Below are positions 1 through 64,000 of a stretch of DNA of 64,000 bases, in pieces. How positions within the stretch are numbered: position 1 is the first letter of the stretch; each line of letters opens with the position of its first letter. The notes below the pieces were generated by a model. That model had not been told where the DNA came from. It was given only the letters and a program-made list of their open reading frames with translations, and made no database searches. This stretch comes from Escherichia virus TH44. Location of the stretch: the sequence record MT446415.1. One strand, written 5' to 3'. Made by a program: the position numbers and the translations under genes.

Positions 1-236
1 AATGAATAACCAAACTGGTCAGCGAACTTTTTAATTTGATTAACCAAACCGTATGGTAATTTACGATTGTAATCCAGGAGGCGGATTCGTCCGTCCCAAA
101 CTCCCTGCTTGAACTTTGGATTGAAGCGATAGTTTTCAGCTTCGAAGCTGAAGTAATCACGGAGTTCGTAGAAGATTCCATCTTCACATTCAACATGCAC
201 GTGACTAAAATTTAGAAAGTTGATTTTAATATCCAT
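1..236 (-). CDS. uvsW: UvsW helicase, N-terminal part (gene continues past window start)
   Basis: Reverse-strand ATG at 236; translation MDIKINFLNFSHVHVECEDGIFYELRDYFSFEAENYRFNPKFKQGVWDGRIRLLDYNRKLPYGLVNQIKKF resembles recalled T4 UvsW N-terminus; truncated by window edge. Confidence 0.8.
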   Translation of the reverse strand, partial: MDIKINFLNFSHVHVECEDGIFYELRDYFSFEAENYRFNPKFKQGVWDGRIRLLDYNRKLPYGLVNQIKKFADQFGYS

Positions 237-264
237 GATGATTCCAAGGTAATAAATATATCTA

Positions 265-272
265 TATTTATA
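265..272 (-). promoter_or_regulatory. T4-type late promoter TATAAATA upstream of uvsW
   Basis: Plus-strand tatttata = reverse-strand TATAAATA, about 29 nt upstream of uvsW ATG. Confidence 0.5.
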
Positions 273-290
273 CACTAACCGAGGTTCATC

Positions 291-956
291 ATGATTGACA
301 AGAACTACATTGAGGAAATTCGTGTCCTCGAGAAAAAAGAAGCCAAAGAAAAATTAGCTGAATATGCAGCATCACTTGGTGTTGATGTTAAGAAAACAAA
401 AACCTTTGATAATATGTTGGCTGACCTGGAAGCAGGACTTAAAGCATTTGCTGACATGCCTATGCCTGATGATAATGAAGGCCTGAGCATCACTGACCTT
501 ATCGATGCCGATGATGAATTGTCAGGTGCTAAATTTGATGGCGATGAGTCAGCTAAAGAAGAAGCTAAGCTCTTATTTGATGCTCCAACCGAAGCAAAGG
601 TTGAAGTTGTTGAAATCGAAGAACCAGTTGTTTTGGTCGAAGAAGATGTTCCTTTTGTCGAAGAAAAGTTCGAAGCAGCTGTTGCTAAGGTTATCGAATC
701 TGAAAAACCTGTATTTGCTCTGCCAAAAAACTTTAGTCCAAATCTTATGCTTATTGGCAAGAACCCTGGATTCTGTACTGTTCCATGGTGGATTTATCAG
801 TGGATTTCTGAGACTCCGGATTGGAAAGAACGTCCGACTAGCTTCCAACATCCTACTGCACACCAAACACTATTCAGCTTGATTTATTACATCAATCGTA
901 ATGGGTCTGTTCTAATACGAGAAACTCGTAACTCATCTTTTGTCACTTTAAAATAA
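291..956 (+). CDS. inh: Inh-like protein (prohead protease inhibitor position), acidic N-terminal half
   Basis: 221 aa ORF with GAGG RBS; immediately upstream of hoc as in T4; identity assigned by position and composition only. Confidence 0.55.
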   Translation: MIDKNYIEEIRVLEKKEAKEKLAEYAASLGVDVKKTKTFDNMLADLEAGLKAFADMPMPDDNEGLSITDLIDADDELSGAKFDGDESAKEEAKLLFDAPTEAKVEVVEIEEPVVLVEEDVPFVEEKFEAAVAKVIESEKPVFALPKNFSPNLMLIGKNPGFCTVPWWIYQWISETPDWKERPTSFQHPTAHQTLFSLIYYINRNGSVLIRETRNSSFVTLK

Positions 957-965
957 GGGTTTATT

Positions 966-2378
966 ATGGCTTATACCGTAGCTATTGCTCCTTTGGCGGC
1001 TACGGCCGTTATTGGAGCAACAACCAATTTCACTGCAACCGGCTCTGGCGCTGCAGCTGAAGGTGTTGAATCATTTGTATGGACCGTTAATGGCGTTCCT
1101 CAATCTTCTGTGACTGCAGCAATGGCTTATGTCGCTGTTGGTCCAGCAGGCAGTAAGACTATTAAAGTTGTTGCAACCACCACTCCAGCAGAAGGTGAAC
1201 CGGAAACTGCTGAGGCTGAGACAACTTTAACTATCCAGAATAAAACAATGCCTGCTATTACATTGACTTTAGACCCTGCCTCTGTTACTAAAGAAGTGGG
1301 ACAATCTCAAGTTGTTACTGCTAACGTGACGGGTGCTCCTTCTGGTGCAACAATCACTTACGTTTGGAAACGTAACACTAGCGTAATCGCAGGTCAAACC
1401 GGTAAAACTATTACCGTAACCGAAGCGGCGGCAGCAAATTATACATTGAACTGTGAAGTTACTGTTTCTGCACCCGATTATAATAATGGTACTGCAACTA
1501 AAGGAGCTGCGGTATCTTTTGTTAAGAAAACTATGACAGGTGTTTCCGTTACTTTAACGCCCGCCTCAATTAGTACAGAGAAAGACTCACCTGCACAGTT
1601 TAAAGCGGATGTAGTCGGCGCTCCGGTCGGCGTAAAGGCAACTTATTCTTGGAAGAAAAATGGTTCTATTATTCCAGGCGAAAGCAGTAATATTCTTGCT
1701 GTTGATACGTCTACAATAGGTTCTTACTCTATTGAAGTTTCGGTACTCCTAACAGGTGCGGATTATAATGATTTAACCGTTACCAAAACAGGAAGTGTAG
1801 CAATTACTAAAAAGACTATGACAGGTGTTTCCGTTACTTTAACGCCGGCTTCTATTACCGTCTCTGAAGGACTCCCAGCTTCTTTTAAAGCTACCGTAGC
1901 CGGCGCGCCTAGTGGTGCTACTTTTGCATATTCTTGGAAGAAAGACGGTTTAGCTGTTGCTGGCACCACGGATACCCTAGCAATCGATACAAGCGCTGAA
2001 GGTTCACAGGTTATTGAAGTTTCTGTTGTGGTTTCGGCGACTAATTACAACCCAGTGACTGTCAAAAAAACTGGTAATGTAACAGTCACCGCTAAAGTCG
2101 CTCCTGAACCAGAGGGCGAACTACCTTACGTTCATCCGCTACCAGTTCGTAATTCAGCTTATATCTGGTGTGGTTGGTGGGTTATGGATGAAATCCAGAA
2201 AATGACTCTTGAAGGCAAAGACTGGAAAACCGATGACCCTGATAGTGATTTCTATCTCCATCGTTATACTCTTCAAAAAATGATTGCCGATTATCCAGAG
2301 GTCGATGTACAAGAATCCCGTAATGGATATATTATCCATCGTTCGGCTCTTGACGCAGGTATAATTTATTTTTACTGA
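966..2378 (+). CDS. hoc: Hoc head outer capsid decoration protein with extra Ig-like domain
   Basis: 470 aa; C-terminus PEPEGELPYVHPLPVRNSAYIWCGWWVMDEIQKMT...YPEVDVQESRNGYIIH matches recalled T4 Hoc capsid-binding domain; repeated Ig-like modules. Confidence 0.9.
   Translation: MAYTVAIAPLAATAVIGATTNFTATGSGAAAEGVESFVWTVNGVPQSSVTAAMAYVAVGPAGSKTIKVVATTTPAEGEPETAEAETTLTIQNKTMPAITLTLDPASVTKEVGQSQVVTANVTGAPSGATITYVWKRNTSVIAGQTGKTITVTEAAAANYTLNCEVTVSAPDYNNGTATKGAAVSFVKKTMTGVSVTLTPASISTEKDSPAQFKADVVGAPVGVKATYSWKKNGSIIPGESSNILAVDTSTIGSYSIEVSVLLTGADYNDLTVTKTGSVAITKKTMTGVSVTLTPASITVSEGLPASFKATVAGAPSGATFAYSWKKDGLAVAGTTDTLAIDTSAEGSQVIEVSVVVSATNYNPVTVKKTGNVTVTAKVAPEPEGELPYVHPLPVRNSAYIWCGWWVMDEIQKMTLEGKDWKTDDPDSDFYLHRYTLQKMIADYPEVDVQESRNGYIIHRSALDAGIIYFY
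1531..1847 (+). repeat. Internal direct repeat in hoc (Ig-domain duplication, about 285 bp period)
   Basis: 32-bp identical segment actatgacaggtgtttccgttactttaacgcc at 1531-1562 and 1816-1847; protein KKTMTGVSVTLTPASI occurs twice. Confidence 0.8.
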
Positions 2379-2397
2379 TACCTAATTCAAAATAACC

Positions 2398-2411
2398 GGG
2401 CCGCAAGGCCC
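2398..2411 (+). other. GNRA-type hairpin GGGCC-GCAA-GGCCC between hoc and collagen-like gene
   Basis: Perfect 5-bp stem with GCAA loop; not followed by a T-run, so likely an RNA stability/processing hairpin rather than terminator. Confidence 0.4.
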
Positions 2412-2427
2412 TTAATCCGGAGGTTGT

Positions 2428-4458
2428 ATGAGTGTAGAAGTAATTTTGGTAACTAAGTACACTATACCTGAACTTATCCAAGCCGTTAATGAAAAACAAA
2501 CGGTTGGATATTTTCCTGCTTGTGGTGTTCTTTATTTTAATAATAGATTTACCCAATTAATGACCTTAGACACAAATGCTACAGAAGTTCCATCAGCACC
2601 TTATACCATAATAGCCGAACAAAACGGTGTTTTATGGGCGGAAGCCGCTTCAGCTTTTGTGGATGCAAATCCGACAGCAGAATGCTTATCACCTGTAGAA
2701 TATATAGATTCGCTATACATGCAAGCTTATGGGGACGCAAGGGCCGCATCCGGTGGCGGTTCGACGGGGCCTAAAGGTGATACCGGTCCAATGGGTCCAA
2801 TGGGTCCTCAAGGTATTCAAGGGCCAATAGGTCCAGAAGGTCCCCAAGGTTTAAAAGGAGAAAAAGGTGATACTGGTCCTCAAGGTCCTCAAGGTCCACA
2901 GGGAGTAAAGGGAGACACAGGAGCAACCGGTTTAACTGGGGCTGAAGGGCCACAAGGACCTATAGGTTTAACGGGCCCTAGTGGAGCCCAGGGTGTTAAA
3001 GGCGATACAGGTCCTCAAGGACCCCAGGGTTTGAAGGGTGAAAAAGGTGATACCGGACCGCAAGGCCCACAAGGAGAACCAGGCACCGGCAATGGCGGTC
3101 TGAAATGGTATACAGAAGATGCTGGTAAAACTTATCCTATTATAGATGTGGACCCAAATTTATCACAAATAGGAATGGGTAATCCAGATGGTGGATACGT
3201 CCAATTAAAATTTATGACCGGAGGCAATAACGCTGGACATATAATGGCTGATGATGGGACCATGACGTTATGGAAAACCCAGCAAAGCACACTCAATCTT
3301 TCGGATAACTCGGCAGCACTGCATAACCATGCCAACGTGGAACTTGCCAATGCTGACATGACGCTTAACATGGATGGGCGTGACTTGACTGTTAGTGATG
3401 TGGATAGTATTCGTCTCCAGCTCAATGCGGACAGAAGCGCTCTGGTGGCGCCGGCGGACGTTGCAAACGTGACAGTATCCACTGAAGGCACTGCACAGGT
3501 CATGGCTAATACTTACATCCAACTGAATGCAGTAAACAACAGGTCTATAATTCAGCTAGACGAATCCGCTATCACCACAAGGTCAGGTCGCTCAAACACT
3601 GAACTCACAGATGCTACATACCGTGCCAGTGCGCCGGACTTAGACGGCCGAATTTCGTTGACTCTGGGTCCGCATGCAAAGTTCCTGGCTACACCTACCA
3701 ATACTGCAATCAATTTTAGTAAAAGTACTGTAACAACCAGAATGCTCATGGATAGTACCGGGATAAACATTGAAACATTAACCGAGGCACCTGTGTTTAT
3801 ACGGAATGTCGATAAGGTGGTTTATACGGCTGATAAAGGTGTGGCTACCATTGGACGGGGTGATTATACACAGGTCGTTGACCAAACTGGGGTAGTAATC
3901 ACTACGGGTGCAGGTAATGTAAGCACTCAAAATGCCACTGGATTTATTAAAGACACTGCCGGCGAGTATCAGTACCGCATCGACAACAAATTGGTATTCT
4001 TCTCTAGTGGGGACATTACAAGAATTAACACAGATGCTTGTGGTGTTGAACTTGATAATGGTTCAGGCATTGCTTATAATAGTGGCACAGGCGAACATAC
4101 TTTTCTTGGCGGTAACGTAGCCCCAGGTGCGGCCAATATAAGTTTAGGTGGAGCTGTTGCTCCGTGGGCTTCAATTTATCTGGATAGTTCTACCCCACGT
4201 GTAATTCAGACCAACACGGCCCACGCGGAAGTCCCAGCTGCTACAATAGCTAAGATGGCTACACTTGTCCCACAAGCTCTGAACACAGCATCCGGTGGCT
4301 TCACAATGGGATATGTTTACGAGGATGTGATTGCAGCTTTAGGCGCCGTCGATGCTGAACTCTACGGGCTTGCATGGATGGAAGGCGGGAAGAAGGTCAT
4401 TAACCCTGTTGCAATACTTGCTATGGAGGCGTTATACGTTCGTAGTAAATTAGTCTAA
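2428..4458 (+). CDS. Collagen-like repeat protein (fibre-like), about 36 G-X-Y triplets plus large C-terminal domain
   Basis: 676 aa ORF with GGAGG RBS; residues about 112-225 are uninterrupted GPQGPQG/GDTGP Gly-X-Y repeats; inserted between hoc and rnlB-side small genes. Confidence 0.8.
   Translation: MSVEVILVTKYTIPELIQAVNEKQTVGYFPACGVLYFNNRFTQLMTLDTNATEVPSAPYTIIAEQNGVLWAEAASAFVDANPTAECLSPVEYIDSLYMQAYGDARAASGGGSTGPKGDTGPMGPMGPQGIQGPIGPEGPQGLKGEKGDTGPQGPQGPQGVKGDTGATGLTGAEGPQGPIGLTGPSGAQGVKGDTGPQGPQGLKGEKGDTGPQGPQGEPGTGNGGLKWYTEDAGKTYPIIDVDPNLSQIGMGNPDGGYVQLKFMTGGNNAGHIMADDGTMTLWKTQQSTLNLSDNSAALHNHANVELANADMTLNMDGRDLTVSDVDSIRLQLNADRSALVAPADVANVTVSTEGTAQVMANTYIQLNAVNNRSIIQLDESAITTRSGRSNTELTDATYRASAPDLDGRISLTLGPHAKFLATPTNTAINFSKSTVTTRMLMDSTGINIETLTEAPVFIRNVDKVVYTADKGVATIGRGDYTQVVDQTGVVITTGAGNVSTQNATGFIKDTAGEYQYRIDNKLVFFSSGDITRINTDACGVELDNGSGIAYNSGTGEHTFLGGNVAPGAANISLGGAVAPWASIYLDSSTPRVIQTNTAHAEVPAATIAKMATLVPQALNTASGGFTMGYVYEDVIAALGAVDAELYGLAWMEGGKKVINPVAILAMEALYVRSKLV
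2761..3095 (+). repeat. Collagen-type triplet (G-X-Y) coding repeat
   Basis: ggtcctcaaggtcc-type 9-bp periodic units encoding GPQ/GDT/GEK triplets. Confidence 0.8.
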
Positions 4459-4465
4459 AAAAAAA

Positions 4466-4493
4466 TGGGAGAGCGAAAGCTCTCCCATTTTTA
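4466..4493 (+). terminator. Rho-independent terminator after collagen-like gene
   Basis: TGGGAGAGC-GAAA-GCTCTCCCA stem-loop followed by TTTTT. Confidence 0.8.
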
Positions 4494-4494
4494 T

Positions 4495-4524
4495 GTTTAC
4501 AAGTTAAAAATTCCATGTTAAGAT
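4495..4524 (+). promoter_or_regulatory. Candidate sigma70-type early promoter (-35 GTTTAC, -10 TAAGAT)
   Basis: GTTTAC at 4495-4500, 18-nt spacer, TAAGAT at 4519-4524, upstream of ORF at 4542. Confidence 0.4.
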
Positions 4525-4541
4525 AGCTTCACTAACTCAAC

Positions 4542-4745
4542 ATGAGAATCATTATGGATAAGGTTAAAGTACATTTTTTACACGAATCTGGTATGACATT
4601 TATTGAAATCGCCAAGGTACTAGGCGGGACTGCTAAAGAGATGGCAAAGGCCTGGGTTGATGTAGAACAAGCCAAAGCTAAATTTAAAGCGAAAGAAAAG
4701 ATTGTTTATCGTAAACGTTTGAATAACAAAAAGGTGAAGAAATGA
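4542..4745 (+). CDS. Hypothetical small protein (T4 24.3 position)
   Basis: 67 aa ORF downstream of candidate promoter; positional analogue between hoc and rnlB. Confidence 0.55.
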   Translation: MRIIMDKVKVHFLHESGMTFIEIAKVLGGTAKEMAKAWVDVEQAKAKFKAKEKIVYRKRLNNKKVKK

Positions 4746-5005
4746 CATTCGCAGAAGAACTACGCCAAATAGCCAAAGAGTCACAAGATAAAGTTGCAAA
4801 TGACTTTATTGCTATATTTCGCAAAGTGGCTCTTAACGCCGCCGAGAATGGCAAAGATGCTGTTAATATGGCAGTTTCTGAAAAAGAGTATGAAGAAGGA
4901 AACCGTGCAAAGATATCTGAATTTATGCGAGCAGAAAAATTTACATCATTTACCTGGAATTATGATTGGCAAGAAAACAAGCCAATGCTGTATGTAAAAT
5001 TCTGA
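4742..5005 (+). CDS. Hypothetical small protein (T4 24.2 position)
   Basis: 87 aa ORF overlapping previous stop (translational coupling). Confidence 0.55.
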   Translation: MTFAEELRQIAKESQDKVANDFIAIFRKVALNAAENGKDAVNMAVSEKEYEEGNRAKISEFMRAEKFTSFTWNYDWQENKPMLYVKF

Positions 5006-5010
5006 CCTTT

Positions 5011-5038
5011 TTTGCTTCAAATAAAAATGTGGTATAAT
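5011..5038 (+). promoter_or_regulatory. MotA-box middle promoter (TTTGCTTCA + 13 nt + TATAAT) upstream of rnlB
   Basis: MotA-box-like TTTGCTTCA at 5011-5019 and TATAAT at 5033-5038; followed by conserved GGTTCTAGACC also seen at 15208 and 40078. Confidence 0.55.
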
Positions 5039-5135
5039 GGTTCTAGACCCTTTGCGACTATTAATTCCTTTCAGAGAAAGAAAGTATAGTGGGTCTAATT
5101 TATAATGATATTTATAACATCAAAAGTGAGAGATT

Positions 5136-6143
5136 ATGTTTAAGAAATACAACAGCCTTGAAAATCACTATAACAACAAGTTCATTGAAAAGATTCGCCT
5201 GCAAGGCTTCACCAGCGGTGAATGGGTAGCTCGTGAGAAGATTCATGGTACCAACTTTTCATTAATCATTGAACAAGACAATGTGACATGTGCGAAACGC
5301 ACTGGACCTATCTTGCCTGCAGAAGATTTCTATGGTTATGAAATTGTATTAAAGAATTATGCAGATTCCATTAAAACTGTGCAGAAACTTTTGCAGGATA
5401 TTAATTACCAGGCATATCAGATTTATGGTGAGTTTGCCGGGGCAGGTATCCAGAAGAATGTGGATTACGGTGATAAAGATTTTTATGTATTTGATATCCG
5501 CGTTACTAAAGAAGATGGTTTTGAATCCGTCCTGACTGACACCTTGATGGAAGCATTCTGTATTATCCATAAGTTTAAGGTTGCACCGCGACTGGCTACG
5601 GGTAGTTTTGAAGAATTAATTAAGCTCCCTAATGACCTGGATTCCGTTGTCCCTGATTACAATTTCACAGTGGATAACGCAGGATTGACTACAGCAAATA
5701 CCACTGATTTTGCTGCAAAGGCGGAAGGTAAAGTATTCACTGCCGAAGGATTTGTATTAAAACCTGATGTTCCTGCATGGTTACCTAACGGTGAGCGTGT
5801 AGCGATTAAATGTAAGAACTCTAAATTCAGCGAAAAGAAAAAGTCTGATAAACCAATTAAAGCTGCAGTGGTTCTGAGCCAAAATGATATGGATTTACTG
5901 TGGAATTTCACTGATTATGTGACTGTTAACCGTATCAATAATGTTATCAGTAAAATTGGGGAAGTAACACCGAAGGATTTTGGGAAGGTAATGGGGCTAA
6001 CAGTTCAAGATATCCTGGAAGAAGCCGCTCGTGAAGGCCTTGAATTGTCCCTGACGGAAAATCCTGTTGAAGTTAAAAAGCAACTTATTGCAAATGTAAA
6101 AGAAACATTAAGACATGTTTGGATTACATTAATTAGTGAATAA
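5136..6143 (+). CDS. rnlB: RNA ligase 2 (Rnl2)
   Basis: 335 aa; [12 protein letters not shown]...[13 protein letters not shown] (adenylation lysine motif KxHG) ... [18 protein letters not shown] closely resembles recalled T4 Rnl2. Confidence 0.93.
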
Positions 6144-6147
6144 AAAA

Positions 6148-6172
6148 GGGCCGCAAGGCCCTTATTCTTTTT
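6148..6172. terminator. Bidirectional rho-independent terminator between rnlB and gp24 paralog
   Basis: GGGCC-GCAA-GGCCC hairpin flanked by A-run upstream and T-run downstream, between convergent stops. Confidence 0.75.
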
Positions 6173-7445
6173 CCAGTGGTGGAAGTTTAACACCAAGATA
6201 AGAACTCAATTGGCTTTGGTTAGCCATCTTATCCATATCAGCACCGTCAATAATGCGAGCTTCTTTATCGTCTTTAGCAACTGTATAAGGGTTCGCAGTC
6301 AATGCATAACGAGCTAACAGTGCAACCGTAGGCTGTAAGCTTTCAGGGTCAACAATAACCTTGAATTCCCCGACCGAGGTATCACCCTCATCATCAACTT
6401 CGCTAAGACCTTCCGTATAAGGCGCATAATACAAAGATGCGACCGTCTGTCCTTCACCCATATCAGCATTTACACCGACAATAACATAATCACATGGACT
6501 GTTCATATCTGCATAAAGCGGCAAACCGTTCTTCAGAACGCCATAGGCTAATTCATCCTGACCTTCCTTTTTCTCAACCCAGCCAGAAGCTGCTAAAATA
6601 GCTGCACAACGGGAAGAAGCGACTGCATATGTACCAGCAAACGAAGTCTGACGTTGAACTGCAGAGTTCATTTCACACATATAATAATACAGGGTTCGCG
6701 CACGGTCCTGAGCATTATCATATTTCGGGTCAGTAAGATTCAATACACCTTTTTCAGAAACACCTTGCACCTTGAAGCGGGAACTAACAGTAATAAGGGA
6801 TTGTAATACGTCCTTATTAATTTCCTCTGCCATTTGAATGCCGAGAATATTATCAATGAAATCTGTTGCATCGAAACCGTTTGCTTCCAGGTCTTGGGCA
6901 AGCTCAACAGTTAAAGAAGTTTTCAGCTTTCTGGATTTAACTTCGGTCTGCCATTTATCGATACGGAAACCCGCTTCGGCAATTTCAGGATGACCTTTTT
7001 CAAATTTATCAGTGAAAGCTGCATCTGACATCATTCTTATATGACCAGCAGCAATGGCTTCAGAAATAACTTCACCCAAATCAGTTTCGAGAGTCCCGGC
7101 GAATGGTGATGCTTCCAAAACTTTGAACACAACACTTTCAAACTGGAACATATCGCCGACTGCATAAGCTTCGTCTTTGTTTGTAAATTCTGGAATATTC
7201 TTACGCTCGAACATACCAATCTGTCCTGCAAATGTTGCTCCACCGAGATAAGTCATTTTATCATCTGGGTTCAGGACGCGAACACCATACAGCGCAGCAA
7301 CAGGCTGGGTAGTTTTCTGTTCAGCAACGAGTGCTTTAAAAATTCGTTTATTCGTAGCCTGAGTATAAGAAAGCAAATTAGGACGGGCGACCTGGTTGGC
7401 CGCCGTTAATGTTGATTCGTGAATTAGTGCGTTAATCTTTTGCAT
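6162..7445 (-). CDS. Capsid vertex protein gp24 paralog (second copy, more divergent)
   Basis: 427 aa; shares MxKINxL, QPVAALYGV, KSRKLKT, TVELAQDLEANGF, NKDVLQSLITVS, ANPYTVAKDDKEARIID with upstream copy; ATG directly abuts stop of upstream copy. Confidence 0.85.
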   Translation of the reverse strand: MQKINALIHESTLTAANQVARPNLLSYTQATNKRIFKALVAEQKTTQPVAALYGVRVLNPDDKMTYLGGATFAGQIGMFERKNIPEFTNKDEAYAVGDMFQFESVVFKVLEASPFAGTLETDLGEVISEAIAAGHIRMMSDAAFTDKFEKGHPEIAEAGFRIDKWQTEVKSRKLKTSLTVELAQDLEANGFDATDFIDNILGIQMAEEINKDVLQSLITVSSRFKVQGVSEKGVLNLTDPKYDNAQDRARTLYYYMCEMNSAVQRQTSFAGTYAVASSRCAAILAASGWVEKKEGQDELAYGVLKNGLPLYADMNSPCDYVIVGVNADMGEGQTVASLYYAPYTEGLSEVDDEGDTSVGEFKVIVDPESLQPTVALLARYALTANPYTVAKDDKEARIIDGADMDKMANQSQLSSYLGVKLPPLEKE

Positions 7446-8726
7446 TTACGCCTCATAAATGATTGGCGGAAGTTTAACACCGAGCAGATAAGACATATTG
7501 CTCTGACCGGCCATTAAATCCATATTGGTTGCATCGATAATACGAGCTTCTTTATCGTCTTTAGCAACGGTGTACGGGTTAGCTGAAAGCGCATAACGAA
7601 CCATCAAAGAGATAGCTGGCTGCAAACTATCGGGGTCCACAATGACCTTAAATGCGCCTACATGCTCTTCATCGTCTAAGTCCAGGCCTTCGGTATAAGG
7701 AGCATAGAAGATTGAGCCTACGACTTCGTTTCCACCGTAATTTTCTTTAACGCCAACGGTTACATAATCCAATGGACTGTTAACATCACAGAATACAGGG
7801 AGGCCATTAATCAAATAGCCGTACGCTGTTTCAGGAAGCCATTGTTCATCTTCTGGTTTATGTTTCAGCCACCCAGAGCCAGCCAACATAGCAGCAACAC
7901 GGCTAGAGGCAACAACAAAGGTACCGGAATAAGATGTAGTTTTCTGAATCTCGGAGTTCATTTCGCAAACCATTTCATATAATTTACGAGCGCTTTCTGG
8001 TGCAGAATTATATGACAAGTCAATAATGCCATTGTCAGAAACACCAGTTACTTTATAACGCTTGGAAACGGTAATAAGAGACTGAAGAACATCTTTGTTA
8101 ATTTCATCTGCCATAATAGTGGCAAGCAAGTCTTCCAGGAAAGCAGGAGCATTAAACCCATTTGCTTCCATATCCTGAGCAAGCTCAACAGTTAATGCAG
8201 TTTTCAATTTACGTGTTTTAACCGGAGCATTCCATTTGTTAACCTGGAATACAGCATTACTAATCTCAACATCACCGGCTTCAAATTTCTCGGTGTGCGC
8301 CGCATCAGGAACCAAACGAATGGTTAATGCAATAAGACCTTCTTGCAGAACATCGGATAGTACAGTTTCGGTAGTCGATGCAAATGGATTATCAACCAGA
8401 GCTTTATAAACGATATTCTGGAATTTAATGTATTCACCTTTAGCTACGGCTTGAGTTGGGGTTGTAAATTCCGGGATAGTTTCACGGTCTTTAGAACCAA
8501 CTTCACCGCCATAAACGGCACCGGTTTGGAAACTGAATTCATTATCAGGAGTAAGATATTTAACACCGTACAGAGCCGCAACTGGCTGGTTCGTACGTTG
8601 TTCAGCGATAATATCGCGGTAAATCAATTTGGTTGTAGCGCGGGTCAAAGCAACAAGATTCGGGCGGCCCAAGGAGTTGCTGGTAGTGGTAGTTGACTCG
8701 CGCAGTAATTTGTTAATCTTTGCCAT
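7446..8726 (-). CDS. 24: Capsid vertex protein gp24
   Basis: 426 aa; MAKINKLLRESTTT...PNLVALTRATTKLIY closely resembles recalled T4 gp24; HK97-fold relative of gp23. Confidence 0.9.
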   Translation of the reverse strand: MAKINKLLRESTTTTSNSLGRPNLVALTRATTKLIYRDIIAEQRTNQPVAALYGVKYLTPDNEFSFQTGAVYGGEVGSKDRETIPEFTTPTQAVAKGEYIKFQNIVYKALVDNPFASTTETVLSDVLQEGLIALTIRLVPDAAHTEKFEAGDVEISNAVFQVNKWNAPVKTRKLKTALTVELAQDMEANGFNAPAFLEDLLATIMADEINKDVLQSLITVSKRYKVTGVSDNGIIDLSYNSAPESARKLYEMVCEMNSEIQKTTSYSGTFVVASSRVAAMLAGSGWLKHKPEDEQWLPETAYGYLINGLPVFCDVNSPLDYVTVGVKENYGGNEVVGSIFYAPYTEGLDLDDEEHVGAFKVIVDPDSLQPAISLMVRYALSANPYTVAKDDKEARIIDATNMDLMAGQSNMSYLLGVKLPPIIYEA

Positions 8727-8753
8727 TTGCGCTTTTCCTTTTGTGATATACTT

Positions 8754-8761
8754 TATTTATA
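8754..8761 (-). promoter_or_regulatory. Late promoter TATAAATA for gene 24
   Basis: Reverse-strand TATAAATA 28 nt upstream of gp24 ATG. Confidence 0.6.
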
Positions 8762-8767
8762 AAAGTT

Positions 8768-8797
8768 GTTTACAACCAGATTAAGATAAGACATAAT
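8768..8797 (+). promoter_or_regulatory. Early promoter cassette (-35 GTTTAC, -10 CATAAT) for ORF 8838
   Basis: Same leader cataatgattccatactgagtta as cassettes at 47263, 48150, 48677. Confidence 0.5.
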
Positions 8798-8837
8798 GAT
8801 TCCATACTGAGTTAACAAACAAAACCTGGAGTTTAAA

Positions 8838-9119
8838 ATGAACAAATCAACTTTCCTTCTGAACACCTTTAAAAATCTGGAAATTGAAGTTATTGCCTTG
8901 GTCAACAAATACCCAAATGGTGTTAATGGTAATGCTCTGAACAAACTAGTTAAAAAATATGAAAACTTAGCATATGACACTGATTTCTGGTGGAATGGTA
9001 ATTATTCTACTCACACTAAAGATAAAAATGGTAACTGGTTGAAACTTCAAGAAAACAATGTTAACTTCAGAGACCTCATCAAGCGCCGGGTAGAAGTTCA
9101 TTTAAATGGTATGGTATGA
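8838..9119 (+). CDS. Hypothetical protein inserted between gene 24 and gene 23 on opposite strand
   Basis: 93 aa ORF with GGAG RBS and own promoter cassette; flanked by bidirectional terminator. Confidence 0.6.
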   Translation: MNKSTFLLNTFKNLEIEVIALVNKYPNGVNGNALNKLVKKYENLAYDTDFWWNGNYSTHTKDKNGNWLKLQENNVNFRDLIKRRVEVHLNGMV

Positions 9120-9129
9120 AAACAAGAAA

Positions 9130-9152
9130 GGGACCTCAAGGGTCCCTTTTTA
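9130..9152. terminator. Bidirectional terminator between ORF 8838 and gene 23
   Basis: GGGACC-TCAAG-GGTCCC hairpin with flanking A/T runs. Confidence 0.7.
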
Positions 9153-9169
9153 TTTAACTTAATCTAGGA

Positions 9170-10729
9170 TTAAATTCCTTTAACATACACGCGGCGGAAG
9201 TAACCGTTCAAGCCGAGGCTATTAACGATATCCGGCATGCCGTTCTGAATGCGCTTGGTCGGAGCCTGAGCAGCAGGGTCAGCAAACGGGTTGATACCGA
9301 TACCGTAACGGGTTTTGAAGCCCATAACCGGCTGGAAGTTTTTCGGGTCAGAGCCACGCAGCGGGGTCAGTGCAACATATGGTGCGTAGTAGATACCAGC
9401 ATCCATTTCGTTAGCACCTTTGTAACCGATGGTGAAGTAATCGGAGCGAGCATACTGGTCGATATAGACACGGTATTTGCCACCCAGAACACCAGCGAAC
9501 ACAGCTTTAGTGGTGTCAACGTTGAAACCTTTACCCAGACCCTGAGCAGCATAACTAACAGAAGTATCAACAGCGGCCAGTACGTTAACTACGTTACGGG
9601 AAGCGATGATGAAGTTACCTGCACCACGACCGGTCTGACGAGCGATTTCAGCGGCTTCTTTATCAATCTGGAACAGTAAAGCTTTGAAGCTTTCACCAGC
9701 CCAACGAGCGCCACGGATATCAATCGGGTCCTGGAAGTCAAACACACCAGCTTTAGCGCCAACGGTGTTGGTCATACCAGATTTACCAACCTGTGCGGAG
9801 TAGTTAATCCAATCGATAACTTCGCGGTTGATTTCCAGCATAATTTCGGTAGCCAGAATACCACTCAATTCGGCATCAGCATCCATACCGTGAACAGCGC
9901 GCAGGTCCTGTGCCAGTTCGATGGAGTAGCTTGCTTTCAGCTGACGGGATTTAGCTTCGATAACTTGTTTGTCGATACGGAAGCCCATTTCGTTCCACGG
10001 GTTATCCTGGGAACCGTTAAAACCTTCTTGCAGTTCGGCGATGGAGGTAGCCATACCTTCAGCCAGTTCAGCCAGCTGACCAGCTTCCAACAGAGCGGTA
10101 ACAGCAGCGTCAAGTTTAGCAGCATCGGTAGCAGCAGCATCAACAGTTACAGCTTCAACAGCCTGGAAGTGTGCAGCACCGGTAGCTTCGAAGAAGTAAG
10201 AATAAATTTTACCAACTTCAAGAACTTTACCCGCAGCCAGTGCTTCAAAAGTCTGAGCAGCGCCCTGACCAGAGAACATAGCATTCGGAGCATACATCGG
10301 ATGGAAAGCTTCTTTAGCGCCGGCAGCGACAGGGTCTTTACCGTATACTGCACGCAGTGCAAATACCTGACCAGTCGGGTTGTTCAGAGGCTGTACGCCA
10401 CAAATATCAAACGCAATCAGATGCGGGATAGCACGACGAACCATACCCATAACTGCCGGCCCAATCTGAGTTACTGCACCAGAGGTCTGGCCAGCAGCGA
10501 TATTGGTAGCATCATAACCATGGTCACCACCGATTTCAGCTTCGGTCAGGAAAGAACCAAATGCTTCGGAGATTTTTTCGTCACGGTATTCAGGAGCGGT
10601 CAGAATATCTTGTTCCTGGTTTTCAAAGATTTTAGCGATGATAGCTTGTTTAGAAGCACCAACGATTTCAGGAAGAGCTTCGTTTTCCAGCAGAGCGGAC
10701 CATTTTTGAACTAATGCATTCTTTTTCAT
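9170..10729 (-). CDS. 23: Major capsid protein gp23
   Basis: 519 aa; position between gp22 and gp24; shares FRIDKQVIEAKSRQLKA/ELAQDL block with gp24. Confidence 0.93.
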   Translation of the reverse strand: MKKNALVQKWSALLENEALPEIVGASKQAIIAKIFENQEQDILTAPEYRDEKISEAFGSFLTEAEIGGDHGYDATNIAAGQTSGAVTQIGPAVMGMVRRAIPHLIAFDICGVQPLNNPTGQVFALRAVYGKDPVAAGAKEAFHPMYAPNAMFSGQGAAQTFEALAAGKVLEVGKIYSYFFEATGAAHFQAVEAVTVDAAATDAAKLDAAVTALLEAGQLAELAEGMATSIAELQEGFNGSQDNPWNEMGFRIDKQVIEAKSRQLKASYSIELAQDLRAVHGMDADAELSGILATEIMLEINREVIDWINYSAQVGKSGMTNTVGAKAGVFDFQDPIDIRGARWAGESFKALLFQIDKEAAEIARQTGRGAGNFIIASRNVVNVLAAVDTSVSYAAQGLGKGFNVDTTKAVFAGVLGGKYRVYIDQYARSDYFTIGYKGANEMDAGIYYAPYVALTPLRGSDPKNFQPVMGFKTRYGIGINPFADPAAQAPTKRIQNGMPDIVNSLGLNGYFRRVYVKGI

Positions 10730-10750
10730 GTGTTGTATAACCTTATTAAA

Positions 10751-11569
10751 TTAAGAAATTCGTGATGCTGCGAGAGCAGACAAGTCCGCGAAGGACAGGG
10801 TAGGCTTGGCGCCTTTTTCTTCAACTGCTTCTGAAATGTAATTCAGTGCCGCAGCATCGTCTACATTTTTATTTATAGCGGCTTCGGTGATTGGTTTGTT
10901 GGTGGGTTCTACCTGACCTTTAACCATTTCAACGATAGCGCCAATTTTGGTACCGAATGCATCAGAGTATTCCATGCCTTCTACCAGAGAACCAACTTTT
11001 TCTTTCTGAGATTCAGTCAGGTCTTTAGTTGCTTCAGTCAACGCAACTTCACGTTGGACATAATTGATATAAGCATCACGCTTAGAAACTTCTTCGAACA
11101 GGTTAGCGGTTTCTTCTTTCTGTTCAGCCAGTTCTTCCTGCATTTCTGCAACAACATCAACAGATTCTTCCGGAACAACAACGTTGTGCTCAACGAACAG
11201 TTCTTTCATGCCGGTGAACATGGATTCGAACAGGTCAGCTTTAATGCCACGGTCGACAGCCAGTTTATTTTCAGCAAGCCATTCTTTAGCAACGTGGTCC
11301 AGGAATTTAGCTGCGGATTCTTTCAGTTTTTTCTCTGCTTTTTCGTCGGATTCTTCTTTATTCTTTTCGACTTCTTCTTCAGCTTTTTCAGCGATGGCGT
11401 GAATGTGAGATTCTGCCAGTTTGATGGCGTGTTGCTTGACGGTAGCTTCGAATACAGTGCCGAAGGTAGCTTTCGCTTCCGGGGACAAATTAACTGATTC
11501 GAAAATACTATCGAGAGCAACGGAAGCATCGATATTCTGAGCTTCGGCAATGAGTTGTTCTTTAAGCAT
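10751..11569 (-). CDS. 22: Prohead core scaffold protein gp22
   Basis: 272 aa acidic, helical, Glu/Lys-rich; between gp21 and gp23. Confidence 0.85.
   Translation of the reverse strand: MLKEQLIAEAQNIDASVALDSIFESVNLSPEAKATFGTVFEATVKQHAIKLAESHIHAIAEKAEEEVEKNKEESDEKAEKKLKESAAKFLDHVAKEWLAENKLAVDRGIKADLFESMFTGMKELFVEHNVVVPEESVDVVAEMQEELAEQKEETANLFEEVSKRDAYINYVQREVALTEATKDLTESQKEKVGSLVEGMEYSDAFGTKIGAIVEMVKGQVEPTNKPITEAAINKNVDDAAALNYISEAVEEKGAKPTLSFADLSALAASRIS
10870..10877 (-). promoter_or_regulatory. Candidate late promoter TATAAATA inside gene 22 (for gene 23)
   Basis: Reverse-strand TATAAATA about 140 nt upstream of gp23 ATG. Confidence 0.3.
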
Positions 11570-11598
11570 TTTGTAGTCCTGTTGTTAAGATATACATT

Positions 11599-11606
11599 TA
11601 TTTATA
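11599..11606 (-). promoter_or_regulatory. Late promoter TATAAATA for gene 22 (overlaps gene 21 stop)
   Basis: Reverse-strand TATAAATA 30 nt upstream of gp22 ATG. Confidence 0.55.
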
Positions 11607-12240
11607 ACGTCTTTAAAGCCTCTGCGAGAGCCATAAAGGCGTCATCGGCACTGGTATCGGCAACAGCCGTTTGTGATTCTGTAATCTGCTTTGGTTTGAC
11701 CCAAGCGTCCGGAGCACTTGGCCCCCATACTGCGTCCACTCCAACCGTCAATTTAAAACCTTCATTAACGATGTTATAACCTTTAGCTGATTTAGTCAGG
11801 GAACCAAGTCCACGACTAGATACGCCAGGAATCCAACCTGCTCTTATATTCGCAGCAAGTTTATCACCTGGGCCATGGTCGCCTTCGATAATACGCGCGC
11901 GGCCATATACATCATTCCCTTTCCACCACATTTCCTCGATAATAATTGCTGCCTGCATAGGGTCAACGTTTGCACGAGGTGGATGGTTTAATTCTCCAAG
12001 AGACTGCTTGGTTTCAACCTGTTCGGCGATATAGTCCGCAACGGCTTTTTCCAAAATATGTTTAGGATAAAGTCGTTTATTACGGTTAACAACTTCAGCT
12101 TGTAGGAAAATACCTTCAATATAAAGTCCTGGCTTTAAACCGCTGCTGGAACCATCATGAGATTCCAACATCGGTACACCATCTTTAATTTCGCCCGGTT
12201 GGCCCCAGTGTTCGATTAGTAACTCTGGTTTCTGTTCCAT
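11602..12240 (-). CDS. 21: Prohead protease gp21
   Basis: 212 aa, same length as T4 gp21; between gp68 and gp22. Confidence 0.88.
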   Translation of the reverse strand: MEQKPELLIEHWGQPGEIKDGVPMLESHDGSSSGLKPGLYIEGIFLQAEVVNRNKRLYPKHILEKAVADYIAEQVETKQSLGELNHPPRANVDPMQAAIIIEEMWWKGNDVYGRARIIEGDHGPGDKLAANIRAGWIPGVSSRGLGSLTKSAKGYNIVNEGFKLTVGVDAVWGPSAPDAWVKPKQITESQTAVADTSADDAFMALAEALKTL

Positions 12241-12668
12241 TAATCAAGTCCGAATGCTTTACGCTTAGCTCGAGCTTTTTTGCGCTTGCGCTCTGCTCTG
12301 ATTTGCGTAGATGGGTTTGCTCTTTTCGTTTTAGTAGCCAGACGGGCAATTTGACGACGTTTAGCTTTAGAAAGACCAGTTGTTTGGAAAGCATTACGCT
12401 TACGAGTAGCTAGGTCTTTTGTGCGGGTTAACTCACCGCGAGACGATACATGTTTAACGATAAATTCGTTAAGCTGAACACCTTCATTCAGAGCGCCGAT
12501 AACCGTTGCTTTTTCGTATTCACCGGCTGCAAACATGTTTTCTACAATAATATTTATATCGTCTTTTTCTAAGGCTTCAGATAATGAATCAAATTGTCCC
12601 TGAGCTTCTTCGGAAACACTTTCGATGTTTTCAAGAGTTAATTCGTAATCATCAGGGATAATAAACAT
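12240..12668 (-). CDS. 68: Prohead core protein gp68
   Basis: 142 aa with basic C-terminal tail; between gp67 and gp21. Confidence 0.8.
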
Positions 12669-12925
12669 TATTCATCGTCCTCATCTTCATCATCGTCGTC
12701 GCCTTCGTCAGCGTCATCAGATTCTTTTTTGTCTTTCTTTTCTGCTTTACCGTCGTCCTTGTCTTCATCTTCTTTAGGCTCTTCGCCTTCAATCATGATG
12801 GAACGTGCAATTTCAATCTTACGTTCTTCAATCAAACTACCGCATACTGGGCCAATGTTTTCAGCAAAATATTTGCGAACGGCTACGAGGTCGTTTGATT
12901 TAATGGCTTCAAATAAATCATCCAT
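12668..12925 (-). CDS. 67: Prohead core protein gp67
   Basis: 85 aa with poly-acidic C-terminus ([10 protein letters not shown]); follows portal gene. Confidence 0.8.
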
Positions 12926-14499
12926 TAGAAATCCTCTTCTTCTTCTTCAGGGTTTTGGAAACGAGCCTCTTTGGACTCCAATTCAATTTGCTTAGCTTCT
13001 TGATTAATTTCTTCATCAGACATCTGGAGGAAATCCTTCATAGCCGTTTGATGCGAAATATATTTACCGATAAACGGTTCAGCCATCGTTAGCATATTGA
13101 TTCTGCGTTCCATGATTTCTGCATCTTTCATTTCGGTGAAATAGCTATCACGGTTGAACGTAACTTTAATATTATTTAGTTCCTTTTCCCATTCCTCTTC
13201 TGAAATAATTTTTTTCAGGATAAGGTTTGTTTTAAGCGGGTCGAGGAAAACTTCTTCAAATTTATTCTGTAGCTGCCTAATCCATTTAGCGAAATTCAAT
13301 TCATCGCGAGTAATTGTCGCGCCCGCATCAAACATAACGCCACTGTTTTGGTCATTAGGGATACGAGATAATGGAATTCGGAGAGCCTGATATAGGTTGT
13401 TCTTAAACCAGCGAACATCGTCCATATCCGACATGCCTTGCGCGCCCGGGAGGGTATCAACTTCGGTGACAGCTTTACCATCACGACGTTGCAACCAATA
13501 GTCTTCTGTCATTGACATGTTGTGCTGTTGGTTTTTGATTTTACCAGTAGTTGCATCATATACGACACGGTTTTTCATCGTGTTCATAATATGTTGCATG
13601 TGTGCTGCTGCTTTACGAGACGGCATATTCCCGGTATCGATATAAAAGACTCGGCGGTCTGGCGCACGAGTTATACGATAAATGACTAAAGCATCTTCTA
13701 ATAGTTTTAATTGGTTTGCAGGTTTAATTGCTCGTTGCAAGTATCCGATGATATTCTTGCCGCAGCAATCGAGTAATCCAGAATGTGCATATACAATTGC
13801 CGCACGAGGAATTTTTATTTTAGTACCTGCTTCATATATACGACCATCGGCACAATAACTTTCATGGCCCGTATCGTATACAAAATATTCTCTGTACCCG
13901 TCGACAACTTTCGTACCGTTTTCCATGCGCGTAACAATTTCACGGATGAACTGAATTTGTCTTGGGTCAAGACGACGAAGTTCTTGAACTCCATCTTTAA
14001 GTTTTGATGGGTTGATAATTTTGTGGAAGAAAATTCGAGAATCCACATACCAACGTTTAAAATGGTCAGAACCTTTACGCTCGAAATTAAGGAGGTTATT
14101 GACTTCCAAAAATTCTTCGAGGATTCGGTCTTTAATTTTCTGACTAAATTCGGTAGCATCAAGGTTAAGAGCTACAACATCTTTACCGTCTTCAAAAACG
14201 ATAGCATCAGATACAATTTCTTGCACTGCGTTATCAACTTCATAATTATTTAGTAGGTTACGGTAGGTGTCAATTAATTCCCTGGTATTTTTTACTTCAG
14301 GTTCATTGCTCCCGAACATCTGTTGCATCAATGCATTATACGGGACGTTTTGTTCTTGTGACTCAATTTCGCGAGCCCCATCATCAAACTTCGGCCCGGT
14401 CATTGACTCTAAATTATTTTTTTCTTGTTGCTTATATTCTTGTTCATCTTCTTTAGCCCAAGGCTTAAGAAAATTTAGTATTGTGTTAAAACCTGCCAT
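12925..14499 (-). CDS. 20: Portal vertex protein gp20
   Basis: 524 aa, same length as T4 gp20; between gp19 and gp67. Confidence 0.92.
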
Positions 14500-14523
14500 T
14501 AGAGTCTCCGAAGTTTGGGAAAT

Positions 14524-14537
14524 GAGGCCGAAGCCTC
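14524..14537 (-). other. UUCG-tetraloop hairpin in 5' leader of gene 20
   Basis: Reverse strand GAGGC-TTCG-GCCTC between late promoter and gene 20 RBS. Confidence 0.5.
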
Positions 14538-14547
14538 ATAATAACTT

Positions 14548-14555
14548 TATTTATA
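14548..14555 (-). promoter_or_regulatory. Late promoter TATAAATA for gene 20
   Basis: Reverse-strand TATAAATA immediately after gene 19 stop, 49 nt upstream of gp20 ATG. Confidence 0.6.
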
Positions 14556-14556
14556 C

Positions 14557-15048
14557 TTATTCCCACCAGTCAATTGCGAACGTTGTTTCGAACGTCTCAA
14601 TCTCATTATTACTGTCCCAATCCATCTGGACTTCCCCAACGTTGGTTGGCCACATGCCGGTAATAACAACTTCTTTCGTAACGGTCTTGCCATCACGATG
14701 GAACTGGCGGACAGTAGCGGTTTTCTTATAATCAGCAGGAGCTGCACCGGTGATTTCGTTAGTCATACCGTGACACAGATTTTGCCAATCAACAATTGCT
14801 TGACGAACTTTATGAGCATCGTCGTTATAAATCGTAATAGTCCAGTCATCAAATGTACGGTCGCCCGCAACGTTGATTTTACGGTTCATGTAACCGACAG
14901 GAACTTTTTCTACAATGCCTGCTGGCATCGGGGCTGCTTTACAATGGAAAGCAAAGTTTTTACCCAGGAATGGGATTTCGACTTCGAACAGGTTAGGGCG
15001 AGCAAAGTCGCCGGATTCGAAAGCGCGTGTGATATCGGTCAACTCCAT
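14557..15048 (-). CDS. 19: Tail tube protein gp19
   Basis: Start trimmed to MELTDITRAFESGDFARPNLF (ATG 15048, AAGAGGA RBS), matching recalled T4 gp19 N-terminus; the upstream in-frame ATG at 15099 sits directly beside the late promoter. Confidence 0.9.
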   Translation of the reverse strand: MELTDITRAFESGDFARPNLFEVEIPFLGKNFAFHCKAAPMPAGIVEKVPVGYMNRKINVAGDRTFDDWTITIYNDDAHKVRQAIVDWQNLCHGMTNEITGAAPADYKKTATVRQFHRDGKTVTKEVVITGMWPTNVGEVQMDWDSNNEIETFETTFAIDWWE

Positions 15049-15100
15049 TAAGGAATCCTCTTTATAGACACAGGTCGCGCGAACGCGTCCCTGATGCATG

Positions 15101-15108
15101 TATTTATA
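15101..15108 (-). promoter_or_regulatory. Late promoter TATAAATA for gene 19
   Basis: Reverse-strand TATAAATA 52 nt upstream of trimmed gp19 start. Confidence 0.55.
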
Positions 15109-15180
15109 CTAGGTAATATGATTCATCATCTCAAGATAATGTCTTCCCAGAATCAACCACAGGAGCCCGTAGAACCGATT

Positions 15181-15207
15181 ATGCTTTTATTTATAACACT
15201 GTATAAT
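15181..15207 (+). promoter_or_regulatory. MotA-box-like middle promoter oriented antisense to gene 18
   Basis: ATGCTTTTA + 12 nt + TATAAT followed by GGTTCTACGG; same architecture as 5011-5050. Confidence 0.4.
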
Positions 15208-15252
15208 GGTTCTACGGTTTCTAACTGATTAATTCATTCTAAGCGATGATAA

Positions 15253-17232
15253 TTATTGTGGCCCAATCAGCTCATCAAAATCAGCACCAGTGCTAGTGGC
15301 TACAAAATTAAGCTGTATATAGTTAATGCTGCGCGCAGGTTTATAATAAATGCTAGCAACGAACTCATTGCGGTCTATGACCGCTGGGGTGTTGTTAGTA
15401 GTATCACAAACCACACGACCTTCATAAATGCCACCGAGCGCACGAATACCATCCAAGTATTGAGAAGTTTCCATACGGAATGATGCACGAGTGAAGTTAT
15501 CGTTAAGCTCAAACAGTTTATATTTGGATGCGTCACCGATATTTTTCTTCAGCATATTCGTAAGACGACGAACGTTAATATGGTCCATCGGAGATGGAAC
15601 TTTAGTTGCAGTCTTATCACCATACAGAACAAAACCATCACCACCTGCGAAACCAACAACCGGGTTGATAGCTTCCTGATACATACGGTCACGTTGGGTC
15701 TGACGTGGTTCAACAGCCAATTTCAGAACGTTCAGAATCTGACCGCGGTTATAACCAGCAGGAGACATCCAAGGCTGAGAAACATCATCAGTACGAGCAC
15801 ACAGACCAGCCATATCAGCTGCCAGAGGAACCCAACGGTTAACGTCGTTATATTTATCATACTGATATTTATAGTTGCCATCAATCGCTGCATAAGTCGT
15901 GCTGATATTCATATTATCAGTATCAAATGCACCAGCACCTGTACGCCAGTCAATCAGGTTATCCACTGCACGGGTCAGAGGAACGTTAACCAACAGACCT
16001 TTCGGCGGGGAAATGAATGCCAAGCAATCCTGACGTTCGTCAGCAATAGAAACTACGTGCTTCTGAACAGTGGAAGCGGTCGCATCACCTTCACCAGCTA
16101 CTGCACCAGCGATAAGCAGGTTAATATGTAGAGCTTCACGGTCAGCGAACAGGTCCCAACCTTGCATCAAATCACCAGCGGTAATCTTATCGTTTGCAGA
16201 AATACCGCCAGACAGATTGATGATACCACTGAAGCCTACAGGCCAGTTGCGAGATGTTGCATAGATGTAGTTGGAAGTACCTTTTGCAAAGTAGTCATCC
16301 AGGTAAATGTTATTACCATAAACATCTTTTTCACCCTGCTTGGTAGACAAAACAACGTTTTCGACGATTGCACCATCACGGCGAACGATAATTGCATATT
16401 GGTTTTCGGACTGAGGACCGTAGTTAAACACTGCACGAGCCACAGAAGCACGCGTTCCGCCACCTGGGAAAATATTCAGATTTGTAGCCGCGCCTTTTTC
16501 GAATTCGGCTTTAGATACGATTTCAACTTCAAGTGTCGAACCAATTTCACCAGGATAAAGAGCAACAACACCCGGCATTGCATATTTTGCCAATGATGCC
16601 TGGAATTCCAGAGAAGTAATTGCTTCTTCACTATTTTCTGCTTCAGTCAACAGAATGCCGGAATCGGTAACAATTTTCCCAACAGTGATGGTACCAGATA
16701 CACCGGAAGAAGTGGTCGTAACTTCTGCAGTCCATGCGCTACCCAAATTAGGATATTGGTTAATAGTTTTGGCAAATGCAACAATCTTATCGGTAGGAAT
16801 AAAGATTGCAAGAATTTTACCATCAACATCGACCTTGGTCACGCGGCCAGCTGATTCAACAACAGTCTGATTGTGCTTAACCTGAATAACATCACCAACA
16901 GCATAGTTTGTACCAGCAGTTACAATGGTAGTTTCAATATTGCCAGCAATCGGGGATGCGTTTTTAGCTTCGTCGCGGTTAACAACACGTACAGTACGGA
17001 GGTCATTACCATATTGCAGGAAGTTCATCCCACTCATAAAGTAATCTGCTGTTTCATTATTCGGACCACCAAATAAATCAACAAGTTCAACTTCGTTTGT
17101 AATCTGAGTTACCTGGAAAGCTGGGCCCCACTGGAATTTACCAACCAGCGCCGCACGACCCGTCGCATTACGAACAACAGTGCTTTGGACCGTTGTTTCT
17201 TTGAGCTCAATGCCCGGAGATAATAAAGCCAT
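15253..17232 (-). CDS. 18: Tail sheath protein gp18
   Basis: 659 aa, same length as T4 gp18; between gp17 and gp19. Confidence 0.93.
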   Translation of the reverse strand: MALLSPGIELKETTVQSTVVRNATGRAALVGKFQWGPAFQVTQITNEVELVDLFGGPNNETADYFMSGMNFLQYGNDLRTVRVVNRDEAKNASPIAGNIETTIVTAGTNYAVGDVIQVKHNQTVVESAGRVTKVDVDGKILAIFIPTDKIVAFAKTINQYPNLGSAWTAEVTTTSSGVSGTITVGKIVTDSGILLTEAENSEEAITSLEFQASLAKYAMPGVVALYPGEIGSTLEVEIVSKAEFEKGAATNLNIFPGGGTRASVARAVFNYGPQSENQYAIIVRRDGAIVENVVLSTKQGEKDVYGNNIYLDDYFAKGTSNYIYATSRNWPVGFSGIINLSGGISANDKITAGDLMQGWDLFADREALHINLLIAGAVAGEGDATASTVQKHVVSIADERQDCLAFISPPKGLLVNVPLTRAVDNLIDWRTGAGAFDTDNMNISTTYAAIDGNYKYQYDKYNDVNRWVPLAADMAGLCARTDDVSQPWMSPAGYNRGQILNVLKLAVEPRQTQRDRMYQEAINPVVGFAGGDGFVLYGDKTATKVPSPMDHINVRRLTNMLKKNIGDASKYKLFELNDNFTRASFRMETSQYLDGIRALGGIYEGRVVCDTTNNTPAVIDRNEFVASIYYKPARSINYIQLNFVATSTGADFDELIGPQ

Positions 17233-17261
17233 TTTGAGTCCTCTAATAGTTTGCTTTACTT

Positions 17262-19568
<2,307 letters not shown>

Positions 19569-19572
<4 letters not shown>

Positions 19573-20444
19573 AGTGGTACCCTATTTTTTCTTGGGGCTG
19601 GCGGTGCTGGGTCAACCGGTACAGGAATATCCTGCGAATATGTTTGAACAGATTCACCTTGCCAGTCTTCTTGGTCGACGTCTCGTGGAACAGCTTCCGA
19701 GTCAACAGATTCGAAATTGCCCTCTGGTGCAAGCTCTCTGGAATTTGCAAAGAAGTCAAGATAGATAGTGCGGATTTCCCCTGCTACTTCCTTGACCGGT
19801 GGATATAACCAACCGTTGACTTCGAACATAATGGACCATTCGAGTCTACGGCGAGTCATTGCATCACCTTCAATTTGCTCATCCATAGCAATGGACTGGA
19901 GCACGATTCTTATATCACGTTCGAACGTAATTTCATTCGTATAAAGTTCAGTGATAGTTGTATTAAAATGTGGTTGGAAGTAAGGCATGATTTGTTCGAT
20001 AATCTGGAACATATCATCTTGATGCCTTGTATATATTCCAAGCTCGAAAATCATTTTGACCGGCACCGGAGAATATTGAGATATCTGCTTGCGAGGGTCG
20101 TTATTAGCAAATCGCGCCTGTGTGTGATTCTGGAGAGCCGTTTTATATTGCCCGTTATACATCAAGTCAACCATATGTAGGTTCATACGGGGCAATACGG
20201 TCTCGATTTTAGCCTTCTGAGCAGCACGTTCTTGTGGTGTCATGTCAGGAGTAGGTGTATTCTGAATAGCGGTCCATTTTCCAAGCTGCATCATGAATTT
20301 TTCTTTTGAAGCATAAGAAATAGGGACCTTAATATATTTAAGTCCAGTGTCTTCTCTGGTTCTGGCCACTTGTACATGGGAAAATAAATCGCCCATTAAA
20401 ACGATATAGCGACGCAGAGACGAATTATAAAAATGCCCAAACAA
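19569..20444 (-). CDS. 15: Tail sheath stabiliser/completion protein gp15
   Basis: 291 aa; [21 protein letters not shown] resembles recalled T4 gp15 N-terminus; initiator codon appears to be TTG with GGAGG RBS 5 nt upstream. Confidence 0.88.
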
Positions 20445-20456
20445 AGTAACCTCCAG

Positions 20457-20473
20457 GCGCCCAATTCGGGCGC
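20457..20473 (-). other. Hairpin GCGCCC-loop-GGGCGC in gene 14-15 intergenic leader
   Basis: 6-bp GC stem immediately upstream of gene 15 RBS. Confidence 0.4.
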
Positions 20474-20487
20474 ATTAATAAATGTAT

Positions 20488-21273
20488 TTATTCATCAAAG
20501 AAACTATCGTCAAAGCTATCCTGTTTTGCCTTCGGAGGAGCCTCAAGTCCACGACCATTCTGCACAAAATATGGTTTAACATATTCAGCTGCTTCTGCGT
20601 TAATCTCATCAGATTCTGCATAAGGGATATCGCTGATATCTGTAAGGCCATCAATATTGTGGATTGGTTGTAAATCGAGCTCGCTGAATTCTGAAATATT
20701 AATACCTTCATTCCGTTGCAATTCAGGTTTAAGTTCTTCCCCGGAGTAAATGTATTTGCTCGCGGTGATTTTACGAATGGCGTTTTGACCTACCTGATAG
20801 AATGGGTCGTAAGGTTGTACCCATGTAATTTCGAACAGGCTGTTATCAAGAGGGAAATAAATCAAATCCCCTGCAATAGGTTCAGTGCCATTACATTGAT
20901 GTTTAAACAGATTAGGGTTAATCGATATTGTGATTTCGTCATTCACAGTCATACCGAATTTACTAAAGATAGAACCATCACCCTGATAGGCGTCAAACGT
21001 ATCCAGATAACCTGCAAATTTCCATGCTTTATCGAATTTACTCTGGAGGTCTTCACCGAATAGCAAATCCGGTTTAACGAATTGTCTTGGGATATAATAG
21101 AGAGACATTCCACGCATCTGAATACTTTCGGCAACAATAGCATCAGCTAAAGTCTGGGTATTTTCATGATGCATAAAGTTTACATAAGGGTTCAATATCT
21201 CTGTAGCATTGGTATTGTCATACCCGGTCCCGTCTTCGAGCCGGGCGAATAATCTTGAGTCATAAGTAGCCAT
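20488..21273 (-). CDS. 14: Neck protein gp14
   Basis: 261 aa; between gp13 and gp15. Confidence 0.85.
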
Positions 21274-22211
21274 TAGCCCACCAATATAGGAGTCGGTGCA
21301 TCCAGCAAGTCAAGTTCCTCACGGAGACGTTCTTTTTCCATACGAGCTTCTTCGATTAAACGGACGCCATCAACCGTGGTACCACCTGGCATCATCATCC
21401 CCTGATGTTTAGCCAATACGTTGCCGTTAACTTCCTTAACGAGTGCCGTGGCATAGTCTTTCACCCAACGATTGTTGTATGCACCATCTTGAAGTCCAAG
21501 GTCCTCACCAGCTCTCATGCCGCTTATTCTGCGTGCCGGGTTATCCCACTGTGCGCCAGCATTCCACGGATTATCACAATCAGCCGAAGCAAAACCATAA
21601 CCAGCTGTATTGCCTACCATTGAATCCACACCGTTATATGATTTGGTATAAACTTCAATTACAATCACATCTCCCTGACGGAAGTTGCCCATAATTTTAA
21701 GTTGTTCAGTATCGTCATTATACCAGTAATCTGGCAGCGGAACCATCAGGTCTTGCATCATTGAACGGTATTGCATAAGCTGTGTAAAATAACCAAGGTC
21801 TGCACCAAAAGCATTTGGGCCAAAGCTGTTACATGAGCTACCCATTCCACCGTTAATCCCAGCAAGGCCCAGAACGAAATCTGTGAACCACGGATATGTA
21901 GCTTGTCCGTCCATTGAAGTTAATGAACCGACGTTAGTACGAATAATCTGCGTTACTGCAAAAATATTACGGCCTTTTAAATCGAAAACACCATCGCGGA
22001 ATTTCTGTTGTGAAACTTCATCATGGCCAATATAAAAAGCCTGATAACCTTTGTTATAACCATTATAGTGATATTCGCCATATAATTCTAATGCACGCTG
22101 GATGCAATCATAAACCTGTTCGGTCGTAACTTCGATATTCGTGATTGGCGCACCAAGACGACGAAGGATTGCATCTTTTAATTGTTTCGGGTTGTATGAT
22201 TCAGTTGCCAT
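21273..22211 (-). CDS. 13: Neck protein gp13
   Basis: 312 aa; between wac and gp14. Confidence 0.85.
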
Positions 22212-22229
22212 ATGTTTTCCTCTTTACTG

Positions 22230-22237
22230 TATTTATA
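22230..22237 (-). promoter_or_regulatory. Late promoter TATAAATA for gene 13
   Basis: Reverse-strand TATAAATA between wac terminator and gene 13 RBS. Confidence 0.5.
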
Positions 22238-22245
22238 CGAAAAAA

Positions 22246-22257
22246 GGGCCGAAGCCC
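22246..22257 (-). terminator. Terminator hairpin after wac (GGGC-UUCG-GCCC + U-run)
   Basis: Reverse strand GGGC-TTCG-GCCC followed by TTTTTTCG. Confidence 0.6.
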
Positions 22258-22262
22258 TTTTA

Positions 22263-24509
22263 TTATGGTGCTGGATTTAATGTCACAAATGTTGACAAAA
22301 GAACCCATGCATTATCAACGAGAACATACGGGAGACCATCATCCGCAGGAGCGACAGGAGGCCTTTTGGCGAGCTCTGTTTCTAAGGCTGATACTTTACC
22401 TTCTAAAGTAGTTATCTTCGCCTCGGCTGCATCCAGGCGACCAGGAAGAGGAGTTACTTTGCCTTCGAGAGTTGTCACACGAGTGGTTAATGGTGCAATT
22501 TTTGCAGTATCAAGTTTAATCGTAGCGATTTCATCTTCACTCGAGGTAACACGTACAGTTAATGGTGCAATCTTAGCAGTATCGAGTTTAATCGTATCGA
22601 TTTCATCTTCAACTGTTGCGACTCTTTCGTCTAGCGGTGCAATTTTTGCAGTATCCAATTTAATTGCGGTAATTTCATTTTCACTTGATGTGACACGCGT
22701 AGTTAATGGAGCAATTTTTGCAGTATCGAGTTTAATCGCAGTGATTTCTCCTTCCGCCGAAGTCATTCGCCCGGTCAAGGTTACCAAACCACCTTTGTTT
22801 GTTTCGATATTTGCTTTGATAGTAACCAGTTCACCTTCAACATTGCTAACGTCTAAAGCTAAAGCAGTGACATCATCATCAGTAGACGCGGTTTTGGTTT
22901 CCAGTGCGGTTATTTTACCGTCAACAGTCGTATCCTTCGTTTCTAATGCAGTGAGTCGACCATCTTGTTCCGTATCTTTATTTTGCAGAGCAAGAACATC
23001 TGCCTTAACACCAGTGACGGAAGTATTCAGCGCACCATAACGAGTATCTAATGAACTAATTGCCGTATCATTATCGTCAACACGACCAGTTAATGTTGTT
23101 ACGCGCCCATCAGTTGTTGCCAATGAAGCTTTAACCGCATCAACTTCGGTTTTGGAATCGATAATTTCTGTCCAGGCTCCTTGCTTGCGACCATATAACT
23201 TATTGTCCAATGGTGCGTCGTTCAGCTTGGTCGCCATCAGCATATCCAAGTTAATTACAACCGGAAGAACACCACGTTCAGCCACAGTAGCACCGTTAGG
23301 GTTAGTTCCGTTCATCTGACTAGTTAAAGTCAAAATAGAGCCTTTCATACCGGTGTTATTTGTACCGATTTCGGCCTGTACATCCTGAAGACCTGATGCG
23401 GTTTCGTTAGCCAGCGTAGTAGTTGCATTCAACTTGTACGTGATAGTGTTTGGCTCTGGAGATTGCTCTGTACCGATTCTCTGAGAAAGCCATGCAGTGG
23501 TTCCGCGTAAACCGGAGCTTGAATCCTGACCAACAACAACCTGTAATCCATTAACATCCGTGCGTAAAGCACTGATTCGACCATTAATTGTTAATGGTTC
23601 CAGAGCGGTGCCGATATCAGCTTCAACCTTAGTGAGTCTTGGTTTGATATTCGCAATATCTGTTTCATTGACTAGAACACGTCCACCAAGATTTTCAACG
23701 CGGGTTGTAATTGCAATCCCTGTACCAAAACCAATAGCTTCTTGAATGCTGGCAATATCTTCGTCAATTTCGACTGCTTTATCATCAAGAGTATTCAGTC
23801 GAACAAATACAGCCGGTTTACCTGTTGCTAAAGTAGACTCACCTAATTCTTCACGAATTTTAATTACTTTTACGTTAAGAGAACCAACATCAGAATCGTG
23901 ATAGTTATCTTCAAGAGTCTTAATACGAACTCCATGCGCAACAATAGCCGAACTGTTATCGATGATGCGGCGTTTCATGCCTTTTGATGGATTGCCAATA
24001 ACCTGAAGACCATTTATATCTTGGTCAACATACTGACCTAATTCATTTTTAATCCATAAAAGGTCATTACGAACTGTGCGATAATATGAATCGGTTAACG
24101 GGTCATAAGCACCAACATCTTCCTTTAACTTTTTAAGACCTTCGGATGTTTCGCTTGATAACAATTCAGTATTAAATTGGCGTTCATCAAGGTCAAGAAT
24201 ATCCGTACGGTTTTTTTCAATTTGTTTAACAACTTCCGTGTTAGTTGTTATATCCAAAGCTTCCTGAATATTATTGACGTTATCAATAATTTCGTTGATT
24301 TTTTCTTTAGATGTATTTGAGTTGTCGTCGAGTGTATCTACGTTTGTTTGAACGCTTACCGCAGCAGCGTTCAAATTACCATCATGGCCATATTTGGTGC
24401 TGGCCGCAGTCATACAATCGCCATTTTGTATCCAACGAATTCTCTGTTGACCTTCGTCTGGAATACCGATGCTATACGGCAGTTCTTTGAGACTGAGTTT
24501 ATTAATCAT
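22263..24509 (-). CDS. wac: Fibritin (whisker/neck fibre), elongated coiled coil with C-terminal foldon
   Basis: Start trimmed to MINKLSLKELPYSIGIPDEGQQRIRWIQNG (AAGGA RBS); C-terminal YVLVDNAWVLLSTFV foldon-like; 748 aa. Confidence 0.88.
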   Translation of the reverse strand: MINKLSLKELPYSIGIPDEGQQRIRWIQNGDCMTAASTKYGHDGNLNAAAVSVQTNVDTLDDNSNTSKEKINEIIDNVNNIQEALDITTNTEVVKQIEKNRTDILDLDERQFNTELLSSETSEGLKKLKEDVGAYDPLTDSYYRTVRNDLLWIKNELGQYVDQDINGLQVIGNPSKGMKRRIIDNSSAIVAHGVRIKTLEDNYHDSDVGSLNVKVIKIREELGESTLATGKPAVFVRLNTLDDKAVEIDEDIASIQEAIGFGTGIAITTRVENLGGRVLVNETDIANIKPRLTKVEADIGTALEPLTINGRISALRTDVNGLQVVVGQDSSSGLRGTTAWLSQRIGTEQSPEPNTITYKLNATTTLANETASGLQDVQAEIGTNNTGMKGSILTLTSQMNGTNPNGATVAERGVLPVVINLDMLMATKLNDAPLDNKLYGRKQGAWTEIIDSKTEVDAVKASLATTDGRVTTLTGRVDDNDTAISSLDTRYGALNTSVTGVKADVLALQNKDTEQDGRLTALETKDTTVDGKITALETKTASTDDDVTALALDVSNVEGELVTIKANIETNKGGLVTLTGRMTSAEGEITAIKLDTAKIAPLTTRVTSSENEITAIKLDTAKIAPLDERVATVEDEIDTIKLDTAKIAPLTVRVTSSEDEIATIKLDTAKIAPLTTRVTTLEGKVTPLPGRLDAAEAKITTLEGKVSALETELAKRPPVAPADDGLPYVLVDNAWVLLSTFVTLNPAP
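22486..22760 (-). repeat. Tandem ~60-70 bp coding repeats in wac coiled-coil region
   Basis: Four copies of ttaatggtgcaat.tt.gcagtatc.agtttaatcg; protein repeat KLDTAKIAPLTTRVTSSE.EI.AI. Confidence 0.75.
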
Positions 24510-24517
24510 TTTGGTCC

Positions 24518-26068
24518 TTAGTAATGAATTTTGATAATATAGTTTAAAGACATATTCCATGGGCGAGTTTCATAACCAATAAGACCTTCACGGTTTAATG
24601 TACCTAAAGCATCTCTGCCGCCACCGAGTTCAAATCCATCGTTAGTAAAATATGAAGCGTTATCCCAGTCCGCATATTTTCTTGTGCCCAGATACCCCTG
24701 ATAAACTGATGCACCAAATGGAGCTTCGTTACGTTGGTATTCACCCCAACCACCCGCGTGTTTATGATATGACATTTGCTGGGCTTGTACACCACCGACC
24801 CATGAACCATCACAACCAACACCCAAACGGTCTTTGCCATAACCATCTTGACCGCGGTTATTCAGAATATGTCCACCGGTACCAGCACCACGAACAAACA
24901 AACCACGCATATCAGGAATACCGACGTTGGTCCAATCACCACCGAAACGAGTCCCAACAGTATTTCGATAGTCAGGGAATTGGTCACCATTAACGGTGCC
25001 ACCATGACACATAATCCAACCAGGAGGAGCACTATCACCCGCAAACATCATCACGGTTCCGACAGGAACACGTTCAGAAGCATAACGTTGTGTGGAAAGT
25101 AATTGGCCACCCATGTGAGCCGTATTAGAATCAAAATTGCCAGTGGAAATATAATCTAAAGAAAGACTTCCATTAATTCGTTGACCGCCGCGAGTGTTAA
25201 TTACATCAGCGTTCCAAGCCAGTGCGCCAGCACCATCGCCACCGGGAGCAACCCCCGCCTGAGTAGTTAATCTAACAACACCGCGAATATCGGTTGTAGC
25301 ACCACGGCCATTAAGAGTTGCTCCGGTTACTGCAACGCCATCAGCACTGTTATTAATCTCTGACTGAGTACCAAGACGAATAATCCCCGCGCGGTCTTGT
25401 GTTGATGTACGAGCATTTAAACCAGCCGGAGAAATTGCTACACCGTCACCTAGAGTTCCTGCTTGTACTTCAGCATTTGTAGCAATTCGTACTAAACCAG
25501 AAACAGTTTGTGTGGCAGTTGAATAAGTCGGAAGAGCTGCTGTTGCTTTGCCAATTGCCAGAGCAACTTTCAACGGAGACATAGCAGTTGTATCATCTGT
25601 ACCAGCTAAAGCTGCATCCTCGGTACTAATACGAAGAACACCCAAATTATTTTCGGTACCGACACGAACAGTAAAAACATCGTCAATTGTTGCTTTTAAT
25701 GAAGATGGAACAATAGCCGCATCGGTTACTGTTCCGGCAATTGCTTCAGCATCGGTTGCATAACGGGTAATACCTACATAAGTTTCTGTGGCTTGCGTAG
25801 GGATGTCTAAACGAGCTTTTAAGGTCGCTGGAGTAACTGCAGAGTCTGGACTAATACCATCAATAACTTCTTGTGTGGTGGCTAGTCTGATGAGTCCTGC
25901 AGTCGTTTCGGAAGAGGCTGGGATATATCCATCTAACGCAATTTTATTAAGAGACCCTAAAGCCTCTTGTACGTTGGTAACAGTCGACGGGAAAGCTGTC
26001 CCCGTCGGGTCGAACGTTTTATATTCGGATTTATCGCTAATGTGTTTTAGCGTGTTAGTCGTTGTCAT
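24518..26068 (-). CDS. 12: Short tail fibre protein gp12
   Basis: 516 aa; C-terminus SYHKHAGG.GEY...TRPWN.SLNYIIK closely resembles recalled T4 gp12 receptor-binding domain. Confidence 0.92.
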   Translation of the reverse strand: MTTTNTLKHISDKSEYKTFDPTGTAFPSTVTNVQEALGSLNKIALDGYIPASSETTAGLIRLATTQEVIDGISPDSAVTPATLKARLDIPTQATETYVGITRYATDAEAIAGTVTDAAIVPSSLKATIDDVFTVRVGTENNLGVLRISTEDAALAGTDDTTAMSPLKVALAIGKATAALPTYSTATQTVSGLVRIATNAEVQAGTLGDGVAISPAGLNARTSTQDRAGIIRLGTQSEINNSADGVAVTGATLNGRGATTDIRGVVRLTTQAGVAPGGDGAGALAWNADVINTRGGQRINGSLSLDYISTGNFDSNTAHMGGQLLSTQRYASERVPVGTVMMFAGDSAPPGWIMCHGGTVNGDQFPDYRNTVGTRFGGDWTNVGIPDMRGLFVRGAGTGGHILNNRGQDGYGKDRLGVGCDGSWVGGVQAQQMSYHKHAGGWGEYQRNEAPFGASVYQGYLGTRKYADWDNASYFTNDGFELGGGRDALGTLNREGLIGYETRPWNMSLNYIIKIHY

Positions 26069-26733
26069 TACGATACTCGCTTATAATGGTAAAGTGAAAT
26101 TGCGCCATTTGCTGTGCCACCTGATAATGTCTGGGTTGAAGTTCCAAGATATTCCCATGAACCATAACCACCGCGCGGTTGCTGTATAATAGTCTGGCTA
26201 AGCGTACAACCATATTGAGCGAAAGGTGCAAAATTATGGTTTTGGTAGTCGTTATATGTAATATTTAATATAGACTGGTCCACACTATCAATTGCGGAGC
26301 TTGACACAATTAAACTATCAGCAACAGCCGTCAGCAAAGCATCGTTAACCTTGGAAGCAACTAATACAGCCGAATCCCCGACAATAACCTCGACCGGAAT
26401 ACCAAAAATGAAAAATAAAACAGTATCACCAACCCCAGCACCAGAAATAGACCCGGTGAATTTAATTTTATCCGACTGACTAATTGCCGCAGGAGAAAGG
26501 TTATTCGTATTAGTAATTACACTGCCAACCGGAAGCTCATATCGAAACGCAATATCATCTATTGCGCTCTGAACTGTTGGATAAAAAATACCCTCGGTTG
26601 TTTGTGTTGCGGATGGGCCGCCGATTGCTCGTTGACCCATGACAGCCGTAATATTTTTTGATGTATTTTGAAATTCTAAGTAACTAGCAAGGCGGGAAAT
26701 TACTCCAGCCTTTTTATTCGTTAATGTTTTCAT
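26068..26733 (-). CDS. 11: Baseplate wedge protein gp11
   Basis: 221 aa; between gp10 and gp12. Confidence 0.85.
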   Translation of the reverse strand: MKTLTNKKAGVISRLASYLEFQNTSKNITAVMGQRAIGGPSATQTTEGIFYPTVQSAIDDIAFRYELPVGSVITNTNNLSPAAISQSDKIKFTGSISGAGVGDTVLFFIFGIPVEVIVGDSAVLVASKVNDALLTAVADSLIVSSSAIDSVDQSILNITYNDYQNHNFAPFAQYGCTLSQTIIQQPRGGYGSWEYLGTSTQTLSGGTANGAISLYHYKRVS

Positions 26734-28544
26734 TAAGCAATCCTTACCCAGCGATGAGCAATCAAATATGGAGGCATTGTATAAACCGGTTGAGCTTGAG
26801 GGTCTTGCGCCTGATTAATAGTGGCTTTGTCTTCTCTGTATTTGGTATAGGCTGGACCTTGTGCATCTGGGTCTACCTGACAACCGCCAACAACAATCGG
26901 ACCATTATCATCAACAACCAAAACTTTCTCATCGGTTTCAAGTTTAGGTACGTTTATATCTTTAATATGAACTTCAACACTACCACCTGTGCCACCCGCT
27001 GTCGCTTGTGGGTTACCACCAGAATCCAGGTCATTATTGTTTGTATGGAAGTTTGAGGCAGGGTCGTCCGACCAGGCAACGATTACACGCTCTTTCAAAC
27101 GTTTCCATGAACCGAATCCCATATAAGTAACCGGGTTATTCGGGTTAACCGTATTTTCGTAAATTGTACCGACCGGATAGAATAATTCGAAGATAGCGCC
27201 AACAGAAGATGGAACAACTTCCTGAAGACCGACTGGTTCAACGTTTGGTGCAAACGGATTATCAAAATCTGTAATACGTACACGACCAGTTAGGCTCAAT
27301 GTGTTTCCCTGAGAAACATAAAGAGTGTCAGTCTCATCACGGATTTCATCCATGGTCATAGTTGTGCCGATATCGTTATTGTACCAAATGACCGACAGAA
27401 TATCACCGTCTTCAAATTCACGATAAATGCTAATACCTTCGATGCGGTTGTCATCATCAAATTGCAGCAAATAATCCTGGGTTGATTCAGACCAACTGCC
27501 ACCATTTGCGCTACATTCTGCCGCAGTGGAACCTTGTGCACCTTCGCAATAAAATACTGGAGTTCCTGCGGTCCCGGCTTGATGTTGTAAAATACTGTTA
27601 ATGAATACCTGACATGCATTTGGGTTAATTGGACTACCCGGAGAAATACCAAGTTCTTCAATTGTAAAGGTGTGTTTGGTTGTCAAATCTGTAACAATCA
27701 AAGAACCATTAATTGTTGTTTCTTTAGTCCTGTCTTGACTACGAACAAGTATATCACGACGATTATACGAACTACGCCATTGAGCAATACCATCATTAAA
27801 TGTTCGGATGATAACCGTATCACCTTCAGCGCATGGCATTTTCAAACGGATACTTTTGCCATCAAGCGCAACAATTTCGCCAGGGTTTGCGCCAGGGGAA
27901 CCAAATTCAGCATTCACCGGGTCGAAAATATCATCTTTACCATAAAACAGGTCGTTACCACGATGTTTGACTTCTAAGTTCGATACGCTATACGGAATAG
28001 CACCAAACACATTGATAAAGTCAGTTTGTCCTTCGGTAGCAATAAACTGTTGGGATGCAACCGTAGCAACGTCGTTATTTGAAATTTTATCGACTTGTTT
28101 ATTATCGATATATTCCCAACGACCTGGTGAACAATATACAAGTTCAAGGTCAGCTAAGTTGCGTTTAATTTCTACTGGATTTGGTGAGCCTTTAATCGTA
28201 TCCCCGACTGCAGGAACAATTGTCACCGGGTTGATTTGCCAGGTAGCAAACACATCGCGCAATCGAATTACATAATTGTATTCTTGAGTTGTTCCTTTCG
28301 GGAGGATAACTCGGACTGCACCGGCCGATGTATCGATGGTATAGCTTCGACCCATAACAGCAGGCAACTCGGTGCCTTCTTGTGTAGTCCAAGTTTTCCA
28401 TGCACCAGCCGCATGAGGATTTTCACCGTCACCCAGCTGATAATAAAGGTCGTCAAAGTTATTGTTTATTTTTTGACCGCCGAGACGAAGGTAATCACCA
28501 GTACCATCATCAACCATATTGCCAATTTTTAAATTCTGTTTCAT
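26733..28544 (-). CDS. 10: Baseplate wedge protein gp10
   Basis: 603 aa; T4 gene order. Confidence 0.88.
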   Translation of the reverse strand: MKQNLKIGNMVDDGTGDYLRLGGQKINNNFDDLYYQLGDGENPHAAGAWKTWTTQEGTELPAVMGRSYTIDTSAGAVRVILPKGTTQEYNYVIRLRDVFATWQINPVTIVPAVGDTIKGSPNPVEIKRNLADLELVYCSPGRWEYIDNKQVDKISNNDVATVASQQFIATEGQTDFINVFGAIPYSVSNLEVKHRGNDLFYGKDDIFDPVNAEFGSPGANPGEIVALDGKSIRLKMPCAEGDTVIIRTFNDGIAQWRSSYNRRDILVRSQDRTKETTINGSLIVTDLTTKHTFTIEELGISPGSPINPNACQVFINSILQHQAGTAGTPVFYCEGAQGSTAAECSANGGSWSESTQDYLLQFDDDNRIEGISIYREFEDGDILSVIWYNNDIGTTMTMDEIRDETDTLYVSQGNTLSLTGRVRITDFDNPFAPNVEPVGLQEVVPSSVGAIFELFYPVGTIYENTVNPNNPVTYMGFGSWKRLKERVIVAWSDDPASNFHTNNNDLDSGGNPQATAGGTGGSVEVHIKDINVPKLETDEKVLVVDDNGPIVVGGCQVDPDAQGPAYTKYREDKATINQAQDPQAQPVYTMPPYLIAHRWVRIA

Positions 28545-29413
28545 TATACCGGTACTCCGATTGTTTGGGCGGAAATTACTTTAACAGCGAGCTTCATGGC
28601 AGTGGGTGAGCTTATAGCCGCCTGAATGATATCCTGGTTATCAATTCTAAAATCGATGGCATATATCTCATCTTCTTCATTAGTTTGTCCACGTCTGATT
28701 ACAGCGTATTCTGTGCTATATACCTTGCGGTCCTTAAGGTCGATGTAAAGTAATATTTCTGATGCTTTGTATTTAGTTTCGTCTGTTGAAATAGCTGTCA
28801 GCATCAATTTGATAGTTTTATAATCTGCGCGGAAAGCAAGTGGAATATCACGAACAACCGAGCTCATATTGTATGTTTTGTCGAGCAATACAGATTGGTT
28901 GCCAAACATACTTTCAATTTTGTAGTCCCAGGTCCCTACACCGTTAGCATCGTCAATACACCACAATGTAATTTTTGTATAAGGCTGAGTAAATTTCATT
29001 TTGTTCGTTGCAGCAGTCAGGAATGAATCCGTGCCTTGTAGTTCAACTTCCAAAGGCAACGAGGTGGATAATGAACCATTGGAGTTAATAAAGATAACAC
29101 CTTCGCCTGCTTTACCTTTTGCAATTCTTGCAGTGATAACACCTTCGGCAGTATTGACATCTCGCATAGAACCGAGAGCAACAGTCGAGTTCCATTCGAT
29201 GATATTTGTGGCTTTTTGATAGTAGCCAGTCGCATGAAGTACCTGGGAGTTTTCTCCATTGTTCACAGAGTACAGACGCTGGTCGCCGAATGTATTATAC
29301 AAACTGTCTAAATCCACGTTCAGTTTACGACCGCCTTCATATAGAATATCACCGGTGCTGGCGTTACCAATCTCGCCGATGTCTACTAATAATTTTGGGG
29401 TTTGATTAATCAT
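28544..29413 (-). CDS. 9: Baseplate wedge protein gp9 (long tail fibre socket)
   Basis: 289 aa; T4 gene order. Confidence 0.85.
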   Translation of the reverse strand: MINQTPKLLVDIGEIGNASTGDILYEGGRKLNVDLDSLYNTFGDQRLYSVNNGENSQVLHATGYYQKATNIIEWNSTVALGSMRDVNTAEGVITARIAKGKAGEGVIFINSNGSLSTSLPLEVELQGTDSFLTAATNKMKFTQPYTKITLWCIDDANGVGTWDYKIESMFGNQSVLLDKTYNMSSVVRDIPLAFRADYKTIKLMLTAISTDETKYKASEILLYIDLKDRKVYSTEYAVIRRGQTNEEDEIYAIDFRIDNQDIIQAAISSPTAMKLAVKVISAQTIGVPV

Positions 29414-29440
29414 AGGTAAGCCTCGTTATTGATATAGCTA

Positions 29441-29448
29441 TATTTATA
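29441..29448 (-). promoter_or_regulatory. Late promoter TATAAATA for gene 9
   Basis: Reverse-strand TATAAATA 28 nt upstream of gp9 ATG. Confidence 0.55.
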
Positions 29449-29458
29449 GAATAAAAAA

Positions 29459-29474
29459 GGGACCCGAAGGTCCC
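29459..29474 (-). terminator. Terminator/attenuator hairpin between gene 8 and gene 9
   Basis: Reverse strand GGGACC-TTCG-GGTCCC followed by TTTTTTATTC. Confidence 0.6.
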
Positions 29475-29477
29475 TTG

Positions 29478-30482
29478 TTAGAATTCAAAAATAATGTTAA
29501 CTTCTTCTGTCTGGTCCATTGCACGAATAATCGGTGGACGGTTTTCCATATAAATCATTTCCCCGGAATGACGGTCCAAATCAATTGCATCGTAGTATTC
29601 TTTGATTGCTTTGATATTTGGGTCATTAGGATGTACTTTAACTTCAAGTGGGTTGGATATAATCGACAGCTGGCGGAAGCCTTTGTTCCCCGGGAGACTG
29701 AACTCTGGGAAATAAATGGAATCCATAAATGCTTTAAATCTGATTGTATATCCTTTGATTCTGTATATTAAACCGAAATCATCTTGTTGCCAGCTGATAT
29801 TGTCTTTGTAGCCCCAACGTGATGGGTCTTCTTCGATTTCTTCAGGCCATGGAACAACAATATATTCGTTAGTACAACGGTTGATGGATACATCAGGTGG
29901 AATCTCATACAAATATTCCCAGAGATAACCATCGCCCATATCGACTCGTCCTTCTGTATCACCAGTCCCAGCTGGAGCTCTCGTTGAGTTATATTCTGCA
30001 GTCCATTTACCACCGAGTTTTAAACACTCTTCTTTATTGATAATAGAATAAATGGAGCAAGTCCCAACATCAGGAACATCTACACAACGATAAACCATCC
30101 AACCTTTACCAACATCAGTTCGGTTATACGGAGCACTGTTAGCTACAACAATTTCCCCTACCTGGAAGTTAAGCGGATTAGGATATCTGATATCGCCCCA
30201 GTCTTTACGTGGGACAACACAATCAAGCATTGACTTATAAACTTTGACTGCACCCATCATATTTGTCCAAGTATCTTCAACACCTTGTGCTGTGTCAACC
30301 GGATACGGAGGGGCGAACCCCGGGTCATTCTCATTCGAAGCCCAGGGTTCAGCACGACCGAACGTTACATACATCGTATTCTGGTCGGGCTCATTACCAA
30401 TCATTTTATAAAAGTTATACATTTTTTCAGTTCGAAATTTCGAGGTAATTATCGAACGATAAACTACAGATGAATTATTCAT
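29478..30482 (-). CDS. 8: Baseplate wedge protein gp8
   Basis: 334 aa, same length as T4 gp8. Confidence 0.88.
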   Translation of the reverse strand: MNNSSVVYRSIITSKFRTEKMYNFYKMIGNEPDQNTMYVTFGRAEPWASNENDPGFAPPYPVDTAQGVEDTWTNMMGAVKVYKSMLDCVVPRKDWGDIRYPNPLNFQVGEIVVANSAPYNRTDVGKGWMVYRCVDVPDVGTCSIYSIINKEECLKLGGKWTAEYNSTRAPAGTGDTEGRVDMGDGYLWEYLYEIPPDVSINRCTNEYIVVPWPEEIEEDPSRWGYKDNISWQQDDFGLIYRIKGYTIRFKAFMDSIYFPEFSLPGNKGFRQLSIISNPLEVKVHPNDPNIKAIKEYYDAIDLDRHSGEMIYMENRPPIIRAMDQTEEVNIIFEF

Positions 30483-33400
30483 TTACCTTTACCTGTGTTG
30501 GGTCTTTCGGGTCGCGTGGATTACCAATATCATCCTTAAGACGTTGATTAACCAAATTGCGCCAGTTAGCAAAAGTCACGGCAGACTGGTCAAACAATGG
30601 ACTGTATTTTTTACGACGTTCAGACGGGAGAGTCCCATGAAAATCTGAAAAATCGTTTTCGGCATCATAATCTGCCGGTAATGGGAACGGTAAACCTGCG
30701 TTAGGAGCAATATTATATACTGCTTCACCTGTAACAGGGTTATGCTCAATGTTTCCATCAGCTCCAATAACTGCAATACGGTCACACCATTCTGACGGGA
30801 TACCCGACGACCAACGATAGTTGTTCAGTTTATTGATAATGGTTTCTGTGTGTTTTAATGACAGACCAGCATTAACAAACATTGTCAATAATGTAATTCC
30901 AACAAATCCAAATCCAACCGGATGAACAAATCGCAATACGTCATTACGATAACGAGATGTAGGGAGACTTGATTTAATGGTCATTACATAGTAAGAACGA
31001 TTTCGGTTGATATAATCTATGTTGTTGCTAAGTAATTCTTTCCCGCGAACACCCTGAACAATCATGCCTTCAAAGGAAGTCCTTTCGGATTTAATTTCTT
31101 GCCCAACAATAAAGCGACCAAGCAAGTTATGAATCGTGATACGCCATCTCAATTTACCCTGTTTGTAGTCACGCTCCATATAGGTAACGTTACTGCGGCC
31201 GGTTGGTGTGTAAATTGTTTGCCCAACAATATCTTCGCTGATATTATCAGATTCGACAATTATGTCATACTCGGTTCCGTTCTTGGATTCAATATCGATT
31301 TCAACGTCTTCATTATATAACAATTTGAATAAAAACTTATAGGATGCTTCAGTCCCCTTGGTTGCCCAAAAATCAGACTGTCTTGCTTCAAAGAAACGAA
31401 CTACTTCGTCACGCTTGGTCTTTGACAAATATATATTTCTTTTGTACATTTCACTCCAAAGGTATTCCCATGCATCTTCCTCGCGTGGGTATTGGTTGCG
31501 AATCAAGTTCAAAAGGTTGTTATAATATGTGCCAGAACCATCACTGATAAACTGCAAATAATATTCACAGAATTTTTCGAAGTTGCTATCCTGGAGCAAA
31601 TAACTATCCGGAATCATCTTTGTTAAAAGAGGACGCAAGTCCGGGTCTTTCTCTTGTTCATCATTCTCCGGGGTCCATGGAATATCATGTTCCTGGTTCT
31701 GCAATTCTGCAGTGAACATAACTTCTTTCGGTTTCCAGATTAATCTAACTTCATCACGCATACGATAGTCGAATTCAAAATAACCAATAAGCTCACCAGT
31801 ATTTTTATGTAACATAATACCTGAGGCATATTTTTTAAAGCCATTGAATTCGATGTTAGGAGAAGTAACTTTCACTTGACCTTTATTCCAGTATTCGTGC
31901 ACAATACGTTCAGGGGATGAACCACCAAAGGTATCGATAATCTTTTGATACAGCATGTCATTATATACAACCAGAGCTTTGTCTGATGTAGTAATCCAGC
32001 AACGAGTATCATCACGGCGAGACCAGTTAAAGAACGGTTCAGCGTAATATGACATACGTCCAGGTTTAAACTCTTCCCAACCTGAATCTTTATTTGACCT
32101 AAAACTCATCATCAAATAATGCTTGTCATGTATCCATTGTTCATCATACACATATTTGACTGCTTCGTTAACTTCTTCAGGATACTTAGCAGGGAGTTCG
32201 GTATCTGGCTCAACGGAATAACGGAAGTTACTTGAACTGATAAAAAGTTCAATTCCATCAGTTGACATGCTTGTGTAACCATGTTCAATACGGCGACGTT
32301 CATCCTCTGTATTACCAAAAACTCGTGTCCATGTATCGGTATCGGTATTTAATTTATAAACACCCTTTGATAATGAATCGACAACGTTTTCAGGCTTAGT
32401 CGGGTCTTGGCGTTCTTCCTTTACTTCACCCGTGATTAATGCAAACACTTCACCGTCAATTGAATCCATCTTGTAACAAACAGCTTTTGGGTTGCCGCTT
32501 ATTGTGCTATATCCAGCTTCAAATAATTTTTCACCGAATGTTGGGGAGTTAGGGTCGTTATCAATTGGAGCATCAGAAGATTTAGCTTTATATACACGGT
32601 CGCGGCCAGCAACGTAAATCATGGAATCGGTCGTGGTAATTGCTTCGGCAATTGTTGAGATATATGCCGGAAGTCTTGCGTATGTGCCAAATATTTCAAT
32701 ATCAAATCCGAGATTGATATCCGAACCAATTTTTGCAAATGTTATATCCTGAGAACTGAATCGAACATCATCAGCAGACCATCTTATGTCACTTGATTTA
32801 CGACCGTAAAAAATTCGGTCATATCCGAGTACATAAGTTGTCGTATCTGATTGATAATAAATTGTGCGCGATACTGGGTTACCGATACGGTCATTAAACA
32901 ATTTTACATAATACCAGTTCTGCCCTTTATCATTGGAGACTTTGACAGTTGTCTGGAATCGTTCAAACAAATACAGTACACCACCAAGTTCAGCAATCAT
33001 CGTACGATTAACATCGTTACACACTGGCTGAATACTGCCCTGAATTTCGTGATATTGGTCTTCTTTTAATACATAGTTTGAAATTGAAGACAAATGAGAA
33101 TAAGCAGGAGTAAAGCTAAAATCTTCAGACATCAACGATGCCATAATTGCATCATTATTAAAGTTGATATAAGCCTGATTATTGTTTGTGAATTTTTCTT
33201 CGATGAATTTATTTGTTAATGTAAACTCACGCATGTGTTCAAATGTGTATGCGTTAGTTGCAAAGGTTTCAAATTCTTCGGTATAAACCCAATCAGATTG
33301 TTCAAAACCCATTGCTGCAACAGCAACACGCATTTTGTAAAATGACACTGGACGAATAAAATCTTGTTCGAACCATTCATTGTCTGGAGTATAACCTAAA

Positions 33401-33573
33401 TTCCTCCATAACAGATTTTCTTCTGGAATAGCAACACCATTTTCTTTTGTCGTAGCAATCTCAACAAAATAATAAAAGTTGGCGCCAACATTATCCCATT
33501 TTATGCTAACCTGGTTAGCAGATAGTTTATCAATCCGTAAGCTGGTTACATAAGGGGCTTTAACACTCATCAT
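30475..33573 (-). CDS. 7: Baseplate wedge initiator gp7
   Basis: Start trimmed to MMSVKAPYVTSLRIDKLSANQ, resembling recalled T4 gp7 N-terminus; about 1032 aa. Confidence 0.9.
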   Translation of the reverse strand: MMSVKAPYVTSLRIDKLSANQVSIKWDNVGANFYYFVEIATTKENGVAIPEENLLWRNLGYTPDNEWFEQDFIRPVSFYKMRVAVAAMGFEQSDWVYTEEFETFATNAYTFEHMREFTLTNKFIEEKFTNNNQAYINFNNDAIMASLMSEDFSFTPAYSHLSSISNYVLKEDQYHEIQGSIQPVCNDVNRTMIAELGGVLYLFERFQTTVKVSNDKGQNWYYVKLFNDRIGNPVSRTIYYQSDTTTYVLGYDRIFYGRKSSDIRWSADDVRFSSQDITFAKIGSDINLGFDIEIFGTYARLPAYISTIAEAITTTDSMIYVAGRDRVYKAKSSDAPIDNDPNSPTFGEKLFEAGYSTISGNPKAVCYKMDSIDGEVFALITGEVKEERQDPTKPENVVDSLSKGVYKLNTDTDTWTRVFGNTEDERRRIEHGYTSMSTDGIELFISSSNFRYSVEPDTELPAKYPEEVNEAVKYVYDEQWIHDKHYLMMSFRSNKDSGWEEFKPGRMSYYAEPFFNWSRRDDTRCWITTSDKALVVYNDMLYQKIIDTFGGSSPERIVHEYWNKGQVKVTSPNIEFNGFKKYASGIMLHKNTGELIGYFEFDYRMRDEVRLIWKPKEVMFTAELQNQEHDIPWTPENDEQEKDPDLRPLLTKMIPDSYLLQDSNFEKFCEYYLQFISDGSGTYYNNLLNLIRNQYPREEDAWEYLWSEMYKRNIYLSKTKRDEVVRFFEARQSDFWATKGTEASYKFLFKLLYNEDVEIDIESKNGTEYDIIVESDNISEDIVGQTIYTPTGRSNVTYMERDYKQGKLRWRITIHNLLGRFIVGQEIKSERTSFEGMIVQGVRGKELLSNNIDYINRNRSYYVMTIKSSLPTSRYRNDVLRFVHPVGFGFVGITLLTMFVNAGLSLKHTETIINKLNNYRWSSGIPSEWCDRIAVIGADGNIEHNPVTGEAVYNIAPNAGLPFPLPADYDAENDFSDFHGTLPSERRKKYSPLFDQSAVTFANWRNLVNQRLKDDIGNPRDPKDPTQVKVNE

Positions 33574-33587
33574 GGTTTCCTTAAAAA

Positions 33588-33601
33588 GCCTCCGAAGAGG
33601 C
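33588..33601 (-). other. Intercistronic UUCG hairpin between gene 6 and gene 7
   Basis: Reverse strand GCCTC-TTCG-GAGGC + TTTTT, then AAGGA RBS of gene 7. Confidence 0.5.
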
Positions 33602-35548
33602 TTATAGTGTAATTGGTTCAAGGTCAATCTTTGTATATTGCGGACGAAGGTCATTCTCAAATACAATCAGTGAACCATCTTGCGTGTATATATTATCTTG
33701 GTTAGGACTTGCATAAAGTTCGATTGATTGAACTTCAAAGCGCTCGGAGGTCAATCCAATCGCGGCGATATCCCAAAAAATATAATCAGAGTAATAGTCA
33801 ATTTCGCCAATTGCGTAATAAACTGTTTGGTCAGCCGGAGCTTCCATTTTATTAAAGTCATCTTGCAGGTAAGGCTGGATGTTTACATTTTCAATAACAT
33901 CGCCTGGACGGAATGGACCAATTACCATTTTACCATCGCCACGAGAATCTTTATCAGTTGCAACAATGCGAACGTTATAGGCTTCACCCGTGGTCGGAAC
34001 AAATTCAAATTCACTTGATTCGACTGAACGGTTGCCATACTGGTTATAGTATTTAATGCCGGATTCTGGAGTCTTAAAGAAGTTCAGGACTTCACGCACC
34101 ATCGAAATGGTTGCAGATGAACCAAGAATACTATGGTCAGTATTATCCACATACGTAAGCATTTTTGACTTAGCAAAACTTCTGTTAAAGATTTCAACTT
34201 CATCGATATAATAACGGTCAATCTGATTAATGATTTGTGCTTGCAGCCATTGTTCAGATTCTTGTAATTTGTTCAGCGCATAAGATACTTTGATATTATG
34301 TTTAAGGAACAAATAATCCGGAGAAATTACCGAGGGTGTAATTGTTGATACGTTGAACTCGCTAAGGTAGTTCTGGATGTCCTCACGCTGCACTGCAGTG
34401 AGATACAAGCCCGATTTAGGCTTAACTGATATAAACGCATACCCAGGCTTATTTGCGTCTGTAAACGTCTGTACGGCTTGCACGATTGAACCAAATCTTT
34501 CAGATACGAAGGTATCATAATCTGTTCCGGTGACAGCACGCATCTGCGCTTCACGTTTAACAACAGCCAGTTCACGGATACGTTCGATATCTTCTGGGTC
34601 ACCACCGCCATCGGCACCGACATAATCAGGGTCGTTGTTGTAGTTTTCAGTAATTTTATCCACTGTGATATAAGACAAAGTATCGGCATAACTGAAATCA
34701 ACAGCGCCGTTTGCATCTGCCCCTGAGGTACGAAGATATTCAATAACAATTGTCGAATCTTGCACCGGTTTGAGACCGCCAATATAGTTGGCTTCCATAA
34801 CGCCACCGGCTACGGATTTGGTGGATTCACCTTCACCGAAGAAAAATTCAGTATAGCCATCGATTGTTTCACGCATATAAAATATGGTGGAAGTCGAACC
34901 AGCATGGACCATTGATTTGTTCGTCCAGTCAACCCACTCAACACCGTTCACATATAACTTAACTTCTTTGCGGTCGATATCCGGGTCGCGAATAAGAATA
35001 GGTTGTTTCGGGTCATATAAAAGTTCTGTACGAATAATACGGCCCTGGGCCAGAGATACAATCGGAAGGTATTGGTTGTTAATATCTTTAACCGCAATAA
35101 CGTTTTCCGTGGTAACAAAAACATAAGGGTCAGCTGATGTATCACGAGCATATGCCAGGAATTTAGTTCCTCGTGGGATTTCAATATTCGATGGTTGCAG
35201 AGCATGAGAACATGTCAACATAACCGAAGTCTTTGCGGCCGAACGTGAAGATGGAAGATATCCATTATCCTGTGCCGCCTGAACAACCGAAGACCTTAAG
35301 TTTGCAGTTCCGATAAATGATTCATAAACTGCTGTATTAGCAAACTGCTGCATATAAAGTGTATTATACGCAAGCATGTCAATCAGGATATTCATTCGCG
35401 AACCTACGAAATCATAATCCTTAAATTCATCCTGGCTTGATAACCAGTCGATGATGTTCTTTTTAATTTCTTCAAACGTAGCTCCCACAAATACTTTTGG
35501 GATAGCGTTAACGGTTCTTGTTAATTGGTAATTCGTAGGAGTAGCCAT
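33602..35548 (-). CDS. 6: Baseplate wedge protein gp6
   Basis: 648 aa; MATPTNYQLTRTVNAIP...DYDFVGSR resembles recalled T4 gp6. Confidence 0.9.
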   Translation of the reverse strand: MATPTNYQLTRTVNAIPKVFVGATFEEIKKNIIDWLSSQDEFKDYDFVGSRMNILIDMLAYNTLYMQQFANTAVYESFIGTANLRSSVVQAAQDNGYLPSSRSAAKTSVMLTCSHALQPSNIEIPRGTKFLAYARDTSADPYVFVTTENVIAVKDINNQYLPIVSLAQGRIIRTELLYDPKQPILIRDPDIDRKEVKLYVNGVEWVDWTNKSMVHAGSTSTIFYMRETIDGYTEFFFGEGESTKSVAGGVMEANYIGGLKPVQDSTIVIEYLRTSGADANGAVDFSYADTLSYITVDKITENYNNDPDYVGADGGGDPEDIERIRELAVVKREAQMRAVTGTDYDTFVSERFGSIVQAVQTFTDANKPGYAFISVKPKSGLYLTAVQREDIQNYLSEFNVSTITPSVISPDYLFLKHNIKVSYALNKLQESEQWLQAQIINQIDRYYIDEVEIFNRSFAKSKMLTYVDNTDHSILGSSATISMVREVLNFFKTPESGIKYYNQYGNRSVESSEFEFVPTTGEAYNVRIVATDKDSRGDGKMVIGPFRPGDVIENVNIQPYLQDDFNKMEAPADQTVYYAIGEIDYYSDYIFWDIAAIGLTSERFEVQSIELYASPNQDNIYTQDGSLIVFENDLRPQYTKIDLEPITL

Positions 35549-35556
35549 TTTATTTC

Positions 35557-35850
35557 CTATTTTATAAAGACTTTTGATGAGGCTTGAGCCACAGTATCAC
35601 CACATGAAATCGGGTCTGCCATTTGAACAGCTTTCTTACCGGTAACAAATACTTTTGATGTGCGCGGTTGTGTTACTCCACCGTGAGTTTCATATGGTTT
35701 TTTAATTTCGGTATGCTCGGTAATAGGGTCCCCGGCAACTAACACCGGAATTCCCCCGGTGAATACTTTACCTTGAGTTGCATTAATTACAGTCGGTGGC
35801 CATGCTTCGTGGCCTGCTGTAACACATTGATTGAAACTTAATCCAGCCAT
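35557..35850 (-). CDS. 5.4: PAAR-repeat spike tip protein gp5.4
   Basis: 97 aa, same size and position as T4 gp5.4 (between gene 5 cluster and gene 6). Confidence 0.8.
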
Positions 35851-36347
35851 TAATCCCTCGCATATACGTATGAACGCAATTTATCTGCCCATCTTGACCA
35901 GTTACCAACGATAGTTTTTGTGTAAACTTTTGTCATTGTTTTTCTTACTGGAGCAGGAGGTGGGTCGGTCTCATTACCCGCACGGCTATTACTGCCACCA
36001 GAGCTCCCTGTGTCTCCACCAGAGCTCTCTTCTTGAAAGTCATAGGTTAGGGTTACCGTGTATGAAAAGACTCTCTGGAGGCTCGCTGGGGCCCTCCAGA
36101 GATACAATTGAGTACTCTTATCGGTAGGAAGGTCTTCCCATGAACCAGCAGTTTTGAATTCATCATTAAGCCGATATTTAAGTGCATCATCTGCGAATCC
36201 GAACACGGATTCATAAACGCCATAAAGATGATTCTCCTCAACATTAACGCCAGGGGTGGCCTCATATTCAGTTATATTTATTTCGACTAATGTTTCGTTT
36301 GTTTCTAATTGAGCTGTAAACGTAACATCGATTGAGGCTCCTTCCAT
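35850..36347 (-). CDS. 5.1: gp5.1-like hypothetical protein
   Basis: ORF-track start is TTG; trimmed to ATG 36347 ([10 protein letters not shown]) which has AGGAG RBS; an alternative ATG at 36371 has no RBS. Confidence 0.6.
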
Positions 36348-36381
36348 GGAGTCTCCTAAGTCAGTGCTCATTGGAAGTATA

Positions 36382-38124
36382 TTAGCCAATGTCAATCCTC
36401 GAACCATCAATAGTATATTGACCAGATGCAATAGAACTCATTGTTGACATTGTTTCGGACCAATTGCCAGCCACGGTCATATCAACGTTTCCATTAACGG
36501 ACCATTTGACATTACCATTTACCGTATAATCATGGTTACCTTCGACAAGAGTTTTTGCGTCACCTTTAACAGTTATTTCAGCATTACCTTCGACCAAAAT
36601 ACTTACATTACCTTTGACAATAATTGTACCGTCACCTTCAATGGTTTTGGTTTCATTCCCACGAATATGAATGCTTTCGTTTCCATCGGTCTGACGACGA
36701 ACGTTAGCCATATTATAATAGGTTTCATCACCACCAACGTTGACTTTATTATTACCGCCAACGTAAGTACTCGAATCGCCCTGGGTCATATAATAACCAT
36801 CAGCCACTGTCTTCGAAGTCTTACGACCGTCTGGTGCAACTTCCTCATAGGAACCGGTTGGATGAATCAGTCGATAACGTTCTTGTCCAGGGGTGTTATC
36901 AAATTCCTGAATATGACCGCCTTCAGTTTGCATTGTCTGCACGTAAGGATATTCGCCCTTGTAACTGGATTCTGGCTCTTTAAACAGAATCCTCGTATCT
37001 TCTGGAGTCCATGGGTCGGCTGGGTCAGAATTTGCAGGGGCTGCAAAGGTTTGAATCATCCTATATGAACGCCCTTTAAATGACCTTTCTTTAGGGGCCA
37101 TAATACCATATGATTCCATGTTACCTGTAAGGATAATCATTGATACCCTTGATGCACGGCCTTTAGTTTGGTTAAACCATACAGAATCACGAGCGGCATC
37201 AAATGCTTTCTTATAATCTCCAGCTAACATTGCAGCGAGCATCGTTTTAAATTTAGCAAGCCCACCCAATCCCATTTGGAAAGCCATGTTTTCAAGAGCC
37301 ATTTGTCTCGAACGGTTTTCTTTATTGTAAACTGGACCCACGACACTATGTCGACCTATATCGTTTTGCACTTTTTTAAGGTCTTCTTGGAATAATTTAG
37401 AGGCCTCGTCCATTGATATTGCACCAGGGTTACCTTTAACTTCACGGCCTATTTGATTAGATAATATTTTGTTTATCTGATTCATATCTCTAATAGGTTG
37501 TGGTGCAATCAAGTGTCCTATACCTATAGTAGGATAACCTTCGGTGTCCCAATATACTTTCAAACGAAGACCTTCATCACGGTGAAGCATATTTTCAATT
37601 GTGAAATTAGGATTATCATCTGGCTTAACTTGACTCAAATCAAGGCCATCGGGGTTAATACCAAGGTCAAGGTTTGCATCCTGAATTACGTTCGAAGTTG
37701 CATCATAACCGACCTCACCGCCTCGGTTGAGCGCAGCAGCATCATTACCTACATAAAGTGGATATTGTCCTGTGGGGTCAGAGAAGCCTTCGTTGGGATT
37801 TGCTTTTTGTCTTGAGGCTGAACCATATGTACCAAGGACTAATCCGTTAAGTTTCCACTTGTCTAAAAAGTGACCATACACTTGAGTCCCTGGCACCATA
37901 CCGGTCATTGCAGTTTGAATACCCGAAACTGATGCAGATGATGTTGGCATCAATACAGACATCCATGGCAGGTCTTCAGTTCTGATACCTTTTACAGGCC
38001 CTTGCGATTTCTCATATGGATGCATACCCCATACACGGACACGGACTCGACCTTGTTGAAGTGGGTCCATTCGGTCTTCGACAACACCGACGAACCAACT
38101 TACACTATCTGACATATTAATCAT
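36382..38124 (-). CDS. 5: Baseplate hub / tail lysozyme gp5 (OB domain, lysozyme domain, beta-helix needle)
   Basis: 580 aa; internal T4-lysozyme-like segment ENMLHRDEGLRLKVYWDTEGYPTIGIGHL with Glu/Asp/Thr triad; C-terminal VxGN octad repeats. Confidence 0.93.
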   Translation of the reverse strand: MINMSDSVSWFVGVVEDRMDPLQQGRVRVRVWGMHPYEKSQGPVKGIRTEDLPWMSVLMPTSSASVSGIQTAMTGMVPGTQVYGHFLDKWKLNGLVLGTYGSASRQKANPNEGFSDPTGQYPLYVGNDAAALNRGGEVGYDATSNVIQDANLDLGINPDGLDLSQVKPDDNPNFTIENMLHRDEGLRLKVYWDTEGYPTIGIGHLIAPQPIRDMNQINKILSNQIGREVKGNPGAISMDEASKLFQEDLKKVQNDIGRHSVVGPVYNKENRSRQMALENMAFQMGLGGLAKFKTMLAAMLAGDYKKAFDAARDSVWFNQTKGRASRVSMIILTGNMESYGIMAPKERSFKGRSYRMIQTFAAPANSDPADPWTPEDTRILFKEPESSYKGEYPYVQTMQTEGGHIQEFDNTPGQERYRLIHPTGSYEEVAPDGRKTSKTVADGYYMTQGDSSTYVGGNNKVNVGGDETYYNMANVRRQTDGNESIHIRGNETKTIEGDGTIIVKGNVSILVEGNAEITVKGDAKTLVEGNHDYTVNGNVKWSVNGNVDMTVAGNWSETMSTMSSIASGQYTIDGSRIDIG

Positions 38125-38723
38125 AATGACTTCTCCATCTCACGGATTAATGCCGAAATAAATGATTCGATATCATTAGGGTCGATTATCTTTATTTCTC
38201 GTTTATATTCATTTTTGCGAATAGCATCTTCATAGATATCTACTGCAGCTAATGGACCTTCATATTGGGGGTACAATTTATTCTTATCACCTTTATCATA
38301 CCAGGTGTACGGATTATCAGGATAAGAAACAAGATTCCAGAATTTTTCACCATCTTCATTTACATGATAAAGAACCTGATTACCACCTATATTCGAATAG
38401 CGTTGAATTGATGCCTGATACGATGATTCTTGTGAACATATCCAACCATAATAAGGGTCATAGATATTATTAAGCATAAGGAGAACCCAATAGAGTTGCG
38501 TGTTCCCATAGAGCTGGTATGCAAGTTCTTCAGGTCTCGGAGCTCCGGCGATGTAATATGTTTTTGGTGTATAATTAACCGCAACCTTATCAAAATAGGC
38601 ACGATAGTTTCTGAAGATGTCAGTCATTGGGATGCTTAAGACGTCTTCTTTCGTTAATGATGCCGAGTTTTTTCTGATTGTTTTTGCATCATAATCAATT
38701 GGGTTAAAAAATGAAAAAAGCAT
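38121..38723 (-). CDS. 53: Baseplate wedge protein gp53
   Basis: ORF-track start is TTG; trimmed to ATG 38723 (MLFSFFNPIDYDAKT, GGAGG RBS) resembling recalled T4 gp53 N-terminus; overlaps gene 5 start. Confidence 0.85.
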   Translation of the reverse strand: MLFSFFNPIDYDAKTIRKNSASLTKEDVLSIPMTDIFRNYRAYFDKVAVNYTPKTYYIAGAPRPEELAYQLYGNTQLYWVLLMLNNIYDPYYGWICSQESSYQASIQRYSNIGGNQVLYHVNEDGEKFWNLVSYPDNPYTWYDKGDKNKLYPQYEGPLAAVDIYEDAIRKNEYKREIKIIDPNDIESFISALIREMEKSL

Positions 38724-38735
38724 AAAGCCTCCATT

Positions 38736-38743
38736 TATAAATA
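38736..38743 (+). promoter_or_regulatory. Late promoter TATAAATA for gene 4
   Basis: Plus-strand TATAAATA 29 nt upstream of gp4 ATG in divergent 53/4 intergenic region. Confidence 0.6.
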
Positions 38744-38771
38744 AGTATATCAATATTTATTAGGAGGCTAT

Positions 38772-39221
38772 ATGGCATACTCCGGGAAATTTAAGCCCAC
38801 CAATATAGAAAAATATAAGGGCGACTGGAAGAAAATACAATACCGGTCAAGCTGGGAGGCTTGGTTGATGAGATGGCTCGACAATCATCCGAACGTTGTT
38901 CAATGGGGCTCTGAGACTGTGATTATTCCATACTTCTGCAATGCTGAAGGGAAAAAGCGCAGATATTATATGGATTTCTGGGTTAAGTTTGATACAGGGC
39001 AACAGTTCTTTTTTGAAGTTAAGCCGTTAAAAGAAACAAGACCCCCAACCAAACCGGCTAATAATACCACTGCGAGTAAAAAGAGATTTATTAACGAAAT
39101 GTACACCTGGAGCGTTAACTCTGACAAATGGAAAGCTGCACAAGCTACCGCGGATAAGATGGGTATAACTTTCAGGATAATCACTGAAAACTCACTGAAA
39201 AAATTAGGATGGAAAGGATGA
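38772..39221 (+). CDS. 4: Head completion protein gp4
   Basis: 149 aa; [18 protein letters not shown]...YRSSWE resembles recalled T4 gp4. Confidence 0.88.
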
Positions 39222-40042
39222 GTATTTTTACATTTATCAATGAATCTGCAGATAAACCAGGTCCGAAACCCAGTAAATCAGAACAACAATGGGTTGAAAT
39301 AGGGGTTGAATTTTATACAGCAAAAGAAAAGGGAATGACCTCGAAGAAGTTTGCTGAAGAGAAAGGAATCAACTATTCGACCTTTACCAAAAGCATGTCA
39401 AGATATCATTCGAGAATTCAGACTGCTTATAAAGTATCCAAGCTCAAAAAGAAACCTGCTGGTAAACTTACGAAGGCTGAACGTCAGCTGATAATGGTGA
39501 ATAGCTTTAGAAAGAGCATAAGAGATAAGATTGCTAACGAAGGCGCTGCAAGCAACACCAAATCTGCCAGATGGTTCGCTGAGACAATTAAGAAATCAGT
39601 TCGTGGTCACGTAACGGCTAAACCCCAACCGGGTAAGATTTATGCTTATATCTATGATGCAAAGCATAAGGATACTCTTCCGTACTGGGACAAATATCCG
39701 TTAATCATTTATCTTGGGCTAGGTAAGCACAATTTGATGTATGGTTTGAACTTGCACTATATTCCACCGAAGGCACGTCAAGAGTTCCTTGAGGAACTTC
39801 TTAAGCAATATGCTAATACTCCTACGATTACGAACAAGACTCATCTGAAGATTGATTGGTCAAAGGTAAAGGGATTTAAAGGGGCTGACCAGATGATTAA
39901 AGCATATATACCTGGCAATATAAAAGGTACTATCACTGAAATCAAGCCCAGCGACTGGGCAAACGTGGTATTACTCCCCCTTCAGCAGTTCATGTCGAAA
40001 GGCAAAAGATATTCTTCCCAGAAAGTATGGAGAAATTCATAA
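39209..40042 (+). CDS. 2: DNA end protector protein gp2
   Basis: 277 aa, basic; T4 gene order 4-2-3-1. Confidence 0.85.
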
Positions 40043-40088
40043 TCTATTATCGGTCAGTGTTATTGGTAAGGACAAAAGGTCTAGAACC

Positions 40089-40116
40089 ATTATAACACTG
40101 ATTGTTTTAAAGCAAA
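40089..40116 (-). promoter_or_regulatory. MotA-box middle promoter on reverse strand, antisense to genes 2/4
   Basis: Reverse strand TTTGCTTTA + 13 nt + TATAAT + GGTTCTAGACC; same 17-mer as at 5033-5049. Confidence 0.4.
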
Positions 40117-40127
40117 CAAGGTGCACT

Positions 40128-40727
40128 ATGTCAGGTTTATATAATCAAACTAACACGACTAACTTTATATTAGAGGTGAGCGATTCAAACCTCACACAGA
40201 CCTTTAAACTAAACGTTCAAGACGTTACCCTCCCAGGGGTTCACATTCCTGTGACGGATGTTCCTGGCGGAACACAAGGTATAAATCGCTCCAGTCTTCC
40301 TGGTAGTACAATAGAATTCGACCCGCTGATTGTTAACTTTCTGTGTGACAAAGACCTAAGAGCGTGGCTTGACATCTATAAATGGATGCTCTCGCTCAAC
40401 AACTACATCACACACGAATCAAAAGCATGGCATCCGAAGGGTCGTCCCGAAGCGGTCACGCTTCATATCTTAGATAACAACAAGGACAAAATTGTCATGT
40501 CAATCCATTACTATGGAGCATGGCCGTCCGACCTGTCAGAGATTCAGTACTCATATAAAGAAGATTCTGACCCGGCTATCAATGCAACAGCAACTTTTAA
40601 CTTTAAGTCTTTTGCTGTAGAAATTGATGGTATAATAATAGAAGGTAGACCACAGATTGATAGTAATGCAGCAATGCAACAGGAAATCAGGTCTAAGTCA
40701 ATGCATCCATCTATGAGAAACGTATGA
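40128..40727 (+). CDS. 3: Tail completion and sheath stabiliser protein gp3 (by position)
   Basis: 199 aa ORF between gp2 and gp1. Confidence 0.65.
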   Translation: MSGLYNQTNTTNFILEVSDSNLTQTFKLNVQDVTLPGVHIPVTDVPGGTQGINRSSLPGSTIEFDPLIVNFLCDKDLRAWLDIYKWMLSLNNYITHESKAWHPKGRPEAVTLHILDNNKDKIVMSIHYYGAWPSDLSEIQYSYKEDSDPAINATATFNFKSFAVEIDGIIIEGRPQIDSNAAMQQEIRSKSMHPSMRNV

Positions 40728-41400
40728 AATTAATTGCGATTGTGGGTAAAAAACGCAGTGGTAAAGATACGACTGCTGATTATGTTATTAGTCAAAACGG
40801 AACAAAGTGGCAGCTTGCAGGTCCGATTAAAGAAGCGCTTTATAAAGCGTGGATTCGTCAAGACCTGCCACACAATTTGACCCTGGAAAATTTTGATGGA
40901 CAAGGTTATGACCGTGAAAAAACCTTGATAATGAACAACACCGAAGCTCATATTCTTCTGGCTGATGCTCTTGAATGGTTGAAACAACAATACAATCTCG
41001 ACCTTCCGAATCCGGATATGGTTCGTAAAATTATTGAATTTCACACACTAAATAATGTTGAGCCCTGGACAGTTAGACGTTTCATGCAGACCCTTGGAAC
41101 TGACATTGTTTGTACAGAGTTCGACAGCATGTTTTGGATTAAAACTTTTGCCTGCGACTATCTTGACAACCTCTATTCTGGATATAAATATTACGTTGTC
41201 CCAGATGTTCGCCAAAAGAACGAACTTGATTCGCTTCGGGCGATGGGTGCTACAATAATCTTTGTAGAACGCGATGAAGCAAATCATTCTACTGATACAC
41301 ACATTACGGAAGCTGGACTTCCACCACTAGCTAGTGACATTGTTATTAAAAACGATGGCACACTCGAAGAACTTTTTGATAAAATTAATAAGGTAATATA

Positions 41401-41401
<1 letters not shown>
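40724..41401 (+). CDS. 1: Deoxynucleoside monophosphate kinase gp1
   Basis: 225 aa; P-loop GKKRSGKDT; T4 gene order. Confidence 0.85.
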
Positions 41402-42091
<690 letters not shown>

Positions 42092-42092
<1 letters not shown>

Positions 42093-42129
42093 TGTACAAA
42101 TGAGTGTAGGTGCAGTATTATGCACCTAC
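42092..42129 (+). promoter_or_regulatory. Early promoter stem-loop cassette (PeSL-like)
   Basis: -35 GTGTAC; 9-bp inverted repeat GTAGGTGCA/TGCACCTAC with -10-like TATTAT in the loop. Confidence 0.5.
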
Positions 42130-42152
42130 GTCAACGAACAAACGGAGTTAAA

Positions 42153-42485
42153 ATGAACATCAAAACTTACAACGAGTTTTTAGCCGAATCCGCCATCAAT
42201 GAGACCAAATCAATTGATGATAGTGAAGGCTCTCTGAAATTTGGTTTATCCAAAAATGCAGATGGTGTTTTCTTTCAGATTGGTAATGAACGTTTTCAAA
42301 CGTCCAAATATTCCAAAGCTGCAGTTGAAGCTGTCCTGAAATCTGGTGGCAAGTGGAAAGGCAAAGAAGGTACTAAAGAAATTGGTATCGCTGTTGACGG
42401 TGGTATGGCTTATTTTAAAATTGGCGATGAACAATTTATTATGTCTGCTCGCGGGCGTAAAGAACTGGCAAAACTTTATAAATAA
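42153..42485 (+). CDS. Internal-protein-like small protein with capsid-targeting-type N-terminus
   Basis: Trimmed start MNIKTYNEFLAES (GGAG RBS); N-terminus resembles T4 IP leader MKTYQEFIAE. Confidence 0.7.
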   Translation: MNIKTYNEFLAESAINETKSIDDSEGSLKFGLSKNADGVFFQIGNERFQTSKYSKAAVEAVLKSGGKWKGKEGTKEIGIAVDGGMAYFKIGDEQFIMSARGRKELAKLYK

Positions 42486-42493
42486 GGTTTCTT

Positions 42494-42766
42494 ATGAAAA
42501 CTTTCAATGAATTTTTCAACGAGTCACAACTGAATGAAGAAGTAAAAATTAGTAAAGCAGTCAAATCTATGATTGACAATATCAATCACCTGTATAGCAT
42601 TGACTTGACTGACCATATAACAATTGGTAACAAACGCAACTTTTTCGCGTTTGACATTTCAGAACTTGACCAGAACCAAATTAATAACATTGAGCGTTTT
42701 GCCAATGACAAGGGTCTCCGTCATGAGACGGCTGGTTATAAAAAATATGCAATTTATCTAAAATAG
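42494..42766 (+). CDS. Internal-protein-like small protein
   Basis: 90 aa; N-terminus MKTFNEFFNES. Confidence 0.7.
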   Translation: MKTFNEFFNESQLNEEVKISKAVKSMIDNINHLYSIDLTDHITIGNKRNFFAFDISELDQNQINNIERFANDKGLRHETAGYKKYAIYLK

Positions 42767-42774
42767 GATTTCAA

Positions 42775-43074
42775 ATGCAAACGCTCCATGAATTTTTAGT
42801 AGAAAACAATTACCTGGCAGAAGCAAAAACCTGGCCTCTGGGTCTTCAGAAGAAAAACACTTTCAAATGGGTTGACTTCAAAGGTAAAGGTGACGAAGAA
42901 GATTTTATGCAACTGCGTAAAAATGGTTATACCTTCCTTGACTCCAACTATAACAAAATTACCTCTTTTAGTCAGAAGTCAAGCATTGCCTTCATTGAAA
43001 CTGGTAAGAACTCTCCTAAAGATATTTCTGACGACTTCGCCGCTTATGGTGTAATTCGTGGCGGTAAGATGTAA
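42775..43074 (+). CDS. Internal-protein-like small protein
   Basis: 99 aa; N-terminus MQTLHEFLVEN. Confidence 0.65.
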   Translation: MQTLHEFLVENNYLAEAKTWPLGLQKKNTFKWVDFKGKGDEEDFMQLRKNGYTFLDSNYNKITSFSQKSSIAFIETGKNSPKDISDDFAAYGVIRGGKM

Positions 43075-43083
43075 ATAACACAA

Positions 43084-43105
43084 GGGGATAATTATCCCCT
43101 TTTTA
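43084..43105 (+). terminator. Palindrome GGGGATAATTATCCCC + T-run
   Basis: 16-bp perfect palindrome followed by TTTTTA; cassette boundary. Confidence 0.5.
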
Positions 43106-43120
43106 TGGCTTGGAGACAAC

Positions 43121-43363
43121 ATGAAAACTTATCAAACATTTATAACAGAATCTTCTCATGGTATGGAAGTTAAACTTGGTCAAGCCCTTGCTGAAGCTGA
43201 GCGTTTGTTTGCACGCATCAAAGAACTTGCTGATTCCGTAGATGCATCATCTTTTAAAGGTGACCAAGGCAAAGTTAAAGCTCTCCTCGCTCTTTGTTCA
43301 GACGCGGGTGAAATTGCTAAGAATGGCACCAAGATGAAAAAACGTCTGGAAGACTTAAAATAA
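43121..43363 (+). CDS. Internal-protein-like small protein
   Basis: 80 aa; N-terminus MKTYQTFITES. Confidence 0.7.
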   Translation: MKTYQTFITESSHGMEVKLGQALAEAERLFARIKELADSVDASSFKGDQGKVKALLALCSDAGEIAKNGTKMKKRLEDLK

Positions 43364-43401
43364 GTATACGCGATGGGATAACTGCATTATAATTATCCCA
43401 T
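43364..43401 (+). promoter_or_regulatory. Early promoter stem-loop cassette (PeSL-like)
   Basis: -35 GTATAC; inverted repeat ATGGGATAA/TTATCCCAT flanking TATAAT. Confidence 0.5.
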
Positions 43402-43418
43402 CAACTACTGGAGACAAC

Positions 43419-43697
43419 ATGAAAACTTATCAAGAATTTATTAACGAATCAATTAGTCACCCGGATATGCTGGAAGACCTGAAAGGATATCTGATGGTTA
43501 AGGCCAAACCGGTTGATGGTGGCGCATTTGAGTTGTTTCTTGTTAAAGGCGAAAACGGTCCTGATAACAAGAAAGTTTCAGCAATGATGTTGACTAAAGG
43601 TTACAAAGTCAGTTCTTCCTGGAATGCTCCATTCACTTACGCGGTAAGCCCTCGTGAACTGAAAAAAGTTAAAGCTGGGCAATATACAAAAATTTAG
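43419..43697 (+). CDS. Internal-protein-like small protein
   Basis: 92 aa; N-terminus MKTYQEFINES. Confidence 0.7.
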   Translation: MKTYQEFINESISHPDMLEDLKGYLMVKAKPVDGGAFELFLVKGENGPDNKKVSAMMLTKGYKVSSSWNAPFTYAVSPRELKKVKAGQYTKI

Positions 43698-43734
43698 TGT
43701 ACGTGATGGGATAACTGTAGTATGATTATCCCAT
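43697..43734 (+). promoter_or_regulatory. Early promoter stem-loop cassette (PeSL-like)
   Basis: -35 GTGTAC; inverted repeat ATGGGATAA/TTATCCCAT flanking TATGAT. Confidence 0.5.
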
Positions 43735-43751
43735 CAACTATTGGAGACCAC

Positions 43752-44006
43752 ATGAAAACTTATCAAGAATTTATTACTGAATCTGCAAATACAAAAGTTG
43801 AGTTTGCTTATGTTGGTTCGCCGCGTGGCAGTTTTTCCAATGAGGAATTCCGTCGTTCACTGGACAATTTCATGCAGTTAAGTGCTGAAGTATCGCATGA
43901 TGGTCGTTATGACATCGTTACTATTAGCGGTTCTGAAGACCTTATCAAAAAGTGGCACAAGCAGAAAGATGTTGAGATGCGTTACTATCGTATCCCTAAA
44001 AAATAA
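43752..44006 (+). CDS. Internal-protein-like small protein
   Basis: Trimmed start MKTYQEFITES (GGAG RBS). Confidence 0.7.
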   Translation: MKTYQEFITESANTKVEFAYVGSPRGSFSNEEFRRSLDNFMQLSAEVSHDGRYDIVTISGSEDLIKKWHKQKDVEMRYYRIPKK

Positions 44007-44043
44007 GTGTACTTTTAAATGGGATAGTGTATAATTATCCCAT
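44007..44043 (+). promoter_or_regulatory. Early promoter stem-loop cassette (PeSL-like)
   Basis: -35 GTGTAC, -10 TATAAT inside loop of inverted repeat ATGGGATA/TATCCCAT; leader ...caactactgaggagaataaaATG. Confidence 0.55.
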
Positions 44044-44063
44044 CAACTACTGAGGAGAATAAA

Positions 44064-44249
44064 ATGAAACGTTGCGAATTAATTAGAAATGTTACTGCCC
44101 TTGTTGCTGTTACCACTTTTGGTTTTAACATGTTTGCTGGCTTTATGTTGAATATGCTTTCAACTTCTGAGAATATAATCTCTTTAGTAGTTGCATTTTT
44201 AATTGGTTCAATCTCTTTCGTTATGGATAAAATCTCTAAAGGTGAGTAA
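44064..44249 (+). CDS. Small hydrophobic (membrane) protein
   Basis: 61 aa with central hydrophobic segments; GGAG RBS. Confidence 0.55.
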   Translation: MKRCELIRNVTALVAVTTFGFNMFAGFMLNMLSTSENIISLVVAFLIGSISFVMDKISKGE

Positions 44250-44250
44250 A

Positions 44251-44640
44251 ATGTATAAAGTGTATGCGGATTATCAGGCAAATCCATCTGAAAAACCAGA
44301 TTGTCAAATTGGGTGGGCGCATGACACCCTGCTTGAAGCGGTAGATGAAGCTCAAAAATTAGGGTATAGTTATGTAGATATTGTTCAACCAAATGGAACA
44401 GTTATTACTCTTGAAGAATTCAAGAATATCAAAACAAACTTTTTGCTCTTTGCTGGTGATAGCTATTATCCTCGTGGCGGTTATGCTGACTTAATTGCAA
44501 AAGCTGCGACTGAAGATGAACTGCGTGATATCATTAAAGAAAACGAGAAGAAGCCTTGTTATGGTTCCAACCGTTTTGACTGGTGGCAGATTGTTAATGC
44601 CAATACGCATACTATTGTTGATGAAGGAACATGCGAATGA
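44251..44640 (+). CDS. Hypothetical protein
   Basis: Trimmed start MYKVYADYQ with RBS; 129 aa. Confidence 0.55.
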   Translation: MYKVYADYQANPSEKPDCQIGWAHDTLLEAVDEAQKLGYSYVDIVQPNGTVITLEEFKNIKTNFLLFAGDSYYPRGGYADLIAKAATEDELRDIIKENEKKPCYGSNRFDWWQIVNANTHTIVDEGTCE

Positions 44641-45113
44641 ATATCAAATTTGGTCAGACCATCCCTAAAGGTTATGTGATTGAAATTGAAACCTGGGAAA
44701 ATGATGGTGACAACTATAAAACCCAAACGGTATTTGGCGTAGAAGAACAAGAAATCCAACAGTACAAATATATCCTGGAACTTTTCCATGGTTCGCATTG
44801 CAATAACCGCAATAAATGTGGTAATTCAGAATGGGATGTGGTTAAACACTTGGTTATCGCCCACATTGCATCTGGTGTAAAATCTGGCCAGTTGACTTAT
44901 GAATTTTTGGATAAAGTTCTTGGTATCCAAGACTTAGAAGCCTTGCTGAATGATGATGAAGAAGCATACTATTTGAATGAAGCCCTTACTGAGCTCCTTG
45001 GTATGGCTTGCGAATATGATGGCGATTTCATGCGTGTAATTTCTTATGTTAAGCTATATATAATCGAAGAAGAAATCCGAATCCCATCTGTTAAAGCGCT
45101 TGATATGCTTTAA
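44637..45113 (+). CDS. Hypothetical protein
   Basis: Trimmed start MNIKFGQ with GAAGGAA RBS; 158 aa. Confidence 0.55.
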   Translation: MNIKFGQTIPKGYVIEIETWENDGDNYKTQTVFGVEEQEIQQYKYILELFHGSHCNNRNKCGNSEWDVVKHLVIAHIASGVKSGQLTYEFLDKVLGIQDLEALLNDDEEAYYLNEALTELLGMACEYDGDFMRVISYVKLYIIEEEIRIPSVKALDML

Positions 45114-45234
45114 CAAAAACGCGTTATTATTAATAAGTACCCTCTATTACCAAAGGTTCTTCCCTCAAAGAACCTTTCATAATAGCATGTGCTATTAATC
45201 AAACTTACTTTACTTAATTTTACTTGAGGTGTTT

Positions 45235-45504
45235 ATGTTAGTATTAAAATTAGCTTTTTACGACCCTAAAACAAAGACAACCACTACCAAACGTTGCTCT
45301 ATCTCGTATGAGTGTCAATTTGGCGAAATTCAGCATCCAACAGGCGAAACCTTTATGTCAATTGGTTGTTCAACATTCAATAAAGTCAAATTAATCCCGT
45401 TGGTTAATACGGCGGCTTATCTGGTTGCACCAGAAGAAATGACTTATCATACAATTCAGCATATGGTTAAAGATGATAATGCTCCCGCTGGATTTGTAAT
45501 TTAA
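45235..45504 (+). CDS. Hypothetical protein
   Basis: ORF-track start is GTG; ATG at 45235 with RBS; 89 aa. Confidence 0.5.
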   Translation: MLVLKLAFYDPKTKTTTTKRCSISYECQFGEIQHPTGETFMSIGCSTFNKVKLIPLVNTAAYLVAPEEMTYHTIQHMVKDDNAPAGFVI

Positions 45505-45509
45505 TTTTA

Positions 45510-45583
45510 GGCCCTGTAGCTCAATTGGTTAGAGCATCCGGCTCATAACTGGCAGGTTTCCGGTTCAAGTCCGGATGGGGCCA
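45510..45583 (+). tRNA. tRNA with CAT anticodon (Met by sequence; likely lysidine-type Ile as in T4)
   Basis: Cloverleaf folded by hand: acceptor GGCCCTG/TGGGGCC, D arm GCTC/GAGC, anticodon loop CTCATAA, T arm TCCGG-TTCAAGT-CCGGA. Confidence 0.8.
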
Positions 45584-45585
45584 CC

Positions 45586-45662
45586 CGGGGTGTAGCTCAA
45601 TTGTATAGAGCAACGGTCTTCTAAACCGTAGGTTGTGGGTTAGAATCCCACCACCCCGACCA
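45586..45662 (+). tRNA. tRNA-Arg (anticodon TCT), CCA encoded
   Basis: Perfect acceptor CGGGGTG/CACCCCG, D arm GCTC/GAGC, anticodon stem ACGGT/ACCGT with loop CTTCTAA, T arm GTGGG/CCCAC, 3' ACCA. Confidence 0.85.
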
Positions 45663-45677
45663 ATTACTGAGGATATT

Positions 45678-45917
45678 ATGGTTATTAGTGAATCATATGC
45701 AGTTATGGATATAACCAGCAACGAGCTGGTTTATAGCTTTGATGAGTTTGACGAAAATGATAAACAAGTCCCATGGTTTGCATTAACTGCTCCACCTGAA
45801 CATAATAAATATCTAAGTTTCCCGACTCGCAGACTAGCAACAAATTTTATGGAATTCAATGACCTTGATTCCAATTATAAGGTTGTTAAAGTCAAATTAG
45901 CTATTACAATTGAATGA
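45678..45917 (+). CDS. Hypothetical protein
   Basis: 79 aa from ATG 45678 (GAGGA RBS) just after tRNA-Arg; ORF-track start lies inside the tRNA. Confidence 0.5.
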   Translation: MVISESYAVMDITSNELVYSFDEFDENDKQVPWFALTAPPEHNKYLSFPTRRLATNFMEFNDLDSNYKVVKVKLAITIE

Positions 45918-46150
45918 GAAACCGGGTCGCTACCGGTAAGTCGTCGGACTGATGTTCCCTGGAGTATAGTTCCTCCCACGGTTTTACTGTGTTCTGGTTC
46001 TTTACTATCACAGCTGAAACGGCGCACCCTTTTAACGGAGTTTTTCCAGAGCGGACGGTGCGTCCGGTAGTACGAGAAATCAGAGCGGGTGGTGCATCCG
46101 GTACTATGGAATATAAATATTAACAACAACCCTAATAATGGAAAAACAAA

Positions 46151-46534
46151 ATGCTTACATATGCAGAATTTTTAAATCGCAATACCATCACTGAATCCGT
46201 ACTGACTGAAGCTGGCAAATTTTCTTTAGTGGCTCCAGAAAAAGCCGGTGTTTCAATTGGTGACCGTGTTATGTTCAAGAAACCAGTTAATGGCGTTTCT
46301 TGGGGTATCGTAACTGGGTTTGGCATCAAAGCTAAAGACGTTAAAAACGCCGCAGCACCTGGTGCTAAACTGGCTGGTTCCAAAGTTTCAACTTATATGG
46401 TTCGCCCTAAACAGTCTCCAGGTAATGGTGCTGCTGACTGGGTTGGTGCTCCAATCGAAATCGCTCGTGATAAATTCTTGAACATCACTGACCGTGCCAA
46501 CGAACGCGCTGCAATGGCATTCGCTCGCGGATAA
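46151..46534 (+). CDS. Hypothetical protein with IP-like N-terminus (MLTYAEFL)
   Basis: 127 aa; Gly/Ala-rich. Confidence 0.6.
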   Translation: MLTYAEFLNRNTITESVLTEAGKFSLVAPEKAGVSIGDRVMFKKPVNGVSWGIVTGFGIKAKDVKNAAAPGAKLAGSKVSTYMVRPKQSPGNGAADWVGAPIEIARDKFLNITDRANERAAMAFARG

Positions 46535-46571
46535 GAACACTTGCCTTGCAGGTGGAACCCCGACAAGGTAT

Positions 46572-46600
46572 AGCCCCTTCCGAAAGGTTGGGGCTTTTTT
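46572..46600 (+). terminator. Rho-independent terminator
   Basis: GCCCC...GAAA...GGGGC stem followed by TTTTTT. Confidence 0.7.
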
Positions 46601-46623
46601 ATAAATCAACTAAAGAGAAACGT

Positions 46624-47178
46624 ATGAAACTGTTAAAATATTTGAGTTGGATTCTGTTAGTTCCGCTGGATTTTATCTCCATGATTCTGGCCGTTATCCT
46701 GGCTCCATTTGTAGTTCCGTTCCATAATAAAAAGACTGGTAAACTTCCGTTCGGGTTTGATTGGATGATGACTTATGATAATCCGATTGATGGTGACCGT
46801 GGCCATGTCAAACGTTGGTCAAAAATCCGAAAATGGCCATTAGGTGTTTACTTCCAACGAGTAGCCTGGCTCTGGCGAAACAAAGCATACAATTTTGCTT
46901 ACCACAAGCTCGGCCGTGATTGCAATTCAGAATTCCATTATAAAGGTAATCCGGATGTTGAATCGGGCTCCCCTGATAAAGCTCATCATGGTTGGCTCTT
47001 TATGTGGACTGATAATGCATGGGGTGTTTTTGCTTCTGTTCCTTATCTTAAGGTCGGTGGAATCACCTTTTATCTGCGTGTTTATTGTGGCTGGAAGCTC
47101 AAGAGTCTTCTGTCCCGACCTATCCCTAAGGCTATGCTCGCCTTCCATATAAATCCGTTCCGCTTTTATAAGAACTAA
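46624..47178 (+). CDS. Membrane protein (N-terminal transmembrane helices)
   Basis: Trimmed start MKLLKYLSWILLVPLDFISMILAVILAPFVVPF; RBS AAAGAGAAA. Confidence 0.6.
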   Translation: MKLLKYLSWILLVPLDFISMILAVILAPFVVPFHNKKTGKLPFGFDWMMTYDNPIDGDRGHVKRWSKIRKWPLGVYFQRVAWLWRNKAYNFAYHKLGRDCNSEFHYKGNPDVESGSPDKAHHGWLFMWTDNAWGVFASVPYLKVGGITFYLRVYCGWKLKSLLSRPIPKAMLAFHINPFRFYKN

Positions 47179-47180
47179 CA

Positions 47181-47202
47181 GCCCGCATTGCGGGCTTTTT
47201 TA
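47181..47202 (+). terminator. Rho-independent terminator
   Basis: GCCCGC-ATT-GCGGGC followed by TTTTTT. Confidence 0.75.
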
Positions 47203-47238
47203 TACCCCGAATAAATTTGAAATTTTCTTCAAAAAGTA

Positions 47239-47268
47239 GTGTACATCCGAATTGACCCGGCGCATAAT
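47239..47268 (+). promoter_or_regulatory. Early promoter cassette (-35 GTGTAC, -10 CATAAT)
   Basis: 18-nt spacer; conserved leader cataatgattccatactgagttac. Confidence 0.5.
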
Positions 47269-47319
47269 GATTCCATACTGAGTTACACACTGAATCAAAC
47301 AAAACTTTGGAGAAATAAA

Positions 47320-47745
47320 ATGAACTTTCTGACCCTGACCTCTGCATTCTCTGTTACCCGCATCACCAACAAAATGGTTGCTGACGAAGTATGTGAAATC
47401 TGCATTCGTGAAGATGCACTTATCCATCTGACTTCAACCCAGATTGTTGCCATTGCCAAGTCCCTTAATTCTGAACTGAAGGTAAACACCAAACAGTCAA
47501 AAGAATCTATCATTGAATTAATCCAAGCTGAAATGATTGAATTCCCAATTGAAGAAGTTAAAGAAGAAAAAATCCAGTCCAAATCTGGTAATGCTCGTGA
47601 CATTTGCTTCCAGGCATTTGCAGAAATTGATATGAATGATAATGCAGCTCGTCGCGCTCTGATTGATGTTCTGGTTACCACCCATGATATCAAAAAGACT
47701 GTTGTTCAGTCATATGCTTCCAACTTCCGCAAAGCTCAAAAATAA
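47320..47745 (+). CDS. Hypothetical protein with C-terminal AARRALID...VQSYASNFRK domain
   Basis: Trimmed start MNFLTLTS; C-terminal 45 aa shared with ORF 48198. Confidence 0.6.
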   Translation: MNFLTLTSAFSVTRITNKMVADEVCEICIREDALIHLTSTQIVAIAKSLNSELKVNTKQSKESIIELIQAEMIEFPIEEVKEEKIQSKSGNARDICFQAFAEIDMNDNAARRALIDVLVTTHDIKKTVVQSYASNFRKAQK

Positions 47746-47755
47746 TTGAGAAAAG

Positions 47756-47795
47756 TGTTTTACTTCCAGATGGGATAATGTATAATTATCCCATA
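47756..47795 (+). promoter_or_regulatory. Early promoter stem-loop cassette (PeSL-like)
   Basis: 10-bp inverted repeat ATGGGATAAT/ATTATCCCAT around TATAAT. Confidence 0.5.
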
Positions 47796-47827
47796 CTGAG
47801 TTACCAAATAAAACACTGGAGAATAAA

Positions 47828-48124
47828 ATGTTTAACGCACCTGCATGGCACGCTACCCAAGCTCAAGAAGAAAACAAAGCAATCGTTTCTGCTAAAATTG
47901 AAGCTCAACTGAATGAATTGTGTGAAACTGCTTCTGAAGAAGTTGTTGCAATCATCAAACAGTATCCTGCATCCAACTACTCCCTGGCATGCATCAAAAC
48001 AGAAATGGTTAACTTGTGGCGTAAGAACAAGAAAACTTTCTTGGGTATGCAGTACCAAGCAATCGCGTCTGCAGTAGTAAACATGTATGACTTTGAAGTT
48101 TATTTCCCAACTTCTGAAAATTAA
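47828..48124 (+). CDS. Hypothetical protein
   Basis: 98 aa with GGAG RBS. Confidence 0.55.
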   Translation: MFNAPAWHATQAQEENKAIVSAKIEAQLNELCETASEEVVAIIKQYPASNYSLACIKTEMVNLWRKNKKTFLGMQYQAIASAVVNMYDFEVYFPTSEN

Positions 48125-48125
48125 T

Positions 48126-48155
48126 GTGTACTTTGGAATTTAACTAAGACATAAT
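48126..48155 (+). promoter_or_regulatory. Early promoter cassette (-35 GTGTAC, -10 CATAAT)
   Basis: 18-nt spacer; same leader family. Confidence 0.5.
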
Positions 48156-48197
48156 GATTCCATACTGAGTTAACAAATAAACAAACGGGATAATAAA

Positions 48198-48641
48198 ATG
48201 AAAACTTCAAAACTGGTTAAGTATGTTAAACTGGCATTAAACAACTCTTCTGAAGCTGAAGCACAATCCGCAGCACGTATGTTCTTCAAACGTCTGACAG
48301 CTGAAGGTATTTCATTTAACCCGGCAGTATTTGGTATCACTCGTGGCGAAGCTGCTAAACTGGCAACTCTGGCAGGTAAAATTTTTAAAGGTCTGAATGA
48401 TGGACAGGTTAAACCAGAAGTTAAACCTACTCCTAAAGCTGAACCAAAAGCTGAACGTAAGGCACCTAAACGCTCCGGTATGAGCAACAAAGATTTATGC
48501 TATGATATGTTCAAAACTGTTAATATGTCTAATGGTGCCGCTCGCAGGGCTGTTATTGATATGATTGTGCGTGAGTTTGGATTCAACAAAGCATCAGTTC
48601 AGTCTTATGCTTCCAACTTCCGCAAAGAATTTGAAATTTAA
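48198..48641 (+). CDS. Hypothetical protein with C-terminal AARRAVID...VQSYASNFRK domain
   Basis: 147 aa; paralogous C-terminus to ORF 47320. Confidence 0.6.
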   Translation: MKTSKLVKYVKLALNNSSEAEAQSAARMFFKRLTAEGISFNPAVFGITRGEAAKLATLAGKIFKGLNDGQVKPEVKPTPKAEPKAERKAPKRSGMSNKDLCYDMFKTVNMSNGAARRAVIDMIVREFGFNKASVQSYASNFRKEFEI

Positions 48642-48652
48642 TTTAAAAGGGG

Positions 48653-48682
48653 GTATACAAGCCCCCTGCTTTAAGGCATAAT
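48653..48682 (+). promoter_or_regulatory. Early promoter cassette (-35 GTATAC, -10 CATAAT)
   Basis: Preceded by GGGGG-loop-CCCCC hairpin; same leader family. Confidence 0.45.
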
Positions 48683-48723
48683 GATTCCATACTGAGTTAC
48701 ACAATAAAACACTGGAGAATAAA

Positions 48724-49029
48724 ATGAAATTCATCATCAACCTGGCGCTTGTTGACTTTGATAAAACTGGTAATTTCGCATCTGCTGAAAATATGATTCG
48801 TAACACCAAGTTCAAAGTGCAAGTCCAACAGGCGGTAGCAAAAGAGTTCTTTACTGATAAATTAACTAACGTTGTTAATCACCTGAATGTGCAAGTTAAA
48901 TTTACTCGTGAAGCGGAAACTACTGTTGCATTTGATTTTGACTGCCAATACCATGATGAATATGTTCGCCGCATCCTGGATATCGTGTCTGACGAACTTT
49001 ATTATGGTGTACAGGAAAACAAAATCTAA
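48724..49029 (+). CDS. Hypothetical protein
   Basis: 101 aa with GGAG RBS. Confidence 0.55.
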   Translation: MKFIINLALVDFDKTGNFASAENMIRNTKFKVQVQQAVAKEFFTDKLTNVVNHLNVQVKFTREAETTVAFDFDCQYHDEYVRRILDIVSDELYYGVQENKI

Positions 49030-49043
49030 ATTAGTGCTTTAAT

Positions 49044-49065
49044 GGGAACATGATAGTATGTTCCC
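49044..49065 (+). promoter_or_regulatory. Stem-loop cassette (inverted repeat GGGAACAT/ATGTTCCC)
   Basis: 8-bp arms flanking a 6-nt loop (GATAGT) upstream of ORF 49102. Confidence 0.4.
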
Positions 49066-49101
49066 TGGATAATAAAACATTAACCAACTGAAGGAAATAC
49101 C

Positions 49102-49695
49102 ATGAATACTTTAAAGAAACTTGTTGAATTCATCCGCTCCAAACTGGGTACTGCAATGGCACAAAACCTGTCTATTGAAGACCAATATACTAAAGCTGCT
49201 TCTACCCTGATTGACAAGATTACTGAGCTCCAGACTGCCCATGTTAAGTCTGTTAATGAAGAAAAACGCATCCGCGAGTTAGCGAATGAAAAAGACCAGC
49301 TCGCCGCTTCAAAAGAGCGTGAAATCCGCAAACTGATTTCTGATGGTGCAGATGTTCAGGTCCATGCTAAACTGGGTCTTCTGTATCGTCGCACTGCTAA
49401 ACAACTTCGTAAGAAGGCAGATGATTATGTTGAAATGCGTAATGAAATTAAATTGAAAGTTAAAGAGCTGGATGACTCTCGTCAGGAACTAGCTGTTAAA
49501 CTGGAATACATCCGCGAAACCCGTAAGGTGTCTGCACTGGGTATTGCGACTGCAGATGATGTTGTTGAAATCGCTGCATTGACTAAGATTGATATTGAAG
49601 ACACCCTGATGCGTGTTGAAACCTTCAAAGGCCCACAGGTTGGTGTGGATACCACGTCCGCGGACATTGAAGAATACATCAATTCACTTAAGTAA
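49102..49695 (+). CDS. Coiled-coil protein (PspA-like pattern, tentative)
   Basis: 197 aa, long heptad-rich helices; family assignment is a guess from composition. Confidence 0.55.
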
Positions 49696-49737
49696 GATAA
49701 AGGGGGCTTTGCCCCCTAATTGGGAGAGGAGAATATT

Positions 49738-50292
49738 ATGAGCTTATATAATGACCTTATATCAAATGTAGAATGGTTTGGCGGTAGTGGTCTTGCTACT
49801 GAAACTAATACAGTTCTTTATAGAATCCGTGGTGACTTGGGTTATTCCAATGATTTCTTAAGAAGAACAACTAGCCGTGGACACACTACAAAATTGCCTT
49901 TTATTTTTGCTTTAGCTGAAGACCTTTCTTTCGCAGATGCCTTGGAAATTATTGATGTAAATCTGGGTATTCAACGAGTGGAATTCGGTGGGCTGAGTTA
50001 TTCCGTGTATGCGTTAAATGACCCAAGCGATTATAGGCAACTTATTAATGCGAACGATGATGACCATTTGGTGTGTTATTTGATGTTGGAAAATGGTGAC
50101 CACTTTGGAATGGTTGACCGCCGACCAGCTTATACTGATATTAAAAATTATGATAAAGATGAGCTTCTTGATTTGACGTCTGAGTACACATTAGAGAGTC
50201 GTAAACAAAAACGAAAGCTTAATCGTTTTATTGCTGAATGTCGTGAATATGCTAAAGAGGTTCAAAATGCGAACGTTATATCTGCCAAATAA
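49738..50292 (+). CDS. Hypothetical protein
   Basis: Trimmed start MSLYNDL with GGAGAGGAG RBS; 184 aa. Confidence 0.55.
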   Translation: MSLYNDLISNVEWFGGSGLATETNTVLYRIRGDLGYSNDFLRRTTSRGHTTKLPFIFALAEDLSFADALEIIDVNLGIQRVEFGGLSYSVYALNDPSDYRQLINANDDDHLVCYLMLENGDHFGMVDRRPAYTDIKNYDKDELLDLTSEYTLESRKQKRKLNRFIAECREYAKEVQNANVISAK

Positions 50293-50626
50293 ACCAGAAA
50301 AATTTGTATACGCAAACAAGATTGATAAAGACTTGATGCCTCCATTTGGAGCTTTGTCCATGTGCATCGTTGGGGTTATAATGATGGTGCTTTGTGGGGA
50401 TATGGATATCATTAGTGTCGGAGTCGCCTGGGCACTAATAATCGCAGCTCCTTTTATTACAGTCCTGAGCATGATTTTGATAAATGTGTGGCATCAAAAT
50501 CATATGAATAAAGGATATCGTGGGCGAGTTAAAGAGTGGGAACAAAAATGTATTTCCCTACAAGAAGAGCACAAAATTAAATGTGCAGAAGAATTTATCA
50601 AGGAGGTTCGTAATGGAACGGCCTAG
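50267..50626 (+). CDS. Membrane protein with C-terminal EEFIKEV motif
   Basis: Trimmed start MRTLYLPNKP (AAGAGG RBS); two hydrophobic helices. Confidence 0.55.
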   Translation: MRTLYLPNKPEKFVYANKIDKDLMPPFGALSMCIVGVIMMVLCGDMDIISVGVAWALIIAAPFITVLSMILINVWHQNHMNKGYRGRVKEWEQKCISLQEEHKIKCAEEFIKEVRNGTA

Positions 50627-50966
50627 TCTTGCATCACATGTTTATCAATTGGCTGAATATGATATTGGTGCCAGTTTATTATTAGGGATACCCACCGCCA
50701 TGCTTGGTGGTTTGGTTGGTCTGGTAATGACCACGGTTATGGCTGCAATCGAGGGAGTGATGCCCATTGAGATGGGTTTCTTTATGATAATCGCTCCGGC
50801 TGTTGTGTCTTATTTTATCCCTGTTGTGTATGATATCTGCCACACAAACGCCGTGAATGCTCCTAGTCGGAAGAGATATGCTTCAGCAATGGCTGAGTAT
50901 AATAAGTTCCTAGACAAAACAAAACGTAATGACCTTGAAACCTTTATTAAGGAATGTAAATCATGA
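50613..50966 (+). CDS. Membrane protein with C-terminal ETFIKECK motif
   Basis: Trimmed start MERPSLASHVYQ (AAGGAGG RBS); hydrophobic helices. Confidence 0.6.
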   Translation: MERPSLASHVYQLAEYDIGASLLLGIPTAMLGGLVGLVMTTVMAAIEGVMPIEMGFFMIIAPAVVSYFIPVVYDICHTNAVNAPSRKRYASAMAEYNKFLDKTKRNDLETFIKECKS

Positions 50967-51253
50967 ATAAAATTGAAATTGCTATCCCCAAGTATTATGA
51001 TGAGAAATCTGCAGAAAAAGCTATCTATTCTCTTCTAAATAAGACCTCTGAAATTGAAAAACACTGTGAAGAAATCGCAGATGAATATGGTATCGAATTC
51101 AGCACTGGCGATTACGGCACCGGCCGTACATATCACCCAGTCGGTTATGAATGTTCCGAATGGTTCGCTCACCATATTGAAAACAACGGCGGGCAAGTTG
51201 AAAACGGCATTGTTACTGTTGGTGCCTGGGTTTCCTCTTCTGAGGTGTGCTAA
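50963..51253 (+). CDS. Small protein, member 1 of W-x-S-S-x-x-C C-terminal family
   Basis: 96 aa ending GAWVSSSEVC. Confidence 0.6.
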   Translation: MNKIEIAIPKYYDEKSAEKAIYSLLNKTSEIEKHCEEIADEYGIEFSTGDYGTGRTYHPVGYECSEWFAHHIENNGGQVENGIVTVGAWVSSSEVC

Positions 51254-51254
51254 T

Positions 51255-51536
51255 ATGATGAATGATTACCGTAAAAATAAAGAACTGGCTAACGCAGTAA
51301 ATGATATCCATAAAGCTATTCGTCGTGCCGAGGAAATTGCAAACAAATATGAGACTCATTTTAATATATACCCTGCTCGCGGTATGGGCGGTGACTATTA
51401 TTCTCCTGGCGCCCTGAAAGCTGACCTTGCTCATTGGGAAGAACATGGTCATCCTGAATGGGCTATTGTTAATACTCATGACTATACAACTGACCTGGAA
51501 AAAGGCGGTTGGGTGTCCTCCTCTTCTGAATGTTAA
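51255..51536 (+). CDS. Small protein, member 2 of W-x-S-S-x-x-C C-terminal family
   Basis: Trimmed start MMNDYRK; 93 aa ending GGWVSSSSEC. Confidence 0.6.
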   Translation: MMNDYRKNKELANAVNDIHKAIRRAEEIANKYETHFNIYPARGMGGDYYSPGALKADLAHWEEHGHPEWAIVNTHDYTTDLEKGGWVSSSSEC

Positions 51537-51544
51537 GGAATGTT

Positions 51545-51742
51545 ATGTCTCGTGAATTAGATTGTGCAATCCGTACTGCTGCGGCAGCTATTGAAAACGT
51601 TATCCAGATTTGTAAAGAAGAGCGTGAAGAAGCTGATATCTATATTGACGGTCAGCGTAATCTGGAACGTCATATCACGCTTTATAATGGTTGTATTACA
51701 ATTAGTGGTACCTCTTGGGTGTCCTCCTCTTACGAATGCTAA
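51545..51742 (+). CDS. Small protein, member 3 of W-x-S-S-x-x-C C-terminal family
   Basis: Trimmed start MSRELDCAIR; 65 aa ending TSWVSSSYEC. Confidence 0.6.
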   Translation: MSRELDCAIRTAAAAIENVIQICKEEREEADIYIDGQRNLERHITLYNGCITISGTSWVSSSYEC

Positions 51743-51751
51743 GGAAATAAA

Positions 51752-51970
51752 ATGACTACTAAAACTGTTAAAGAAATTGAAGACCAAATCCGTGCACTAA
51801 TCTGTGAAGGTGAACAACTGGCCGATAAAACCGGCGAACACTTCTGTAGCGGTGGCGAAGAATATATTCCAGCTTCTAGTCCGGAATATAACGATTACGA
51901 ATGGGTTCGTGATGAATATTGTATTCCAGAAGGTGAAGGTTTCTGGTTTAACTCCTCTATGTCTTGCTAA
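51752..51970 (+). CDS. Small protein, member 4 of the family
   Basis: 72 aa ending GFWFNSSMSC. Confidence 0.6.
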   Translation: MTTKTVKEIEDQIRALICEGEQLADKTGEHFCSGGEEYIPASSPEYNDYEWVRDEYCIPEGEGFWFNSSMSC

Positions 51971-51979
51971 GGTGATAAA

Positions 51980-52213
51980 ATGACTACTGCTGTTGAACAT
52001 GCTGAATTAGAAAAAGCTGCCCTTGAACTGGCCGCGCTGTATAAGAAAGTAAAAGATATGGCTTTTGCTCAAGATTTCGGTGTCGAGCTTGATGATTATG
52101 ACGGCGAAGTTCGTCTTGAAGATTGGTTGAATAGCTCTTGTTACGGTGAAGAAGCTGGTCGTACCTTCGTTGCTCGTGCCGATGGTAAAATCTGGTATCC
52201 GAGTAGCTGCTAA
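51980..52213 (+). CDS. Small protein, member 5 of the family
   Basis: 77 aa ending KIWYPSSC. Confidence 0.6.
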   Translation: MTTAVEHAELEKAALELAALYKKVKDMAFAQDFGVELDDYDGEVRLEDWLNSSCYGEEAGRTFVARADGKIWYPSSC

Positions 52214-52316
52214 AATTATCACAAGGATGTGATAGGAGGACTTATGTGCAGAAATTTAGTGTACAAGCCTAAAGAAACGTAGTATCATTATCTCGTCAAC
52301 TAATGAGGAAAATATT

Positions 52317-52484
52317 ATGTATAATGTTCTTATTGTTTTTGTCACTCACCCGCAAGGTGGAGTAAGACAGAATACTTCTCAAGTGGTTCAATTTTCTTCA
52401 CTAGAGGCCGCCAATCTTGCTGCCTCACGAATTGAAGCGAAAAAATCGGCACTTGGAAAATATGAAGTAACTCGTCTTTACTAA
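52317..52484 (+). CDS. Small hypothetical protein (55 aa, below ORF-track cutoff)
   Basis: ATG 52317 preceded by conserved aatgaggaaaatattATG initiation region (also at 52485 and 53503). Confidence 0.45.
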   Translation: MYNVLIVFVTHPQGGVRQNTSQVVQFSSLEAANLAASRIEAKKSALGKYEVTRLY

Positions 52485-52497
52485 TGAGGAAAATATT

Positions 52498-53457
52498 ATG
52501 ATGTTAGTTATTGGTTCTCGTGCATTACATAACGCTGGTCTGATTGAAAGTCAGAAAATTGAAAACTCTGATTGGGACTTTATCGCTGACCAGGGTTCTT
52601 GGAACCACTTTAAAGCACGTATGTTCGGGGCTCATGTTCCTGTGGATAACCCTAACGTCCAAGCTTTTAAATGTATGTACAATGGCAAAGAAACCTATTT
52701 TGAAGCTTATATTGTCCGTGCCCTGACCAATGTCAGAGAAATTACTGGTGAGCTTCAAGACGAAGATTTCACCTCAAGTTATCGTCTCTTGAAATACGCT
52801 GAAAATCATATTAAGAAAGACCGTCTTACAGGTTTCTATTGGGCGACGCCTGATATTTGCCTGGCGATTAAATTGTCTCATCGTTACCTGAAGAACAATC
52901 CATTCTTCCTGAAGACCATGAGTCATATTAATTACCTTCGCAATAAGGGTGTTGTTCTTAATGATGAACTGCAAAAAATCATGCTACAGCGTCAGGCAGA
53001 AACATTGTCATATAGTCACCCTAAACTAGACGTGGGCAAGAAAACTTTCTTTAATGATACAATCTATACCCTTGACCATGACTCCATCCACGAGGCCGTG
53101 GCGCTTGCTGATAAGCCTGCATATAAGTTCTATATGAAGGATGATTCAGAAGTCATGACCTCACGTGAAAAATTTGAAGCACTCCCTGATGTTATTAAAC
53201 TGGCAGGGGTTTATGAAGAAGCATGTGTGCTCGCTCTGGAGCGTTCGCAGGTTCCTAATGAGTTCAATATCTCTCCATCCGTGAGCTTCCATGTTGCGCT
53301 GGAAAAAGTCTGCACCTCCATTACTTCTGGATGGTTCCGTGAGTACGCCTGGGAACATTACCAGGAAGTGGTTAATATGTATAACACCCTGGGTCGCGAA
53401 GACTATGTTAAACGCTTCAAGGCTAACCAACATTTAATTCGCCCTTTCACAAAATAA
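52498..53457 (+). CDS. Candidate nucleotidyltransferase-fold protein
   Basis: 319 aa; N-terminal LVIGSRAL ... SDWDFIAD resembles hG[GS]...DxD nucleotidyltransferase signature, with unusually long spacing. Confidence 0.6.
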   Translation: MMLVIGSRALHNAGLIESQKIENSDWDFIADQGSWNHFKARMFGAHVPVDNPNVQAFKCMYNGKETYFEAYIVRALTNVREITGELQDEDFTSSYRLLKYAENHIKKDRLTGFYWATPDICLAIKLSHRYLKNNPFFLKTMSHINYLRNKGVVLNDELQKIMLQRQAETLSYSHPKLDVGKKTFFNDTIYTLDHDSIHEAVALADKPAYKFYMKDDSEVMTSREKFEALPDVIKLAGVYEEACVLALERSQVPNEFNISPSVSFHVALEKVCTSITSGWFREYAWEHYQEVVNMYNTLGREDYVKRFKANQHLIRPFTK

Positions 53458-53460
53458 GTA

Positions 53461-53497
53461 TGTACATCCAAGTGGGACCATGACACAATGGTCCCAC
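53461..53497 (+). promoter_or_regulatory. Stem-loop cassette (inverted repeat GTGGGACCAT/ATGGTCCCAC)
   Basis: 10-bp arms; preceded by TGTACA -35-like element. Confidence 0.4.
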
Positions 53498-53516
53498 AAT
53501 CAATGAGGAAAATATT

Positions 53517-54203
53517 ATGAACAGTCCAAAAACTTTTAATTCTCAAGCTCGTGCAGTAGGCGGATTTGCAGGTCATATTTCTAATGATGATATTAAAAAC
53601 GAGCCTATGTTCTTTAACTGTGATTTGAATTTTGCTGCACAAAATGGCGGTCCTATTACTCGTAGCTTTATTACTAATCTCCCTGATGAGTGGAAAGCCG
53701 CTGAATGTGTATTTGATTCTCGGGTTCATATGTTGATGCCTGGTTGGTATCCTGCTATCCCAGGGTATCATCATGACGATGTACCACGCCCAGATATTCC
53801 GGTTGGTCAACACTTTATTACTGCAGGGCAACCTGATTATGATAATCCTCGTTACCATTCTGAACATATTCTTGGTCTTGTTAACGCTGATGTGTGTCCT
53901 ACTTATTTTGCAACCGGAACTGCACAATTTAGTCAGATTCCTGAAGGCGAACTTATCTATCGCCAGTGGCATAAAGAAGTTCTGGAAAAAATTGAGTCCA
54001 ATGAATTAACCAAGTGGGATGCTCCTGACCGTACGTTGCTCCAGTTTGATTGGCAGACATGGCATACAGGTTCTCGCGCAGTAAGTAATGGTTGGCGCTG
54101 GTTTGGTCGCGTATCTCGTAAAACTGACCGCGTTAATAAAATCACCAATGAAATTCGCGTTAATGCTCAAGTATATCTGGAATTCCCTATGGAGGGCTGG
54201 TAA
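53517..54203 (+). CDS. Hypothetical protein (His/Asp-rich core GYHHDDVPRPD)
   Basis: 228 aa; RBS GAGGAAAA. Confidence 0.6.
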   Translation: MNSPKTFNSQARAVGGFAGHISNDDIKNEPMFFNCDLNFAAQNGGPITRSFITNLPDEWKAAECVFDSRVHMLMPGWYPAIPGYHHDDVPRPDIPVGQHFITAGQPDYDNPRYHSEHILGLVNADVCPTYFATGTAQFSQIPEGELIYRQWHKEVLEKIESNELTKWDAPDRTLLQFDWQTWHTGSRAVSNGWRWFGRVSRKTDRVNKITNEIRVNAQVYLEFPMEGW

Positions 54204-54790
54204 TGGCCCTTTATGAACCTGGGTGTATGGGTGTTGATGTAAACTTCATCCGTCGCCCAGAAAATGCAGGAATTATTGTCTCAAGAGACGAATTTATGAT
54301 TACCAAAAGATATTGGGCGGACCTTGATGATGGTGATGAAGGAATCAAGGTTGAAAACGTTGATTGGTCGCGATGCAATCGTCATGTGAAAGAGCTTTTA
54401 ATTAAGGAATATAAAATGGGATATATTGTTAATGGGTATCAACCGGAACCACTCAAAGAACAGACACCCGACCCATTAATTTCTTATAGCAAGAAATATG
54501 GATTTCGTACCTGGAGTGATGAATTTGATAAGTTAATTTGTTCCAGGTTTTATGCCTGGTCTGGAATCTTATTTTTACCATTCCTGTGGTTTTTCCTGAC
54601 AGGTAAAAATGAAGCATCTGTAGCTGTAATGGGCGCGTGCTTTTCTACTGCTCTTGCTGGACTTATTGCATCATTTTTATGGACTATGGTTATTGAAGTA
54701 CCTTTTCGTATTTCTAAAGTTAAAAAGGTGTACGACGATATCACTAAGAAAAATACATTGAACTCTTTTATTGAGGAATGCCGTAAATGA
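54203..54790 (+). CDS. Membrane protein with C-terminal NSFIEECRK motif
   Basis: 195 aa; start overlaps previous stop (TAATG); hydrophobic helices near C-terminus. Confidence 0.6.
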   Translation: MALYEPGCMGVDVNFIRRPENAGIIVSRDEFMITKRYWADLDDGDEGIKVENVDWSRCNRHVKELLIKEYKMGYIVNGYQPEPLKEQTPDPLISYSKKYGFRTWSDEFDKLICSRFYAWSGILFLPFLWFFLTGKNEASVAVMGACFSTALAGLIASFLWTMVIEVPFRISKVKKVYDDITKKNTLNSFIEECRK

Positions 54791-55023
54791 GTATTGCAAT
54801 TTATATTAAATCCGAGTCATGTGATTCTTATCTGTATTCCTATGACACCGGAACATCAGAAGAGAAAATCAAAGAAGATTTAGAAAGTGATTTGGATATG
54901 TTCTGCCCAATTTCCGATTATATGGTCCAAATATCTGATAGTGAAAGTCCGTCAACAGAAACACGCGTTGAAATTATTATGGCCGAAATCTTTAAAAAAT
55001 CTTGGGAACGTGATGATGAGTAA
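54787..55023 (+). CDS. Hypothetical acidic small protein
   Basis: 78 aa, translationally coupled to upstream gene. Confidence 0.5.
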   Translation: MSIAIYIKSESCDSYLYSYDTGTSEEKIKEDLESDLDMFCPISDYMVQISDSESPSTETRVEIIMAEIFKKSWERDDE

Positions 55024-55468
55024 GAAAGTGAAGGAATTATCTGCTGGCATTATTTTCATGACCGAAGATAAAGAGTTATTCATGGGTCGTGTGACTGGTT
55101 CTCGTAAACCAGGTATGCCTGCGCACAAATGGGACATCCCTAAGGGTCATGTTGAAGCTGGCGAATCACCGATTGAAGCTGCTATCCGTGAAACCGAAGA
55201 AGAAACTGGGTTTACCCAATACGACCCGGCATTCTTAAAAGACCTCGGTGAATTCCGTTATTCAGATAATAAAAACCTTCACCTGTTTTTATATACGGTT
55301 CCGGTTGAGCATGAACAATTCAGACATAGTAAATGCTCTGCATATCATACCTTCCCGGATGGTAGTACGGTCCCAGAGTTCGATGCATTTGCTCTGATTA
55401 AACCGAGCCAATGGCAGTATGTGATGGGCAAATCGATGTACAAGGTAATGACTCAAATTTTCGGATAA
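55013..55468 (+). CDS. nudE: Nudix hydrolase NudE
   Basis: Nudix box GHVEAGESPIEAAIRETEEETG; trimmed to ATG 55013; immediately upstream of e as in T4. Confidence 0.85.
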   Translation: MMSKKVKELSAGIIFMTEDKELFMGRVTGSRKPGMPAHKWDIPKGHVEAGESPIEAAIRETEEETGFTQYDPAFLKDLGEFRYSDNKNLHLFLYTVPVEHEQFRHSKCSAYHTFPDGSTVPEFDAFALIKPSQWQYVMGKSMYKVMTQIFG

Positions 55469-55494
55469 TAAATACCCCTATATAAGGGGGTATT

Positions 55495-55986
55495 ATGAAT
55501 ATATTCGAAATGTTACGCATAGATGAAGGTTGTAAGTTGGATTTGTATAAAGATACCGAAGGCTATTGGACCATTGGTATCGGGCAATTGATAACTAAGA
55601 ACCCATCAAAAGATGTAGCTCGTGCTGAGCTCGACAAGCTTATGGGTCGCGTCTGTAATGGTCGCATAACCCAGCACGAAGCTGAAACATTGTTTAATCG
55701 TTCGGTCGAAAAAGCTAAAGCCGGAATCTTGAGGCATCCTGTCTTAAAACCTGTTTATGATGTACTGGATGAAGTTCGTCGTTGTGCGCTCATTAATATG
55801 GTATTCCAGATGGGTGTTGCCGGGGTAGCTGGTTTTCCTAAGGGTATGCGATTGCTGAAGGCTAAATCATGGGAAGCCGCTGCTAAGGAACTAGCTGACT
55901 CAAGATGGTATAAAGTCCAGACTCCGAATAGGGCAAAACGAGTTATCGAAACTTTCCGTACTGGAACTTTTGACGCATACAAATAA
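55495..55986 (+). CDS. e: Endolysin (T4 lysozyme e)
   Basis: 163 aa; [12 protein letters not shown]...[15 protein letters not shown] with Glu11/Asp20/Thr26; ...[12 protein letters not shown]...NRAKRVI..FRTGT.DAYK resembles recalled T4 lysozyme. Confidence 0.95.
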
Positions 55987-55994
55987 GGTAAAAT

Positions 55995-56264
55995 ATGAAA
56001 ACGTATCAAGAATTTTTGGCTGAATCTGTATTAAATGAATCAGATGAAAGTCGCATGGCATTTTTAGCTAAGAAAGAAGGCTTTGAGTTTACTTCTATTA
56101 AAAAAGTTAATGGAACTTCATTTAAAGTTGGTGATTGGACCTTTGGTAACAAAGGAAATGGCCAGTGGCAAATTGTAGATAAATCTGGCAAAGAAGTGGA
56201 TTATTTGTTTAATCAGAAATTGGGTGATATCGCTAAACTTATGGGTCAATACTCTAAGAAATGA
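55995..56264 (+). CDS. Internal-protein-like small protein
   Basis: 89 aa; N-terminus MKTYQEFLAES. Confidence 0.7.
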   Translation: MKTYQEFLAESVLNESDESRMAFLAKKEGFEFTSIKKVNGTSFKVGDWTFGNKGNGQWQIVDKSGKEVDYLFNQKLGDIAKLMGQYSKK

Positions 56265-56301
56265 TGTACATCTCCAAACGATAGGGTTATAATGACCCTA
56301 T
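56264..56301 (+). promoter_or_regulatory. Early promoter stem-loop cassette upstream of denV
   Basis: -35-like ATGTAC; inverted repeat ATAGGGT/ACCCTAT with TATAAT in loop. Confidence 0.5.
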
Positions 56302-56319
56302 CAACTACGGAGAATAAAC

Positions 56320-56736
56320 ATGACTCGTATTAATTTAACCCTGGTATCTGAACTTGCCGACCAACATCTTATGGCTGAATACCGTGAACTTCCTCGCGTG
56401 TTTGGTGCGGTTCGTAAGCATGTGCAAAATGGTAAAAAGGTTTCTGACTTTAAAATCCCATCATCTTTTCTTTTAGGGACTGGTCATGTCACCTTCTTTT
56501 ATGATAAACTTTTGTTCCTTAAAAACCGCCATCAAGAACTTATTGCGGAATGTTTAAAGCGAGGGTTTAACATAAAAGATATTTCTACCCAGGATTTAAA
56601 TGATATTCCTGATGAATGGAAGAATGATTATCAACCATCAATCTGGTCAATTGAAATCAGTCAAGCCAGACTGAATGAGAAAATTTCTCAAAAGCCTACC
56701 TGGTACAAATACTATGGGAAAGCTGTGTACGCTTAA
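56320..56736 (+). CDS. denV: Endonuclease V (pyrimidine dimer DNA glycosylase/AP lyase)
   Basis: 138 aa; [35 protein letters not shown]...[10 protein letters not shown]...[10 protein letters not shown] closely resembles recalled T4 DenV. Confidence 0.95.
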
Positions 56737-56784
56737 TTAAAAAGGTTGTATAATGATTTTATCAACCAAACAATGGAATATAAA

Positions 56785-57048
56785 ATGAAAACTTATCAAG
56801 AATTTATTACTGAATCTGCCAAAGCTCCTGCTGGTTCTTTTAAAGTTCGCGCCTTCGCGGGTGATGCTGAAGACTTTGGCACCATGAAGCGTAACGGTTA
56901 TTCTTTCTTTGGCGGAGATGGTAAAGAAATTGTAACCTATGCAAAACGTCGCGAAATCGCATTTGTGGTTGCTGGTAAGAAAGTTGATGTTGACGATATT
57001 GAATGGGACTTTGAGACCTTTGGTATTGTTTCTGGCGGTAAAGCATAA
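56785..57048 (+). CDS. Internal-protein-like small protein
   Basis: Trimmed start MKTYQEFITESAKAPAGS; TATAAT promoter upstream. Confidence 0.7.
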   Translation: MKTYQEFITESAKAPAGSFKVRAFAGDAEDFGTMKRNGYSFFGGDGKEIVTYAKRREIAFVVAGKKVDVDDIEWDFETFGIVSGGKA

Positions 57049-57050
57049 CT

Positions 57051-57087
57051 GTTTACTTTATGATGGGATAGTGTATAATTATCCCAT
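57051..57087 (+). promoter_or_regulatory. Early promoter stem-loop cassette (PeSL-like)
   Basis: -35 GTTTAC, 17-nt spacer, TATAAT in loop of ATGGGATA/TATCCCAT. Confidence 0.55.
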
Positions 57088-57107
57088 CAACTACTGAGGA
57101 GAATAAA

Positions 57108-57305
57108 ATGTTAACTTATAAAGAATTTATGAAAGAAGTTAAAAAACTTAAAAAGACTTCTGGTGATGTTAAAATTGAAATCCATGGCCAAACCGTAAAT
57201 GCGGTAGCGGATGGTCAGGCATTAGTTCTTTATAGTGATAAAGACCAAGAATTTCGCGAAGCACAAAAGAAAAAATTTACCGTGTGGCTCAAAAAAGCTG
57301 TTTAA
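57108..57305 (+). CDS. Small basic protein with IP-like N-terminus (MLTYKEFMKE)
   Basis: 65 aa; GGAG RBS. Confidence 0.6.
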   Translation: MLTYKEFMKEVKKLKKTSGDVKIEIHGQTVNAVADGQALVLYSDKDQEFREAQKKKFTVWLKKAV

Positions 57306-57313
57306 GGACCAAT

Positions 57314-57613
57314 ATGAAAACTTATCAAGAATTTATCACAGAAGCCAAAGCCCCTAAAGCATTCCAAATTGGAGTCCAAGGCAATTTAGACCAACAATAT
57401 GTTGATGCTATTGTAGCAAGCCTCGGTAAACAGGGTGTACAAGTGGATTTGGTTGATTTTACTAAAGGCAATACTTTTAATATTGTCACATCTAAAGGTT
57501 CTTTAGCTAAAGTTAAAAAGGCCTTTGGTGTAGCACAAGCATATGAAATCGACCACTCTGAATTGGAAAATAAAGGTCGCCAGAACACAATTAAAGGTTC
57601 TGGTTCTTTCTAA
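57314..57613 (+). CDS. Internal-protein-like small protein
   Basis: Trimmed start MKTYQEFITEAKAPKAF; 99 aa. Confidence 0.7.
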   Translation: MKTYQEFITEAKAPKAFQIGVQGNLDQQYVDAIVASLGKQGVQVDLVDFTKGNTFNIVTSKGSLAKVKKAFGVAQAYEIDHSELENKGRQNTIKGSGSF

Positions 57614-57777
57614 TAAAGGCAAGCCGACCCTCTCCTCATGAACTTCGTGTCCTCTGAGTGATGGACCTTTCCCTACCTGTAATAAGGTCGAGCCCAAGTG
57701 CGGTAAAGGGTTTACATACGGATACATGGACGAATTATGTGCCAAGGAATGGCCCCACAACTTAAAAAGAGACAATT

Positions 57778-58323
57778 ATGAAAACGTTTTTAACCGGTAG
57801 TTATCTATCCCTGATGAATGCTTTTGCAAACCATTCTGATGCTAGAGTAGAACACATTTGTAATAGTGGGTTTTATGTACCCGATTCGCAAACCTTGTTT
57901 AAAGAATGTTGCACCTTAAAACTTGATGGTGGGCGCCAATCTGGTAAAACTAAAGCAGTATCCATTTTTGCTACGGAATGGTTAGCTGATGGCGGCTCTA
58001 TTGTTATTTTGTCTAATAACACGGCATATGCTAATGTTTCGGCTACTGCAATCCGAAAGGAATATTTTAATAACCATACAGAAAGTATTAAGCACCGCTT
58101 GTACACTGATTCTGTTCGTAGTTTTATTGGTAACACTGCATGTAAATTCCGTGGATTATCACTTTCACGGGTTCTGTATATAATTGATGAGCCTGTTAAA
58201 ACACCTGATATGGATAAGATTTATGATGCCCACATAAAGGTTGTGCATTATTGCTGCCGTGCATCATGTGAAGAAACCAATCAAACCACACGCCCTCTGT
58301 TCTTTGTGATAGGAATGCAATGA
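57778..58323 (+). CDS. Hypothetical P-loop protein
   Basis: 181 aa; Walker A-like GGRQSGKT. Confidence 0.6.
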   Translation: MKTFLTGSYLSLMNAFANHSDARVEHICNSGFYVPDSQTLFKECCTLKLDGGRQSGKTKAVSIFATEWLADGGSIVILSNNTAYANVSATAIRKEYFNNHTESIKHRLYTDSVRSFIGNTACKFRGLSLSRVLYIIDEPVKTPDMDKIYDAHIKVVHYCCRASCEETNQTTRPLFFVIGMQ

Positions 58324-58619
58324 TGACCCATGAAGAGCTTTTTGACCAAATCTATTTTATTCCAAAGGTTAGGTCAGAAGATTTCGTAAAGAATTTTGAA
58401 ATCTTTAATAAAGCAAATTTCTTTGAGTATGTGTTTTTGTCTGGGCCTTTTAATGGGTCCAGATTTCGTTGCACTGCTCCGAGTATTCGCTTGATGAAGT
58501 TGGTTCCTTACTTTACTCTGGAATTTATTTCTGGACCGTGTAAGGGTATTATCACTCGTAGCCTCCTGACCTATGACCAGGATGTGCGATTAATTAGTGA
58601 CTGGAAAAAATATGTCTAA
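58320..58619 (+). CDS. Hypothetical protein
   Basis: 99 aa overlapping previous stop. Confidence 0.5.
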   Translation: MMTHEELFDQIYFIPKVRSEDFVKNFEIFNKANFFEYVFLSGPFNGSRFRCTAPSIRLMKLVPYFTLEFISGPCKGIITRSLLTYDQDVRLISDWKKYV

Positions 58620-58826
58620 ATTGACTATTGAAGGTTCTGATGCAGCCCTGAAAAGATTTGTTGAATGGTTTAATGGCCCAGGTGAACAAGACTTTCTGGA
58701 AGTCTGGAACGGTGGACAGTGGAATGGTAAAGAAATAGTTTACCCAACTACCTATATCTCCGTGCAAGGTTGGACTGAAGGCCTTCGTTTGGTAGAATAT
58801 GATATCGCAACTGGCGAGGAAGTGAA

Positions 58827-58830
<4 letters not shown>
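58612..58830 (+). CDS. Hypothetical protein
   Basis: Trimmed start MSKLTIEG; 72 aa. Confidence 0.5.
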
Positions 58831-59409
<579 letters not shown>

Positions 59410-59410
<1 letters not shown>

Positions 59411-59468
59411 TGTACAAGCAGGTTGAAATGAGTTATGATTATCCCATCAAACAAAAGGAGATAATCAT
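59410..59468 (+). promoter_or_regulatory. Early promoter with inverted repeat spanning -10 and regB start codon
   Basis: -35 GTGTAC, -10 TATGAT; ATGATTATC (59436-44) is reverse complement of GATAATCAT (59460-68) covering RBS/ATG. Confidence 0.5.
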
Positions 59469-59925
59469 GACTACTATCGATTCAAGTGTTTACATTCGCC
59501 GCAATAAACTTCGTCGCATTTTTGAAACGGAGTTCCTCAAAATTAATAATGCTATCAACAAGGCTTGTAAAGAAGCAGGCCTTGAAGCATTCTTCATTAA
59601 GTACAGTCCACACCTGTTGGACCGTGCAATCCAACGTGAAATTGATGAACAATATGTTTTTGACTTGTTTGGAAAAATCACACCACATGTAAAAGAAATC
59701 GTTGAATTCCTGGAGATGAAACCACTCCCGGAAGTTGAAGCACAAATTGACCCGAATGTGAACTATCGTCCACTTCGTCTGGAAATCACAGACAAGAACC
59801 TGTGGTTAGGAATGACAGTTAACCCAGCTCTTCCTGGGAAGTCTCCGACCATGTGTTGTCGTATGGCGTTTGTTAACTCTAATCGTCTGGAAGGAAAAAT
59901 TAGCACAAAAGTGATTTATATCTAA
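59467..59925 (+). CDS. regB: RegB endoribonuclease
   Basis: Trimmed start MTTIDSSVYIRRNKLRRIFETEF...LLDRAIQREIDEQYVF...RLEITDKNLWLG resembles recalled T4 RegB; AAGGAG RBS. Confidence 0.85.
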   Translation: MTTIDSSVYIRRNKLRRIFETEFLKINNAINKACKEAGLEAFFIKYSPHLLDRAIQREIDEQYVFDLFGKITPHVKEIVEFLEMKPLPEVEAQIDPNVNYRPLRLEITDKNLWLGMTVNPALPGKSPTMCCRMAFVNSNRLEGKISTKVIYI

Positions 59926-59935
59926 TGGGGAATTC

Positions 59936-60478
59936 ATGAAAAAAGTAATCGCCACCTTACTATTGACAGTTAGTATGTCTGCCCATAGCGTAGAGCCTAC
60001 TTTCAGTAATGAACAAATGGGGAACCTCCAATATGCTTATGCGTTTGGAGAACAGTTCCAGAAAAATGGTAAGTACAAAGAAAATCCGCACCAACATAAT
60101 GGTTTGGGATATATCATGGCTGGTTTAGCCTGGCAGGAAAGTTCTGCTGGGATTAATACTGGATTAAATAAAGATAAGCATCATGCATATGGTATATTCC
60201 AAAATTATCTTCCAACCGTGCGCGAACGCGTGAAACAGGTTGGGTGGACAATGACAGATAAAGAAATAATCAAGATGATAAGCAAGAGAGAGAACAGTGC
60301 ACGCTGGGCTTATATTGAGCTTTCATACTGGTTGAATATTCATAAGGGGGATATAAGGAAAACACTATCATCATATAACGCAGGGTGGAATGTGAAAGCT
60401 GGTAATACGTATGCTTCACAGGTCCTAGAAAAAGCTAACTACTTAAAATCACGAGGCCTATTAAAAACGGTGGATTAA
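59936..60478 (+). CDS. Secreted protein with lytic-transglycosylase-like motif
   Basis: 180 aa; signal peptide MKKVIATLLLTVSMSAHS; AWQESS...AYGIFQ resembles SLT ES...GLMQ motif. Confidence 0.6.
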   Translation: MKKVIATLLLTVSMSAHSVEPTFSNEQMGNLQYAYAFGEQFQKNGKYKENPHQHNGLGYIMAGLAWQESSAGINTGLNKDKHHAYGIFQNYLPTVRERVKQVGWTMTDKEIIKMISKRENSARWAYIELSYWLNIHKGDIRKTLSSYNAGWNVKAGNTYASQVLEKANYLKSRGLLKTVD

Positions 60479-60480
60479 AA

Positions 60481-60840
60481 ATGGTAAGAGTTATCACTTT
60501 AGCCATAGGGTTAGTATTCAGCACGGGAGGAATAGCTTCAGTACAGAGCGACGACAACAACAGCATCATAGAATATGCAACGAGGACGGCTAAAGATTAT
60601 TGCGCAGCAAGCAATGTGGATTGTGTAATCCAGTTCAGTGCCAAGCTCACCGCAGCCTATAAAGATGGCCAAAATGATGTTGAACATACGCTTTTGAAAA
60701 AGAATGTATTATCCAACAAATATGAAAAGAAACTATTTGAAATGGATTGCATTCTGTCAAGTGCAAAATATAAGGCGGCCTGCACCAGTATGGTTGACAG
60801 GTTAGTGGATTCATATAATAGAGGATTGAACTCTAAATGA
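60481..60840 (+). CDS. Secreted cysteine-containing small protein
   Basis: 119 aa; signal peptide MVRVITLAIGLVFSTGGIAS; four Cys. Confidence 0.6.
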   Translation: MVRVITLAIGLVFSTGGIASVQSDDNNSIIEYATRTAKDYCAASNVDCVIQFSAKLTAAYKDGQNDVEHTLLKKNVLSNKYEKKLFEMDCILSSAKYKAACTSMVDRLVDSYNRGLNSK

Positions 60841-61310
60841 TTACCCAGTATATTAAGGGCGATATCGTCGCCCTCTTTCTTCAAGGCAATATTATTGCAC
60901 ATGGTTGTAACTGCTTTCACACAATGGGTTCTGGCGTAGCTGGGCAGCTGGCGAAGGCTTATCCAAAAGTTTTAGAAATAGATAAAACCACTACTGAATA
61001 CGGTTCTCGTGATAAATTAGGCGATATGTCTATTGTTTTTAAACATAAGACTACAGGTTTTGGCATGTGCTATAACTTGTATACGCAATACGAACCAGGC
61101 CCTAATCTTGATTATGGTGCTTTAGTAAATTGTATGATAGAATTAAATCTACAAGCAGAAACCCTTTTGTTTAAACCGGTAATTTATATTCCTCGTATTG
61201 GTTGCGGTATTGCAGGCGGAGATTGGGATAAGGTTTCTAAATTAATCGACATGTTTACTCCTGACATTGATTTAATAGTGGTGGATTATGAGCCAAGCCC
61301 GAATTCTTAA
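60837..61310 (+). CDS. Macro-domain protein (candidate ADP-ribose binding/processing)
   Basis: 157 aa; KGDIVA...NIIAHGCNC...MGSGVAGQL and IGCGIAGGDW resemble macro-domain motifs GDIT...VNAAN...GGGV and G.G..G. Confidence 0.65.
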   Translation: MITQYIKGDIVALFLQGNIIAHGCNCFHTMGSGVAGQLAKAYPKVLEIDKTTTEYGSRDKLGDMSIVFKHKTTGFGMCYNLYTQYEPGPNLDYGALVNCMIELNLQAETLLFKPVIYIPRIGCGIAGGDWDKVSKLIDMFTPDIDLIVVDYEPSPNS

Positions 61311-61494
61311 AACGGCCAAATGTGAAAAATGTGAATGGCCAGTAATCGCAGCTTTGTGCAACGATGAAATGAATTGCGAATATGATTACTGGTGGTACTG
61401 TTCTAATAAAGGATGTTCTAATCATAAGGGTGAAGGTTTTCATTCTGGTTATTGCGAACATCCTAAATTTGTGCGATATGGGGAACCGAAATGA
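61288..61494 (+). CDS. Cys-rich small protein (zinc-ribbon-like)
   Basis: 68 aa with CxxC...CNDEMNC...CSNKGCSNH...C pattern. Confidence 0.5.
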   Translation: MSQARILKTAKCEKCEWPVIAALCNDEMNCEYDYWWYCSNKGCSNHKGEGFHSGYCEHPKFVRYGEPK

Positions 61495-61676
61495 GTTTAA
61501 GCATTAGTCAGAAAAGTAGATTATTTGAGCTTATCCATGAGCTTTTGGATGAGCATACGGAAGCAAACGCCTTTTATGATGAATACGGTCCAATAGATGC
61601 CGAACATCAGGAAGAATTTGCCAATCGATTTGATGCGAAAGAAAACGAATTAATAGCTTATGTGAATACGCTTTAA
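61491..61676 (+). CDS. Hypothetical small protein
   Basis: 61 aa, translationally coupled. Confidence 0.45.
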   Translation: MSLSISQKSRLFELIHELLDEHTEANAFYDEYGPIDAEHQEEFANRFDAKENELIAYVNTL

Positions 61677-61685
61677 GAAGGTGAT

Positions 61686-62258
61686 ATGGCGAGTTTAATT
61701 TATCATTACGCAGCAATGAATGCAGGCAAAACAGCTTCATTGCTGACTGCAGCTTATTCCTATAAAGAGCGTGGAATGAGTGTGCTTTTGCTAAAACCTG
61801 TTATTGATAATCGGGACTCGGAAGGCGAAATTAAATCACGCATCGGTATTAGCCAGGAAGCAAACCTGGTGACGGCCGACATGAACCTGTTTGAATTCTA
61901 TAAATGGGCCGAGTCTCAAAAGGATATCCATTGTGTCCTGGTCGATGAAGCTCAATTTTTGTTACCAGAGCAAATTGACCAGTTAGCTCAAGTGGTTGAT
62001 AATTACAATATCCCCGTTATGTGTTACGGGTTAAGAACAGATTTTCGGGGCCAATTATTTCCCGGTTCGGCTAGACTTCTGGCTATTTCGGATAAACTGG
62101 TTGAATTAAAGGGCGTCTGTCATTGCGGTCGGAAAGCAACCATGACCGCTCGAGTAATCGACGGTGCTGCTGTAAAGGACGGCGAGCAAGTATTGGTCGG
62201 TGGGAATGAATCGTACGTATCTTTATGCAGAAAACATTGGCTCGAATTGACAAGCTGA
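61686..62258 (+). CDS. tk: Thymidine kinase
   Basis: 190 aa; P-loop MNAGKTASLL, VDEAQF, C-terminal CHCGRKA...C..H zinc motif. Confidence 0.92.
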   Translation: MASLIYHYAAMNAGKTASLLTAAYSYKERGMSVLLLKPVIDNRDSEGEIKSRIGISQEANLVTADMNLFEFYKWAESQKDIHCVLVDEAQFLLPEQIDQLAQVVDNYNIPVMCYGLRTDFRGQLFPGSARLLAISDKLVELKGVCHCGRKATMTARVIDGAAVKDGEQVLVGGNESYVSLCRKHWLELTS

Positions 62259-62265
62259 GGTTCGC

Positions 62266-62541
62266 ATGGTATACAAGGTTTGGACGTATATCTCTATTTT
62301 GATATTCCTGGTTTTGGTTTTTGTTCCGATGCAACAAGACCAGGAAAGGTATGAGCGCGAAGTTGAAATTGTTGCAAGTACCTATCACTCGTTCAACAAA
62401 GAGTGCCCCAATAAAAACGGAATAAGCCTGCAACAAGCATACTATTTGTCAACGGTCACCAGCCCAAAACAACGGGTCTGGGTTGAACGTAATTTTGCAA
62501 GTTTATTTTCAGAGTACTGCTTTAATTTTAAACGTCTATAA
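62266..62541 (+). CDS. Small membrane protein
   Basis: 91 aa; N-terminal hydrophobic helix WTYISILIFLVLVFV. Confidence 0.5.
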   Translation: MVYKVWTYISILIFLVLVFVPMQQDQERYEREVEIVASTYHSFNKECPNKNGISLQQAYYLSTVTSPKQRVWVERNFASLFSEYCFNFKRL

Positions 62542-62613
62542 ATACAGTTACTAACTAGTATTCCGCTATGTTAAGGCTGCAAAGCGTAATCATGACCAAC
62601 AATAGGAGTCCTT

Positions 62614-62907
62614 ATGGACCTTATTCGAGGACTTTCATTAAGTCTAATAATCCTGGGCTGTTTAGGCCCAAATCTGTCCTCTGCAACAGAGGGGAAGTTT
62701 ACCCAATATGCAGATAGTGCGATGAAGATTTATTCGCAATTCAAAGAACCAAGCGTGCACCAATCCGAACAGTTCTGGGCGTTTATCAAGACTGAATGGA
62801 ACAACAAAAGCCAATGCGAAACAGAAATCACCTGCAAAAGCGATGGTAAAGCTGCGGCGAGAGAGTACGCTAAATTAATGAAGGTAAAATTGGAAGATGA
62901 AATTTGA
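62614..62907 (+). CDS. rI: RI lysis inhibition antiholin
   Basis: 97 aa; signal-anchor-like N-terminus; SEQFW.F, C..E..C and AREYAKLMKVKLE resemble recalled T4 RI. Confidence 0.75.
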   Translation: MDLIRGLSLSLIILGCLGPNLSSATEGKFTQYADSAMKIYSQFKEPSVHQSEQFWAFIKTEWNNKSQCETEITCKSDGKAAAREYAKLMKVKLEDEI

Positions 62908-63280
62908 TGATTTCGTAACGGGTCGTGGGTCTGAGGTGGATTCATATATTGGGTGGCTATTAGTCTCTTTGGCTTATTTTAAGTCTGCTCATCTTGAAAC
63001 CAAAAGTTATGCCCGCCATAAAGCTTATGATTTCTACTTCACAGAAATCCAGGGTCCACTCGACCAGTTCAGTGAGCAATGGTTAGGTTACAGCGGGAAA
63101 CAATACAAAGCTGCATTACCGTCCGCCTCGGACTTGCCGAAAGATACAATTTTGTTTTTAGATGAAATGATTAAAAGCTCGGAAAGAGTCTATAAAGTTG
63201 TACCCAAGGCTATTCAATCGACTCTGGACGATATCGTTGGAGTTTTCTTTCAGACTAAGTATCTGTTAACACTAGAGTAA
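62897..63280 (+). CDS. Hypothetical protein
   Basis: 127 aa overlapping rI stop. Confidence 0.5.
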   Translation: MKFDDFVTGRGSEVDSYIGWLLVSLAYFKSAHLETKSYARHKAYDFYFTEIQGPLDQFSEQWLGYSGKQYKAALPSASDLPKDTILFLDEMIKSSERVYKVVPKAIQSTLDDIVGVFFQTKYLLTLE

Positions 63281-63287
63281 TTCAAAA

Positions 63288-63314
63288 GGTCTGCCTTCGG
63301 GTGGACCTTTTTTC
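63288..63314 (+). terminator. Rho-independent terminator (UUCG loop)
   Basis: GGTCTGCC-TTCG-GGTGGACC followed by TTTTTTC. Confidence 0.7.
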
Positions 63315-63323
63315 ATTTAGGGG

Positions 63324-63353
63324 GTTTACAACACCATAAAAAGGGTGTACTAT
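63324..63353 (+). promoter_or_regulatory. Early promoter cassette (-35 GTTTAC)
   Basis: GTTTAC, about 18-nt spacer, TACTAT/TATTAT, then tatcccatcaactactgaggagaacacaATG leader. Confidence 0.5.
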
Positions 63354-63381
63354 TATCCCATCAACTACTGAGGAGAACACA

Positions 63382-63585
63382 ATGAGAATTAAAAATATCA
63401 AGATTGATGCAGTTAATACTGGTGATGAGGTTGTTATCTATCTTAATGATTATGCAATCTTTATGGACAGTGCCACTGATGAAGAAGTGGTTGAACTCTT
63501 ACAGAAAGCTCCATTTGAACTGTGTGAAGAAGATGCTACCCATCTTTCATCAGCAATTTTCTCATTATCATATGTGGTGGAATAA
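63382..63585 (+). CDS. Hypothetical acidic small protein
   Basis: 67 aa; GGAG RBS. Confidence 0.5.
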   Translation: MRIKNIKIDAVNTGDEVVIYLNDYAIFMDSATDEEVVELLQKAPFELCEEDATHLSSAIFSLSYVVE

Positions 63586-63821
63586 TGAAACTTACAAATA
63601 CCATGGTTTCATTGGAATATGAAACCAATAATCATATTCTTGAAATTAAGATATTTGATGACGGAAGCATATTTGCTGATTACCGCGGATATAGAATCCG
63701 CCTGGAAAAGGATGAGCTCAATGAACCATGGCTCCTTAAAGACACCTTAAAGGGTTGTGGGTGTAAACTGAAGACCACTCAAGTCCAAGAATTAATTTCT
63801 ACCATCAAAAAATACTGGTGA
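63585..63821 (+). CDS. Hypothetical protein
   Basis: 78 aa, start overlaps previous stop. Confidence 0.5.
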   Translation: MKLTNTMVSLEYETNNHILEIKIFDDGSIFADYRGYRIRLEKDELNEPWLLKDTLKGCGCKLKTTQVQELISTIKKYW

Positions 63822-63825
63822 TATT

Positions 63826-64000
63826 ATGTTAACTACTGAACAGATTGAACAAATCCTTAAACTTGCTACTGCTGTTGAACGCGATTCTTATGATATGGCA
63901 GTAGAACATTGTGAAGGCTATTCATATTCCGGAATAGAGCAGTGTAAACGAGATTTAGCGAATTCTAAAGCAGCATTGGTTGGGTATCTGAATGAGTTGA
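63826..64000 (+). CDS. Hypothetical protein, 5' part (runs off window end)
   Basis: ATG 63826, MLTTEQIEQILKLATAVERDSYDMAVEHCEGYSYSGIEQCKRD..., no stop before window end. Confidence 0.4.
   Translation, partial: MLTTEQIEQILKLATAVERDSYDMAVEHCEGYSYSGIEQCKRDLANSKAALVGYLNEL

Follow-up and report, generated by a model that had tools for sequence, protein, structure and literature searches.

Which function is served by the 157-amino-acid product encoded between vs and tk.3 in Escherichia virus TH44, and how far can the answer be drawn from what is known about related genes of T4-like phages? DarTG systems stop phages by ADP-ribosylating phage DNA, and the initial annotation of this locus had described a phage-encoded macro-domain protein that might act in counter-defence against DarT-type toxins or in connection with the phage's own ADP-ribosyltransferases. 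We examined the gene in a 64,000-nucleotide stretch of the viral sequence (record MT446415.1), which is called the window throughout. The gene is already known: it is tk.4, also named adfM, and its product is an anti-DarTG2 factor that consists of a macrodomain alone. What is modestly new is confined to one point: the T4-type AdfM is, judged from its residue pattern, a protein with a glutamine-type active site resembling that of SCO6735 and not a lysine-type active site resembling that of DarG.

The tk.4 locus and its early-gene neighborhood

The 2.4-kb segment around tk.4 shares 98.6% identity with Escherichia phage P479 and 97.8% with Shigella phage SP18 (Straboviridae, Tevenvirinae, Gaprivervirus), and by sequence the window is that of a Gaprivervirus-like relative of T4. 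On the plus strand of the window the genes follow each other in the order regB - vs.1 - vs - tk.4 - tk.3 - tk.2 - tk (Table 1), and the same order from regB to tk is annotated as a run of early genes in both SP18 and T4; regB itself was recognized by the Pfam model REGB_T4 (E=4e-72).

Table 1. Positions of genes, translation signals and active-site motifs in the tk.4 region of the window
Feature	Position	Strand	Basis or comment
vs.1, 180 aa, SLT-like	59936-60478	+	PHROG 600 E=3e-67; Pfam SLT E=0.009, below cutoff
vs (valyl-tRNA synthetase modifier), upstream neighbor in the same operon	60481-60840	+	PHROG 1256 E=2e-32; same order in SP18 and T4
Shine-Dalgarno-like GAGGA	60821-60825	+	11 nt 5' of the tk.4 ATG, read from the sequence
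tk.4/adfM coding sequence, 157-aa stand-alone macrodomain	60837-61310, including stop	+	ATG start, ORF translation
H22-G-C-N25-C26 motif	60900-60914	+	N25 corresponds to DarG N22, PhiKZ AdfM N23 and SCO6735 N27; H22 to SCO6735 H24
Loop 1, M30-G-S-G-V-A35, first glycine-rich ADP-ribose phosphate-binding loop	60924-60941	+	counterpart of the TARG1 and DarG 'MGxG' loop in the alignments
N80-L-Y-T-Q84 strand end	61074-61088	+	TARG1 profile alignment and MAFFT
Loop 2, P119-R-I-G-C-G-I-A-G-G-D-W130, second glycine-rich (diphosphate/distal ribose) loop	61191-61226	+	alignments
tk.3, 68-aa Cys-rich phage zinc-binding protein	61288-61494	+	Pfam PF23895 Phage_zn_bind E=1.4e-29
tk.2, 61-aa DUF7438 protein	61491-61676	+	small early protein near anti-defence gene
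tk, thymidine kinase, synteny anchor	61686-62258	+	Pfam TK E=4e-58

The open reading frame delimited in the initial annotation was recovered unchanged, and all four motifs quoted there are present in its translation, namely KGDIVALF (residues 7-14), IAHGCNC (20-26), GSGVAGQL (31-38) and IGCGIAGGDW (121-130). Its ATG overlaps the stop codon of vs in an ATGA tetranucleotide (60837-60840), an arrangement suggesting that translation of tk.4 may be coupled to that of vs, and the GAGGATTGA...ATGATT stretch at this junction is kept at the nucleotide level in T4 and SP18. In alignments the N-terminus ('MI..YIKGD') matches the beginning of the homologous proteins, so the start codon is well assigned. 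The 3' end of tk.4 shares 23 nt with the start of tk.3, and because the junctions overlap on both sides, tk.4 is a single element of a compactly arranged operon. The possibility that tk.4 has a promoter or terminator of its own was considered and rejected, as a promoter consensus scan of the tk.4 region returned 11 promoter-like sites compared to 11.0 +/- 3.1 in shuffled sequence, and no significant enrichment of terminator-like sites was seen. Located 20 nt inside the tk.4 coding sequence (60856-60874, plus strand) is a GC-rich hairpin (GGGCGA-TATCG-TCGCCC) with a T-rich run after it; in T4 the stem of the hairpin is conserved and the sole difference falls in the loop. Given the overlap with the conserved KGDIVAL codons, protein constraint alone may explain the conservation of this hairpin.

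Several further observations concern the neighboring genes and the remainder of the window. In SP18 and several relatives an extra 207-nt ORF, SP18_gp111, lies between tk.3 and tk.2 (positions 4598-4804 of the SP18 locus L001) and is absent from the window, and therefore the megablast match was split into two pieces (2,610 nt in SP18 versus 2,401 nt in the window); its presence or absence is a small indel polymorphism of the early region (junction 61494/61491). The whole 64-kb window contains only two tRNA genes, tRNA-Met (CAT) and tRNA-Arg (TCT), which are arranged back to back at 45510-45662 on the plus strand, and an Rfam scan of the window detected nothing besides these two. In T4, the equivalent region contains eight clustered tRNA genes. 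The product of vs.1 combines an N-terminal signal-peptide-like segment with its weak match to the SLT lytic transglycosylase domain and appears to be an exported muramidase-like early protein. In T4, vs was the most depleted gene in minimal medium, as reported in the HIDEN-SEQ preprint (bioRxiv 10.1101/2025.11.20.689424). Downstream, tk.3 comes after tk.4 in T4 and SP18 as well; for comparison with this pairing, T4 AdfN has been reported to require a further phage factor. The tk.2 product gave a sub-threshold match of 16.9 bits (cutoff 23.3) to the Pfam model Unstab_antitox ('putative addiction module component').

Macrodomain class and active-site residues

The designation of the product as a macro-domain protein in the initial annotation was borne out by profile matches to Pfam Macro (PF01661; 33.5 bits versus a gathering score of 22, E=4.3e-8, model positions 2-117 of 118) and to PHROG 335 (E=1e-70), a similarity far greater than chance would produce. 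The AlphaFold2 model of the window protein, for which a 53-sequence alignment without the T4 sequence served as input, reached a mean pLDDT of 94.7 and a pTM of 0.89 and displays the three-layer alpha/beta/alpha macro fold. Both glycine-rich ADP-ribose loops, M30-G-S-G-V-A35 and G122-C-G-I-A-G-G128, are present and conserved in the family, being retained in close as well as in distant homologs. Since sequence and profile searches of the PDB both put the same group of structures on top, the product is assigned to the macrodomain class termed ALC1-like, which includes TARG1, DarG and SCO6735; the MacroD, macroH2A, PARG and viral classes are all further from the product in sequence and in structure.

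To define the active-site positions, the window protein was aligned by MAFFT with T4 Tk.4, PhiKZ gp104, BT1257, SCO6735, TARG1 and the DarG proteins of Thermus aquaticus and Mycobacterium tuberculosis, with the sequences of T4 Tk.4 and PhiKZ gp104 taken from their records and those of BT1257, SCO6735, TARG1 and both DarG proteins from PDB alignments. Conservation was assessed in a 121-sequence alignment of close hits and in a 140-row alignment comprising the window protein and representatives from an exhaustive profile search. The asparagine of the HGCNC motif, N25, occurs in 119 of the 119 ungapped close hits and in all 140 representative rows; the roles of its counterparts N22/N23 and N27 have been described (PMC13309987, PMC9411070). 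Q84 occupies the site of the catalytic lysine of TARG1 (K84), DarG (K80) and PhiKZ AdfM (K78) and coincides with the essential Gln85 of SCO6735; T4 Tk.4 and BT1257 likewise have glutamine there. This residue is invariant in both sets (121/121 close hits and 140/140 representatives). In the second loop, A126 stands where TARG1 has its catalytic Asp125.

Across the 140 diverse representatives H22, N25, G33, A35, N80, Y82, Q84, G122 and G124 are invariant or nearly so, with strict invariance of N25, A35, D49, Y82, G122 and G124; within loop 1, G33 and A35 are invariant and M30 and G31 nearly so. The clade has invariant residues of its own in C26, D49 and Y82, and the loop after Q84 varies from 9 to 17 residues across the family in the 140-row alignment. 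Because glutamine replaces the lysine, Asn25 is kept and SCO6735 is glutamine-dependent, SCO6735-type chemistry is the most likely one for the T4-type AdfM, and by analogy these proteins probably use an SCO6735-type rather than a DarG-type mechanism.

Orthology with T4 tk.4, proposed mechanism and alternatives

The window protein is 58% identical to T4 Tk.4, with 153 of 157 residues aligned without gaps (E=2e-70), and the window gene can be regarded as the positional ortholog of T4 tk.4. The two share the position between vs and tk.3/tk and the invariant residues including N25 and Q84, but they differ in 42% of their residues and in the second loop, which reads GCGIAGGDW in the window and GAGIGKGNW in T4. 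As early as 2006, tk.4 orthologs were described as matching A1pp/macro (PMC1524935), and many GenBank records already label the gene 'macro domain-containing protein' or 'phosphatase'; in SP18 the macro gene carries the name tk.4 'phosphatase', and the T4 entry for tk.4 notes that it 'contains A1pp phosphatase motif'.

T4 lacking both adfA and adfN is still resistant to DarTG2, and a further factor was predicted (PMC11825919). According to the HIDEN-SEQ transposon-sequencing preprint of November 2025, no T4 gene other than tk.4 gave a significant hit on a DarTG2-expressing host, its clean deletion sensitizes T4 to DarTG2, and the gene was named adfM, for anti-DarT factor Macrodomain (bioRxiv 10.1101/2025.11.20.689424). 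The same source describes T4 Tk.4 as structurally similar to M. tuberculosis DarG and puts forward the enzymatic removal of ADP-ribose from DNA by T4 AdfM as a proposal (bioRxiv 10.1101/2025.11.20.689424). The counter-defense role against DarT-type toxins suggested in the initial annotation therefore agrees with the need for the T4 ortholog against DarTG2 in both the screen and the clean deletion, yet it is not new, since the phenotype of T4 tk.4 was already contained in that preprint. For this gene the anti-DarTG2 phenotype is known from T4 only.

We consider it likely that the window protein is an AdfM ortholog which, as an ALC1-like macrodomain and Gln-type hydrolase, undoes the ADP-ribosylation of DNA by DarT2 and serves as an orphan antitoxin. 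The protein would be made from the early operon regB-vs.1-vs-tk.4-tk.3-tk.2-tk in a cell in which a DarT2-type toxin of the host would ADP-ribosylate thymidines in single-stranded phage DNA and thereby block replication. It is predicted to accommodate the ADP-ribose moiety between both glycine-rich loops and to hydrolyze the bond between thymine N3 and ribose C1'', so that normal DNA would be restored, and it would do so with neither a DarT-binding C-terminal domain nor a toxin partner. Since the catalytic lysine is replaced by the invariant Q84 and Asn25 is kept, catalysis would probably be lysine-independent and involve water with assistance of the glutamine, as proposed for Streptomyces SCO6735. 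Fold, class, orthology, synteny and residue pattern come from the present analysis, and the anti-DarTG2 phenotype comes from the T4 literature; from these we infer the same phenotype for the window ortholog, action by hydrolysis and the detailed chemistry. Against this explanation stand the divergence from T4 Tk.4, the absence of the catalytic lysine required in DarG, TARG1 and PhiKZ AdfM, the incomplete analogy to SCO6735, the inhibition of DarT by catalytically dead SCO6735 and the RNA-repair neighbors of some distant homologs.

The distribution of the family bears on the breadth of its targets. Homologs were detected by tblastn in 2,766 of 50,697 phage records, most of them from myoviruses of Escherichia, Klebsiella, Salmonella, Pseudomonas, Vibrio, Acinetobacter and Aeromonas, and the exhaustive profile search yielded 18,580 cluster representatives at E<=1e-3, 9,359 at E<=1e-10 and 1,171 at E<=1e-30, each representing a cluster at 50% identity. 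Among the distant homologs, one on a metagenomic phage contig (L006, 1010-3957) lies near genes for a T4 Rnl1-like ligase, an AAA_33 kinase and a PD-(D/E)XK nuclease, another is found near HAD_PNKP and Dam methylase genes, a third on a further metagenomic phage contig (L007, 5630-6190) has a Tad2-like anti-Thoeris gene two genes away, and one orphan copy is located in a Pelagimonas chromosome. The two metagenomic contigs suggest that in other phages the family is located in islands devoted to anti-defense or RNA repair. The presence of a conserved toxin or partner gene beside the distant homologs was examined at five loci and rejected, as the neighbors varied and included no DarT.

Such contexts could mean that the target is broader or different, for instance uracil-linked ADP-ribose on RNA or small ADP-ribose immune signals and toxins (Thoeris-type signals, ADPr-1''P), with DarT2 being only one of several defenses countered. 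TARG1, DarG and SCO6735 also remove uracil-linked ADP-ribose from RNA, SCO6735 efficiently so (PMC13036486), one survey made the case for small-molecule ADP-ribose derivatives as the targets of phage macro domains, and the family, which is very large, occurs widely among myoviruses, beyond what one defense system might explain. The proximity of the Tad2-like gene fits such a broader role, and the location of distant homologs near RNA-repair genes hints at other substrates. However, the variable contexts keep broader substrate hypotheses alive while favoring none of them, and a wider target would add to the best explanation rather than exclude it. We regard this alternative as unlikely.

It is quite improbable that protection against DarT2 is achieved without catalysis, either by stoichiometric binding and blocking of the toxin or by shielding of ADP-ribosylated sites, as is thought for AdfA and AdfB. 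Protection without hydrolysis is conceivable because catalytically dead SCO6735 (Q85A) still inhibits DarT in vitro by direct interaction, and does so more strongly than dead DarG or TARG1 (PMC9411070); the canonical catalytic lysine is missing from the window protein, and the evidence for T4 tk.4 in the preprint consists of the transposon screen and the clean deletion, which involved no catalytic mutants. However, the ADP-ribose-binding and catalytic signature is invariant or nearly so in the 140 representatives, a degree of conservation to be expected of an enzyme but not of a toxin mimic in co-evolution with DarT proteins, which are variable. In addition, the protein does not contain a DarG-like DarT-binding C-terminal domain, its match being confined to positions 3-149 of the 338 in the DarG model.

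The labels 'phosphatase' and 'A1pp' attached to tk.4 would imply a Poa1p-like ADP-ribose-1''-phosphate phosphatase that, during infection, removes a side product of the chemistry of RNA repair or tRNA splicing (KptA/Tpt1), a function that we find highly doubtful. It is founded on domain naming, not on an assay, and on similarity to Poa1p, which was found in sequence and in structure, with the central region of Poa1p unaligned in the alignments obtained. The only condition found so far under which T4 tk.4 matters is the presence of DarTG2. Moreover, many macrodomains have weak Appr-1''-pase activity in vitro that carries no physiological meaning. To our knowledge, repair by T4 Pnk and Rnl1 leaves no 2'-phosphate, and therefore neither Appr>p nor Appr-1''-p would be expected in T4. 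Lastly, T4-like phages encode ADP-ribosyltransferases and tk.4 lies in an early operon, but it is scarcely credible that its product regulates the phage's own ADP-ribosylation by erasing Alt, ModA or ModB marks on host proteins, since Alt and the Mod enzymes modify arginine and the ALC1-like macrodomains known to us act on Glu/Asp esters and on thymine or uracil N-glycosidic links, not on Arg-ADPr. T4 tk.4 is also dispensable, with depletion reported only on the DarTG2 host in the accessible part of the HIDEN-SEQ preprint, and the link to Alt/ModA/ModB drawn in the initial annotation found no support in this analysis or in the literature consulted.

Comparison with known macrodomains and anti-DarT factors

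Within the ALC1-like class the catalytic dyad K84/D125 of human TARG1 (OARD1) corresponds to Q84/A126 in the window protein. DarG, represented by the macrodomain structures from M. tuberculosis (5M3I), T. aquaticus (5M31/5M3E) and T. africanus (7OMU), provided the best NCBIfam and PADLOC model. However, the DarG equivalog NF048014 (NCBIfam) scored 32.5 bits versus a cutoff of 250 over model positions 3-149 of 338, and membership in the DarG family was rejected on account of this score far under the cutoff, the absence of the C-terminal DarT-binding domain, the replacement of K80 by Q84 and the absence of a darT neighbor both in the window, where vs and tk.3 flank the gene, and at the five homolog loci examined. 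By analogy, the window protein would work as an orphan antitoxin in the manner of DarG's macro half.

The active site has its parallel in SCO6735 of Streptomyces coelicolor and BT1257 of Bacteroides thetaiotaomicron. SCO6735 rescues Escherichia coli from DarT, and its removal of thymidine-linked ADP-ribose from DNA is faster than that achieved by DarG or TARG1 (PMC9411070). Its Q85A and Q85E variants are inactive, and an activated water was proposed to take the place of the lysine nucleophile (PMC9411070). The window residues Q84, H22 and N25 correspond to Q85, H24 and N27 of SCO6735; however, the identity is only about 29%, and SCO6735 and BT1257 are cellular and not phage proteins. Lys34 and Lys89, the DNA-binding residues of SCO6735, are absent from the window and T4 proteins, in which C26, D49 and Y82 are the family-specific invariant residues. 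Both phage proteins also do not have the 'mobile loop' insertion of 5-6 residues present in SCO6735 and BT1257 and described as a typical trait of the Gln-type subclass (a 6-residue gap relative to BT1257), and because the loop after Q84 is short for this reason, the analogy to SCO6735 is incomplete.

Among phage proteins, gp104 of PhiKZ, the chimallivirus AdfM, removes thymine-linked ADP-ribose from oligonucleotides in vitro and is needed against DarTG2 (PMC13309987). Like the window protein it is a stand-alone phage macrodomain countering DarTG2, and the same name was given to it independently. In contrast to the window protein, PhiKZ AdfM is of the Lys type (N23/K78) and is related to M. 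tuberculosis DarG (phmmer E=9e-25), while its similarity to the window protein is limited to two short BLASTP patches (E=1e-3); its expression is late, and the protein enters the phage nucleus by import (Cell Rep 2026, PMC13309987). Equivalence of the two proteins was rejected on the grounds of this separate Lys-type lineage and patchy similarity. The sequences suggest independent origins of the two phage AdfM lineages, and since PhiKZ AdfM belongs to a different lineage, recruitment of anti-DarT2 macrodomains by phages seems to have taken place at least twice.

The T4-type clade carries the signature HGCNC...D...NxYTQ...GxGxAGGxW and comprises at least 1,171 clusters at 50% identity (E<=1e-30). 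As a tentative extension, which we hold to be possible but somewhat less than an even prospect, the recruitment on at least two occasions may have involved different chemistries, with the T4-type clade, unlike DarG and the PhiKZ-type AdfM, representing a lysine-free, Gln-dependent nucleic-acid de-ADP-ribosylase that is perhaps faster and broader, like SCO6735, acting on T-ADPr in DNA and on U-ADPr in RNA or other conjugates and thereby neutralizing more than one ADP-ribosylating defense. The substitution of glutamine for lysine is itself a testable mechanistic prediction, and it calls for caution, as the lysine-based chemistry of DarG should not be transferred to the T4-type proteins by homology alone. 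In a wider context, the AdfM orthology accounts for a further conserved early gene, labeled 'hypothetical', of a therapeutic-type T4-like phage and predicts growth of the phage on Enterobacteria carrying DarTG2.

Other anti-DarT factors are more distant. AdfB of ICP1 was rejected as a relative, as it does not belong to the macrodomains and is believed to bind DarT directly. AdfN was likewise rejected as the product of the tk.4 locus, since it is encoded by T4 gene 30.3, which is located elsewhere. Like the proposed activity of the window protein, AdfN is a phage orphan antitoxin-like glycohydrolase of T-even phages that erases DNA ADP-ribosylation made by DarT; unlike the window protein, it has the NADAR fold, acts on guanine-linked ADP-ribose made by DarT1 and gives no protection against DarTG2. 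T-even phages are equipped with layered erasers and inhibitors, in which AdfA and the guanine-specific NADAR protein AdfN are joined by the macrodomain AdfM, which would be thymine-specific.
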